Assembly (NCBI GenBank): GCA_951804945.1
Contig: OX638150.1
Coordinates: forward strand, 102,858,001-102,922,000
Reading direction: 5' to 3'
DNA length: 64,000 nt
Source of the DNA: Podarcis cretensis
Taxonomy: Eukaryota
Shown here: positions 1-64,000 of the stretch, piece after piece
Layout: each line of letters begins with the position of its first letter
Position numbering within the stretch: position 1 is the first letter of the stretch
Translations under genes and position numbers: made by a program
The notes under the pieces: generated by a model
Told to the model about the DNA's origin: nothing
The model's database searches: none
The model's input: only the letters and a program-made list of their open reading frames with translations

Positions 1-95
1 AAGGTCACCCAGCAGCTGCATGTGGAGGAGCGGAGACGCGAACCCGGTTCCCCAGATTACGTGACTACCGCTTTTAACCACTACACCACACTGGC
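1..95 (-). mobile_element. tRNA-head CORE-type SINE (Squam3-like), 5' part; continues beyond the window start
   Basis: Reverse complement reads gccagtgtggtgtagtggttaaaagcgg...gggttcgcgtctcc...gctgggtgacctt (A box, B box, CORE-like segment). Near-identical to copies at 5075 and 14542. Confidence 0.85.
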
Positions 96-158
96 AGTGG
101 GCTGGACTAGACGACCCTCATGGATCCTTCCAACTCTACAATGCTATGAATCTATGAC
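96..158 (+). mobile_element. CR1 LINE 3' terminus
   Basis: ggactagacgaccctc...ccttccaactctacaatgctatgaatctatga matches the CR1 3' stem and (ATTCTATG)n-like tail. Confidence 0.7.
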
Positions 159-1992
159 ACTTTAAAGCCCTAACCCCTTTGATGGTTTAGTATACATGTT
201 GCCACAGACACATACTGCTTCCTTGCAGATGTGACTCCAACAACAGACCTTTCAGGTTTATGAGGCTGGGAAAAGAGTACCAATGTATTCCTCCATATGG
301 GAAAATGGAAGCATCATCAGGAGGTTACATAAAGCAAATAAAATATTCCTTATTCAAATGTTTCCCTTATCTGGATATTTTACATAAACAGAAAATGTTT
401 AGACAGGATTTTCACATTGAATATTTCCAGCTCCCCAAGTGCTAGCCGCATTAGCATAATCTGGAGAGGCTGTGCACATGCAATGACAAAGTAGAATTTA
501 TTGTGCTCTTTTGTAGCTAAGATTTACTCTGGGTGTAACAGCCTAGCTAAATTGGCCTGCTGGGATGAATGGAATAGTTTATGTTTGCATAATGAAGACA
601 AACATGCCTGCACCCATTTTCTTTGCCCACTTCCTGCAGTAGTCTCAGAAAAGACACCTAATCAGCTACTTGCTTAAGGTCAGGGATATGGTTGTTTCCC
701 AAGTATCTTGCAGAGGCATGGTATTTTGTATCTCATGCACATCAGCAGCTGCCATGCTAGTGGAATTGGGTTTCTTCTCCAGGTATCTGCCTGTACTTCC
801 CATGGACTGTTTGCTCATTTTCAAAGTCTTTTTAGGTGGATGCACCCTTAGATATTGGAGCAAATGCAGTAATGAATGAACAGGCTTGGGGAACAATCCT
901 ACGCACAAGAACTGGCATAAAAAGCAAGCCTGTCTTAAGTTAAGCCAGAGGAAACAACCAAACTCCATTCAGGAGTAGGGCCATTGCTGACTAATCCTTG
1001 CAGAGGGAAAGCAAGCCTTTAAAAATAGTGTTTGAGGTGCCACCATCCTTTTTGCTGGCTTATGCCAGGTTGTCAGGTTTATGTCACCCAGCTGAATGGG
1101 CTTAGGATCTAGCCTAGGACCTCCCCACTCTGATCCCCAGCCTAACCCACAAAATGCCCCCTTTTCTGGCTCACACCAGCTTTGGGTCTGCTATGCTTGG
1201 CTCATCTGGCTTGTGGGATGGTAATGCAGGCAGCATATCTCAGGCTGAGCCAAGGATGAGGGACAGCAGAGCACAGCTCCACAGGGATCCTCCTGGCCCA
1301 GGGGGAGATCTGCTGGATCCTAACCCTGCTCATCCTGGCAGATCTCGCTATAGGGGTGCTATCCTATCACATGCCTTTTCAGAATTAAGTCTCATTAAGT
1401 TTAATGGGATATACTCCTAGATAAGTGGATACAGGATTTGCAGCCTTTGAAAAGAGAGTTTCACTTTTGCCTTCAGGAGGCAAGTGCACCATAAATAGCC
1501 TGGGAATTGCTTCTTTATTCACTTCAGCCATGCAGTCCATCCGCTTGCATGGGAAGAAGCTAAAGCTGATCCCTCTGACTTTACTATATGCTTCCAGAAA
1601 GCAGTGTTAATGGTTTTTAAATGTGCTGTAGCCTACTTTGGCCATTTAATATCCACCGGTCAGAGTGTCTGAAAAGCACTGGGTATTTGTATTAGAGGTG
1701 TGTACCAACCCTGTGTACAGCCTGAATTATGAGGTGAATAAAGGTGATTTGGGTGATGTTTTTGTATGTCTGAGCAAATTGCACCATTAGTAAGGAATAC
1801 TGAGTTATATAAGTCTTGCGTTGCTTTTGTGGACTCCAAAATGCTGCCTTTTGCCGTTTAAAATAAAACAAATGGTGCATTGCTTTTAAAGAAAAAACAA
1901 GTTGACTAGGGAAATACCCTGAGCTTGAATGGGGAGGAGGTGGAGAGGTGGGGGTATATTTCAGGTTTTCTTGCATTTGGCTGATTGTAACC

Positions 1993-2082
1993 CATAGCTG
2001 TCAACTTTTCCCTTTTCTTGCGAGGAATCCTATTCGGAATAAGGGAATTTCCCTTTAAAAAAGGGAAACGTTGACAGCTATG
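1993..2082. mobile_element. 90-bp palindromic hAT-type MITE
   Basis: TIRs catagctgtcaac...gttgacagctatg, extending to ~24 bp with one mismatch. 8-bp TSD ttgtaacc (1985-1992) / ctgtaacc (2083-2090). Confidence 0.85.
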
Positions 2083-3069
2083 CTGTAACCCCCCTGTTCA
2101 AATCACACCAGTGGCGTGTTTCCTGTTGTTTCTTGAATGCTGGCATTGGTAACAGGTGTTGGTAACTAACAGGCTTTTGTACAGCTCTCTGGCAGGGCTA
2201 TAAAAAACACAACCTAGCAGCAGGGTTTCTCCTAATCTAGAGAAATGGGGATGAAAGAATCTGGCTGTACCTGTTTTAACTATAACCTACCATGGTCCCA
2301 GTCACGGGGTAAATGGGCAGTCTGCAAGTACAAACATTAAATTAAATTAAATTAATTCTTAAGGAGGACAGCACACAGTTAAATCACTGTGGCTAAATAC
2401 AACACAAGCACCACCATATGCAGATACCTCATTTCCTATGAATGCAGAATGGTTAAGTTTGCAAATTGCTGAACCAGGAGGAAATAGCTAAAAGATAATA
2501 GCCTTCTGCTCTATAATATTTAAAAGACCAGAGAAGGGCAATTAAGTGTTAATGATAATGATCAGTGATCAGTACTAATGTTAAATATCCAAGTAATCCC
2601 CGGATGAGTGTTTGTGACAATCCACAGATGCAGATAATTAGGACTGGTGCCAGTTTAGATTCATCATGCCACTGATATAGAGGTTTACAAAATAATGCAT
2701 AATGAGGAGGAACCGGATAGAGAGTTTTCATGCCCCCCCTCACAATACTAGAACCCAAGGTCATCCAACAAAGAAGAACAGTGCAAGAAGAACTTCTTCA
2801 CATCACTGCATTGTTAAACTATGGAATTCACTAACACAAGATGTTAAGGTGTGGCAGGTTCTGCCCTGTGGAATTTCATGCCAGTAGAGATTTGTCAGGT
2901 ACCAGGCCTGCCTTATTGAAGTAATCACTCAAAAATTGTGTTATACAGACAGGGCTTTGAGACGTGAATTTCCTTTCGACCAAGCAGTATTTAACAGATG
3001 TTTTACTGGTATTTGTTATTGTTGTCACAACTTCTGTACAGTATACACTGCCTTGTTGGATTTTTGTAA

Positions 3070-3071
<2 letters not shown>

Positions 3072-3100
<29 letters not shown>
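3072..3100. repeat. (CA)n microsatellite
   Basis: Direct reading of the sequence. Confidence 0.95.
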
Positions 3101-3103
<3 letters not shown>

Positions 3104-3480
3104 GTAAATAAATGTGATTAGGAACATAGGGAGCGGCTTTATACTGAATCAGCTCAGTACTGTATGCAATGACTGGCAATGGCTTGCCATGGTTTCAGAC
3201 TGAGAATATTCCCAGCCCGACCTGAAATGCTGAGGAATTGGGTGATTTTAATAGGGAATGAGACAAATTTGTGTATAGACAAGGCTCTAAATGGCTGTTG
3301 GCCATGATGACTAAAGACTATGATGGAAGCATGCTCCTAAGCACCAATCGCTGGGGGACAAGAGCAGTAGAGGGCAACTGTGCTCATGCTCTGTTTGTGG
3401 GTTTCCCATGAGTATCTGGCTGACTTCTGTGAGAAACAGGATGTTGGAGTAGATAGGCCTTTGTTCTAATCCTGCAAAGC

Positions 3481-4245
3481 CGATTCCCCTCGCATGGAGT
3501 CGATGTTGCAGGCAGATCATGAGCCCGACCCGTCACGCCGGGCTTAGGTAGCTCCGCGTCACAGGGAGTTCCTAGCTGCATCACTTCAAATTGGCCAGTC
3601 TAATCAGCCAAGGGGGGCGTGACTTAGCCCATTTAAACAAGCCGCGGCCAGGCTCCCACCCTCTTTTACCTCGCTCCCGCTTGCAGAGTTCTCCCTCCCT
3701 CCCTAAGGTTAGGTCATTATCCTTTGACCTTGCTATGGACTTCAGTTGGTCGCCTGTTGAAGGGGCCTGGTAGGATTTTTTTCCACTTGGCAAATTGGCA
3801 CCAGACACTTGGTTTTCCACCTACCTCATAGCAAATTGTCACAACTTTGTAAGGTTTGGCGGTTAGGCATTGGAGTATTTGGTTGGAGGTGAGGGAAGGT
3901 GGCGGTCATCACCTACCCCTCCTATTTCAAGGGTATTCCATTAAAGGAATCTGGGGGGGCGTGTCCTCTGTCCGAAGCCCAGATGGGGGCCAGAGCCATA
4001 GCACGACCCCTATCGGTGATACTGGGGGAATTCCTAGTTGTTGTGCATCAACAGGGCTGCCGCTATTGGTGGTTAACCCTTATTAGACTCCCGGCAGGTG
4101 GGCAGGAGTCAGATATAGTCATTGGTTCCAATACCACTCACATTCTGTAATCAATAAAGCTGTGGCCTTTTTTCAGCCCGGCAACCTAAATTCTGGTGTC
4201 AAGTGTCTTTATTCTACAATGGGGGAGGGTTCAGGACCTTGCCAC
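3481..4245 (+). mobile_element. Non-coding LTR-like insertion, probably DIRS/Ngaro (tyrosine-recombinase retrotransposon)-derived
   Basis: CpG-richer 765-bp block that splits an older repeat tail (ggcctttgttctaatcctgcaaagc|tcttctttatgttc). GCAAAGC on both sides (3474-3480, 4246-4252). TATA-like atttaaa at ~3631 and AATAAA at 4153 followed by gctgtggcc. No TG..CA ends. Family assignment is by recollection. Confidence 0.55.
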
Positions 4246-4706
4246 GCAAAGCTCTTCTTTATGTTCACAGTTGCAAGCATTTGTGCATTGGGTTAAAAAC
4301 TGATTAAGATGGACAGTTTTAACATGAAGATAGGAATTAATCGGCAGTGTATGTGTCACACTTTGTTCAATAAATCATGCCCCCAAACCACAACTGGGAA
4401 CATAATGATTTCTGTTCGTTACTCATTATGTACCTTGGAGTGTCTGAAACTTAAGACAGAGAATCCTCTGACTGTTGACTCAAACTTTATATATAGACCT
4501 CAAAAACTGCAAACTTTTGTTTGTTCAGTTACAGTACGGCTTCAGGGTCTAAGGTTTCGAAAGGGTTGGAGAATTACTGCAGAAGCTGTGATTTTTAACA
4601 AAAAAAAATCCTAAGTGTTAGCAAAAGTGAACATTTTGTTGCATGACATGTTGCTTTTCCACGGCTGTCACTTTCTATTTCAGATGGCTGTGAAAATGTA
4701 TCTTCC

Positions 4707-4707
<1 letters not shown>

Positions 4708-4752
<45 letters not shown>
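4708..4752. repeat. (TG)n(GA)n compound microsatellite
   Basis: Direct reading. Confidence 0.95.
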
Positions 4753-4753
<1 letters not shown>

Positions 4754-5074
4754 CTGTATCTATGTGTGTGTGCGCGCTTGCGCACGCATGGTAGCCTTCA
4801 TCATATGTAGGAGGTTATGAATATAATGTAAGATCAAAACAGGACAATAAATTATTTGTAAAGGTACTAGCCAAATATATTCAAATATATTCAGCAAAAC
4901 TGCAATCTGTTCACACATTTTCTGGAGATGATTAAAAATCAGCAAACTAAAATGTTCCTATCCCTATCAAAACAGGACAGCTCATCTTTTTAATGCCGGG
5001 GGGGGGGGGGGAGCAACAAATAGGATGAGGGCTTAAAGCCTGAGTGCCCACCAATGCATTTTTGTTCTCAAATA

Positions 5075-5336
5075 GAGTGCCAGTGTGGTGTAGTGGTCAA
5101 GAGTGGTGGACTCGTAATCTGGGGAACCGGGTTCAGGTCTCTGCTCCTCCACATGCAGCTGCTGGGTGACCTTGGGCTAGTCATACTTCTCTGAAGTCTT
5201 TCAGCCTCACTCACCTCACAGAGTGTTTATTGTGGGGGAGGAAGGGAAAAGGAGATTGTTAGCCACTTTGAGACTCCTTAGGGTAGTGATAAAGTGGGAT
5301 ATCAAATCCGAACTCCTCCTCTTCTTATTCTTCTTC
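5075..5336 (+). mobile_element. Full-length Squam3-like tRNA/CORE SINE with (CTT)n tail
   Basis: A box tggtgtagtgg, B box ggttcaggtct, CORE-like gctgggtgaccttgggctagtca, 3' end gggatatcaaatcc plus ctt repeats. Confidence 0.9.
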
Positions 5337-7604
5337 AAATGGTAAGATGATCAGAACAAAGCAATTTGCTTGGGAATATGCAGCACTTCTGAAAGCACTG
5401 CCCCTGTTAAGGGGGTAAATATATATTTTAAAATTCTCAATTTGTTTCTAAGAGCACTCTTATTTCCTTGTATTACTCCAGAACAACACAGTTCAGTAAT
5501 GTCACTTGCTTTTGAAATCTGGGGAATAAAATGCATTGGATACACAGAATCCTTATTCTGCAATGTCTGTAACTTTAATAATCTCCTACAATCACCATTA
5601 CCTTGTTAAATTCCAAGATAGCCAGTGGAAGGCTTTGCCCTTGGGTTTCTGAACATGGTGCCTGTGTGCATCACACCCTTTGGCACCCCCTGCACAATTT
5701 TTAAATGTTTTTTTTGGGGGGGTGGGTCTTCTTTTGGGTAGCTAGCTGTTCCTGTTGACAATTTATTTCCCATTTGCAGTTAACATGGCAAACCCTGTTC
5801 ACTGATACAGCAGCAGCTTAGTAAACATTGCAGTGAAAGAGCCAGGCGTTCACTTTCCTCTCCTACAAATCACTTGAAAACTGCTGAGGGTCTTGGAGGG
5901 ACAGCATGATGATTTTTCTGCCTCTTGTGGGAACTGCAATGCACTGTGCTAGAAGCTGGGTGATTCCTTTGTGTTTCAAGTGACTCCTTCCACCATCACT
6001 CCAGGTCCATTCTGCTCACCATTGTTCCCTTGTATTGACTCACTCACTCTTTCTTGCTGCTTCGTCCTTTTTCATCTCGCTCTGCTTTTCTGTCTCCTAA
6101 TCCTCTCCACTCCTTTCAAGTGCCTATCCACCCACCCCCATCACTTTTGGTACATTTTCAGGGCAGAATGATGCTGGTCCTGCTGTCCTCCGCAGACTAC
6201 AACCCATGACTTAGACTATACTACATATTTAAACTTAAAAAACTTATGGAAATACAAAATTCCATATTGCAGAATACACAGAACCCTTGCATAGAGTAAT
6301 TTTTTGGGGGCGTGGGGGTCGGGAGACAGCTGTGAAGAGCAGGTATTTGTCAGCAAAGTCAATTCTAAGTGAGAGCTTGAGTCAGGTGCAGGCTAGAGAG
6401 ATGCTTTTAACCATAATAACTTAACAACAAAATAACTGAATGTGGTTTATAGCACAAGATGCGGATATCTCTGCAGCAGGGCAAAGAACTAAGTACAAGG
6501 CACCCCTACAGCACAGGATTGCTGGTTGAATAACACAAAGTGTAATTCATGAAAGAATAGCATTTGTGGACCCTGTTCCAGTCCAAAAGCTCCAGTGCGA
6601 TAATTGTGCCCATTCCAGGGCAGCCACTGAGAAAGGGTAACATTTTCTGGGCAACAGGCCACACCTCTGGTGTGTGTGTGTGTACGCGCGTGACCAAAAT
6701 GTAAAAGTGAGTGTGTCCCCTTGCTAGCCTTATTACTTATTAATTTTATTCATCCACTCCAATCCACATGTTCCTTACTAATAACCCACACCTACTCTTC
6801 ATTAACTGGCAAAATTAAGCATCACTGTTTCCTGGTGGTAAAGCATTTTCAGAAGGCAAGTAGATAATAACAGGATGTGTTTGCCACATTAGCCAAAAGC
6901 AAGATGCAACTTAAGTTTCTAGATTTCCAAATACTGACCTTAAGCTGTCAATCCTCTGTAAAAGCTGCACCCCTTTAAAGAGTTCCCAGCTATTTAGTTA
7001 TGGGGTTTGGGGTGCAAAAGCTATGCATGTATAAAGGGTCCTGGCCAATCATGAACATGGAATGAGCTATTTATAGCAGTTGTCAGCCAACATTCCTATT
7101 CCACTATTTTCAGATATGTTTGTTTGTTTGTGTGTAGACTTTTTTCAGCAAAGGAAAAATCAGCTTGTGTGCTCAGAAATACAACAAAACAAAAACAGCA
7201 CAAGAATATATGCTTTCATTTGTAAATAGGAAATAGACAAATGCTGGATTTATTTGAAATGTTCCATGTAATGTATATGCAATAAAAAAATCACATATCA
7301 TATGAAAGGACTCCTGTATATTGTGTACATTCTTTTATTTTTAAAATAAACCAGGAAATTTTCTAAGAGAGAAAATTCTGCATTCAATATGCAGAATATT
7401 TTCTGGATCATCTTGACAAAAAAATGAGGACAGCTGGTATCACCATAGCAGCATATTGCTGTTATCTACAGTTAGCACGCTTTCATTAGGGAAACAAGCT
7501 GATTTTCACAGAAGCAAGGTTAAAAAGGAATCTATTAGCAAAAGTGGGTCAGCCCACAGTACATAGAATTTGCTGAACAATCTTTCTGTGAGGCAATATG
7601 AAGA

Positions 7605-7623
7605 CTGCCACCAGGTGTCACTA
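7605..7623 (+). promoter_or_regulatory. Candidate CTCF site
   Basis: ctgCCACCAGGTGTCACTa versus consensus CCASYAGRKGGCRCY (one core mismatch), in non-repeat DNA. Motif match only. Confidence 0.3.
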
Positions 7624-8129
7624 AGTTCTTGATCAAATAAGTAAAGGCCTGATACAGAATCTTCAAACAAACTCTTGTTTTACAAAGCTACAAACCCACA
7701 TCATAATGGCAACAACTGCCTGACTAATAGAGCAAGTACTTAGGAAGTACTGTAATGAGAGAAAAAGCCCACTTTATAAATCAGAAAGCCGTAAAGTGCA
7801 TGCTCCACTTGTCCACTTACTGCGTTCTTCAATTGCCCCAAGCCTGCAATGACTACATTCCTTACTGACCTCCTTGCGCCTGATGCTATGTGCAATTCTC
7901 CCTCCTCCTCCCAAGTTTAAACACACACACTCCCAACACCATTGCTCTTTATTCAATCATACCATTCTGCCAGTGCAATCTAGTCCAAAACCGAAGATCA
8001 GGCCATAAAGTTAGTCAAGAGGTTAAAACAACAATTCCCAAACTTTGTGGGATCAAAGTAGTATTTCATGAGAGGAGGGCAGCCGGAAGGTGAGGGGTTT
8101 TGAGGAACACGTTTGAAAGTGATGTATGT

Positions 8130-8478
8130 GCTTAGCTGGGAGAAGAGAAGATTAAGGGGGAACTTGAAAGTTGCCTTCTACTATCAGAAGAGCCATCATA
8201 CAGAAAAAGGAAACAGACTTCTGCCATGTTGAGCTACAGTGCAGGGCTGTAAAAGCCAGTGGGCAGAAATGACAGCAAAACGGATTTCAGCTTAAGATGA
8301 GGGGGAACCTCTTAACAACAAGAGCTATTCAAAGGTGGAACAGTCTGCCGCAGGAGGCGTTGGGCTCTCCTTCGCTGTTAGCAGAAGCTGGGCAGCCCCC
8401 TGCCAGGGATGCTGTAACATTGCAAACTGTACAGAGTAGCTTGTTGGACTAGATAATTTCCAAGGTTCCCGTCCAACA
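8130..8478 (+). mobile_element. Degenerate CR1 LINE 3' fragment (RT C-terminus and 3'UTR)
   Basis: agctgggagaagagaagattaaggggg ('KRRLRG'), ggatttcagcttaagatgaggggaacctctt, ttggactagat...caaggttcccgtccaac. Confidence 0.75.
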
Positions 8479-9881
8479 ATGTTGAACTGCTAGCTAGCCT
8501 AGACAGTGAGATAGAACAAACTGAGAGGCTCTGGAATGGCCAAAGCACAGACCCACAGAGGAGTCTGCGTATGATACGATTTGCAGCTCTGGCTTCACCC
8601 CTTTTCTATCAGTCTCCATCAGTCTATCAATTCTGCCATGTCTTCGCATTGCATGGGCAATTCACTTCAGAAGAAGACACACATGCACAGAAAAACAGGG
8701 GCAGGGACCCTCAGGGAAATGCAGCACTCAAAGCCCCTTGGGAAAATCTCAACACTCCCTCTCCTCTCCCCAGCCCACATTCCTCCTTAGTGCTGCTGAG
8801 CATGCTCCTTGAGTATTTTTTGTCCTGGATGCCTTGAGCTCTGGGAATGAATCTTCCCTGGACAGGTGGAAGATAGAGAAGTAGGTGTATGTGAAAACTA
8901 GCCTACTGTATAAATCCACCACTGGCACGTGGCCCCCATAAGGCTGACCAGAAGCAAATGCGGCCCTGATGTTTCAGCCTGAAATTCAGTAGAATTCTGC
9001 ATATTCAGAGGGAGTCACCACTTGGTTCCTGCATGAATCATTGCTCTTCCTAACAAAAGGCATGTTCAGAATAGGAACTCATGTGGAAATTCCAGGGTTG
9101 GACTCGCTAAGTCCAGGGGATTCTATTAATGCTCTAAAAGTAAGGGCAAGACAGAAGTTTCTGTAGCATATTAAAGACAGGCAAAACACTCTAAATTCCC
9201 CTTACGCTGGGTTGCTTGTCTTGGATTAGGCAAAAGTGTCACCCTCCATCCAGTTCCCCTAGTTCAGCCAGCCAACATGAGAGTGGGCAGGCATCCTACT
9301 GGCTGTTTCCCTGCCATTGGGGGCCAGTGGAAAGTCCCAAAATGTGCCATTCAAGGGTTGCAGAAAGGCCAAGTCTAGTCCGTTCTGCTGTCAAACAGCT
9401 GTTACCATCAGAAAGTTCTTCCTAATGTTTAGTTGGAATCTCCTTTCCTCTAATTTGAATCCACTGATTCAGGTCCTACCCACTGAGCAGCAGAAAACAT
9501 GATGATGGGTGTTACCATTCAGCAACAGCTGGAAGGTCACAGCCGAACCACCTCTGGTATAAATTGACCATTTCAAAGTACTGCTTTGGATACTGGGTGA
9601 CATGGGTGCTTTATCTGTGATGTCTCATTTACACATTAAAATCACCATCACTTGATATTGTGGGCACTGAAGGATGTGTATGTGCGTGTGAGCCAACCTG
9701 ATAGAAGGACTTCAGACTGATTGGGGAAGGAAGTATTTTAAGTGAATAATGCTGTCCTCCAGCAACTGCATCATACAAAATGAGGAGAAATACACCGTGA
9801 ATCATGTCAAAAGGTACTTTTAAGTGGCTATGAATGCAGTTAACAAGTGATGCAGAAGTTGTAAAACTGCCCATTAGTTTT

Positions 9882-9903
9882 GTGTGTGTGTGTGTGTGTG
9901 TGT

Positions 9904-9953
<50 letters not shown>
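9882..9953. repeat. (TG)n directly abutting (AC)n, then (AG)n
   Basis: Direct reading; the (TG)n-(AC)n portion is self-complementary. Confidence 0.95.
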
Positions 9954-9954
<1 letters not shown>

Positions 9955-12494
9955 TTTTCCCCAAAGACCCAGAAACTAAAAGTCAAAGAAAATTAGTCCA
10001 AATAACCCTAACCCCAAATCCTATTACACTTAAGGATCAGTTTGTAGTGGTTTGTTAGTGCTGGGCTGCCCGAGGCCAATAGCTGTACTAATACATCTAA
10101 ATCACACAGTGTTTTTGTGTTAAGCTTGCATTTTCTATTTAAGCAGCTTTGCTATGTTAACAATTTTGTACCAGATTAGTGACAAGTTGAGCCAATAGAA
10201 CCAGAGCCGCTTCATTCTCATTGCTCTGCTGCGCTCAACCACATTATTCTGTGTGCGTGTTTTTTGATATGAGCACTGTGGGCTCCATCTGCACCTTACA
10301 TTTAAAGCAGATTCAGGGAAGCTGGCAAACAGGACAAGAGCAAAACAATATCCTCCTTACCTGTGATTCCCAACAAACTGGTATACAGAAGCATGCTGCC
10401 TTCCTCACAAGAGGTGCACAAACCTAATTGATGTTGGCACTGACTGCTTCATTTCTGCTTTCTTACATCATCCTATACCCTATAATCTTCTGCAATGGAA
10501 CCTTCATACCTGCCCTCCCCCTTTGAAGTCATCATTAGTTTCTTTAAAGCAGGGATAGGTTGCCCTATGATGTTGGGCTACAACTCCCATCATCCATGAT
10601 CACTAGCCATGCTAGCTGGGGCTGACGGCAAGGGGTGGATTTTGGTAATATGGTGACCTGAGCGAGGACAAAATCTGGTGGGCCCCCCTGCAAATATTTC
10701 TTATTTTCACAATAATTCCTTTCGGTACAGCTGCTTTTTTAATGGATCGTCTCGGTAGGTACCCATATATAGATGGTGGTGATGATGAACCCTCTCAACT
10801 TGGCACCCTGTGCAGGAGAACCACCTGCACCACCTTTGTGCTGCTGAGGGGAGATGAGGTGCAGCACATCTGGAAGGTCCCAGATTCCACATCTCTGCCA
10901 TAAAGGGACAGAAATGCAGATATAAAAGCAGAAGAACTACTGTTGCGCAGAAGCATGAGGTTGCCTCTGTAAGGCAGCAATCTAACAACCAATGGAAGGA
11001 GTCATCTAGTAGATGCCTGAGCCAATCCACTTTGTTAGCTCGGTTGAATGCAGCTCCAAAGTACATAGTTTCCATATTATGTATTTGGCTTCTAATACCA
11101 TCCAGGAGGTTTTTTGTTGATGCACTGAAATAAATCCAAGTTGTGTTATGCTTCCAGAACAGTAAACATCTTATTGTAGTTCAGCCAGTACTCTGGGGCA
11201 TCTCCCAGAGACCATTCTCCCATCATTAACTACCATTTCATACCAGATTTGGGGAAAGGTCGCTTGCTTATTGTTTCTAGCCATAGTTTCAATATTTTCT
11301 TGAGGGAGGAGAGGGTTCATTTCCGAAAACCTTGATCAAGTGGCATTGCCCCTCCCATCATCAATTCATAACAAACAAAACACAAAGCACTGTAACTGGG
11401 TTTCTTGAATTTGAAATCATGAGTCCAGCCTCTCACTGTTTATGCTACTGGGGACACACAAAGTTTGCTAGGAACTACTTGCGGGCGAAATGTCATGCAA
11501 TGAACGGTTTGCATGAAATGACATGGAACTGATAGATGTATGCAAGCGGTTGGTAGCAAGCAAAAAGGATTTGTAGAATGAGGCCACAGCCTTTCTAAAA
11601 AAACCTGACTGCTTTCACATATATATATATAAAATGAATATTTGATTTCCCCCAAACAAATTAAAATGAAACTTCTTTTAGTACACACGCATTTCTGCTT
11701 TCTCATTTTCATCAATGGAAATACTTTCATCAACAGGTGATGATATTTGGGGCCTGCATTTGTGGTGGGAAACAACATGAATTTTAACAAGGTTCTGATT
11801 TTTTCTTTAGGTATCTGGAAAAGGACCAAAAAAACCATCATATCAAGCAGCTTTTGGCTTCCCCTTTTAATTTCTCATCCTCAGTGGATCATTGTGCATT
11901 AATAGTCACATTTCACAATTTGATTTTTTGTGTACTATTTCCCCCCTTTCTCTTCACTTAGCCAATCTGATTATGAAAACTAGAAAGACAACATATCTGC
12001 AGAAGTATATCCAGGACAAAAAAGCTTCAATTATCTCCTGCAAGTGCTGATTTAGTGCTGCACTGAAAGCAATATTTTTCGCAAGAGGAGACTGAAATTA
12101 GAGTCTGGTGTAAAAATAAAAAGTTAACCTTTTCAAACAAAGATCGCACTCACGTAAATAGTTTATTGTGATATGTACTGAGAACAATGCCACTAGGTTA
12201 TTGGGTAGATGACCTAAAAAAAGAAACATGATTTTTTTTGCTTACAGATCTAAAGACCACAGTCAACTAGATTTCTGGAACAGGGGGAAAAAAACTCCTC
12301 TCTCCTTCATCCTTCAACACATGCAAGTTACCTGCAAGTTATTCAGAGACCAGGCAACACCAGCCCTGGAGGTACCAGTAATATAGCCACCATGAGCTGT
12401 AGCCTTATATCCATGAATTCATCTAACTCCTTTCTAAAGTTGTCTACGTTGGTTGCCATTACTACATCTTGTTGAAGCAAAGTTCTCTGGTTAT

Positions 12495-12690
12495 CTTGTA
12501 GGTCATGTAGTCCAACCAGCTCTTCAGTGAAGTTTGCAGATACAGCATACCTGACAGGTGGCTGTCCAGCTTCTGCTTAAATGCCTCCAAGTGAAGGAGA
12601 GATCACCACTTCCTGGGGCAGAATGTTTCACTGCTGAACAGCTCACACTGTCAGGAAGCTTCTCCTAATCGTTAGCAGGAAACTGCCTCA
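12495..12690 (-). mobile_element. CR1 3' fragment
   Basis: ggtcatgtagtccaacc...gacaggtggctgtccagcttctgcttaaatgcctcc...actgctgaacagctcacactgtcaggaag is the antisense CR1 3' end. Confidence 0.7.
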
Positions 12691-12711
12691 TCACAAAAGT
12701 CTTAAGGTGAC

Positions 12712-12713
<2 letters not shown>

Positions 12714-12754
<41 letters not shown>
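12714..12754. repeat. (TAA)n microsatellite, tail of a short antisense L2-type 3' end
   Basis: Followed by tttatttatatccagccactctgggtggcttccaac, as at 50990-51090. Confidence 0.85.
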
Positions 12755-12755
<1 letters not shown>

Positions 12756-14453
12756 TTATTTATATCCAGCCACTCTGGGTGGCTTCCAACCGAATATTAA
12801 AAACAATACAGCATAAATAAATAAAAATCTAAAACACATAGGCATACAATAAACATAATAGAAAGTGCTCTTTACACCAAACAAGCAGTACCCTGCTTCT
12901 GCAAGTACGTACATCACTATGATCATCATTAAAACATTGAACTAACGAAGACCATCAAACCACAATAAACTGGCTGGAAGAAGGCAACAGTTAAGGCAGG
13001 TTCATGAAAGAAAAGGTGCTCTGTAATGTACTAGGTATCAACTTCAACTATTCCCTTTAAATATTCCCATTACCATGTCTATCCTTCCAACAGCCCTGTG
13101 AAATACATTAGGTGTGAAAAAGTGACTTGTACAAGATTGCCCAGTAAACTTAATGGTCATTAAGTTTACAATAAACAACAAAAGCAATCAGAAGAGCCCT
13201 GCCAGGTGGGTCCATTTAGTCCAACATCTTGTTTCTCACAGTGGCCAGATATATATTTCTAGGATGCCCAATTCAGAGCAGGAAGGTGCACTCCCTCACT
13301 CTCTCCTACCTATGCAAGCAACTAGTATTCAGGGGTATACTGTGTCTGAATGTCAAGGTTTCATTATCGATCGCTGCTTATGGCAATTGATAGACCTATC
13401 CTCTACATGGCTGGAATCAACTCTTGATCACACACTGTGACACAGTACAACTAATTAGACTAGGCTAGGCAAAAGTAATGATCTTTGAACAGGGATGAAA
13501 CAGATGTTTTCTGTAGAAGCAAATGCAGGACTGAAAGTTCTTGAAGCATTCTTGGAAAGAACAGGGCAACAACATTGGAAAAACAGGGGAAAAATAACAA
13601 AAGAAAAACAGAAGTGTATGCAGTAATAGCATTTTTTATTCTGATAGGATATGTCAGAGTACAACGTTTCAAGATCATTTTGTGCTATAGGTGTTTGATG
13701 CCATGTATTAATTAATTATGCCCTTGGGTTATTGATTATCAGTTGCATTTTATTTTTATTACTGTGATTTTATTCTTTTGGCATTTTTAATTTGTACACT
13801 GCCATGAGATGGAGTGTAACAGGCTGCATATAAATACCATCATAATATTTTTTTTGGGGGGGATGCATACAAGTTAGAGCTTCTACACTATACAGATAGT
13901 ATGCCTGTGAAACAAGAGCTTAAGAAAAATATACTGACACATTTTAGCATTTTATGCATGTGTGATCATTGCCTTGAACATTTTTTAAAATAATAATAAA
14001 TAAATTGCAGAGGGCAAAAATAAAATTACTGACATTTGCAGCAGGCTGCTCTACAACCTTTATCTATTTATATTTCACCTTTCTGCTTCAAAAGGGGCCT
14101 TCAAGGCAGCTTACGAAAGAACAACAAAATCCAGACATAAAAAACTGAAGTAGTGCACATCACGACAAAGCTACATAAAAATTAAAACAGCCAAAGAGAG
14201 TAGCATTTTAAAAAGACAGACAGGAGAGCTGACACTTATCAGTTATTAAATGCACAAGGAATGTAGAAAAAGGTGTAGACCCACCATTTTTTTTTTTTTA
14301 AAAAAAAAAGCGGGGGAGTTACTCTGGGAAGGACATCTCATGAAGAAACAGGACACTGCCAACGACAAAAAAGGCCCTGTTTCTAGCTGCACCTAACAAT
14401 ATTCTGAAAGTGGAGGTCACTTGGAGCAGGACCTCAAATGCCACACACAGGTG

Positions 14454-15028
14454 GAAGAAAAAGAGTTTGGATTTGATATCCCACTTTATCACTACCCTAA
14501 GGAGTCTCACCCTAAGGTGAGAGCCAGTGTGGTACCCTAAGGAGAGCCAGTGTGGTGTAGTGGTTAAGAGCGGTAGTCTCATGATCTGGGGAACCGGGTT
14601 CGCGTCTCCGCTCCTCCACATGCAGCCGCTGGGTGACCTTGGGCCAGTCACACTTCTCTGAAGTCTTTCAGCCCCACTCACCTCACAGAATGTTTGTTGT
14701 GGGGGAGGAAGGGAAAGGAGAATGTTAGCCACTTTGAGACTCCTTAAAGGGAGTGAAAGGTGGGATATCAAACCCAAACTCTTCTTCTTCTTCTTCTTCT
14801 TCTTCTTCTTCTTCTTCTTCTTCTTCTTCTCCTCAAAGTGGCTAACATTCTCCTTTCCCTTCCTTCCCCACAACAAACACGCTGTGAGGTGAGTGAGACT
14901 GAGAGACTTCAGAGAAGTGTGACTAGCGCAAGGTCACCCAGCAGCTGCATATGGAGGAGCGGAGGCGCGAACCCAGTTCACCAGATTATGAGTCCACCGC
15001 TCTTAACCACTACACCACACCGGCTCTC
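14454..15028 (-). mobile_element. Squam3-like SINE (host copy) split by a nested antisense copy
   Basis: The 3' part (14454-14509) and remainder (14832-15028) join at ggagtctca|aagtggct to give one complete minus-strand SINE. Confidence 0.9.
14542..14830 (+). mobile_element. Young full-length Squam3-like SINE with long (TTC)n tail, nested in the host copy
   Basis: Intact A/B boxes with CpGs retained, ~50-bp pure TTC tail, short ctca duplication at the flanks. Confidence 0.92.
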
Positions 15029-15737
15029 TACACCACGCTGGAAGGATAATCACAACAGAACGGGCAATTGCAAGATTGCCTCTTTTGTTTTAATAGCAAC
15101 TGCTGGGTCCTCTTCAACCCAGATTTGAACCATGGCAGTGGCAAACAGTCCCCACTCCACACTGCCATGGTCATAGTCTAGATCAACCCCCTGACTGCCA
15201 TTTACTTTTTAAAGCAGACACAGAACTACTAATTTTTATGATTATTGATGTATCTGTTTTGAGCTTAAAGAGTGGGCCATGTAGAAGTAGGCAGCCCTTC
15301 ATATATTATTTTTAAAGCACCATTCATTAGTCAGGTTCTATTTTTAATTCGAGTGTGCCTAACATTGGATATGGCTCCCTCTTCCCACCCCCCGAAAAGT
15401 GGACTGACAAATATAATTCCTTCCTCCAAGCACCAGAGTCTCATCACAGAAGTCTTCCTCCAAACACCAACCTGCACCTTCCCTAATGATGATTTAAGCC
15501 TCCAGAGGATGGCTGGCCACTTACATATTCACATATTGTATTGTAAAACGATTATCTCACCAATCCACTCAGTATCAGGATTCTGATGGTGGTCAATGTT
15601 ATAATAGATACAGTGAAGAGGACTTCAGCTATTCAGGCCACAGAAACCAAACAGAAAATGAAATGAAATGGACTATTAGCATAGCACCAGCAACAGTTCA
15701 GCTAAACAAATGTCTTCCTAAAGAATAATGTTTATGC

Positions 15738-16332
15738 TACCTTTTTGAGTAGATTCAATCAGGGGTCAAATATACCTGTCTAGGTGCAGATCTCCACTTC
15801 GGATAGTGTCACCGCAGAAAACATTGTGTGCCTTACCTCCAAAAGCAGCAGCATTCAAGAGTAGACCCTGTGCCGCTGTGGGTAAAACCTCAGCGCCTAG
15901 GACTTGCCGATCACATGGTCGGCGGTTCGAATCCCTGCGGCGGAGTGCACTCCCGTTGTTCGGTCCCAGCGCCTGCCAACTTAGCAGTTCGAAAGCACCC
16001 CCGGGTGCAAGTAGATAAATAGGGGCCGCTTACCAGCGGGAAGGTAAACAGCGTTTCTGTGTGCTGCGCTAGCTCGCCAGATGCAGCTTGTCACGCTGGC
16101 CACATGACCCGGAAGTGTCTGCGGACAGCGCTGGCTCCCGGCCTCTAGAGTGAGATGAGCGCACAACCCTAGAGTCTGTCAAGGTACCTTTACCTTTTTA
16201 CCTTTTTGAGTAGATTCAATCAGGGGTCAAATATACCTGTCTATGCGCAGATCTCCACTTCGGATAGTGTCACCACAGAAAATATTGTGTGCCTTACCTC
16301 CAAAAGCAGCAGCATTCAAGAGTAGACCCTGT
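15738..16332 (+). repeat. 134-bp direct duplication (15738-15871 / 16199-16332) flanking the Sauria SINE
   Basis: The two copies align without gaps, with 4 substitutions counted by eye. Confidence 0.93.
15872..16198 (+). mobile_element. Sauria SINE (slightly 5'-truncated)
   Basis: ggttcgaatccc B box, body tgcaagtagataaatagg...gggaaggtaaac, (ACCTTT)n tail. Collinear with the 24154 copy except for a ~19-bp deletion before the tail. Confidence 0.92.
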
Positions 16333-17651
16333 CCTCAATATCTTAAAACAGACGTTGTCAACATGGTGCCCACGAGTGCACATGCAATTGTGGATGCCTT
16401 CCCTGCCTCCCAAGGGGGTCTCCTCCTGCTCCCCCACCCCCTTCACTGTAGTTTGGCTTGAAAAACAAATTCTGTTATAGCTGATAGAATAGATTTGTAG
16501 TGCATACTTAATTGTGGGATGTGTGAGGGACTCACAACAGCTTATTCCCATTTGCAAGTGTGCAGTTCAGCTCTGTCCTGGAACCAGACTGGAACCAGAC
16601 TATGCAGGTCTTTAAAGTACAATAGCAGCTGCCATTTAAAAAACCAGCACTTTGAATTCAGATCAGAAATGAGCTGTTCTCTTTTGTTGCTGCTATAGGG
16701 TTAAGTGAATATTGGTGCGGAGGGGGGGGAGTTAGTATGTATATATTTATTTTTAACCTTCACATAATCTTTAACATTCTGTTAGGACAACACACTTAAG
16801 CACCCCATCTGTACAATTCAGCATTTTGTATTGCTAGAGGAACAATCTGTTACCGAAGTATCCCCCCCTCTGCAAAACTCCCCCCCCCCATGATAACATG
16901 CATCATACTCCCAAATGGAAGAGCACAGGTTTGTGACAGGAGTGTTTACTGAAGCTGTCTTCAGCATGTCAAACAAGCAGCCATATTTTTCTTGAAAAGG
17001 CATATAAACAAACCTGGCACATATATGTGTTATTTTACATATATACATTAAAAAAAAATATCTAAGCATAGCATGTTCCTTACATCTCTGAGATTTGGTT
17101 TTATTTCTGTGATCTCCATGGAGACAAGTTAATCACTTAACCATCTGGTAATCCTTCTCCAAAGTGCATCACAGCTGCTACCTAGCATTTCGTAATCAGG
17201 GCTCTCTCTCTCTCATTCATACAGAAAAGGTACACACAGCTGCTAAACCAGCCTTTTTCAGTTAACATTTATAGTTCATATTTCTCACTGTCCTTCTCTA
17301 TCAAGCTTTTACTGCCGAAGTGTTTTACTTATTAATTTGTATCTTTTTTTATATGCCACCCCTTGTGCAAACCATAGGGAGGTTTACAACAAAGCAAATA
17401 GATTTTTTAAATAAAATAATAATCCATAAAATCAAGTAAAACAATGCAATCCTTTAAAAACATGTAATAATAAATCACTAAATAACTACCGCTAATATAG
17501 CAGCAGCAATAAGGTCTCCCCCTCAAAGCACCTGTCAGAAAAAGATGTTTATTAGCCACCAAAACCTATAGAAAATTTGAAAGCAGGCAGAAAGGCAGGG
17601 AGCATGCTACACATGGACATCTGACCTCTCCTCTAACTGGAACTTAGGTAC

Positions 17652-18262
17652 TGTCACAAAGCCTGCTGGGCAGTAATTGCACAGTTCAAAGTTGGAGTTA
17701 ACTCTTTAGTAGCAAAAAATACAATTTCCACAGACTTGGCAGAGTGCCAGGCCTAAAGAGCACAGCAGCTCATTCCCAGTGGTCTTACTCCATGAAAGTC
17801 AGTTGTCAAGACTGAAAGTTCCTGCCTCCCCACAACCATCTAAGTCCTCTCCTCTCCAGGGCTTTCCCCAAGCAATCAGAGACTGTGCCTCCATGCAGCC
17901 AACCTCTCCTCTGCCCTTTTCATGCCTCTCCTGGTTCTGGGAGACAGAGGGTAGGGGAACTTGTTGCGGCAGAAGGGGGAGACACCTGTAACTCTTCACC
18001 AGCTGGACATCTCTGACTCCTGGTCTACTTCCTCCCATGCACCAGATTCAGTTTCTGATTCTGGACTTCTCTCTGCCACAGATTCTCCCAGCTCACTAAG
18101 TCCTGTTACCTCTAAGTTTCCAACATCTCCTCTTCTCATTCTTTTCTCTTTGACCCTTCATCATTCTTCCACCACCATTCCCCAGGCTCTGAGCCTTCTT
18201 CCCTTGGTGGTTCCTGAGCTAGTTCCTCCCACCATTCCTCTGTGTCCAACCAGTCCATGACA
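17652..18262 (-). mobile_element. Solo LTR (probably Gypsy-type)
   Basis: TGTCA...TGACA termini, exact 5-bp TSD GGTAC (17647-17651 / 18263-18267). Purine-rich minus strand with a degenerate polyA signal near 17705. Confidence 0.8.
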
Positions 18263-19528
18263 GGTACTTAACTTGAGAGAACTCATATTCATCCATTGTG
18301 AGTTGCAAATTACAATCTAGCCCTAATCTAGCCAAAACCGATGCAGGTTTACCCTGTTGTGGTGTAAGCCAATGTTTTGACTACAATAAATTAAGTGGCA
18401 TCTGGCAAGTGAGGAAGAGTTACCATCTATGTCCCACTTGCTTCCAAGAACTCCTCAGTCCAACAAACTGCACAGTAAAAAAAACACTATTCAACAGTGT
18501 AAAATTTCATCAGCTCTAAATGGAAAGACTGTCCTGCCACCTCAGTGTTTCTTAACCACCAGTTCAACCCTTAATTCAACCCTGCAAAATAAAATAATTC
18601 CAGAATAATGGACAGGCTTTTCTCCAGCACTTGTACAGCATGGTGATCACTGTCTTGGAACAGCAACAAGGTACCTCTCATATAGTGCAAGGAGATGAGA
18701 TGAGTCAAGTGTTCAGCACAGTAGATCATAGTATTCGTCCTACCATTAGATATGATGAGGCAGCCTGTCTCAAGCAGGTACCAAAGCTCATCTTTGGCAG
18801 AACTTGGGTGCTGGCCAGCAACAAAAAACATTTTAGTCCTTTTCATTCTTCTGCAAGGATTTCTTTTTTCTCAGCCATAGCCCCTTAAATCCAATTTTGG
18901 GGGGGGAAAGTAAAATGAAATGGCACCAAATTGCCATCAAGAAGCAGTTACTGATTACTGCCTAGCCATTTGTCATTATTTATAGCAAACACAGATGAGG
19001 TATCAGTTTCCTATGCATCTTTGCTGCAGCTGTAGGCTTCCAGCACCAGTAGCATCTTCAGTTCTGAATAATAAGGACAGAATTAGGAACAACTGAGAAT
19101 AAGTTATCCTTAATTATTTCAAATATATAATGTAGTAAAAACCATTACCTTTTGGGTATCTGTGTTTGTGAAGCCAGGTGTGAATCAGTAATTGCCATCC
19201 TTTTGCAAAGCATCATCACCAAGAGTAAATTATTGCTTACACAATGCAAGAGGCACTGGCCTTATGATGTTAGAAAGCCAGGAAACTGTAACATTCATTG
19301 GTAAATCTGAAGAAATGCCAACAGTCACAATCTTTTCCATGCATGTATGCATCTTTTTGCATTAAATATAATTGCATGTGTTTTATTAAAAATGTCAGAC
19401 AAATCATTAAAGTATCAAGTAGTTAAAGCATGATTCATCATGTGATGGCTAACATTTTAACTTATTTATATAGCGCAACCTGATTTGGGCAGTTACCACC
19501 CTCATAACATTCAAACTTGACATGGTTA

Positions 19529-19770
19529 CAGTGGTACCTCAGGTTACATACGCTTCAGGTTAGATACGCTTCAGGTTACAGACTCCACTAATCCAGAAAT
19601 AGTGCTTCAGGTTAAGAACTTTGCTTCAGGATGAGAACAGAAATCGTGCTCCGGTGGTGTGGCAGCAGCAGGAGGCCCCATTAGCTAAAGTGGTGCTTCA
19701 GGTTAAGAACAGTTTCAGGTTAAGTACGGACCTCCAGAACAAATTAAGTACTTAACCCAAGGTACCACTG
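19529..19770 (+). mobile_element. Tc1/mariner (pogo/Tigger-like) MITE, copy 1
   Basis: TA|cagtggtacctc...ggtaccactg|TA; 242 bp. Confidence 0.93.
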
Positions 19771-20884
19771 TATTTGTTCCAAGATAAAATGAACTCAAAA
19801 GTCCCTCAAAGGATTTTTTGGTATTGCTTTCGACTCACTTATCATTGGATTTAACTACTTGGACATGTAGGCAAGACAGAGGTTGAATTGTGTCTAGGGA
19901 ACTGGTTTCAGGAAGGCAGGTTATTAAGTAAACAAACCACAACAAAAGTGTAGATCATTACTCCACTGTCATCTAGGTTACTGCTCCTAAAATGCTTGTC
20001 ATTTTTTATTTTATTTTTAGTGTAATGTGGTGGGGAGAGAGTAGCTTACACGCAATGTGACTATCATTATATTCAGTCTCTGAAGCATGAAAATGATTTT
20101 TTTAAAACAGAAAAACAGCTTGATTCCTAAAGAACAGCCAATCCCTCTTGCTTTATTGGCCCCTACAACTGTTCATGGAGGGCTGAAAGGGCAAGTGGGA
20201 GGATGGGTGTCTCCTCTTCAAAAACATTTAGTAATTATGCACAAGAAATAATTCTGGTGTGTTCAATGAGTCATATGCGCGACATACAATGAGTATGCCC
20301 AAAAGAGCTCAATCAAAGCCTAATTCACCCCAGCAAAAGGCTAATCGGCTTACACAATAGCATCACCTTACAGAAACAAATATTACTGCAAGCTTCACCA
20401 AACACTAGTTGGCAGAAAAATCCCAATTTATATTCACATCAGATCTTTTACTTCAAGGAGACTTACATGGCCACAAAAAACAAGGTGATGCTTCCTCATC
20501 CCACCCCATGGCCTTCATGAACACAGATGATCAAGCTGGATAGCCATAAGAGACACACTTTGGTCTTTCAAATTCCAGTGACGCCCTGCATGAGGGCCTT
20601 TCATTCTGCTCAATTCACTATGCTATAGTTGTGGTGCTCTGCAGTGCCCCCTGGGCTTGGCATCCAGTGCAGCAGAACCGTTCGTACTGCCCTAAATCCG
20701 CCTCTGGGACATGAACTGATAATTACCGTATTTCAGAAATACTGCTTTGTCCACTATGTTATGCAATAGGATGTGCCTCTGTTATCTGGAACTTTGTGTT
20801 TCATCTAATAGCGGGGCGTGTACATATGCTGAACTGTTCATCAACAGTTGTTTCATGCCATCCTCCTGAACCAAACCTCTACCC

Positions 20885-21020
20885 CAGGCATAGGCAAACT
20901 CGGCCCTCCAGATGTTTTTGGACTACAACTCCCATGATCCCTAGCTAACAGGACCAGTGCTCAGGGATGATGAGAATTGTAGTCCCAAAACAACTGGAGG
21001 GCCAAGTTTGCCTATGCCTG
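20885..21020. mobile_element. 136-bp hAT MITE (actacaactccca family)
   Basis: TIR caggcataggcaaact / agtttgcctatgcctg, exact 8-bp TSD CTCTACCC. Degenerate relatives near 10550, 27815, 38340 and 46880. Confidence 0.92.
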
Positions 21021-22235
21021 CTCTACCCCTCCACCTGAAATCAAATTCCTACTCCTGTAGCAATAATGGTGTTGGCATGCAAACAAACCATCAAACAGAA
21101 AGCATACATTTGAACTTTGTATACAAGCTGATAGAATTTTCCCATAGGAGTGGTAGGGGTAAACGTTTAAGCAGATGTGCATTGGAAATAGGAAAACAGC
21201 TGAATGCTATAAAGGAAGGACTGAGAAACTCTGCAACTGAGTATCCAACTCTGTGAAACCTAAAGCACACATTGTAAGGTAAACATAGAATTGTAGAGTT
21301 AGAAAGGACCCAAAGTCCAAACAAACTGCAATGCAGGGACATTCTGATTTGGATCTTAACTTTCCTTTCTTCTGCAGTTCCCTGAACACAGGCTCTTGGG
21401 GATTGGAGGGCCTTTTGGAAACTACAGAGATAAGGTGATAGGCAGAAATACAACCCACCCACCCCTTTAGTAATTTAAGTTACTCTCGTCAGTCTTCTGT
21501 TGTAAGCATCCAAAATCAGCCAATGATCCAATAAAAACCATACCAAGTCAAAAAAATGAGAATTGCATAACAAAGATATATTTTGTTGAAATTTTGGAGA
21601 GCCATTATAAATGTTGAGATACATCATTTGATGACTTTACATCTCATCAACCAGCAGTGCAACTTTTATGCAGGTAAAACAAATTATGCCGTGTATAGGA
21701 AAAAGTAGTGCCTTGGGCTGCCAGAACTTTGTTTAATTGTGTAGATGGTTTTCAGAAAAGCTTCTGTGTGTGCATGGTAAGTGGTCATTTCTCCCCATGC
21801 CTTTGCATAATGGATATCAGGTTTGAAAGAACACATTTGATAGAACAGCACAGAATCAGATTTCAAACGCTTCACTGAAGTTTTCCCCCTTTAATTGTTT
21901 CATTATATGGTGAAGAAACAAAAGTGGGTGAATCAATATGCATAATTATAACATCTAAATGCTGAAAAAATTAGTCAACGGACTCTTATTTCTCTCAGGA
22001 GGGAGGATTAATCTTCCTTTCCCCTATTTCAAAAGTCTTCCAGCGGGGAAGGGTGTGTGTGTGTGGAATGAAGAGCTTATCACCTAGGAAACATATGGTC
22101 TTAATCGCACAGGTCTGGCACACTCTTGGATTTTCAGTCAGCAAGAGGCTCTTATTTAACTGGTCTCTTCAGAAGTACAAAAATAGGTGATTTAACTTAT
22201 TTTAACTATTTCTTTTTTGGCAACTGAAGTGGAAA

Positions 22236-22244
22236 ACACACACA

Positions 22245-22287
<43 letters not shown>
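22236..22287. repeat. (CA)n microsatellite
   Basis: Direct reading. Confidence 0.95.
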
Positions 22288-22290
<3 letters not shown>

Positions 22291-22496
22291 TCCTTGGATG
22301 AAAACAGGCAGTCAGTGCAGGTGATGGCTTAGGGAAGAGATAATGAGATACAAAGCTTATTTTGTACCTTGTGCCTCGGTACATGCTTCACAAGTGTCCT
22401 CCCATTGTGAGGAGTTGGGCTTTCTGCAGTTCTGAATAGACTTTCAGCCTTATTTGTTTCGATTTGTGTTCGATTTAGGAATACTAAGGGCCATGT

Positions 22497-22751
22497 CTCC
22501 TGCCAAACTAGCAGTTTGAAAGCACGTCAACGTGCAAGTAGATAAACAGGTACTGCTCTGGCGGGAAGGTAAACGACATTTCCGTGTGCTGCTCTGGTTT
22601 CGCCAGAAGCAGCTTAGTCATGCTGGCCACATGACCCGGAAAAACTGTCTGTGGACAAACATCGGCTCCCTCGGCCAGTAAAGCGGGATGAGCGCCGCAA
22701 CCCCAGAGTCGTTCACGATTGGACTTAACTGTCAGGGGTCCTTTACCTTTT
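22497..22751 (+). mobile_element. 5'-truncated Sauria SINE
   Basis: Sauria body and cctttaccttt tail; 12-bp TSD taagggccatgt (22485-22496 / 22752-22763). Confidence 0.9.
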
Positions 22752-23463
22752 TAAGGGCCATGTTTAAGGTTTTTCAAGGTGCAACTTTTATGTTGGAGGG
22801 TTAAACTTCAGCTTGACCCTCTCCTGTTGAAATCTGTGGGAGTTAAGAAGCAGTGAAGATTGTTGGGGTTGTGTGTAAGGAGACCTTAGCAAAGAAGTCA
22901 ACGAGATGGCTCCTATAGGCAACAATACACCTGACAGCACCAGTATTTTGCCCAGGACAGTTCTTAGTCACTATCCTCTCAAAAATTCACAGTGTGCAAG
23001 AGGCTATCTGCTATTTCGACTCAATTCCCATCTGCACTAGCTCAGCCTCTCCAGCACTGAACATACCAACTCCAGCCGTGATAGAAAAATCAGTGCCCTA
23101 ACTGTACATGAAGCAAGTGTGGACCAATGATGAAGAAGGCATCGCTTGGTGATTATATTGAATACTGAAAATAAAACACAGAATAGAATGAGGCTTTGAA
23201 ATAATTGGGTTATGTAAGGACATAAGAGGAGCCCTGCTGGATCAGACTAAAGACTCATCTAGCCCTGTTTCTCAGTGGATGGTGAGATGCTGATGGAAAG
23301 CCCGCAACCAGGACATCACATGTTCAACAATATTCTCCCTACTTTGTGATTCCCAGAGACTGGTATTCACAAGCAAGCTGCCTTCAACAGTGGAGGTGGA
23401 AGCTACCTATTGCAGCTAATAGCCCTTGATAGCTACTAGCCACCTAACTTGTCTAATCCCCCT

Positions 23464-23645
23464 TTAGTTGGAATCTCTTTTCTTGTAACTTGAAGTCATT
23501 GATTCAAGTCCTACCCTCTGGAGAAGAGAAAACAAGCTTGTTCCATCTTCCATGTGACAGCCCTTGAGATATTTGAAGGTGACTATCATATCCTCTCTCA
23601 GTCTCCTCTTTCCCAGCCTAAACAAAGCCAGATCCTTTAGCTTGA
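23464..23645 (-). mobile_element. CR1 RT C-terminal fragment
   Basis: Translation LFRLGKRRLREDMIVTFKYLKGCH matches the CR1 ORF2 motif LFSLEKRRLRGD. Confidence 0.85.
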
Positions 23646-24153
23646 GAAGGTGTGCTCTCTCTTCGTAGGGTACAAGAGGCACTAGAATTCCCCGGGAAAG
23701 GAAACTTAAGTTGAGTTTTAAAGCCTAAATGATCTAACAACTCCACCAACTCTCCCACAGAGATTCAGAAAGCAATATAGCAAGGAACCCCTGGGGAAAG
23801 CTACTGAAATGGGTTACTGCAGCTCATTTTAAAACTTTAAAATAAACTGAACAGGCAAATCTTACTAAGCTGTTAAAGGGTGTGTGTGAAAGAATGCCTT
23901 AATACCTAGAGTGAAAGAATAATGAAGAAAGTAGGGCTAATGTATCTCCCACAGGAGCAGTGATTCTCAAAAGGGCTCTGTAAACTCTTGATGTAATGAG
24001 ACTCTTATCAGGTAAAAAAAGGGCCGAGTGAGAACTATTTCTCTTTTAAAAAATATTCCAGAAAGGAGCAACTGGATAAAGAGTACTGTACTTTGAAAGA
24101 CGCAGGTGGCGTCTTTATCCAGGAGCAACTGGATAAAGAGTACTGTACTTTAA

Positions 24154-24519
24154 GGGACGCAGGTGGCGCTGTGGGTTAAAGCCTCAGCGCCTAGGGCTTG
24201 CCGATCGAAAGGTCGGCGGTTCGAATCCCTGCGGCGGGGTGCGCTCCCGCTGCTCGGTCCCAGCGCCTGCCAACCTAGCAGTTCAAAAGCACCTCCGGGT
24301 GCAAGTAGATAAATAGGGACCGCTTACCAGCGGGAAGGTAAACGGCGTTTCCGTGTGCGGCTCTGGCTCGCCAGAGCAGCGATGTCACGCTGGCCACGTG
24401 ACCCGGAAGTGTCTCCGGACAGCGCTGGCCCCTGGCCTCTTAAGTGAGATGGGCGCACAACCCCAGAGTCTGTCAAGACTGGCCCGTACGGGCAGGGGTA
24501 CCTTTACCTTTACCTTTTT
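24154..24519 (+). mobile_element. Full-length Sauria SINE
   Basis: gggacgcaggtggcgctgtggg head, B box, (ACCTTT)n tail. TSD tactttgaaaga (24089-24100 / 24520-24531) with a complex 5' junction. Confidence 0.95.
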
Positions 24520-24639
24520 TACTTTGAAAGAGGCCAAGAAATTCAGAATCTAATTGCACCTGACTACAGCAAGCTTTCACCTCTTCCAGTCATGTCTAAA
24601 GCTGGGGTGAGGGCAAAACACAAAGTGGTTGGTGGTGGC

Positions 24640-24850
24640 AGAACCAGGGTGGTATAGTGGTTAGAGGGGCCTGGGAGATCAGGGTTCAGTCCCATCCCCC
24701 CCGCCATGAAGCCCACTGAATGACTGCTGGCCAAGTACTGTCTCTCAGCCTAAGTTCCTCCACAAGGTTACCATGGGGATAAAAGAGCGAGGGTGAGAAA
24801 TGCATACAGAACCTTGAGCTCTTTGCAGCAAAAGTGTGATATAAATGTGT
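24640..24850 (+). mobile_element. Old MIR/CORE-type SINE
   Basis: ggtggtatagtggttagag...cagggttc...ggccaagtactgtctctcagcctaa; a similar decayed copy lies at ~53130-53315. Confidence 0.6.
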
Positions 24851-24980
24851 TAGCAGAGGGAGTGAAGATAATGACAATAACAACTGCATTAATTGAAATT
24901 TCCCCTGAAGGGCTCTAAATAACCCTTGTTCCTCCTTCAAGTAGTTGTGACGACAGGGAGAACCATGAATGACACCTTCA

Positions 24981-25190
24981 TTTTTTTTTAAAATATTTTT
25001 TATTAAATTTTCACATTTTATAAAGACAAACATACACACACAAAGACAAAGACAACACGTATAACATTTCATAACCTTACTTTCCTAACCCCAGTTCTTG
25101 ACCTCCCCCCACCCCCCCTTCATACATCCTAGTTCAGTTACATTAACTCAGCAAATTCAAATCTCTCATCCATTGCATATTATTACTATA

Positions 25191-25226
<36 letters not shown>

Positions 25227-26846
25227 TTTAAAAAAAAACCATTTACTTGGCCAGATTTTACTTATCCAATTTTCTTATAAAACATTAAAGCCTTTTCTAA
25301 GGTCGTCTCGAGTTCCTTCCACGAATTTCCCTTTAATCTTAAAAATAGGTCATAATAATCAAACACAAAAGTCATAAAGATTTAAAAACAAGTTCTCCTT
25401 TCCCCCCCCCCAGCCCCGGTTTCTGTCCCTTCCAAATGTCCCCCCATCCATAACAACAGTTTTTAGCCTGGGTTCCTCACATCTGAGGCCTTTAAGTCCT
25501 TGTCAGTCTCTCTTTGCCGATTTTGTTGGTAACCCTCCTCATTGGTCCTCAGGTTTCGGGGAAATTTCAGCTCAGTCTCATCAGAATTTCTTCCATCCAA
25601 AGTACTTGACACCAGCTGCTGCAGAAGATCAACCAGTCCATACTCAAATAGGAAGCCCCAGTCGTATTTCTTATTTCTTTTAAAATCAGGTATTCCAGAT
25701 GTTCCAGGGGCTTCCTCCCTCCTCTTTCGCATCTTTCGCAGATTTGTAATCCAAGGGTCTTCTTCTTTGTATTCTAACAATGTAGGCTTGTGGTTGGTAG
25801 TCTCCATCTGTACTAGCCCTTGCTCGCTCTCCCCCTGTTCCGAAGTTATCTCTTCTGATTCAGCTGCAGATTTTTCCCCAGTCAAATCCATTGTACCTTC
25901 AGCAGAGTCATTTATTTTAGAGTTCAAGGTTATGAGTTGTTTACTCATGACCGTAGTCTGCTCCTCCAGTTTTCCCACAAGAAAAAACATTCTTTCTAGC
26001 TCTGCCTGTAGTTTTCCATCTGCAGCCATTGCAATGTTTCAATGTTTCCCCTAGGGGGATTCTAGTTACTTAGTAATCTTTTCCAATAGTCCTTTACTTT
26101 GTTATTTCCCTACTTTGTTTCCAACCACTTTAGTTCGAATGTAACAAATTAAGTCCAAAAAGTGTTAAATAATAGAGTTTTTCACTTTCGCTGCCCGTTT
26201 GACAGCTCCTTTGACAGCTGTCAAACTCCTCGTTCCTTGTTCTCCGGCTCACATAAAAGGACACCCCTGGGTCTGGGGGGGTTCAAAAAAAAAAAAAAAA
26301 CTTCTAAAAAATCACTCTTACTCTCCAGCACACATCTTCTTCTGTCAAATTCATGCAAATCTTATCTTTTACAGAACACCAAGGAAAGAACTCTCCACCT
26401 TAGTTCTCCGATCTTTGCTTTAAATTTTCTGTAGGCAGGGGGGTGCGGACTTCCCTTTAGCACATCCCCCGATTGTGCCGAATTCAAGGATAAGCTTTTT
26501 AAAGTCCAAATTCCAATCTACTCACGGATTAATTAAAGTCCGAATTTCAGGGAAGAAAGTCAGCGGTCTCCGGCCATGGCTCGCGGCTTCGCTCCACTGC
26601 AGTAGCGGTCTACTCACAGCACCACGCCACTCCCCGTACCCTCTCCGCAGCCTTTAAAAAGGCTCTTCGTGGGTCGGGGGGGCGCTTTAGGTGCCCGCCG
26701 AGTCACCAGGTCCGCAGGCTTCCGCGCCTGCGGTTTCTAAGGGTCCCCGCGTCGCCGTCGCGGTGAGACCCGTTTGCAATGGAGCCGATTCCCTCCGGAG
26801 CTCAGAGGGAATCCGCCATTACTCGGATCGCGCTAACCCGGAAGTC
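24981..26846 (-). mobile_element. Full-length 1.87-kb non-autonomous L1-like retroelement with a single ORF
   Basis: Exact 19-bp TSD accatgaatgacaccttca (24962-24980 / 26847-26865). Minus-strand 5' end gacttccggg...taatggcgg in a CpG-rich leader; AATAAA plus A-tail at the other end; no RT. Confidence 0.9.
25463..26029 (-). CDS. 188-aa ORF of the non-autonomous element; L1 ORF1-derived, coiled-coil-like N-terminus
   Basis: Open from ATG, heptad-like LQAELERMFFLVGKLEEQTTVMSKQLITLNSKI. 'TNLR' and the terminal ASDVRNPG* echo the ORF1 at 59016-60035. Confidence 0.6.
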   Translation of the reverse strand: MAADGKLQAELERMFFLVGKLEEQTTVMSKQLITLNSKINDSAEGTMDLTGEKSAAESEEITSEQGESEQGLVQMETTNHKPTLLEYKEEDPWITNLRKMRKRREEAPGTSGIPDFKRNKKYDWGFLFEYGLVDLLQQLVSSTLDGRNSDETELKFPRNLRTNEEGYQQNRQRETDKDLKASDVRNPG

Positions 26847-29181
26847 ACCATGAATGACACCTTCAGCTCCATGTAAACTAATAATGAAACGCCTTCCCCT
26901 GCCTACTGCCCTTGCTGTTGCAGTGAGTTTTGATGTCCTTTTCCCAGCCTGTAATATTTCAACTGAGTCAGGATAAGAGAAGGGTATCCTGGGCTGCAGT
27001 GAGTTGGGGATGCAGGTCTCTCTTAATAGCGAGCTATCAATTTATTTAAGAAGAATATCATTCATAGTGTGTGGATGGGGATCTACACACTAGATCTCTG
27101 GGTGGTTTGCAGTAGATCACCAAGGATTTCTGTCTGCTGGTTATTTAATAATAGCAAGAACTCTCCCCATCCCCAGTTAGGTTGTGCAATGATGAAAGTG
27201 GAGTTGGGTGGGAATCAGAAACAGTTTTTTGTGTGCAAGGATTGTTTCAGTTCTAGTACTGGGTGGTGGGGCAGAGATTCCTGGACTGAGGTGCTATCAA
27301 AGGTGCACTATTCCTTAATTCTAAGTATGGGCCTCCAATCAAAATCTCTATCTTGCACTTGGATCCAGCTGGGGTTCAATTGCAGTAGGGTTGGTTGGGG
27401 GAAGGAGATAAGCTCACCCATCCATAATGTATACCACCAGGAGATTCAGTCTGCATGAATATATATTGTATATATGCAGGTTTATGCAGATGGGAAATCA
27501 TTCTAGACAGTGGCGTAGCTAGCCGCTCAGCTGCCAAGTGCGGTGCATGCATCCTGCAGCCAGGGTGGGATGAGCTGTCCATGGGGGCGTGGCGTGCTGC
27601 ATAGAGCCTATCTGCCATCTCCCCCTCAGCTGTAGGGCGGCTGAGGGAGAGGCAGAGGTCAGACTCAAGTCCCACACTGCTGTTTCAGGGAGCACAGAGC
27701 CTGCAGGCGCCCAAGCCACCACGTCACTCCCAGGAGAGACACGTGACTCAGGCACGCTGCAGGCCCTGCGGTAAGGTCCTCTGCCACTTGCATCTTCACT
27801 AGGAGGGGGGCCCTGTGGCCCCTGCAGATGTTATCGGACTCCAACTCCCAGTGGACATACTGCCTTGGGCTAAAGGGAGTTGGAATCCAACAGCATTTGG
27901 AGGGCCACATATATGGAGAATCATTTGCACATACGGCACCCCACAGAATATCCCTATTTTCAAGTGGAGTGTTGGAGGGTAAGCTAATGCACCTAGATCA
28001 GTGGAGAAACCTGCTGCTGCGATTCCCCCTACCCCCATACTATTCATTTCCACATCTGTTAGCATCAGCAAAGGAAGGGGTGAAGAATTTTAGGACTCAT
28101 TGAACCCTCCCCCGGACCACACTCCTCACTGGCCCTGGTTTGCACACTGGGTGCTTTTGCTGGAAAATCACAACACATAAACTCATGCAACTTCCTAACA
28201 TTAATTTCTTGAATATTGTGCTCTCCATTTTGTTATGCATCTGCTGTATGTTCGATGCTTGGACGTGCATTACTAGGTTTTCATTTCACTTTCCTGTGTC
28301 CCCCCACCTTTCTTTCCTTTAACAACCCCTCCTTGTTTTGTTGCTGCTGTACTCTTATAAGTTTGCACTGTACCGCCTAGTTTGTACTGAATTTAGAAAA
28401 GTGTAAAAATTTCAACTTAAAAAAAGAAGAAGATTATGGATTCGCTTCATCTGCAGAAATGCATATTAGTGCTGCAGTTAATACTTAGCAAGTAAAGAAG
28501 CGGATTTTGGAAGGACAGAAAACACCGAAAGAAGATTCTTTTGAAATGTAGATGCATAGTGAAGCACTGCTTTAAACCCTTCTCTTAGGTAAACAGGATC
28601 TCAAATCATTTTCTTTTGGAAATTTAGAAGGACATTTCTTCCACTTCCCCTTCCCTCCCCTCCCACCTTCTCTGTACTTTAAGTCTACAATCATGTACTT
28701 CAAACTCAGTGTTCTACAGGATTGCCTGCTACATCAGGTATTTCTTCTGCAATAAACATCAGACTGACAGGCCAACAGTTCCACTAGTCTGCAGAGCTGG
28801 CCATTTGCTATGCGCAGAACTTCAGGTAATACTTATTGAGGGGGAAAGTTGAATACAATTATTTTTAAAATTAAACATGGGCATCACAGATTTTTCCACA
28901 GACGTTGCAACACAATTCCACAGTTGGTACTGCATGCCTAGTTCAGCAAGTCTAGAGAAAGCGGGAGGGGGTGGTGGTCCTCTCTACTACACCAAAATGG
29001 ACGTTTTGTTGCAAAACACTTTGTGACTATTTGTACCTGGACTAAAAGAGAAAACCTGAAAAGATGATGAATGTTTGACATTCTCATGAAATCCATTGTC
29101 TTGTATAAAATCTTTTGAAAGGCAGGGAATGAGCACAAAAAAGGTTAGAAAATACATTGCACGCTATTCTTTATATTAATA

Positions 29182-29543
29182 AGGTAAAGGTAAAGGTACC
29201 CCTGCCCATACGGGCCAGTCTTGACAGACTCTAGGGTTGTGCGCCCATCTCACTCAAGAGGCCAGGGGCCAGCGCTGTCCAGAGACACTTCAGGGTCACG
29301 TGGCCAGCATGACATCGCTGCTCTGGCGAGCCAGAGCCGCACACGGAAATGCCATTTACCTTCCCGCTGGTAAGCGGTCCCTATTTATCTACTTGCACCC
29401 GGGGGTGCTTTCGAACTGCTAGGTTGGCAGGCGCTGGGACTGAACGACGGGAGCACACCCCGCCACGGGGATTCGAACCGCCGACCTTTCGATCGGCAAG
29501 CCCTAGGCGCTGAGGCTTTTACCCACAGTGCCACCCGCGTCCC
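29182..29543 (-). mobile_element. Full-length Sauria SINE
   Basis: Reverse complement of the 24154 family; 13-bp TSD ctttatattaata (29169-29181 / 29544-29556). Confidence 0.95.
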
Positions 29544-30064
29544 CTTTATATTAATACATTGTTCTAATTAGGAGAAACCCAGCCAGATGGGTGGAGTATA
29601 AGTAATATCTTCATCATCATCATCATCATCTCTGCCCTTGCACCAACTCTGAAGAACATAGCATTTGTATTTTAGAATCCCTAGAGTGGTAGATCTTTAG
29701 GCCAGATCTCTCATATCCAAATGCAAATTTCTGTTTCTTGTGCTTTGCCTGCTGAACCCTTGGTTACTGGATTCAAATAATAACAACTAATAAATCAGAG
29801 CTCATTGGCAGGGCTCTTAACACAGACCTGTAGCAAAATTTCCCATAGACCAAAAGAAGGGAAGGGATTTGGAGGTTCTAATGTACTCAGAGGATGTGAA
29901 CAGTTAATTCATGGTGCTGGAAAAAACAAACCGTGGAACTCCATGGTGCCCATCCATAAAAGCTGTGGAGTTCACCATATTATTTCAATATCATAAATAT
30001 ATTTTTGATTTTTTGTCCTTCCTCAAATAATCACAGTGAGTCCCCACAGTGAGAAGTGGAAGGG

Positions 30065-30076
30065 AGATAGATAGAT

Positions 30077-30110
<34 letters not shown>

Positions 30111-30146
30111 CAGATAGCTAGATAGCTAGATAGCTAGATGATAGAT
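30065..30146. repeat. (GATA)n microsatellite with GCTA variants
   Basis: Direct reading. Confidence 0.95.
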
Positions 30147-30594
30147 AATATCTTGGCCTATCAATTGAGACATATAAACTTACACAGTGGCATGCCCTAC
30201 TTCAAGATACTGAGCATGGGCAAACCAAGGTTTGGCCTTGTTTGCAGCATATATTGTTGTCCCCCCTCTCACAGACACTGGGATCTGGGAAGAACAATAA
30301 GAGCAAACTTTACATGCATTTGTGAACCCCTTTATATCATAACCCTTCATGAGATCTACAGGCAACATTCCCCTTCAACAACTCTCTCATGAGATTTTCA
30401 AACTAGAAAAATTCATAGAATCATAGAGCTGCCAATTTGGAAGTGACTCTGAGGGCCATCTAGTCTAACCCCCTACAGTGCAGGAATGCCAACTAGATCA
30501 TACTTGACAGGGTGGCCAATTTGTGTGTGAGCAGGGAGGAGCTTTAGAAAAGTAACCTTGAAAAAGAAATTGTCATATGCCCCCTCAAGATCCC

Positions 30595-30900
30595 AGGCCC
30601 AATTCAAAGTGCTGGTTTTGACCTGTAAAGCCTTAAAAGTCTAAGGACTGCAATACCTCAATACCCAGACCCTGAGATCATCCTCTGAGGCCCTTCTTCA
30701 TGTGTCCGCTCCACAAGAGTCTAGAGGGTGGCAAAATGAGAATGGGCCTTCTCTGCAATGGCTTCCCACTCGTGGAATGCTCTCTCTAGGGAGGCTTGTC
30801 TGGCGCTTTCGTTACATGCCTTTAGGCACCAGGCAAAAGACGTTCCTCTTCAACCAGGCCTTGGGCTGATTAACATCCAATGCCCTTTTAAATGTGTTGG
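30595..30900 (+). mobile_element. L2-type LINE 3' fragment
   Basis: aattcaaagtgctggttttgacctgtaaagcctta ('FKVLVLT.KAL'), gccttctctgca...tggaatgctctc; its tail continues after the MITE (~31192-31265). Confidence 0.75.
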
Positions 30901-30963
30901 GGGAGGGGGAATTATTGGTTGGTTGTTATTTTTGTTTTTACTATTTATTTTGTAGTTTTTATA

Positions 30964-31189
30964 CAGTGGTACCTCGGGTTATAGACGCTTCAGGTTACAG
31001 ACTCCGCTAACCCAGAAATAGTACTTCGGGTTAAGAACTTTGCTTCAGGATGAGAACAGAAATCGTGCTCCGGTGGCGCAGTGGCAGCGGGAGGCCCCAT
31101 TAGCTAAAGTGGTGCTTCAGGTTAAGAACAGTTTCAGGTTAAGAATGGACCTCCAGAACGAATTATGTTCTTAACCTGAGATACCACTG
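30964..31189 (+). mobile_element. Tc1/pogo-type MITE, copy 2
   Basis: TA-flanked TIRs; 226 bp. Confidence 0.93.
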
Positions 31190-34100
31190 TATTGCATTTT
31201 TTTGTTGTGAACTGCCTTGGGATCTGCAGACGAAGGGCGGTATACAAAGTTAATAAAAATAATAAAATATATACAGTGCAGCCCTATGCCTGTTTACTCA
31301 AAATCAAGTCCCATTTTGTTCAACAGGACTTCCTCCCAGGCACGTTTGAATATATTTGCAGCTTTGGGTGCTTCAGCCAGGTTGGGTCCATGAGACACAC
31401 TTGAGTCAAAACAAGTATAAAAGTGATAACAGGAGAGAAGTACCAAAAAGGTTCAAGCTGACAGAAATATGCAGACACTTTGCCTTTCCTCTCAGTTGCT
31501 TTTGAGCGGGAAGTGTAGACAACTGCTAGCAATGTCATGATCAGAGAATAGTTTTATGTACATATCCTTGATGAACTTTGAATCTGCAAATTCTAAAGGA
31601 ATAGCTGTGCTCCATCCATTGCTACAAAAAGTATGTAACAAAGAATCTTCTGGCATTTTAAGTTTCACAAATGCATTGTGGCATAACTTTGGCAGGCTAA
31701 AGCCCATGCGAGGTCACATTCTAATGTTGTTAGTCTTCAGGGTGACACAGGACTCATGCCATTTTTTAAAATTCGTGGGCGCCCTCCAACTTTTCCCACT
31801 ACAGCATTCTCTTAGTGTGACATAACTCTGCACCCAGTAATGCCAAACAGATCCAAAAGGAAACCTAAAAGGAGATTTTTATTTACTTCTTTGGTCTAGG
31901 AAGCCTTTGTATATCTTGAAGCTTCAGCATATGTCCTACATTTAATATAGTTAACCATGATCTGCATCAACTTCATCTTAATACTGAAAGGGTTGTAGAC
32001 AATAGGATAAGCCAGGCACAGCAGGGAGTCTCTGCACAGAAATATCTAAATATTTTCTCATTTCTTCCCTCAAACATTCTGCCTGAGGAAGAAGATCTGG
32101 GTCACTGAAAACCTTATACAGTACTGTATATATTTTCAACAGTAATTTGTTCAGATAAGAGTCTCGTGTGCCTCTCTGTCGTCTTCTTCTATGGGATCAA
32201 CACAACTCTATGGACTTTGACCAGGAAAAGTGTTTACTGGTTTTATCTGCATTTTTAATTTATTTATTTTTTAAACTCTTTTAAAGACACCCAAGTTTGT
32301 GTCCATCTAACCACCTTGTGATAGTGAATTTCCTAAGTTAATTATATGCAATGTGAAGAAGTACTGAAATGTGAAAAAGCAAGCATATATTCTCAGGCTT
32401 TAAACGATGGCAATGTCTGTTGGTGAAACAACACAAAGGTAAAAAGATTCAGAGCAGCAGCACCTGATGACTCATCGGCAGTGGGACCCGTTCTCCCTTC
32501 ACTTTTGTTACAGTACACAATATATAAATGCAACGGGTTAGAGACTCAGGTAAGGGCAGCAAATGTTTGTTTACAGCTCTCACCAAGAGACACAGCTGTA
32601 AGCCTTCAAAATGAATTGTAGGTTCCACAATGCAGCCCTCTAATAATGGAAAGAGGCAGAGTCTACAGAACAGGAAGCAAGGTCACCTGTTGAGCAAATG
32701 TGGGCATTTACCTACATAATTGCAGAAATTAGGGAAATTGAGGCACAGTCCAGTAATCTGCTGGTCAGAACCGTTTCCCAGTTATAGTTTCGTTTGATAA
32801 ATTTTTAAATATTCAAATATTATATCCTGCAGCATTCAAAACTCCCATTGTTTTAGGTGTGTTTTGCGACAAGGAATTTCATTAGCGGGAGCAGTTTCGC
32901 CTAAGATTTCAGATTAAAACTACAGAGTGGAAGGAAAGGAGGACCATTTTCTGCCTCTCCGCTTCCATCCACTGAAGACTGGAGAAGAGACCCTCTTAAG
33001 AATATTAGGGGGGCAGGCAGGGGAAGCATGGCTTTGTTAAGTAAAAGCATCATATCCTCTCTTTGCTTATTAAGGTTTCCAAACAGGTACTGCTGTCAAA
33101 TAAGCACTCAAGGAAAGATAGATTTGTAAGCAGCTTCATTTTATGACAAGACATGTAAGTATTTTACAGCAGTGCAGAGCACCTTATGTACTCTTTGGGC
33201 TTACTCAAACATAAACACATACAAACTGAACAAAAGCAGAAGACATTGAGGCTTAGCCACTCCAAGTCAGCATCAGATGGAAGGGAAATAAGATTGTTCC
33301 ATTCTATTGAAAAGGTGCATTAAATATACCATAGCAAACACTATAGCTGCTGTTGGTATAGCATTTATACCCCACCCTTCTAAAAAATGGCTCTCAGAGC
33401 AGCTTACAAAACCGCTAAGAATATACATGACCTACTCAAACTCAATTCCCAATAGGGTAGGGTAATCCATCCCATCAGGGATCACATAGTAAACAGGGTG
33501 TCTCATTCACATTCCTGACACTGTTTCACAAAATCATATTTCACAAAAAATCATATTTATCACAATCATATTTGGCTACAAAATATCAAAGTAATATCAA
33601 ATATCAAAGTAAGTCTGATTTAGCATACTAATATTCTACAAAGAAGGCTGGGAGGAATCATCAAAATCATCATCATCATCATATTTTGACACCGCAAACA
33701 TCTTTGTAAAAACAGTAAGTGCTGCATTTAATCAATTTATTAAAATAGTTATATCCTGCCTTTACATACATACATATATACATACACACACACACACACA
33801 CACACACCAAAGTGGAAAATGGTATTCAAGTTAAAAAACAATAGAAGCAGTCCCCATAGACCCTCTAGAAATAGCCATGTACTGGCAATACAGTGAAATA
33901 AAAACATTGATGAAATAGATGTTGATGAAGGGATACAGCTAAGAAGCTCATGCCTCTAAAGTGCCAACCTGCTAAACTCACTGGTGATGCAGAGGCACAA
34001 GGAATTCTGATGTTGACCTGCATCTACAAGACTGCATACATGTGATGAGATGGTCCTTTAGATATCTAATAAATTAAATAATTTAGGATTAAGCTAGCCC

Positions 34101-35989
34101 CCCCCCCCCAATTGGTCTGAAAACAAATATGTACTCAATGAAAACAAAACAGGCCTAGACCTCTGTCTGTCCCACCCAAATGTTGAGTCACTCTCAGAGT
34201 GCCACTATGGACCAGCTAAAGTTTCTGGACATGCTTTTCCCCATTCAGTACATACTCAGCCCTAGATGTGATACATTAAATTGCAGAATACAACAAAAAT
34301 ATAGCCCTGAATCTTCGCCAACCAGTTTTGTTTTTGTTGTCTGGAATGTTTGCTCTTTCCAACTTACATTGACCCAAACAGAGCATTTGTGTTCCTAGAG
34401 TACTGTTTTGCCCTCATTCTCCCATTACTTATGCTGATGTATGTTGAAAATTGAGGCTTATCAGCTTTGATTATCTGAAGACTGCCATGGTAAGGCTTGA
34501 AAATAAGTTCCAGCTACAGATGGAGAGATAAATACAGAGCACTAGCATTATCTGTACATTAAAGAGTTTTGCAATTTCTGCCTCAAGATAAAGTGAAATG
34601 CCTGTTAAGGAGGGTGAGAGGAACAGAAAGAACAGAACGAAAGCAACACTGAAAAGGAAAGATGTTTTCTCCAGATGAAAGGAAACCAAGGATTGATCCA
34701 CTAACTGCCCTCTGCCTGTTTTGTGTTTGTTTAATGTTTTCTACCAAGACAGCAATTCAAAACAGAAGCTGCATGCCAGTCAGGTTTTGTTCGAGCGGGG
34801 AAATAAACTATTTAAAAATTAGTAAAACTGATATTTCAAGGCTTAGGAAGAAAGAGTAACTTCTAAAGAAAACAACACATTTCTAGGGCTCCCAGCTGAT
34901 CCACACTTATTTCCAAGTAAAAGTTCACGGGGTTGTACTGTAAATAAAAGTTTTTTAAAAAGCAACAAAACTCCACTTTACCAAATGAAATTCACAAACC
35001 CTGAGTATATCCTTTTACCAGCAAAAAACTCAACTCAAACTGAAGGAATAATACCAATAGCTACTGAAAAAAACATGTTTACCCCAAATCATATGTCTCT
35101 TCCTAATCCTGGTGCCAATGTCTTTATTATTAGTCAGGGCAATTGTGTAAATCAGCATGAATAATCTATGAGATAAGGACGTGGAAGGTCTCACACTTTG
35201 CTTCAGAAATGGGGGGGGGGGGGTCTCATTGTCCTGCTACCAACTTTTGCCACACCTGTGTAGCTTGCTTGTCTACTACACTTACTTTGCACACAAGTGA
35301 ATTCTGTGTGCCTTTGGCTTATAGCAGCTTTGGGGCAAGTTCATGCACCATGATAAAAAGCCACACCACAAGCACAGACTTGAACACCACCCGGCCGAGT
35401 CACATTTCTTTTTTTAAATTTTGGTCCCACTGTCCACCAGAGATTCATGTGATGGGAAAATAATGTCATATGGTGTACTCTGTTTACACAGCCAGGACCC
35501 ATTCAAAATATTTGTCTTCTCATGCATATTTATTAATCTTTAAAACTTTTTTTAAAGAACCCTTTGAAGTGGCTTACATAAACAGTGCAAAATACAAACA
35601 ATAGAAACCAAATTCACAAAACAACTCATATCTCTCCCCAAGCAGCCTCAAAAAAGCCGCAACTGAATGCACAGAAAAGGAAACAACCCTAATATAACAA
35701 GGAGAGAAATGTCCTTCGGTTGAACTCCATTCTAAACAGCTACATTTTAACCCAGTGCTGAAAAGCATAGAATCACAGAACCATAAAGCTGGAAGGGACC
35801 ACAAGGATCATCTAGTCCAACGCCTTGTAACGCAGGAATCTTTTGCCCAATGTGGGGCTCAAATGCACAACCCTGAGATTAAGAGTCTCATCTCAACCAG
35901 AAAGGTGTTCCATAGGATAGGTGTTGCCACCCCAAGAACACACCAAAACCCTGTTCCTTGTTGCCATCCAGTAGGTCTCAGACAGCTAA

Positions 35990-36509
35990 GGAGAGCAAGT
36001 CAGGGCCTCAAATGATAAATAGAGCAAATGGAAGAAGGAAGTCCTTATGGTTCCCACGTCAGGGAAGAGCCAGAACGCACTGCTTCGTCAGTAGCAGGGG
36101 AGGGTTCTGAGCAGGAACTGTCAGAAGTGGAAGACAGGGAAATGAGGCATGAAGCAAAACAGGGAGCGGAGAGTAGTCAGGCGGAGCAGGGGTCAGAGAT
36201 GGTGAAGAGCCCTATAACCCACCAACGCCGGGAGAAGGAAGTTCAGATTCAGAAAGGGGGGGAGCATTCACATCAGCACAAGCAAGGAGAGAAATGAAAC
36301 GTCAAGATCATAGACGTCTCATGAGATTTCCACGCCTACTTTGTTGGCGCCGGAATCGAAAGAAGCCCCCACTCCCTGAATCTGACTTGATAGGTTCGGA
36401 TGCATGATTTTGAACTGTAGCTGTTCTTTTGTATATATGTAATAAAGACTGTAAATATCACGCTGAGTGTACTGGAGTGTTACTGCAAAGAGGGAACATC
36501 ACCTTGATA
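35990..36509 (+). mobile_element. Probable decayed solo LTR; left boundary uncertain
   Basis: Purine-rich body like the 17652 LTR, AATAAA at ~36441, ends ccttgata, and interrupts L2-like sequence. Confidence 0.45.
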
Positions 36510-38070
36510 TTTAGGCACTTAAAGGTAAAAGCTAGGATCTTGAATTGAGTCTGGAAACAAGCTGGCACACAGAGAAGATCAAAGAAAATGGAATAATATG
36601 TTATTCTCACCTCATTCCAGTCAAGACCCTGGGCAACAGCATTTTACACTAATGGCAGGTGCTTTTACACCTTTTACAAGGGAAGCCCTATCTAGAACAC
36701 ATTACAATAGTCTAACCTAGAGGTACCTAAGGAATGAGTGAGTGGGGGCAAGGTCGACTTTCATCAGGTAAGACTGTAAGTGATGTGCCAGCTGAAGTCA
36801 TGAAAATATGCTCCTCAAAACCTGCACATTCAGCAGCAACACCATGTCAAGGAGCACCTCCAAACTATAGGCTCCTAAACCTGAAATGGGTGGCCCATCC
36901 ACCACAAGTACTTCTGTCTTTTCTGAATTGAGTTTTAGCTTGTTATACCCCAGTACTTCTCAAAAACAGTAGTCCAGGGTTTCCATTTTCTCCCTAGGAT
37001 CGTATGTGTAAAAAAAGAAATAGAGCTGGATATCATCAGCATATTGTTGATGCCACCCCCTAAATCTTCTGCTGCCTTCTTCCAGTGATACGCTATAGAT
37101 GTAAAACAGTATAGGAGACAAGATGGAACCACACAGAATCCTGTAGGTCACTGGGTGTCCTTGTGGTCAGAAATAAATGGTGGCAGTTCCATACCACAAT
37201 CCTAATACCCACCCCCATAAAGTTACCCAGAAGAACCTTGTTCACTGTTGTCAAATGCCACTGAGAAGTTGAAAAGAAGAACCAAGAGGGTCACACTCAC
37301 CAACAATCTCCCTTTCAAGTCATCCAGTGGGTCAACAAAGGCTATTTCAGTCCTCAAACCAGTCCAAAGGCCATATGAGAAAGAATCTAAGTAATCAATT
37401 CCATCCAAGAATCTCTGGAGCTGTGCCACCACCACCCATACACTCCCCTTGCTCCCCCCAACCCAAAATGTGTTGGATCACGTGATAGCTGTTTAACTCA
37501 GAAGAATTCAGTGATTCCCACCGCTCTACAGAGCTGCCGTAATGCAACAAAGAGGTGCTGGAACTCAGAGACTCTCTCTCTCTGGCAAGACTGATTTCAG
37601 TTGAGTCCCTCATCACATGGGGGAATTCCACTGCACAACACTAAACAGATGGGATGGTGATAGAAAACAGTAACTTCTTTGCCACCATCATAGAATGAAC
37701 AGGAAAATGGCCTTTAAGATGTGGTTGGTTGAGTTTGCTGTGAGTCTTCTTCCACTGTTGCCCTAGCTACCTTCCTACTTGCAAGATTAGCCCCAGTATT
37801 GTAACCTGGTAAAGCACAAAACCTTATGAATTCCATCTGAGAGAAGAGGACACTTCAAAGTGATTGCACTGACCATCCATAAATTAAGTAATCTATCAAG
37901 ACTCACCCTCCCTTTCCATGTAAATGTTACCAATTGTGTGGTTATTCCCATGACAATACAGGTTGAGAGGTCTCCAAGTTGGGTCAGCCTTATCCAGGGC
38001 CCCTGAATAGGCTGCGTGGGGCACCTGGGTACAGCCTTGGATGTAAAGGGAGGAAAGAGGTAGAACTTCC
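36510..38070 (-). mobile_element. Decayed L2-clade LINE (RT region)
   Basis: Frameshifted pieces LQRFLDGIDYLD, TLLVLLFNFSVAFD, GSILSPILFYIY and HQQYADDIQLYF (YADD catalytic motif). Confidence 0.88.
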
Positions 38071-39074
38071 TGAACCACAAGAACACAGTCTATGAATAAT
38101 GCTCCTCTTACTTGTTGCTGCTGTTGTCTTATTACCTGTTGTTCATATGAAAGAGCCAGGGAGGGTTACAACAATTAAAACACAATGCTATGAAAAGCTT
38201 AACACAATTTATTGAAATAGTCAAACTCAAACCATCATGACACCAAAGAATGAATATTCAAACATTATGAATATGTGAGATCACTTCAGGGTTTACACCT
38301 TGCTGCTGGTAGCGAGATACACTGTCTGCAGCACAGTAACTCAAGGGTAGCCATCCTAGCTACTTCCAGATATTTGATGGACTCCAACTCCCATCAGCCT
38401 CAGCCAGTATGGCCAGTGGTCAGGGATGATGGGAGTTGGAGTCCAACAAACATCAGGAAAGCACTATGCGGGCTTCCCCTTGTAGTAACGGAATTGTTTT
38501 GAGATGCGGGCCTTCTTGAGACACTGCAGGAAACATAGTACTGTAGCTCAACATACTATTGAAAAGATGTCAAAACTGAGAACTTTATTAGACACTCCAG
38601 TATCAAGTCTCCTTGCATGAAAAACAGTGAACAAACACTTCAAATGGTAGCATCAGCCAAGAACACACCACTATTAGTAAGAGTAGTTAAAAACAGATTG
38701 ATTCCATTGCAATCAGCACTTTATTTATTTTAAGAGGGAGAGAAACTGGTCATATTGCATGCCATTAAACACTCGAAAGGAAACAGCTGTAAATCTGGCA
38801 ATTAAGGGGGCATAATTGGACTGTTCTGAGCATATGTGTCAATGGATGCAAACTGGTGTAGAATTTGCCACAACAAAAACAAAATGAGCAGAAGGTTGCT
38901 GTTTCCTATTTTAAGTTTTAAATGACAACTCATATGGAGCATTAAGTGCAAAAAAAGGAGATGTGAGATTTTAAACCTATTATGTGGCAAGGATGATTGT
39001 GTCACCCTAAGTGTTTCCTTTTTTTAGTTCCACTATGTTCAGAGGAATACACACACTGGCCAGTGTGTTTAGGT

Positions 39075-39590
39075 TTGCTGCAAAAGTGACAAAGAGTCCT
39101 ATGGAACTTTAAAGATGCACAAATTTATTTATTTATTTACAAATTTATTATAGCATAGTTCCAGTTACAGATAGGTAGCCATGTTGGTCTGCCATAGTCA
39201 AAACAAAATAAAAAAATTCCTTCCAGTAGCACCTTAAAGACCAACTAAGAATACTTAGTTATATACTTAGTATATAATATAGTATACTTAGTATACTTAG
39301 TATACTTAGTATACTTAGTAATATACTATACTTAGTATACTTAGTATATACTTAGTTGGTCTTTAAGGTGCTACTGGAAGGAATTTTTTTATTTTGTTTT
39401 TATTATAGCATAAGCTTTCATGGATTACAGTCCAGTTTATCAGATGCATGAAGTGTTATCCTGAGTTGGTTGGTATATATTCAAGTATACAGTATGTATA
39501 CCTGCAACTCATAGCACTTCCTGCATTTTATGGGGTAAACTTTGATCCACAAAAGGCATAAGATATTTGTTAGCCTTTAAGAGGCCAGAA
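39075..39590. mobile_element. Old Penelope-like palindromic remnant carrying a younger Penelope-derived hairpin insertion (39158-39400)
   Basis: Outer inverted arms with aagctttcatgga...tcagatgcatgaagtg. Inner insertion begins gttccagttacagataggtagccatgttggtc and is flanked by tattatagcata duplicates. Confidence 0.75.
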
Positions 39591-40400
39591 TGGAATCAAC
39601 ATCAATGGAAGATATCTAAATTGTCTATGATATGCAGAAGATATAGTTGCAATAGCCAAAGGTCAACAAGAACTGTAAAAAAATGTTGGAAGAAATAAAT
39701 GAAGTATCAAAAGGTAGGACTGAAGATGAACCTAAAGGTAAAGGTACCCCTGACCATTAGGTCCAGTTGTGCTCATCTCGCTTTATTGGCTGAGGGAGCC
39801 GGCGTACAGCTTCCGAGTCATGTGGCCAGCATGACTAAGCCACTTCTGGCGAACCAGAGCAGCGCACGGATACGCCGTTTACCTTCCTGCTGGAGCGGTA
39901 TCTATTTATCTACTTGCACTTTGACATGCTTTCGAACTGCTAGGTTGGCAGGAGCAGGTAAGCTCACCCCATCGCAGGGATTCGAACCGCCGACCTTCTG
40001 ATTGGCAAGCCCTAGGCTCTGTGGTTTAACCCACAGCCAAACTAAAATAATGTATTACATGTGATGTTTTGGAGAGAAGACTTGGACCATGACACAGAGA
40101 AACATGAACAGCTTAAGAATAATACAATGTACCATGGAATGTTCAATGTCAGGAATATAAAAGACAGAAAAGCTAGTAACTGGATATGACAGAGACCAGA
40201 AGTTATGGATGGAGTAGTGAAAGCCATGAAGTTGAAGTTGGACATAAGGCAGGACATGTTACAAGGGGCAATTTAGGCCAATGGACTAAAGAAGGGTTAG
40301 CATGGAGAGCCTACAATTTCAAAAGACCAAGGCGGAACCACAGGCGGATGATCTGAAACTAACAGCAAGGCTTATGTGGACGCAAGGAGCAAACAGCAGA
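39590..40400 (+). mobile_element. Decayed RTE-clade LINE fragment interrupted by a Sauria SINE
   Basis: NGININGRYLNCL*YAEDIVAIA (YADD-like), KVGLKMNL|..TKIM across the SINE, and KLK..AGHV.R further 3'. Confidence 0.7.
39735..40038 (-). mobile_element. Sauria SINE with internal deletions
   Basis: aaaggtaaaggtacc tail, tatttatctacttgcac, gggattcgaacc B box. Confidence 0.9.
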
Positions 40401-42688
40401 AAGCAATGGAGAGAACTTGAAGAGGCATGTATCCAAATATGGATATGAGATGCTGGGGGGAAACAAAACAAGAAGATGCCACAAAACTCTTTGGGGGTTT
40501 TTTCTTTTCTTTTGCCAGGAGAATAATGTGGTTACATCTTTGGAAGTAGGTTTGAGGCTGAATCAAGCTGAGTTTTGTCACTGGCTGGTTATCACTAGAA
40601 AATTAGTCAATAAAAAGGGCATTTAAGAAAACAGAAAACACTGTGCTTTAGTAGCTTTATCATAAACTGCTCTAGGAAATCAGCAACATATCAGTTTGGA
40701 AGAAAAATGAATTATAATGTTTCGCTTTCCTACCTAAAAGTCATAATTTTGAAGATTTTTTCATAATATCAAAATCTGTCCAAGGGGACAGACTATTGGG
40801 TGAGAGTCAAGCTATACAGTCAGACTACACAAGTCTGAACAACTCTGTGATTCTTGATGGATACTTGATGCCAATGATGCTATTAATTGTAGAAAGCTCC
40901 TCTAAAACTAATGTGGCTGAAAAGACTAAAGAGTCAAAATCCATAGCACCATAAAGCCCTGACTGCTGCCTTCTTGCATTGGTGTCTCGTCCAACTCTAC
41001 AGCTCTACGATTCCTTAAGCCAAGCTCTTTGTGGGTCAGCAATCCACCCCATAAGCACCCTCATGGAGTCATGCTGTCCAGTCCCTGAAGTGTTTTACAC
41101 CTCTGGCTCAAAGCTCAAGAGATCTGTAGGTTTGAGTTGGCAGAAGGAAGTGTATGTGGTGCAATCCTCGTATTAAGCTGATAGCAGTCTCTGGATAGCA
41201 TTCTTTGTACCTCCCTTTGAATGCTCCATACATTTCTGCTTTGTCTTGGCTGAAAAAAGGGAGGCAACAGAAGAACCTTGAGGTGGGCAGGAGGGGGTGG
41301 GGAAAGGAGAAGCACTTTCTCTTCAAAGTCTAGGTAGTTTCTTCCATCCTGCCACAATGCCTCACCCTTCCCTTAAAAGGCCCCAGTTCAAAGTTCATTG
41401 CAAAGTTCAGGAAGCACAGAGGGTGGTATGCATAAACAATGGTACATAGATATTGTGGCTTTTGTATAAAACAAAATGATATACTGGTCATATGACAGAA
41501 AGCGTCAAGCTTCTTCTAACTGACTCTAAGACAATCATAGATAGTCACAACTAGATTATTTCTACCCTGCCTAGATAATGTGAAATTCCATATACATAAT
41601 CCAAAAATCTTCAGCACACATAGGTGACCTAATGTATCATGGTTTGCTATAAAATAAACACAGATCCAACCACATGTGCTGCAGAGACAGACAGGCAGAC
41701 ACATGATATAGCAACACAATTAAATTATGGGCAGAAAGCAAAAGCTCCATTTCCATGCCTAACTTGTCCTTCAATGTATTTCACTGTGATTGTCTAGCTG
41801 GATGATAAGATGCACGAAACAAGCACATCATCATCATTAGGCTCCAGTTGCAACACTGTTTGGAACCAAAGTATGCAGAATTTTCTAGCCTAGCTAGTTT
41901 TCTACACCAACAACTGGTTTTCTGAAGCAAGCCTTCACCACCAGCTAGATTCCCTGCTCCCTGAGTTGTTGTTGTTGTTTTGTTTTGTTTTTTGCTCTGT
42001 TTTGGGTGTTCTTCAGACTTTAGATAGGCCACATGACTTGATCCTTTCAGCTTCTGCCCCATCCTTGAAATAGAGATACTGTAATAACTATTAAAATACA
42101 GTATTCACAGGCAAAGATACAAACTGCCAGTATTTAGCCCAGCAACATACATTTCCTTCAAACAGCATTTCCGTGTAGAAAAGGTAGGCTCAAAGCATAT
42201 AATTCATGCCCAACAGGCATTCCCATCAACTGATGAACTGTTTCTATGGCACACTTCATTTAGCAGTTAAGACTGTTCCTACAGAGCATTTAATTAGCAG
42301 CTAAAACTTTTTATTAAAAGCTTTCTTATGCATTCCACCAACATAAAATGAATTTATGCACAAGAAGCAATGGGGTGGGGAATAATAATAGATTGGCAGC
42401 ACTCCCCTCATTGTTTACACATTTCCGTAGGAAAGAGTTAGATATAAAACTATTCTAAGTTTCACACAACCATGTGTAAAGCAAACTAGGGAAAACTTAT
42501 GGGGAAATATGGGCATAAGTGCATATGCAAGCATACTTAACATTGAACTCACACAGAAGAAAAGAATCACAAAAAACGCTTCTTCAAGGGGCTTGTGTAT
42601 GTCAACGCAAACGTCAGATGTGTGTACTAAACGTCAGACGAATGTACAAGTTCATAATATGTGTGAATCAAAACACACACCCCACACA

Positions 42689-42719
<31 letters not shown>

Positions 42720-43979
42720 TACATAATTTGCTAGCCATTCAACATTAGAGGGGATGTGATTAATCTTCCACGACAGGCTCTGAACTTTCCGTTCAAATGG
42801 GTTCTTCCTCTTCCTTCAGACCTACTGGCAATGGATGTCATTTGACCTGCAGATTTCACTCCGAATAAGGATCAGAGAAACAAACACTGACATTATTCCG
42901 CTAACCAATTATCTGCCTCAATTTACTGCTCAAGCCCAGAGACTAGTTTGCTAAATGCATAACAACTAGAAGGGGGGGGGGGAGAAATGTTTGATAGAAA
43001 GGAGGGGGAAATATTGTCAGTTCTTTCGTTTTTGCACTTAAATGAGCAGAGTGGATGAAGCCAAAGGAAGCCAGGCACAAAGCAAGCAAATTTGAGTTTG
43101 GGGAGGTGGAGGTGGAGGGGGCTGGGATCTAAAATACCATTCATCTGGGCTGGCTCAAAAAGTGGGGAAGGAGAAGCCAGGCCTTCTCAAGGGTTTTTGT
43201 GGGGAGGCCAAATAGGCTCCTTAGAAAGGGGCAATGGATAACGAATAACAGGAATAGAGAGAAGCTTTTGAAACATTTTGCCTGCCCTTACCCCCCCCCC
43301 CATCCTCTTTCCTTTCCCCAGCAGGTTGTTAGGAGGAACATGTGCCTCTACTCCATCCTGTGTTTACACTTTGGGAAACTCTCACTGCCATATCTCCTTC
43401 CCCAATTTCCTATCCTGGGGAAGGAAAGGCAGCAAGACTGTGTCTTTCTCCACCTCCTCACACTTAACCCCAAATCCAATTCTTCACCCTATGTCTTCCT
43501 CCTCAAGGGACTTACAATCCTAGCCAGGCTTCACCAGAACCTTGAAGGGGGTTGGGAGGGAGGGAGGGGAGGAGAAGGAAACACACCTGTTTCATCAAGC
43601 CAGAGGAAGTGAATGCAAAACAGAGAGGGCTATTATTCCCTAAATAGAAAACAAGCACTTAGCAACCTTTCTAGGTGGACTTGAATGCCAGAACCCTCTT
43701 AAAAATAAACTAAAAAATGCACTCCTCTTCCTACCTCAGAAGGGGAAGAATAAACCTGGAGCTGGGTTTTCCTGCTCCCACCCTCGAAAGGAAAAGCAGT
43801 TGGTGGAGATCCAGAGGGGTTTGGATTTGCAAGACCCCCCCCCAAAAAAGGGGACACCCTTCCCCTAATCAGCAGAGGCTCAAGAAGTCACCGAAACCAC
43901 TGCCTTGAGACCAAGGGGAGTCTAGCCGACCCAGGCACCCCTCACTCATAGATATCCAGCCCCACACAAGCCCAAACAC

Positions 43980-44900
43980 CACCCCTTCCGCTCGCTCGCT
44001 CGCCCTCCCTTCTCCACCTCTTCCCGCTGGCAGTCCGACTTACCCACTCCAGCACCCTCAGGAAAGCCAGGGGCTCCTTCAGCGCCCGGAAGGTTCCCTT
44101 GGAGGCGAGCTGGGGGGGGGGGAGAGAAAAGCCAGTAAGGGCAGAGTTAGGGCAGGAGGGGTGCCAACCCCCGCGGCGAAGCCTCCCGGCGCGCGCGCTT
44201 CTCCCTCCCTCCCTCCCTCAGGCGCCCTTACCTGGTTAACGGGTTCCATCCCTGCCCGGCTTTTGGCGCGCAAACTTCAGCTTCCCCGGAGGAGGCGGCG
44301 TCCAGGTGCAAGGAGCGCCCTGGAGAGGCTCTAGGCGGCTTGCCCGCGCCGAGCAAGGCAGCCGAGGAGCCCGGCTTGGAGCGAGCGAGGCGGGCGGGGG
44401 GAAAAAACCCAGAAGAGCTGAGCTCCCAGCGAACATCCACGCCCGAGCCGAGCGCGCAGGGCGGAGGGAAGGAGAGGAGAAGGAGGAGGAGGTGGGGTGG
44501 GCTGCCCGGGCTCGCCGCTCTGCCGCGCTTTAGTCGCCTGAAGAAGCGAGGGCGAGGTGGCCGGGCCGCTGCTTGAGAGAGGAGGGGGACGCTTCAGCCG
44601 CTCGCTTCGCCTTCTCACGGGCTGAGCGCTTCTCCCCTCACAAACCTCTGGACGGTGCTGGCGCGCTTCCTCAGCAGGTCGAAGCGGAGGCAGAAATAAG
44701 AACAGGAGGAGGACTTTTTGAAGAGAGGGGACGCGCTGCCACTCCGGCGCGTTTTTTCCCGCGCAGCGTCCCTGCGAAAAGCGGCGCGCTCGCTTCAGTC
44801 GGCGTCTTCCCGCCGAGGGAAGAGCTGCGCCCTCCCTCGCGCGCGCGACGTGGGACTCGTAGCCCGATCCTACGTCTCCTCAGAAGCCGCCTTATACCGA
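43980..44900. promoter_or_regulatory. CpG island promoter
   Basis: Abrupt GC/CpG enrichment (gcgcgcgc, GC boxes gggcgg) against an AT-rich, CpG-depleted background; not part of a recognisable repeat. Confidence 0.92.
44232..44249 (-). CDS. Probable coding end of the first exon of an unidentified gene (MEPVNQ, phase-0 intron)
   Basis: Strong Kozak context gcagggATGG and a near-consensus donor CAG|gtaagg at 44232/44231 within the CpG island. The exon could instead be non-coding. Confidence 0.55.
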
Positions 44901-45067
44901 ATCAGAGCACTGGCCCGTCTAGCTCAGTAATGCCTACACTGACTGGCAGCGGCTGTCTAGGTTTTATCGCGCAAGTCTCCCAGCCCTACCTGGAGAGGCC
45001 TGGGATTGAACCGGGGACCTTTTGCTTGCAAGGCGGACCCTCTACCACTAAGCTATGGCCCTTCCCC
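44882..45067 (-). mobile_element. tRNA-derived SINE (Squam2-like) at the CpG island edge
   Basis: Reverse complement ggggaagggccatagcttagtggtagag...ggttcaatcccagg (A/B boxes). Relatives at ~3120-3240, 47480-47670 and 63050-63242. Confidence 0.82.
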
Positions 45068-46326
45068 TCTTACTTGGGAGTAAGCCCCAGGGAACGCAAT
45101 GGAGGGGTGACAGCACAGGCCGTGAGTGCAAGTGGCATAAGCAAAAATAAACCCCTGCCTCCAAGGAGTTTACAGTCTGAAATAAGCAATGGGGGAAAGC
45201 AATAGAGGGAGCAGTGGATGCAGATAATACTTGTTTACTACACCGTGCATGCGGTTTAGCCCTGTCTCTGTGTATGTATTTTTCTCTCAGTTAAGCTAAA
45301 TTAGATTTCTTTCCAGCATATATGTGCTAGGTTTGTACACATCCTCAGCAAATGTGCAGTGCAATCCTAACCATGCCTACCATGAGAAGCAGGTCTTACT
45401 GAATTCAGCGGGGCTTGCACCTGGGTAAATGGGGTTGTCTCAATGTAGGAGTCAGCACCATTCATTGATCACCAGTGGGATTTGCTTCCCTGGAAGCAGA
45501 CATGCAGAGGACTAGGCTGAATAAGGAAGTGGGTGGAAAGCAAGCCAAAGAGATAACTAAAGCCAAGTCGTCTGAGGGTTTTATGGCTGCAATGATGTGC
45601 TACTCTTTGGACTGGCAGAGATCAGCATGAGGATTAGCACAGTGTGACTTACAGGTGTTGGGCAATGGCATGCTTCTTTGGCAGCACACCAATTAGAGCC
45701 TTAAAAGTCCTCTAATTATGTGCTCCTCTTCATGGAAACTAAAACCTCATTAAAGAGTCACTGTTGTTGTTTTTTGCAGCGTTCCTCACAATATCGAGAT
45801 AAAACATCCCGGAACATTGCACATCTCTTGAAATGCTGCACTGTTTTGAACACACCAGCTTGGCTGCTGCCTTTCTTGAAGCACCGAGGGGACATTCTTG
45901 AGTGCATTTATTTAGAACACACCATTGGGAAGTGTGCCACTTGAATCCCGAATGGATTCTTCCTCTGGGGTGCAAGCAGGAGGCTGCTATTCTACACCCT
46001 CAAGCAAAACTAAATGAGAGGAGGCATGGCATGAAGGGTTCCTGTGAGGCCTCTGCCTCTCTTCTCGATGGGGCACATTTCTGAGGAGCAACAGAGTGGA
46101 ATTCCTGACATTATTCCTCCACCCCAAGGAAGAAAAACAGAACCCAGAGGTGTGTACGTAAAGCTCTGGGTGTCATAAAAATGCAAATACATGTAATGGA
46201 AAAGTTTCGGCATTTTAAACCCTGCCCCCCATGACTCTGCTTGATCCCTCTGTTTCTACAGCTATCCTCCCACCCCTTCTTTCTTGATCATTGCTACCTC
46301 AATGTTTATGAGACTTTTTAAAAATA

Positions 46327-46552
46327 CAGTGGTACCTCAGGTTGCATACACTTCAGGTTACAGACTCCACTAACCCGGAAATAGTGCTTCAGGTTAAGAA
46401 TTTTGCTTCAGGATGAGAACAGAAATTGTGCTCCGGCGGCGTGGCAGCAGCAGGAGGCCCCATTAGTTAAAGTGGTGCTTCAGGTTAAGAACAGTTTCAG
46501 GTTAAGTACGGACCTCCGGAACGAATTAAGTACTTAACCCGAGGTACCACTG
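46327..46552 (+). mobile_element. Tc1/pogo-type MITE, copy 3
   Basis: TA-flanked TIRs; 226 bp. Confidence 0.93.
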
Positions 46553-47479
46553 TATGGGAAACACAAATTTGCAATTTGGAAAACTTTATTTCTTAAAAGA
46601 GAACCAAACCTTGAAAGCAGAAGAAAGGAAGAGAGCGCTAAAGCTCTAATCAAAAGCTTATTCACATAAGATAGAATACATGATCATTTAAATATTTCCA
46701 AGCCCTGTTTTAGATTCTGCCCCATATCTACATTTGTATTTGCACTTTACCCAATTCGAATTCCCTATTACGATCTGATTTCACGCCTGCATTAACTTAT
46801 GAAATTACCTGTTCTACCTCTCAGAATATTCACACTTAACTTTGCTTAAGCATTTACTTCGTTAGCTTTGGTTTTGAAATCCCTAAATATCTCCAGATGT
46901 TGTTGGACTACAGTTCCCTGGCCTTATGACATGGTGGCTAGGGCTGAAAGGAGTTTGAATCCAGCAACTTCTGCAGGGCCACAGGTTAGCCAACCTGCCA
47001 CAAGTGGTATTTCAGAAACAGCCCCTCTTAGATTAACCCTGTTCAAGAACTTTGTGTAGTTTCTGAGGCCCTTTCTCATGGTCCACCCCCACTGGCAGAG
47101 GTGTGGTTGGTGAGAACAAGACAGAAGATCATTTTGATTGTGGCACCCAGATTATGGAATGACCTCACTCAGCGTGATTCTTTGGCCTCCCCATTGCCTG
47201 CTTTTAAGAGGGAAGAGTAGTCTGGTCAGCTGTTTCTATCCTGAAGGATTGAAGTAATTGTTGGGGAATAATCTGTGTGATACTTTTGCCATAATCTAAA
47301 ACAGAAATACTACTGTATATGACTATTTATTGATTCTCACTTCATTATTTTTTAAAAACAAAGAATGGAAAGCTGATTTTTCCACATTTGCATCTGTTTT
47401 AAAAGCTAGCTTGAATATGTAACACACAGGATAAGACCAATAGATTTATGTGTTGAAATAATTGTCTCATTTTCATCAT

Positions 47480-47670
47480 AGGGCTATAGGACACTCTCTC
47501 ACGCTGAGTCAAAGCCATTGGTCCATCTAGTTCAGCACGGTCTACTCCGGCAGCAGCTATCAAAGTTTCAGACAGGACACTCTCAGCTTTCCCCAGAAAT
47601 GCCAGGAATTGAACCTGGAAACTTCTGCATGGAAAGAAAATACTCTACTGCAGAGCTATGGCCTTTCACC
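47480..47670 (-). mobile_element. Squam2-like SINE, decayed
   Basis: ccaggaattgaacctgg...ctctactgcagagctatggcc; collinear with the 44882 copy. Confidence 0.75.
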
Positions 47671-49406
47671 ATGAGTTAAGCCCACGAGTTAATGGAAATT
47701 GCAATATTTAGAAATGTTGCAACTTAGTTATTAAAAAAATTAAAGCCCTCCAAATAAAATAACCAGCAGAATCTCTAAAGATCATCCCAGGAGGGACTGT
47801 GTAATGGGATGTTTCTCTAGCCCCTTAATAAAAACTGCATTTAAAAAGAACCTGTGACACTGATTCCACTTCTTCATTATTACAATGAAGGGGAATAGAT
47901 CAGGTAAGAGGCAAGCCGAATTTAAGTGCACCAAAGCATGCTCAGATATCTCTTGCTGGAATTAATGGAACTTTCCTGTTGAAACCAAATTGGCCTCCTC
48001 ATCCACAATCAGTGGATGAGAGAGATCTTGCTCAGAGCCAACCTGGCATTCAGCCACAGCAGCCACAGACCCAACACCCAGCTGATAAAAGACAACCACA
48101 ATTCCCCAGGTTGGAGGAGGGGCTAGCACACAGCACAGTCACTAGCCTATGCTATGTGCCCCTTACCCAGGCTGTCCCATACCCTACCCTGAACCATTGT
48201 GAATGGGTTCCCATCCCCTGCTCTTCCCAGCTCTTCTCTAAAGGAACTGTTTTGTTTATTGAGATGGGCCTATATAGACTAGAGACACTTGTTGCTGAGG
48301 AAAGCCACCTAACACCTTGTAACGGACTCTTGCAGTTCTTATGCTTTATAAACAGACAGGCTGAATGTGGCTTGCTATGCCAGAAGAATTGCCTACAGGT
48401 GGTCAGCCGATCCTGGCTCTCCATCCACTGCTTGATTTCTTGCTGTGCTTCTTCTTGATTCTGAGCTTTCTGTATTGATGGATGAGACTGCCTAGTTAAG
48501 CTCTCTGAAAACAGCATATGTATTCTGTATGTGGTCAGAAAGATGTGACACCTAGAAAGGAGTCATGAAGAATCTACTATATACAGTAAGCTTTACAGAA
48601 TCTACTCTAGATTTGAAGGGTGCCTGGTTAAAAATGTTGGCGTTTGGGCTTCCAGGCTGAACAACCACGAGGTTTTGTGATAACTGCCAATCATGGGGAC
48701 AGTGCTGAGACATTACTTTTCATGGGCCAGTTTCTGTTGTTGAAAATGTGCACATTTTCCTGCCTCACACAGTTCTTTTCAAAGCAGGAAGAAAAGGCTT
48801 TCCAGCCACTAGCTTTTTTTGCTTCTTGAGAAGAAAATGGCAATTTTTTTCTTATCTCAGTGGGAGGGGGCGGATTTCACAGTACCTTTTAAAGTGCTCT
48901 AAATTGCAGAGTGCTTTAAAATGTTTTAAGGGTGTGTCACAAAAGAGGGCAAAACATAAATAAAATCCAAAAGTGACCGCCAAGCCAAAACTGGTTGAGT
49001 TAGAAGCAGTTTGGCACTGTATGCTGAAGACTGTACTGCATCAGCTCCTGAGCATTTCAGTGGAACCAGCAGTGTGTTGCTGTGACTCTTTTTACTCTCT
49101 TCGTATACATTGATAAACATGGGAAAAGAGGGAACTCTCGCAGCAGCTCCTTGGAGGCCTGTTGTCAGCTAGAATGGTGGGTAAAAAGATGAGTATGGGT
49201 AAGTAAGCAAGGGTCTCTGGGATGCACAGGAAGGTGTTTATCCATACTTCCATGCCATATCGCAAAAAACAATTTTGAAAGCACCCTCCATCCCAAAACT
49301 GGCTTTCCATGTGGTCTGTAGAGGCTGTTGCTCAAGAAGGACAAGGACAAATATCCCCTTGGGCACATGGAATGATTGCCAAAGTTCCTTTATTCACAGC
49401 TACTAT

Positions 49407-49632
49407 CATTAGTACCTCGGGTTAAGTACTTAATTTGTTCCAGAGGTCCGTTCTTAACCTGAAACTGTTCTTAACCTGAAACACCACTTTAGCTAATGGG
49501 GCCTCCCACTGCTGCCATGCCGCTGGAGCACGGTTTCTGTTCTCATCCTAAAGCAAAGTTCTTAATCCAAGGTACTATTTCTAGGTTAGCAGAATCTGTA
49601 ACCTGAAGCGTATGTAACCCGAGGTACCACTG
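49407..49632 (-). mobile_element. Tc1/pogo-type MITE, copy 4 (left TIR damaged)
   Basis: Reverse-orientation body ending gaggtaccactg|TA. Confidence 0.9.
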
Positions 49633-50988
49633 TAATTGTAATTTCCGTTGCAGTGTTCATAGCACTTTCACTTTCTTGCCTCGTTGATCTCCGGGTAAAT
49701 GGATATAGTTTTCATGGTTTTTGTTGTCTTTAAATGTCTGCACTCCTTGCTGCTCAGAGAACTTTGTATGTAAACAGCACATAGTTGCCAGTACCAGAGA
49801 GAAGCAGCCATCAACCATGGCATTGCACTGGTCAGTTTGTTTTAGGGGGCAAAACAAGCTCCAGCTGCAGACCTGCAGGGCTGTGGGGAGCAGCTGCATC
49901 CTCAGCACAGCTGCACATGACAGCTGGGGGAGAAGGTAGGGGGGGTGAGGACAATTGCTGGGCCAACCTGGAGCTGGCATGGAGAGTAGGCCTAGATGTA
50001 GCATGATGCTGCCACACAATCTTGGTGGAACTGGCTTGAGATGCAACAGGTCTCAGGCCAGCTCAGCCCTGACCACCTCCAGAATGTGCCATTTCAGGTT
50101 CTTCTCATGGCTGCTTCCAGCAGGGGTGCTGCTGCAGCACTTTCTCTCCATCACACATTCAGTGGGTGGAAGGGAATGCTTTGCAAAAGCAAAGTGTCAG
50201 CAGTATCCACTGGGAAGCCAGTTTAGGCAGCAGAGCTGGATGAAGGGACATCTCTGTCCAGACTCCAGGAAGGGCAGTTTGGATGGTTCTCCTCAAATGT
50301 TGTGAATAGTATACACACAATATTTCCATAGAACCACAAGGAGAGAGAGATGCAGATCATTTAAAAAAAACATCAAGGTAGCCTACACAGATTAAAACGA
50401 GACTAAAGAAACATGAAAATACATTAACTGAAAATACTAACCTTACAAACATCCCAAACCAACAATAAAACTGCAAATGGTTTATAAATCTTAAAATTTA
50501 CTGAATGTCAAAAAGCTGGGCAAATAAAAAGGCCTTTGCTTGGTGTCTAGGACACCTGGGTCATCAAGCAATATATTCAATATCTGTGTAGGAAAGGTGA
50601 GTGCTCAACTTGCCAGGGAAATGGGATCTAGTAAAGTGTGGTAAGCTTGATCATAAAAAAAAATAGTTGACTTCCACCCAATGTCTATGGTGTGACCTCC
50701 CTCAGGAGGCTCACCTGACACCAACATTGCAAGCTTTTTGATGACAACCTTCCTATTAATCTGGGCATTTTAGCTCAGGAATGATGACCTTCATGCCTTG
50801 GGGTTGACTGGGGACTCCAATCCTCTCTCTCTGGACCTTGAGGTTCTCCCCACAATGACCCTTCTCTACGCCCTCCTTCAGTGTTTTTGCTTGGCTGGAA
50901 TGTTTCTGTGGACTCTGATAATGCCTCTTGCCTCTCTACATGGAGTATGGAGGAGGATGTGCAGAAGTTAGCCTACTTTGCAAAGGGG

Positions 50989-50989
<1 letters not shown>

Positions 50990-51032
<43 letters not shown>

Positions 51033-51360
51033 TATTACTTATACCCCCGCCCATCTGGCTGGGTTTCCCCAGCCACTCTGGGTGGCTTCCAACAGGAGAT
51101 TAAAAATACATTAAAACATCAGTCATTAAAAACTTCCCTAAACAGGACTGACTTCAGATGTCTTCTAAACATCAGTTGTTGTTCTTCTCTTTGACATCTG
51201 ATGGGAGGGCGTTCCACAGGCACCACTACCGAGAAGGCCCTCTGCCTGGTTCCCTGTAACTGCACTTCTCACGGTGAGGGAACCACCAAAAGGCCCTCAG
51301 CGCTGGACCTCAGTATCCAGGCAGAATGATGGGGGTGGAGAAACTCCTTCAGGGAGTGGA
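50990..51360 (-). mobile_element. L2-type LINE 3' end with (TAA)n tail
   Basis: (ata)n followed by atacccccgcccatctggctggg...gggagggcgttccacagg...accgagaaggccctctgcc. Confidence 0.8.
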
Positions 51361-51724
51361 GATGCACATTCTTTTAAATTTGTTGTCTCACCCACTTTTG
51401 CTTTTGGCCCCACCCACAACTGACATGCTGCCTCTGGAAGGTTGCCCAGACTGGAATATTGTGCTTGAGTTAAAGAATGTTCCCCACTCCTGTTACAGGT
51501 AAATTTTTGGGATTTTATTACCTTTTTTTATCACTTTTTTTTCCTTTTTTTTTCTTTTTATCACTTCGGAATTGTATTGCCTTAAAAAAAACAAAGTTTT
51601 TGCTTTGTCATTTATTTATGTTGTATTGCTTACTGGTTGGTTTTCAATTGTACTTGTATACTGTGTGAATTAACTTTAGCCAGACTTTCTGAATTTGTGG
51701 GTTGAAGAGTGGTTAAGAAATATT

Positions 51725-52125
51725 CTGGTCCCAACCAAAGAAGAATGGCAACTTAAACTGATGGAATATGTACAGTTTGCAGATGTAACATAAGAGAACA
51801 AGAAAATAAGAGAACAAGAAAAACACATGTTTAAAGAAGATTGGAAAATGTTTATTGAATATATGGGTGAAAACTGTGTACATTTGAAAACGCTGGCAGC
51901 ATTAAGATAAATTCAACAGGGTAAGTAAGTTTTGATGAATGTAATACTGGAATATTGAATGGTTTGGATTATGTAAAATATGCATGTAAAATATGCAGGG
52001 ATGTTTGGTATGCAAATTGAACCACAGAAGGAGAAGAAGGGAAGTCATTGATTTAAGATTGTTTAAAAGACTATTTGAAAATGTAAATTAGAAAATTAAT
52101 AAAAATTATTATAAAAAAGAAAAAT
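51725..52125 (+). mobile_element. 5'-truncated L1/Tx1-like LINE 3' end
   Basis: Translates as VPTKEEWQLKLMEY...EDWKMFIEY (ORF2 C-terminus), then AATAAA and an A-rich tail. Confidence 0.8.
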
Positions 52126-54876
52126 GTTTTAAATAGTCAAAATTAAGACCAGTGAAAGGGCATAAAGATAAACAGTTCCATGAAAGTAGCAAAGGTGGGA
52201 AGGGGAAAAAAACTCCATTTCAAGTCTGTTTGAATGGTATTCCTAGGAATTGGCTGAATATGGCATGGATGGACAGAGAATTATATTTTCTCTACCCTTC
52301 ATTGAGATTTCCAGATGGCTGTTGGTGCTCATGCTTCAATATGGCCAAAATCTGCTGTTTTGGTTTCCACATCTGTTCTCATTACAGACAACCCTTAGAC
52401 AGCTTAGTAGTTAAAATATCAGGCTAGCTGTCTCTTGACGCTCTCAGTCTAAACCTTCCTCTGGAAATAGCTTCTCATGTTCAGCACCAGAGACAGTTCC
52501 CTTTCGTAACTCTCCCCCCTCCCACCCTAGTACAAATATACAAACATTCCCATCTGTTAAAGTTCACTGCTGTGCTGAGTTATTCAGTTGAAAACACGGA
52601 AAAGAAGACCAAGAAATGAGAGGCTAATTAGGTAATTAGATAGGTTATATTTTACTGAGGTATTCTACTTCAGTGAAATGCTTTGGCCAGCATTATGAAA
52701 ATGTCAAGAGCAGTTCAACCAGTTACAACCACTGGAAAGTGTTAAGTAGCAGAGTATGATATACCAGATTTTTTATATAATTAATGAAAGCAGCTATTTT
52801 TATTGATGAAAACTGCAACCCTGGACTCGGCTACATTCGTAAAGATAAAGTGCTTTATATGTGTTATAACAATGTGAAACCAGATGGCGCTGTGGAGTCC
52901 TGTCTTTTGCCAACGGGATTTCCCTGTATGAAGTTTATAATACGTTTAACTGAATCGCTTCTTTAATATGCCAAGATCCAGCCCCTATGTTCACTTACTG
53001 GACGGTAAATTCCACTGAAGTCCACTGAAGAATTTGATGCGGAACAGACATGAATAGAATTCTGCTGCTGATCATATCCTTTGGAAACGCAGATGTATTA
53101 ATCAGCATATGAACAACGTAAAGTGAATAGCACATCTAGAAACACCCCAATTCAAATGTCCACTCAGCCATGAACTCACCGGACCAGTTGCTCTATTTCT
53201 AATATGGGATCAATCACTCTTTCTCAGCCTAACCTACCTCATAAGGCTGTTTCATAAAAGCTGGAGAACGACGTGTGCCAACCTGAGCTCCTTGAGAGCA
53301 TGGATGGGATAAAAATGTGTTCATTGCACTGTAACGCACCAATGAATTAATTTATATCAGTGACTGATGGCTTGATTTGATTGACACTTCACTAATAATC
53401 CCAGGATGGGTTACATATACATAAAAACAAATTTAACACTGTATCAGAAAAAAATCACTAACATATTAAATGTAAGCAGCATTTGTTTCCTTCAGGATCC
53501 TAGTATAAGGAACCTTTAATAAAAAAAAAGACCCAATCCTGTGGCCGTGTTTTAAAAATATGCTTAGTTAGGCTGCTTAAATCCAAATGAAGATATATAT
53601 ATGTAGAAGAATTTGTAAGTCAGGATGGCACTTGTTTCCTGAGCCTTTAACAGCCACCTGAAAGACAGAAATTCAGCAGGTGTAACCTTTCTAAGCATGA
53701 AGATAAATGCTGGGAAAATTTTCATTAGTTTAATTTCTGCCTGAGATCCAGCTGTAAAAAAAGCACCGAGTCAGGAAAGCTGGCAAGGGAGGGGTGGAAA
53801 GAGATTTTCTAAGTTTCAGAACCTTGCAGTTTGTTATGACTCATTCCACCAAAATAATCGATGTTTAGTAGCTCTGCATGTTTTATTATCTGCCTCCACA
53901 GTCATATTTTGTCTAACAAGGCATCACGGAATTGAACTGATCATAACATTATTTTGAATTTAATAGGATACAAGTAGACTCCGTAGTATTTTATTCCACG
54001 GGCTTCAATGCGCAACCTCAATGAGATTGAATCTTCAATCCTATGTATACTAACCTCGGAGGGAGGTCCCATTGAACGCAGCAGGACTTACACCTGAGCC
54101 CAACTTTGCATGAGTGAACCTGTATTGAATTGTGCTGAACATCTATTGGATTGTTCCATAAGTGGCCAGTTTGATTTCCATAAATCATAAAAAAACCTTA
54201 ACAGTAGGTTAGGAAAATGGATGTACTCAACATTCAGCAGGAAGCATTTAACATCTAGATTGTGCTTTGATCTTACATGCCAGTGAGCACAGGAATACAC
54301 AGCCACAGGACCATTGCTTTCATTAAATTAATTGGTCATGAAGCAGTGTTTCTTTTTCTTATGCACCAATGGCAGTTTTCCAGCTGCTTTCTCAAGCACT
54401 GGAACAAGCAAGTTAACCAGGTATTGCTGTGTCACCAGGCACAGGTAAGTGGCTCTGCCTGGTTTAAGTTTCAGTACAGTATAGCTAACAAAGATAATTT
54501 GTCATTTTATCTTAAGGCTGCCATACCAGCAGAATTGTGGATTCACCAAGTGGAAAATGGCTTCTACAGTAGATGATGGCTGCAAATGGATGAATAGTGA
54601 GTTTTCTGCTGCCTTCCCCCAGGTTTCTCAAAAATATCATAATATTGTTATGAATATCGGGGATATGAAGCTACAATCAAAAAAAAAAAAAAAAACCATG
54701 TCAGGGAACAGGGCTAACTTATAACAGTTTTGTTTTGTTTTTTTCATTTGCATGTTCAGTTTGTATGTGTAGGGACTATTTTATTTGGGATGGCGCTCAC
54801 CTATTTGCTATCCCAGAATCCACAGTCATCCAACAAAGCTGAAGGGTGGGAGATTCAGGACAGGCAGAAAGATGTA

Positions 54877-55123
54877 CAGTGGTACCTCGGGTTAAGAACT
54901 TAATTCGTTCCGGAGGTCTGTTCTGTTCTTCACCTGAAACTGTTCTTAACCCAAGGTACTACTTTAGCTAATGGGGCCTCTCGCTGCTGCCACGCCACCA
55001 CCGTGTGATTTCTGTTCTCATCCTGAAGCAAAGTTCTTAATCCAAGGTACTATTTCTGGGTTAGCGGAGTCTGTAACCTGAAGCGTCTGTAACATGAAGC
55101 GTCTGTAAGCCGAGGCACCACTG
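54877..55123 (-). mobile_element. Tc1/pogo-type MITE, copy 5, inserted in a CR1-like remnant
   Basis: TA duplication splits agattcaggacaggcagaaagatgTA|cttcttcacacag. Confidence 0.93.
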
Positions 55124-58100
55124 TACTTCTTCACACAGGGAAGTTGCTGCCACAACATGATGTGATGACCGTCAGTTCAGATGAACTTTAAAAGAGAATC
55201 AACACATCCATGGAAGAAAAGACTACAAACAAGGTGCCAACTTGAATAAAACATTGGAGAGGGGAAGGTAAGTCCCGCCCTGCACAACTGATCACATGAC
55301 GCAGTGCACACCCATCATTCGAATGAGAATGCCCATCAACTTTGTTGGGGCCTGGCCACCTCAAATATTTTATAGCCCCTATGAATTGGTTCCTTTGGCT
55401 ACAAATAATGTCTGTTTACTCCTTCCAAGAGAAGAGGCACTATACTTCTGTAAACCAGTCACTGAGGAGCAATGATGGGAGGGGCCTATGGGAGTGTTTC
55501 CTATCTGTCTGGCCACTGTGTCTGGTACCTCGCTTCATTTAAAGATTTTCAGACTTTGAGTCTAAAGATTTCATTTTGTACTTGTTATAATTTGAAGGAA
55601 TTCTATAAAGATCTATTGCGTATGTACATACATGGTCATCGTGTTGCCTAGATATTGCTGATGGCCACTGTGGGGGACAGGATGTTGGACTTAATAGGCC
55701 TTTGGTCTGATCCAGAAGGCTCTTCCTAGGTACATAGATGCCATATACTCTATGGTATATTACAGCAACAGATGCATGACAGTACTTCACCACAAATCAG
55801 GTGATTGCTTGTGTGTCGTTCAGCAGAGTGATTCAAAAGTGGTGGCAACACGCATCTAAAAATATGCATAAAGATATGCAAGAAACTAGCATCTGCTCCA
55901 GGTTGAGGTTATCCAAGGACTTAATTACAGATGAAGGGATCCATTTTAAGAGTGTAGTTGGAAAATGGGGGTGGCGGCAGTAAAAGATAAAGGATAATGC
56001 AGCGGCGTCACGGAGAATGACGGCAGTGAAAAGCCTTGCTACAATTTTGGCATGAAGGACCATTCTTTCTAATGGTCATGCTGTTTAAGAATCCAAAACA
56101 TATATCTTTTTTTTTTTAATGCCAGAAGAATTAGCAACAAACTGTGCACCAGGAACAACAAAAATATGTGACATAATGTTGAACACTGGAGAATTTCTTG
56201 CTGCAAAACAGCTTAGAATCCCCCCAGAAGCAACTCCCTTAAGACACGTTTCAGCAATCAAGTGTTTTGACTGTAGCTCTTATCAGTGTTTCCAAAATGG
56301 AATTGCATAATTAAATTATTTAAAATTGGCACTGTAATCAGGGGCATGCATTTAATGAATATTCAAGCTCACGGATCATTTGATTAGGAATGAGAAAGGA
56401 GGAGCACTTGCCTAGCTGCTCCCCCCTCCTCTTATCATCTAAAGAGCCATCCAGAAGATGGAGCCCCAGTTCTGTCGCTAACAAAAAGTAACAGTCAAAA
56501 TAATTGAATCTGTGCTTCTCCAAATATCAGGAAATGAAAATACTTGCAGAAATATAAAGTGAAATCTATATTCCAAGGCAGCGGGAATGATGATTGGAGG
56601 CACTAACATTTTCCAGCATGGAAAGTCTGGTTTGGGGCAATGTATCGTTAGCATCTCGGCTCCATGTCACTCAAGGCAGGCCAGCCATCGCAAGAGGAAC
56701 GGCTCTGGTTGTTATAATTCTGTGCCATATTCACAGACGAAACACACGGCACTTGTGAAACTGATAATCTTGAAAATCACCGATCCATTCAAATTTTGAA
56801 AATAAAATGAGCATGGGGTTGGGGGAGGCTTTGGGGAAGTTGTGGTCCTTAATAGGCTACATAGCTCTTTGCACTTTAAGGGAAAACATTTTTAAAAGAT
56901 CTCTTTCCCCAAATGAAATATTGTAGCACCAGACCATAACAGCAGATAGGAATCTTTGCTAACAGGGTTCGCTTTGTTAACTCGATTGCCATTCTTCAAC
57001 CATTTTTACAAAACCTGTAGGACATCATTTGGACGACTTATGCATACATGAAACAAGCACGAGAGAACCCTTTTTGTTTGTGCGGCGATTTCGGCTGGAA
57101 AGGGGGGCTTTTAAATAATTTTGATCTGCAATTCTTCCTTGTCTGAGGTCTCTTCTATGTAGTTCAAGCAATTTGTCATCCGATTAGCCTGATGAAGCAT
57201 AGCGAAGTTATTTGAACTGTAAATTTTCCGCAGGCAAAATAAAATGCAAAGAGGAAGAGCTTCCTGTGCCTGCCAAAGCAATGATCCTTGGAATACAAAT
57301 AAGAGAAAACCATGCTGACAGCAAAAGCTATTTTTAAATTCTGTCACTGGCTCGCAGGCATCATGCCTTCAACCGGACTGCATCTGTATTCTCCAGCCCC
57401 AATAAGAGTGAAGCTCTTGTCTTAAAGAACAGCTCTTGAATCACAGCGAAGGAAGACGCTTATGTGGATATGAGTGGTGATTGCTGGTTCACACTCAAGT
57501 GGAATGTTTACTGTTCGGGTCAATCTTGATGGAGAAGCAGGAACAGGAAGAATTCCCAGCCCATTTGCAAGATATTGGAGCACGCTATGGGGGAGAAGTA
57601 AGGGGCTACCCCTGCCGGTGACATTAAACGATCTTAATGCCTTGTAGGAAGAACTAGTGGGAAGTCCTCACTTGCTCGAGCAAATCTGTGTAATTTACAT
57701 CATGACACACTCCAGAAGTCCTCAGGGGTGGAACAAAATCCCCAGAGAATCGAAGTCAGGACTTCTCCATTAGGGTTTATTTCAATAGCTCGGAGTCACA
57801 TTGAAGATGGGAGCGTTTTGCCTAGTCTTCCATATCTTCAGCATTTGCAGTCTATCCGCTCAGCTGGTTCCATGGCAACGTGCGGCCAAACAACAGGGAC
57901 ATGCCTCTTGGTCCTCTTTCCTCTAAATGGCTTCAGCTCCATAGAATTCGTGGCTTTGTCCTCAAGGGAACTTGCCCAGGAATCAAGAAGCCTGAGCTTA
58001 CGTTTTTCACATAGGCAACAACTTGTCTCTCGGTGGTGTGTCCATCTCTTTTATCCCATCAATTTAATCTGGCAGGCTAAGAAACACAGAATCTTACAGC

Positions 58101-58507
58101 GAACGCTGCAATGAGTACCTCTCAAACCAGGCCTGGAGGTGGCAAGTCTCTGTCAGGGACAGATCTATTAGCAAAGCACAGAACAAACTTTTATAAAAGA
58201 AAGAAAGAAAAAATAGATATGAGATTCAACCAATACTTCTGGAAATAAATCACAGTCTCAAAAATACATTTAGGGCTGAAATTGATTTAGAGCACACGTG
58301 TGTATCGGTAATATTTAAGCATGGAGAAGACATACACTGTGTGGAGTACTCCATACAGTCCTAAAATTAACTTTATCAATTGTCCAAGTTTAACTGGAAA
58401 TTTGTTGGCATACGTCTCAAGAAACAATGCAGTAAGCCTCTGGGGGTGAAGTAAAACCATTGGAGAATCAAAGCACCCACTGGGGTATAGAGACAGGTAA
58501 CTCCTTT

Positions 58508-60560
58508 AAATATATATATATATATTTATTACTTTTCCAACAATTTAAACACTACAAAAAACAAGAACAATACAATACAATACACAAACACTACATAACA
58601 CTAACACATTAAACTAACAACACAAAACAAAAACAATTTAAAGCACATCAAATAATTTCAATATCTTATTTCCACGACCTCCTCACACCTCCCTTTTTGT
58701 ATTCCACTTCTGTTAATTGTTTCAGCAATTCCTTTCCATCTTCCTCTGTTTTCTATCCTGTAATTATCTTAGCACATTCTAACCTTATTTTCCCTTTAAT
58801 ACTCTATTAATCTGTTTATATTTAATTCCTTATAATATTTCTACTAAAGCCGTGTAACTTCATTCCAACATTTTTCTAACATTCATTAAATTTACAGTAT
58901 TTCCATAAATAATCTTTAAATTTTTTCCAGCCTTCTTCCGCCGACTCTTCTCCCTGGCCTCGGATTCTGCCAGTCATTTCCGCCAGTTCCGTATAGTCCA
59001 TATAGTCCATCAACTTCATCCTGGTGATCTTCTATCCGATGCTCTTGGCTCTTTTCCAAGTCCCTTCTGCAGATCTTCATATTTATACAAAAACTTTACT
59101 TTATCTTCTACTGATCTTATTTTTATTTTCCTTCCTTTGAAACTGAAGGATAGACCTTGGGGAAACTCCCACCTAAAGATGATTTTGTTCCTTCTCAGCA
59201 GGGCAACAATATCTCCATAGTTAGGCCTAAAATCTAAAAGATATTTCGGGACGTCTTTAAAAATGTCCACTCTTGACTGTTGTACTTCTAGGTTCTTCTG
59301 GTAATGCCAACCCAAGATTCTATCTCTCTCTTCTTTAATTCGAAGGGTGATCGAGCAGTCTCTTAATCTATTCTTCTCTTTTTTCCCTCCTCTTCGAAGT
59401 CTGAAGGCCCTCACAGTTCTAAACTCTTCTTGGCCCAAGTCCAAGTCCCAAAAGTCAGCAGATTCCTGTATGAGAAAATCTGTCAAGCTTTCCTTCTCCA
59501 ATTCAGGTAGGGCTCTGATCCTCAAATTCGTCTGTTTTTCTTTAAGTTCAATCATAACAGGCGTCAACTTATGTTCATCAAGTTGCCTCTCTAGGGCTGG
59601 GACTCTCTCTCTCTCAAGTTGTGTTACTTTACATTCAGCAGCAACGGCTTCCTCCCTGGCTTCCTCCGCAGTCTGCCATATCAAAGTAGATTCCTGTATC
59701 AATTTCTGGATAGTTTCTGTATTAGTATTCACCTTTTGTCCCAAATTATTTATACTTTCTGTATTTAAGTCAATTTTAGTAGTTGCAGCATCCACTTTCA
59801 CATTTATCGCGTCTGTTTTCTTGTTAAGTTGTTCCAGTGAATCATTTATCTTAATTAATGCAGCCGCTAAGGCTTCTTCTGTTGACATTCCTCTTGATTT
59901 TGAGTGTACTGATGCAAAAGCAGCAGCGGAAGAGGCAGAGGGGCCTGATGTTGAGCCTCTCCTGGATTGCTGCCAAGTCCTCCCAGACCTTAATGTTTTT
60001 TCAGCAATTGACTGGTCTGTTTTTTTCCTTTCCATTTGCCAAAACACTTAAAAAATTCAAGGTCAGTCCCAGAGTCTCACAGTTCTTTATCTTGCAGCTG
60101 GAAATTCCCCTAGCCCAGCTCTTGTAAAGCAACCAGTTTCAAAGGCTTCCACTAGGGGCAAACAGTTTCTATTTATATTAATCCGTAATGTCCTCTTTTA
60201 AACACAGTTTCCAACAATCCAAAGTTAGTTTCAATTTTCAGTTACTTTTACTCCTTTTTAAAAGCAGCCGGAGACAATAGAAACAATGTATTTCTCTTGT
60301 TTAGCTAGCTGTCAATGAACGTTCTAAACACTGTCAATAAGCATTCCAAGAGACGTCAGTCCTGCTAGCAGCCCGTTTCCAGAGTCAGAGCGGCAGTATT
60401 TTAGCTCTCTTCGCTCTCTCCTGCAGGCATACTCAATCCACAACTTTCCCCCCTCTTCTCCTGCCTCCAAGGGGGGGGGGTTAATGTTCTTTACCAGTGG
60501 AAATTTAGTCCTTTACAGTAGGCTTTCCGAGACTTCACCTCAGGGTTTACTCCCGAAGCC
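58508..60560 (-). mobile_element. L1 element with intact ORF1 and almost all of ORF2 deleted (HAL1-like); 5' boundary uncertain
   Basis: 5'UTR-like region, ORF1, 47-codon ORF2 C-terminal remnant (58876-59019), 3'UTR, AATAAA (58525-58530) and (TA)n tail. Confidence 0.85.
59016..60035 (-). CDS. L1 ORF1p (coiled coil + RRM + CTD; Transposase_22-like)
   Basis: 339 aa open from the first ATG. Long heptad region, NLRIRALPE (RRM start), RAFRL, IFKD and FRWEFP motifs typical of vertebrate L1 ORF1p. Confidence 0.88.
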   Translation of the reverse strand: MERKKTDQSIAEKTLRSGRTWQQSRRGSTSGPSASSAAAFASVHSKSRGMSTEEALAAALIKINDSLEQLNKKTDAINVKVDAATTKIDLNTESINNLGQKVNTNTETIQKLIQESTLIWQTAEEAREEAVAAECKVTQLERERVPALERQLDEHKLTPVMIELKEKQTNLRIRALPELEKESLTDFLIQESADFWDLDLGQEEFRTVRAFRLRRGGKKEKNRLRDCSITLRIKEERDRILGWHYQKNLEVQQSRVDIFKDVPKYLLDFRPNYGDIVALLRRNKIIFRWEFPQGLSFSFKGRKIKIRSVEDKVKFLYKYEDLQKGLGKEPRASDRRSPG

Positions 60561-60903
60561 TTTCTCACGAATAAGTATAGGCAAAACAGAGCTCAGTGAG
60601 GAGCCACCTATAGAACAATAAGCAAATGGGTGATCTCTGCTTATTGTACACTGATGAAATCCTAATTCCCCATGCTTCTGAGTTTCTGCAGGGCCATTCC
60701 CTCGCTTCAGCCATGTTTTGAAAACTATATTGTTTAGACATGCCTTTGAAATGAAATGAAATGAAATAAATAAATCTCATTCTAACCAATCAGTATTTAC
60801 TGATGCTTTATTGATTTTTCTAATGGCGTTCTTATGGATCAGCTTTCTGCTGACTTAATTTTTATATGCTGTGTCCTGCAGGTTATGACTATGTCAATAA
60901 ATA

Positions 60904-61136
60904 CTGTCTTTTTTGCTCTATAAGACTCACTTTTTCCCTCCTAAAAAGTAAGGGGAAATGTGTGTGCGTCTTATGGAGTGAATGCAGGCTGTGCAGCTAT
61001 CCCAGAAGCCAGAACAGCAAGAGGGATTGCTGCTTTCACTGTGCAGCGATCCCTCTTGCTGTTCTGGCTTCTGAGATTCAGAATATTTTTATTTGTGTCA
61101 TGTGGTCTGGTGTGTCTTATAAAGCGAAAAATACGG
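60904..61136. mobile_element. Second Tc1/pogo-type MITE family with internal hairpin
   Basis: TA|ctgtcttttttgctctataagac ... gtcttataaagcgaaaaatacgg|TA imperfect TIRs. Confidence 0.8.
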
Positions 61137-61339
61137 TAAATGTGCCTTCATGTCAAGAGTTCCTTTCTGCACTTATGTTTCCATGAATACACATGTGTGC
61201 TATTCTATCACGCAAAAGGTGAGGAAAGATGGAAGAGACGCAAACTGAAAACTACGGCAAACTGCATGCACAGTGAAGCAAGATACAGTTAACACAGATA
61301 AAAGCCCATGGCACTATTTTAATGTTTATTAGGCTTCAC

Positions 61340-61810
61340 ACACCCAGATTTTGGGCCGCAAATTTCATCTATGCACTGGTAACTTCCAGATTGGATTACA
61401 GCAATGCACACTCTACATGGGACTGCAGCTTAACTGCTCATTGGAGCTTGGCTGCTCACTGTGACAGAATATCATCATCTTCATTATTATACCACTGTTG
61501 AAAGAACTGCACTAGCTGCCAATTAGTTGCCGGGCTAAGTTCAAGGTTCCTGTATACAAAGCCCTGTAAAGCTTGAGACCGGTTTACCTAAATGATACTC
61601 TCATCCCTTATACAGCAGATCGCTGTTCTGCAGAAGACGGCAACCAACAGATACCATCTTATCAGAAAGTCTGCTCTGCGTTGTTGGAGCTGGCTCTTTA
61701 GGGTAGCTGGCCAATACCTACCCCTTGAAACGCCCTCCCATTACATATCAGAGAAGTGCCATTAAAAAGGGGGGTTCCTGTTGAAGACTCCTCTTTCAAC
61801 AGGCTTTCTT
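61340..61810 (+). mobile_element. Decayed L2 LINE 3' fragment
   Basis: IYALVTSRLDYSNA and PLLKELH*LPI..R.KFKV translations. Confidence 0.8.
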
Positions 61811-62316
61811 GGTGGGGATATTTTTTTTAAAACCCAGTTGGTAGATGAATTAATTGTATTTTTAAAAAAATATTTGCAATTGTTTTTATATGTGCATTTG
61901 TTTTAATTATTTTCTTTTGCATGCAGTGATTTTGTGCAGGTTTTTATTGCACTGTGAAATCATTTCAAGATGCTTCATAGGAAACTACTCATAACTGAAA
62001 TTGTTGTTGTTGTTGTTGTAAATGAAAAAAGTTATGGGCTTTTCCTTTGCTTAAAAAACCCCAAACTTTAAAGGGGCTCTACACAACCATCCTTGGAGGG
62101 ACCTGTCTGTATTTGGGCAGACGGAATCCACTCCTGTGCCTATAGATTTCATCCACTTTGACCCAAAGTGGAAAAGTTATAGTAAATTTAAGATTCCTCA
62201 GTATGGTGGTGAATAGGGAACACACAGATTAATTTTCTACGGAGCAACTCATTTTGGATCGAAGAGGAAAGAAAGCATGGAGCAACTCAGAAACAGATGG
62301 GAACTTTTAAAAATTA

Positions 62317-62558
62317 CAGTGGTACCTCGGGTTACATATGCTTCAGGTTACATATACTTCAGGTTACAGACTCCGCTAACCCAGAAATAGTACCTCGGGT
62401 TAAGAACTTTGCTTCAGGATGAGAACAGAAATCGTGCTCTGGCGGTGCAGCAGCAACAGGAAGCCCCATTAGCTAAAGTGGTGTTTCAGATTAAGAACAG
62501 TTTCACGTTAAGAACGGACCTCTGGAACGAATTAAGTACTTAACCCAAGGTACCACTG
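62317..62558 (+). mobile_element. Tc1/pogo-type MITE, copy 6
   Basis: TA-flanked TIRs; 242 bp. Confidence 0.93.
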
Positions 62559-63049
62559 TACACAGAAAAAAGGTGAAGCTTGGGGGCAATGTACTCCATA
62601 ATATTTACTTTAATATTTGTGCCCTGCTGCCATTTCCTAAAGTTAGCTAGCATAACTATTAAAACAATAAGGGCTGTAGACAAGGGTCGTAGTCCCACTC
62701 AGAGCAGACCCACTGAAACTATTCAACGTGTCTATGTTAAGTCTGTTGATTTCAGTGGATTTACTCTGAGTAAAACTGAATTGGCTACAACCCCTGAATG
62801 ATTATTATTTTACAAGCCCCTGGAATCCCTCGATTCTCTCACCGCTTAGAGCTTGGGATGGCATACAACAATATGTTGATATTTCAGGCAACGTACAACA
62901 TATGGGAAAACAAGAACAACACACCAGCCCCCTAAACAGTAATAAAGAAACCCATTACACAAACAGTAAACAAAGCAATAACTAACTTGCAGAGAAACAG
63001 AAACTCAACCCGTCCTCCTTAGCCCCCAAATCATTCACATTTCTCCTCC

Positions 63050-63242
63050 TTAACCACGCCAGAACATTGGTCAGAACATTGGTCCACTCCATTTAATACT
63101 GTCTGTACCGACTGGCAGCAGCTCTCTGGGGTTTCAGGCAGTAATTTCTCCCAGTCCTTCCTGGAGATGCCACTAGGAATTGAACCTCGAACCTTCTGCA
63201 TGCAAGGCTGATGCTCTAGCCATTGAGCTATGGTCCTTCCCC
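63050..63242 (-). mobile_element. Squam2-like SINE
   Basis: Reverse complement ggggaaggaccatagctcaatggctagagc...aggttcaattcctag. Confidence 0.8.
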
Positions 63243-64000
63243 TTTCCAAATGCACAGAGGATGCTCATCCCTACATGTTGCTTCGATGGGTTAAAACACA
63301 CACACACTTTCTGAAATATGAACAGCAAAGCTCTTCTCCTTTTGAAAATGTACCTAGCTCAGTCTGAAGGGAATGTTCCTGCAGAAAGAGGAGGGGGCTG
63401 TCTTCCAAACTATTAGCAGTGACTTTTTCCCTTTTATAACAAGGGTTTTACCCTGCAGGAGAAGAGAGGGAAAGAGGCAGAGTCAACGTCACGGATAAAA
63501 TTCAAGCCCAAACCTAATTTTCATGCTCTACTTATTTGGCTGGATCAGAGGTCCTGACGGAGATCCTTGAGAATGTGGAAAAAATTAAGTGTGAGTATGT
63601 GAAAGCAAAAAAAGGCAGCTAGTCTCAAAGATGTAGTTGGGTCCAGTCCCCCACCTTTTCGGATTGCGAGACTACACAGATCACCAGTCTTGTTTCTTCA
63701 GTGTAGATGCTGCCAGAGAGAGAACCCACACAGGAGTTTTTCAGGGACCTAAATCCATTTCCCTTTCGTCCTTAGGTTGACCCATTGGAAATTGGCCAAT
63801 AATCCACCAGTCACTACCAGATGAAGTTTACCCCTGCAGAGATGGCCAAAGTACCATTTAAAAAATGGTTGGGAGCTGCCATTTTAACTCCCCACAATTC
63901 CTTGGAGTGCCTGGCCTAATGTCATTCCATGGTGTTGTGGCAAATTAAAATGGAGGCTCACAAGCCCAGTTGCCTGGTGTGAAGGGCCTGCCGTAGGCCT

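Follow-up and report, generated by a model that had tools for sequence, protein, structure and literature searches.

The 64,000-nucleotide stretch of Podarcis cretensis DNA analysed here (the window) contains a short insertion with L1-like hallmarks and a single open reading frame, which raises the question of what such an element is, where its protein comes from and whether that protein matters for its spread. A preliminary description had read the insertion as a 1.87-kb unit with a perfect 19-bp TSD, a CpG-rich leader, a 5'UTR of about 820 nt, one 188-aa ORF, a polyA tail and no ORF2. These structural points were borne out: the TSD is an exact direct repeat, the unit measures 1,866 nt with an 817-nt 5'UTR and a 9-nt A tail, and ORF2 is absent from the element, which has too little room for one. 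On the same strand, the longest other ATG ORF that overlaps the element comprises only 128 aa and extends beyond the element into the flank. The features are laid out as follows:

24981..26846, minus strand: whole non-autonomous L1-derived element (lineage A), 1,866 nt, recognised from genome copies and their own TSDs
26847..26865, no strand: TSD on the 5' side, 19 bp, exact repeat of 24962..24980
24962..24980, no strand: TSD on the 3' side, 19 bp, exact repeat; empty site read in run X3
26447..26846, minus strand: putative CpG-rich internal promoter region, beginning with the lizard clade-1 L1 terminus
26030..26846, minus strand: 5'UTR, 817 nt, from sequence
26520..26525, minus strand: candidate splice donor GTGAGT, conserved in 84 of 90 5'UTRs
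26048..26058, minus strand: CCYYTAG.G palindrome or acceptor-like motif upstream of the ATG, conserved in 90 of 90 5'UTRs
25463..26029, minus strand: 188-aa ORF, an in-frame eroded L1 ORF1 (ORF call, DNA and protein alignments, tree)
25895..26023, minus strand: N-terminal helix formed by residues 3-45, its roughly five heptads following the ancestral coiled-coil register (model, alignment, codon models)
25466..25531, minus strand: conserved C-terminal 22 residues of ORF1p tail origin, ending R-x-P-G-stop (C-degron-like)
24981..25462, minus strand: 3' part, 482 nt, with a worn ORF2 C-terminal remnant, L1 3'UTR and (TA)n
24999..25004, minus strand: AATAAA, within the 3' part
24981..24989, minus strand: A tail, 9 nt, within the 3' part

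The first 400 nt of the element have a GC content of 58% and a CpG o/e of 1.07, and the putative promoter region has about 70% identity with the 5' termini of the full-length L1s L052-L062. The 5' motif agrees with the lizard clade-1 L1 start consensus given in the available text of PMC5381506. A search of the genome with the donor-acceptor junction of a spliced lineage A 5'UTR returned 0 matches, and Rfam yielded two matches only, near E 0.8.

A DNA search of the genome (1.51 Gb, 51 contigs) gave 3,589 first-look candidates, and 38 of the 40 that were scored cover nearly the full element at 96-100% identity. Among 30 fetched loci, 28 possess their own TSD of 11-21 bp, all 30 keep the 188-aa ORF and the mean pairwise divergence is 1.3%. 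A protein search yielded 3,230 candidates, 150 of which were scored (89-100% identity); 137 of these 150 are stop-free, in a sample that is biased because candidates were scored best-first. The family comprises at least 150 ORF copies, candidate numbers not being copy numbers. In addition, the first 34 nt of the element occur exactly 68 times in the genome, compared with 0 occurrences of the reversed control; three of these 68 5' ends, which lacked a top ORF match, were fetched and belong to full-length copies with an incomplete ORF. All 64 TSDs of at least 12 bp measure 12-21 bp and are A-rich at positions 2-5, consistent with the use of an L1 endonuclease.

A contig from run X3 spans the empty insertion site at single-copy depth and the filled junction of the focal insertion is present in run X4, which may be the source of the assembly; the insertion is therefore polymorphic. 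Such polymorphic insertions are usable as population markers. Separately, pieces of relatives are present in runs X1 and X2, which we guess to be RNA.

The element had been proposed to be a recent, multi-copy L1 derivative mobilised in this short form, with the expectation that copies across the genome would be uniform, bear distinct TSDs, retain the ORF and show a dN/dS below 1. The near-complete copies, their individual TSDs, the retained ORFs, the empty site and an omega of 0.56 (see below) agree with this proposal. Taking this structure together with the ancestry of the single ORF, an in-frame shortened L1 ORF1, we are almost certain that the element is a young, multi-copy half-L1 retrotransposon.

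The ancestry can be followed from a second element in the window:

58522..60540, minus strand: 5'-truncated copy of an ancestral half-L1 stage
59019..60047, minus strand: 343-codon ORF1 frame of this second element, ending SPG-stop and joined to an ORF2 C-terminal remnant

Its relatives comprise full-length old L1s (ORF1 of about 395 aa) and half-L1s, and the half-L1 junction lies at a short CAG/AT match and bridges about 3.8 kb, bringing the ORF1 tail next to the end of ORF2. Further families came from searches with divergent homologues (20, 20, 10 and 10 loci fetched). The ladder starts at an L1 ORF1p of about 395 aa. With ORF lengths counted from the coiled-coil methionine and nine loci dropped for want of an extracted ORF, it descends through HAL1a (290-291 aa), HAL1b (276 aa), HAL1c (258-262 aa) and the later lineages D (209-212 aa), C (208-220 aa), B (188-191 aa) and A, that of the focal element (188-189 aa), all stages being found in one genome.

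Across these stages, both the DNA and the protein alignments run colinear and stay in frame over the whole ORF. In BLASTP against the 260-aa stage, L085 scored E 8e-16 and P0008 E 2.5e-21, and the alignment extends over the full length for lineage C and P0008. An ORF1p profile recognised 7 of 13 short ORFs at E <= 2e-4, with none of the reversed controls below 0.11, while the focal protein by itself gave no match to this profile (E 0.22). A UniRef protein named L1 RRM domain-containing matches the 261-aa stage with 51% identity over 98%. Moreover, an ORF tree of 35 representatives rooted on HAL1a is ladder-shaped; most of its backbone nodes have UFboot values of 94-100, and three have values of 81, 68 and 63. 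A 5'UTR tree built separately (28 rows, first 480 nt, with L057 and two rows of uncertain 5' boundary excluded) recovers the same broad order. Along the series, identity to HAL1a runs through 84, 78, 37, 29 and 26%, and the pI moves from 8.8-9.4 to 4.9-5.8. In lineages B, C, D and HAL1, the 3' part is clearly homologous to old L1 3'UTR; BLAST of the 3' part of the focal copy against old L1 3'UTR found no match. Thirteen full-length database homologues of 176-215 aa, unnamed Logan proteins, have both ends in common. The homologues that do bear names are from Podarcis, and one relative is annotated as a hypothetical Podarcis gene.

We read these alignments as showing that a deletion of about 3.8 kb brought the ORF2 C-terminus directly behind the ORF1 tail and that later in-frame deletions stripped away the N-terminus, a portion of the coiled coil, the greater part of the RRM and the end of the CTD. 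In order, the losses took the segment preceding the coiled coil, then 14 codons of the coiled coil itself, the RRM core and 17 CTD codons, with the RRM start also lost in lineages A and B. As judged from this colinearity, the ORF is not new in origin; it derives by erosion from the ORF1 of a known class of lizard L1. Its earlier portrayal as a remodelled ORF thus stands as far as the element does carry an ORF of its own, and gives way, in the light of the alignments, to stepwise erosion of a colinear ORF1. The TNLR motif that had been taken as retained from ORF1p did not survive scrutiny: WITNLR (residues 93-98) sits opposite WDLDLG of ORF1p and is a coincidental look-alike, the genuine RRM-start motif TNLRIRALPE having been deleted in the focal lineage. 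Derivation of the ORF start from L1 5'UTR was likewise considered and was ruled out by alignment.

The erosion has carried the protein beyond recognition by standard resources. The 188-aa protein found no matches in Pfam, PDB sequences, the ESM Atlas or Foldseek, and AlphaFold2 modelled it confidently for helix 3-45 only (mean pLDDT 49.6); the series thus documents a retrotransposon protein turning into an orphan ORF without a family or fold match. As a measure of these searches, lizard ORF1p itself lacks an L1 ORF1 match in Pfam, which makes this a weak test, and the helper ORF1 model retrieved human ORF1p among the top five Foldseek rows at a weak E of 0.2-1. Within the helix, heptad positions keep the ancestral register over about five heptads, compared with a helix of about 105 residues in the helper ORF1 model. 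Identity of the N-terminal helix to the coiled coil of the active helper is only 26% (E 0.08). F15, L17 and G19 are first seen at stage D and are fixed thereafter in the 16 D-to-A rows shown. Intact RRM and CTD domains are absent, with the RRM start, its core and the CTD end deleted. The coiled-coil-like N-terminus and the loss of RRM and CTD, as initially described, are thus upheld by the heptad register, the helix model and the deletion alignment.

Codon models of 27 short-ORF sequences returned an overall omega of 0.56 (2dL 77), with 0.38 for codons 1-42 (2dL 46), 0.63 for the middle and 0.42 for codons 167-188; these values mix changes of the master lineage with changes after insertion. 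Kappa-aware likelihood tests rejected omega = 1 in five of six long-branch quartets, with omega at 0.5-0.7 and never above 1; the quartet from C to A was not significant (2dL 2.4). Transition bias inflates simple dS. Private changes alone have an NG86 pN/pS of 0.40-0.55, and with this baseline near 0.5, raw NG86 dN/dS overstates constraint, which is why we preferred the kappa-aware tests over NG86 ratios. Gaps in the ORF are multiples of three in 19 of 19 cases in 12 of 13 pairwise comparisons, which share branches, compared with 24 of 163 gaps in the 5'UTR. In the thirteenth pair, representing the longest branch, 7 of 12 ORF gaps are not multiples of three and the net frame is kept. Open frames persist across an NG86 dS of about 1 between lineages. 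We consider it probable that the ORF is under moderate selection at the protein level, acting at both ends, which supports the purifying selection implied by the anticipated dN/dS below 1.

The same data bear on a neutral relic, in which a few master copies drive the family and an omega below 1 reflects mutation bias or constraint at the RNA level. The transition bias would work in its favour, as would the recovery of the families largely via protein searches, which favour open frames, and the existence of an ORF-less sister family (see below). Against it stand the frames that remain open over this divergence and in the 13 database homologues, as well as the rejection of omega = 1 by the kappa-aware tests in the quartets and overall; it is already disfavoured, and we regard it as highly improbable.

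The ORF-less sister family was found through a relative of about 1.6 kb inside L055, whose ORF region is frameshifted and remodelled. A search with this relative gave 1,741 candidates, and all 40 scored copies are 99-100% alike. None of 29 parsed loci (30 fetched) has an ATG ORF of more than 78 aa, and six loci exhibit TSDs of at least 16 bp. The family is sister to A and B and nested among ORF-bearing lineages (UFboot 99). Given these ORF-bearing relatives and the young ORF-less copies, the ORF was therefore lost secondarily, with amplification uninterrupted. The protein is an accessory and not required, because the young ORF-less sister family still spreads. The suggestion that the ORF keeps the RNA translated for capture by ORF2p is thereby weakened as far as a requirement is concerned.

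In a rival account, translation alone matters: an open frame would stabilise the RNA, for example by sparing it the decay that a long 3'UTR provokes, or keep it ribosome-bound, and the peptide sequence would be almost irrelevant. The heavy remodelling, down to 26% identity to the first half-L1 stage, the freely shed domains, the omega of 0.5-0.7 on long branches and the preponderance of frame-preserving ORF gaps over those in the 5'UTR all fit such an account. A peptide of no consequence would not be expected to concentrate constraint at its ends, to fix F15, L17 and G19 after the 260-aa stage or to have an ORF-less sister that amplifies without a long frame, and we deem this account somewhat unlikely.

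Selection at the C-terminal end coincides with a distinctive terminus. All 107 extracted ORFs end in R-x-P-G-stop, extraction having required PG-stop; loci missed by this extraction carry PG in 7 of 9 cases, including one that lacks the stop and another that is out of frame. Among the 13 full-length database homologues, R-x-x-G is found in 12 and PG in 13. Synonymous variation occurs at all four of the terminal R, P, G and stop codons, and the PG-stop end arose through the deletion itself. In lineages A and B only, the end reads DVRNPG, which may resemble 2A peptides. According to the accessible parts of PMC10614623 and PMC12035522, respectively, APPBP2 binds R-x-x-G at the extreme C-terminal end and KLHDC10 favours -PG ends. 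Speculatively, the R-x-x-G end may represent a putative CRL2 C-degron recognised by APPBP2 or KLHDC10.

A candidate machinery for mobilisation is present in the genome. An L1 3' piece sits inside a young copy of the element (L034), the L1 family of which is at 99-100% identity, and 6 of 20 fetched loci contain an intact L1 with an ORF1 of 351 aa and an ORF2 of 1,245 aa with EN and RT. The element is likely copied in trans by ORF2p of such intact L1s in the same genome. We suggest that the L1 promoter would yield a capped, polyadenylated RNA and that helper ORF2p would use the A tail of this RNA for priming where the target is A-rich. Packaging of RNA would be beyond the acidic relic protein, which probably continues to be translated and may confer a modest advantage in cis. 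In the mechanism that we favour, the N-terminal heptad helix of the protein would join helper L1 ORF1p assemblies during translation and bring the RNA near ORF2p, while the R-x-P-G end would keep the protein short-lived, sparing the helper from poisoning. As a whole, an explanation that combines a half-L1, a shrunken ORF1, copying by helper ORF2p and an accessory protein has, in our judgement, an even chance of being correct; the specific mechanism, helix docking on helper ORF1p together with a short-lived protein, is more tentative.

Precedent for such docking comes from human L1: in the available text of PMC5605252, truncated ORF1p with at least six heptads suppresses L1 in trans, and forms of 132, 157 and 255 aa heterodimerise with full ORF1p. 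Trimer formation by lizard ORF1p is doubted in the accessible portion of PMC5381506. Suppression in trans also invites a reading of the protein as a defective-interfering weapon, in which the helix enters helper ORF1p oligomers and the C-degron destroys them, so that the preference of L1 for its own RNA is weakened and ORF2p is freed for the parasite. The two constrained parts, a coiled-coil start and a degron-shaped end, would suit such a weapon. The low identity of the helix to the helper coiled coil argues against it, as do human-mouse chimeras, which leave human L1 unsuppressed in the portion of PMC5605252 consulted; moreover, the effect would be a public good, exploitable by ORF-less cheaters like the sister family. 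We consider the weapon quite improbable. A broader scenario, in which the parasite would have remade ORF1p as a coiled-coil adaptor with a new hydrophobic face and a C-degron, hijacking or degrading helper ORF1p and breaking cis preference, with the ORF-less family as a cheater, appears unlikely to us; if true, it would amount to a three-level system of L1, parasite and hyperparasite with the whole evolutionary series preserved in one genome.

Returning to the half-L1 with an accessory protein, the element bears on two questions, namely why half-L1s keep a gene and how a pol II RNA beats L1 cis preference. The natural deletion series, made up of active families (291, 276, about 260, about 210, about 190 and 0 ORF1 codons) beside an intact helper L1, permits a direct test.

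Half-L1 elements (HAL1) are reportedly known from mammals through the work of Smit (1999) and of Bao and Jurka (2010). HAL1 is defined as a non-autonomous L1 derivative with ORF1 only in the available text of PMC5753468, with PMC4859970 and PMC13756887, also seen in part, as further sources. By its sequence, our element classifies as a HAL1 (L1-derived, sole ORF from ORF1, no ORF2 in TSD-bounded elements of 1.8-2.2 kb, a family with TSD and poly(A)); its protein does not classify as a canonical L1 ORF1p. As far as those sources describe mammalian HAL1, the two share an ORF1-derived protein only, a retained L1 5' end, TSDs, poly(A) and multi-copy families. Compared through descriptions, the present element differs from mammalian HAL1 in its lizard host, its recent activity and polymorphism, an ORF1 eroded past recognition by Pfam, PDB or Foldseek, and the coexistence of a series of intermediates with an ORF-less offshoot. 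With lizard clade-1 L1, as portrayed in the accessible part of PMC5381506, it shares the 5' terminus consensus and a long 5'UTR. Its first 300 nt match the parent family (L053 type) at about 70% identity, and its 5'UTR and ORF run colinear with those of L053-type L1; unlike lizard clade-1 L1, it lacks ORF2, and its ORF1 is about half the length, acidic and without intact RRM and CTD. Truncated human ORF1p, in the available text of PMC5605252, is likewise a coiled-coil-bearing fragment without RNA-binding domains, although it represents premature-stop products of dead L1s or constructs, whereas the fragment here belongs to a family that is actively spreading, is missing the N-terminal segment of ORF1p and is far diverged from its helper.

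Our literature search returned no description of the family or of such an erosion series, and the repeat libraries in supplements of lacertid genome papers may list the family. Drosophila HeT-A is, as the element here, an ORF1/Gag-only non-LTR element relying on the reverse transcriptase of another element; HeT-A is telomeric, belongs to the Jockey clade and has a functional Gag, whereas the present element is dispersed and its protein a relic. The ORF1-only half-L1 type itself is already known, and what is unusual here is the preserved erosion series together with its ORF-less offshoot.

The 5'UTRs of every stage of the ORF1-shortening ladder, as well as those of the two L1 families, retain two short motifs, located in the window as follows:

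26520-26525, minus strand: donor-like GTGAGT
26048-26058, minus strand: CCYYTAG.G motif

This conservation possibly reflects a 5'UTR intron or factor-binding site. In the host locus L034, a young member of the focal family has had its 5'UTR interrupted by the insertion of a 1.5-kb 3' piece of the active L1 (2026-3533).

The window also contains the following features:

58522-60540, minus strand: 5'-truncated element representing the ancestral half-L1 stage (96.9% identity with host locus L064)
44001-45000: GC-rich island (67%), probably a promoter of the host
24154-24519, 29178-29543 and 15870-16183: short interspersed repeats (89-94% identity)

The focal element (24981-26846) lies close to one of these repeats.

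Lineage C copies with equal scores were found close to chromosome ends (host contig coordinates C11:132987, C11:251027, C6:101935051, C6:101981898, C3:126624280 and C3:126665875); subtelomeric duplication, and not retrotransposition, may have spread these copies.

Finally, a young family of ~1.6 kb (host loci L055:6932-8570 and L153-L182) carries the L1 promoter without a long ORF, and is in effect an ORF1-descended polymerase II 'SINE'.
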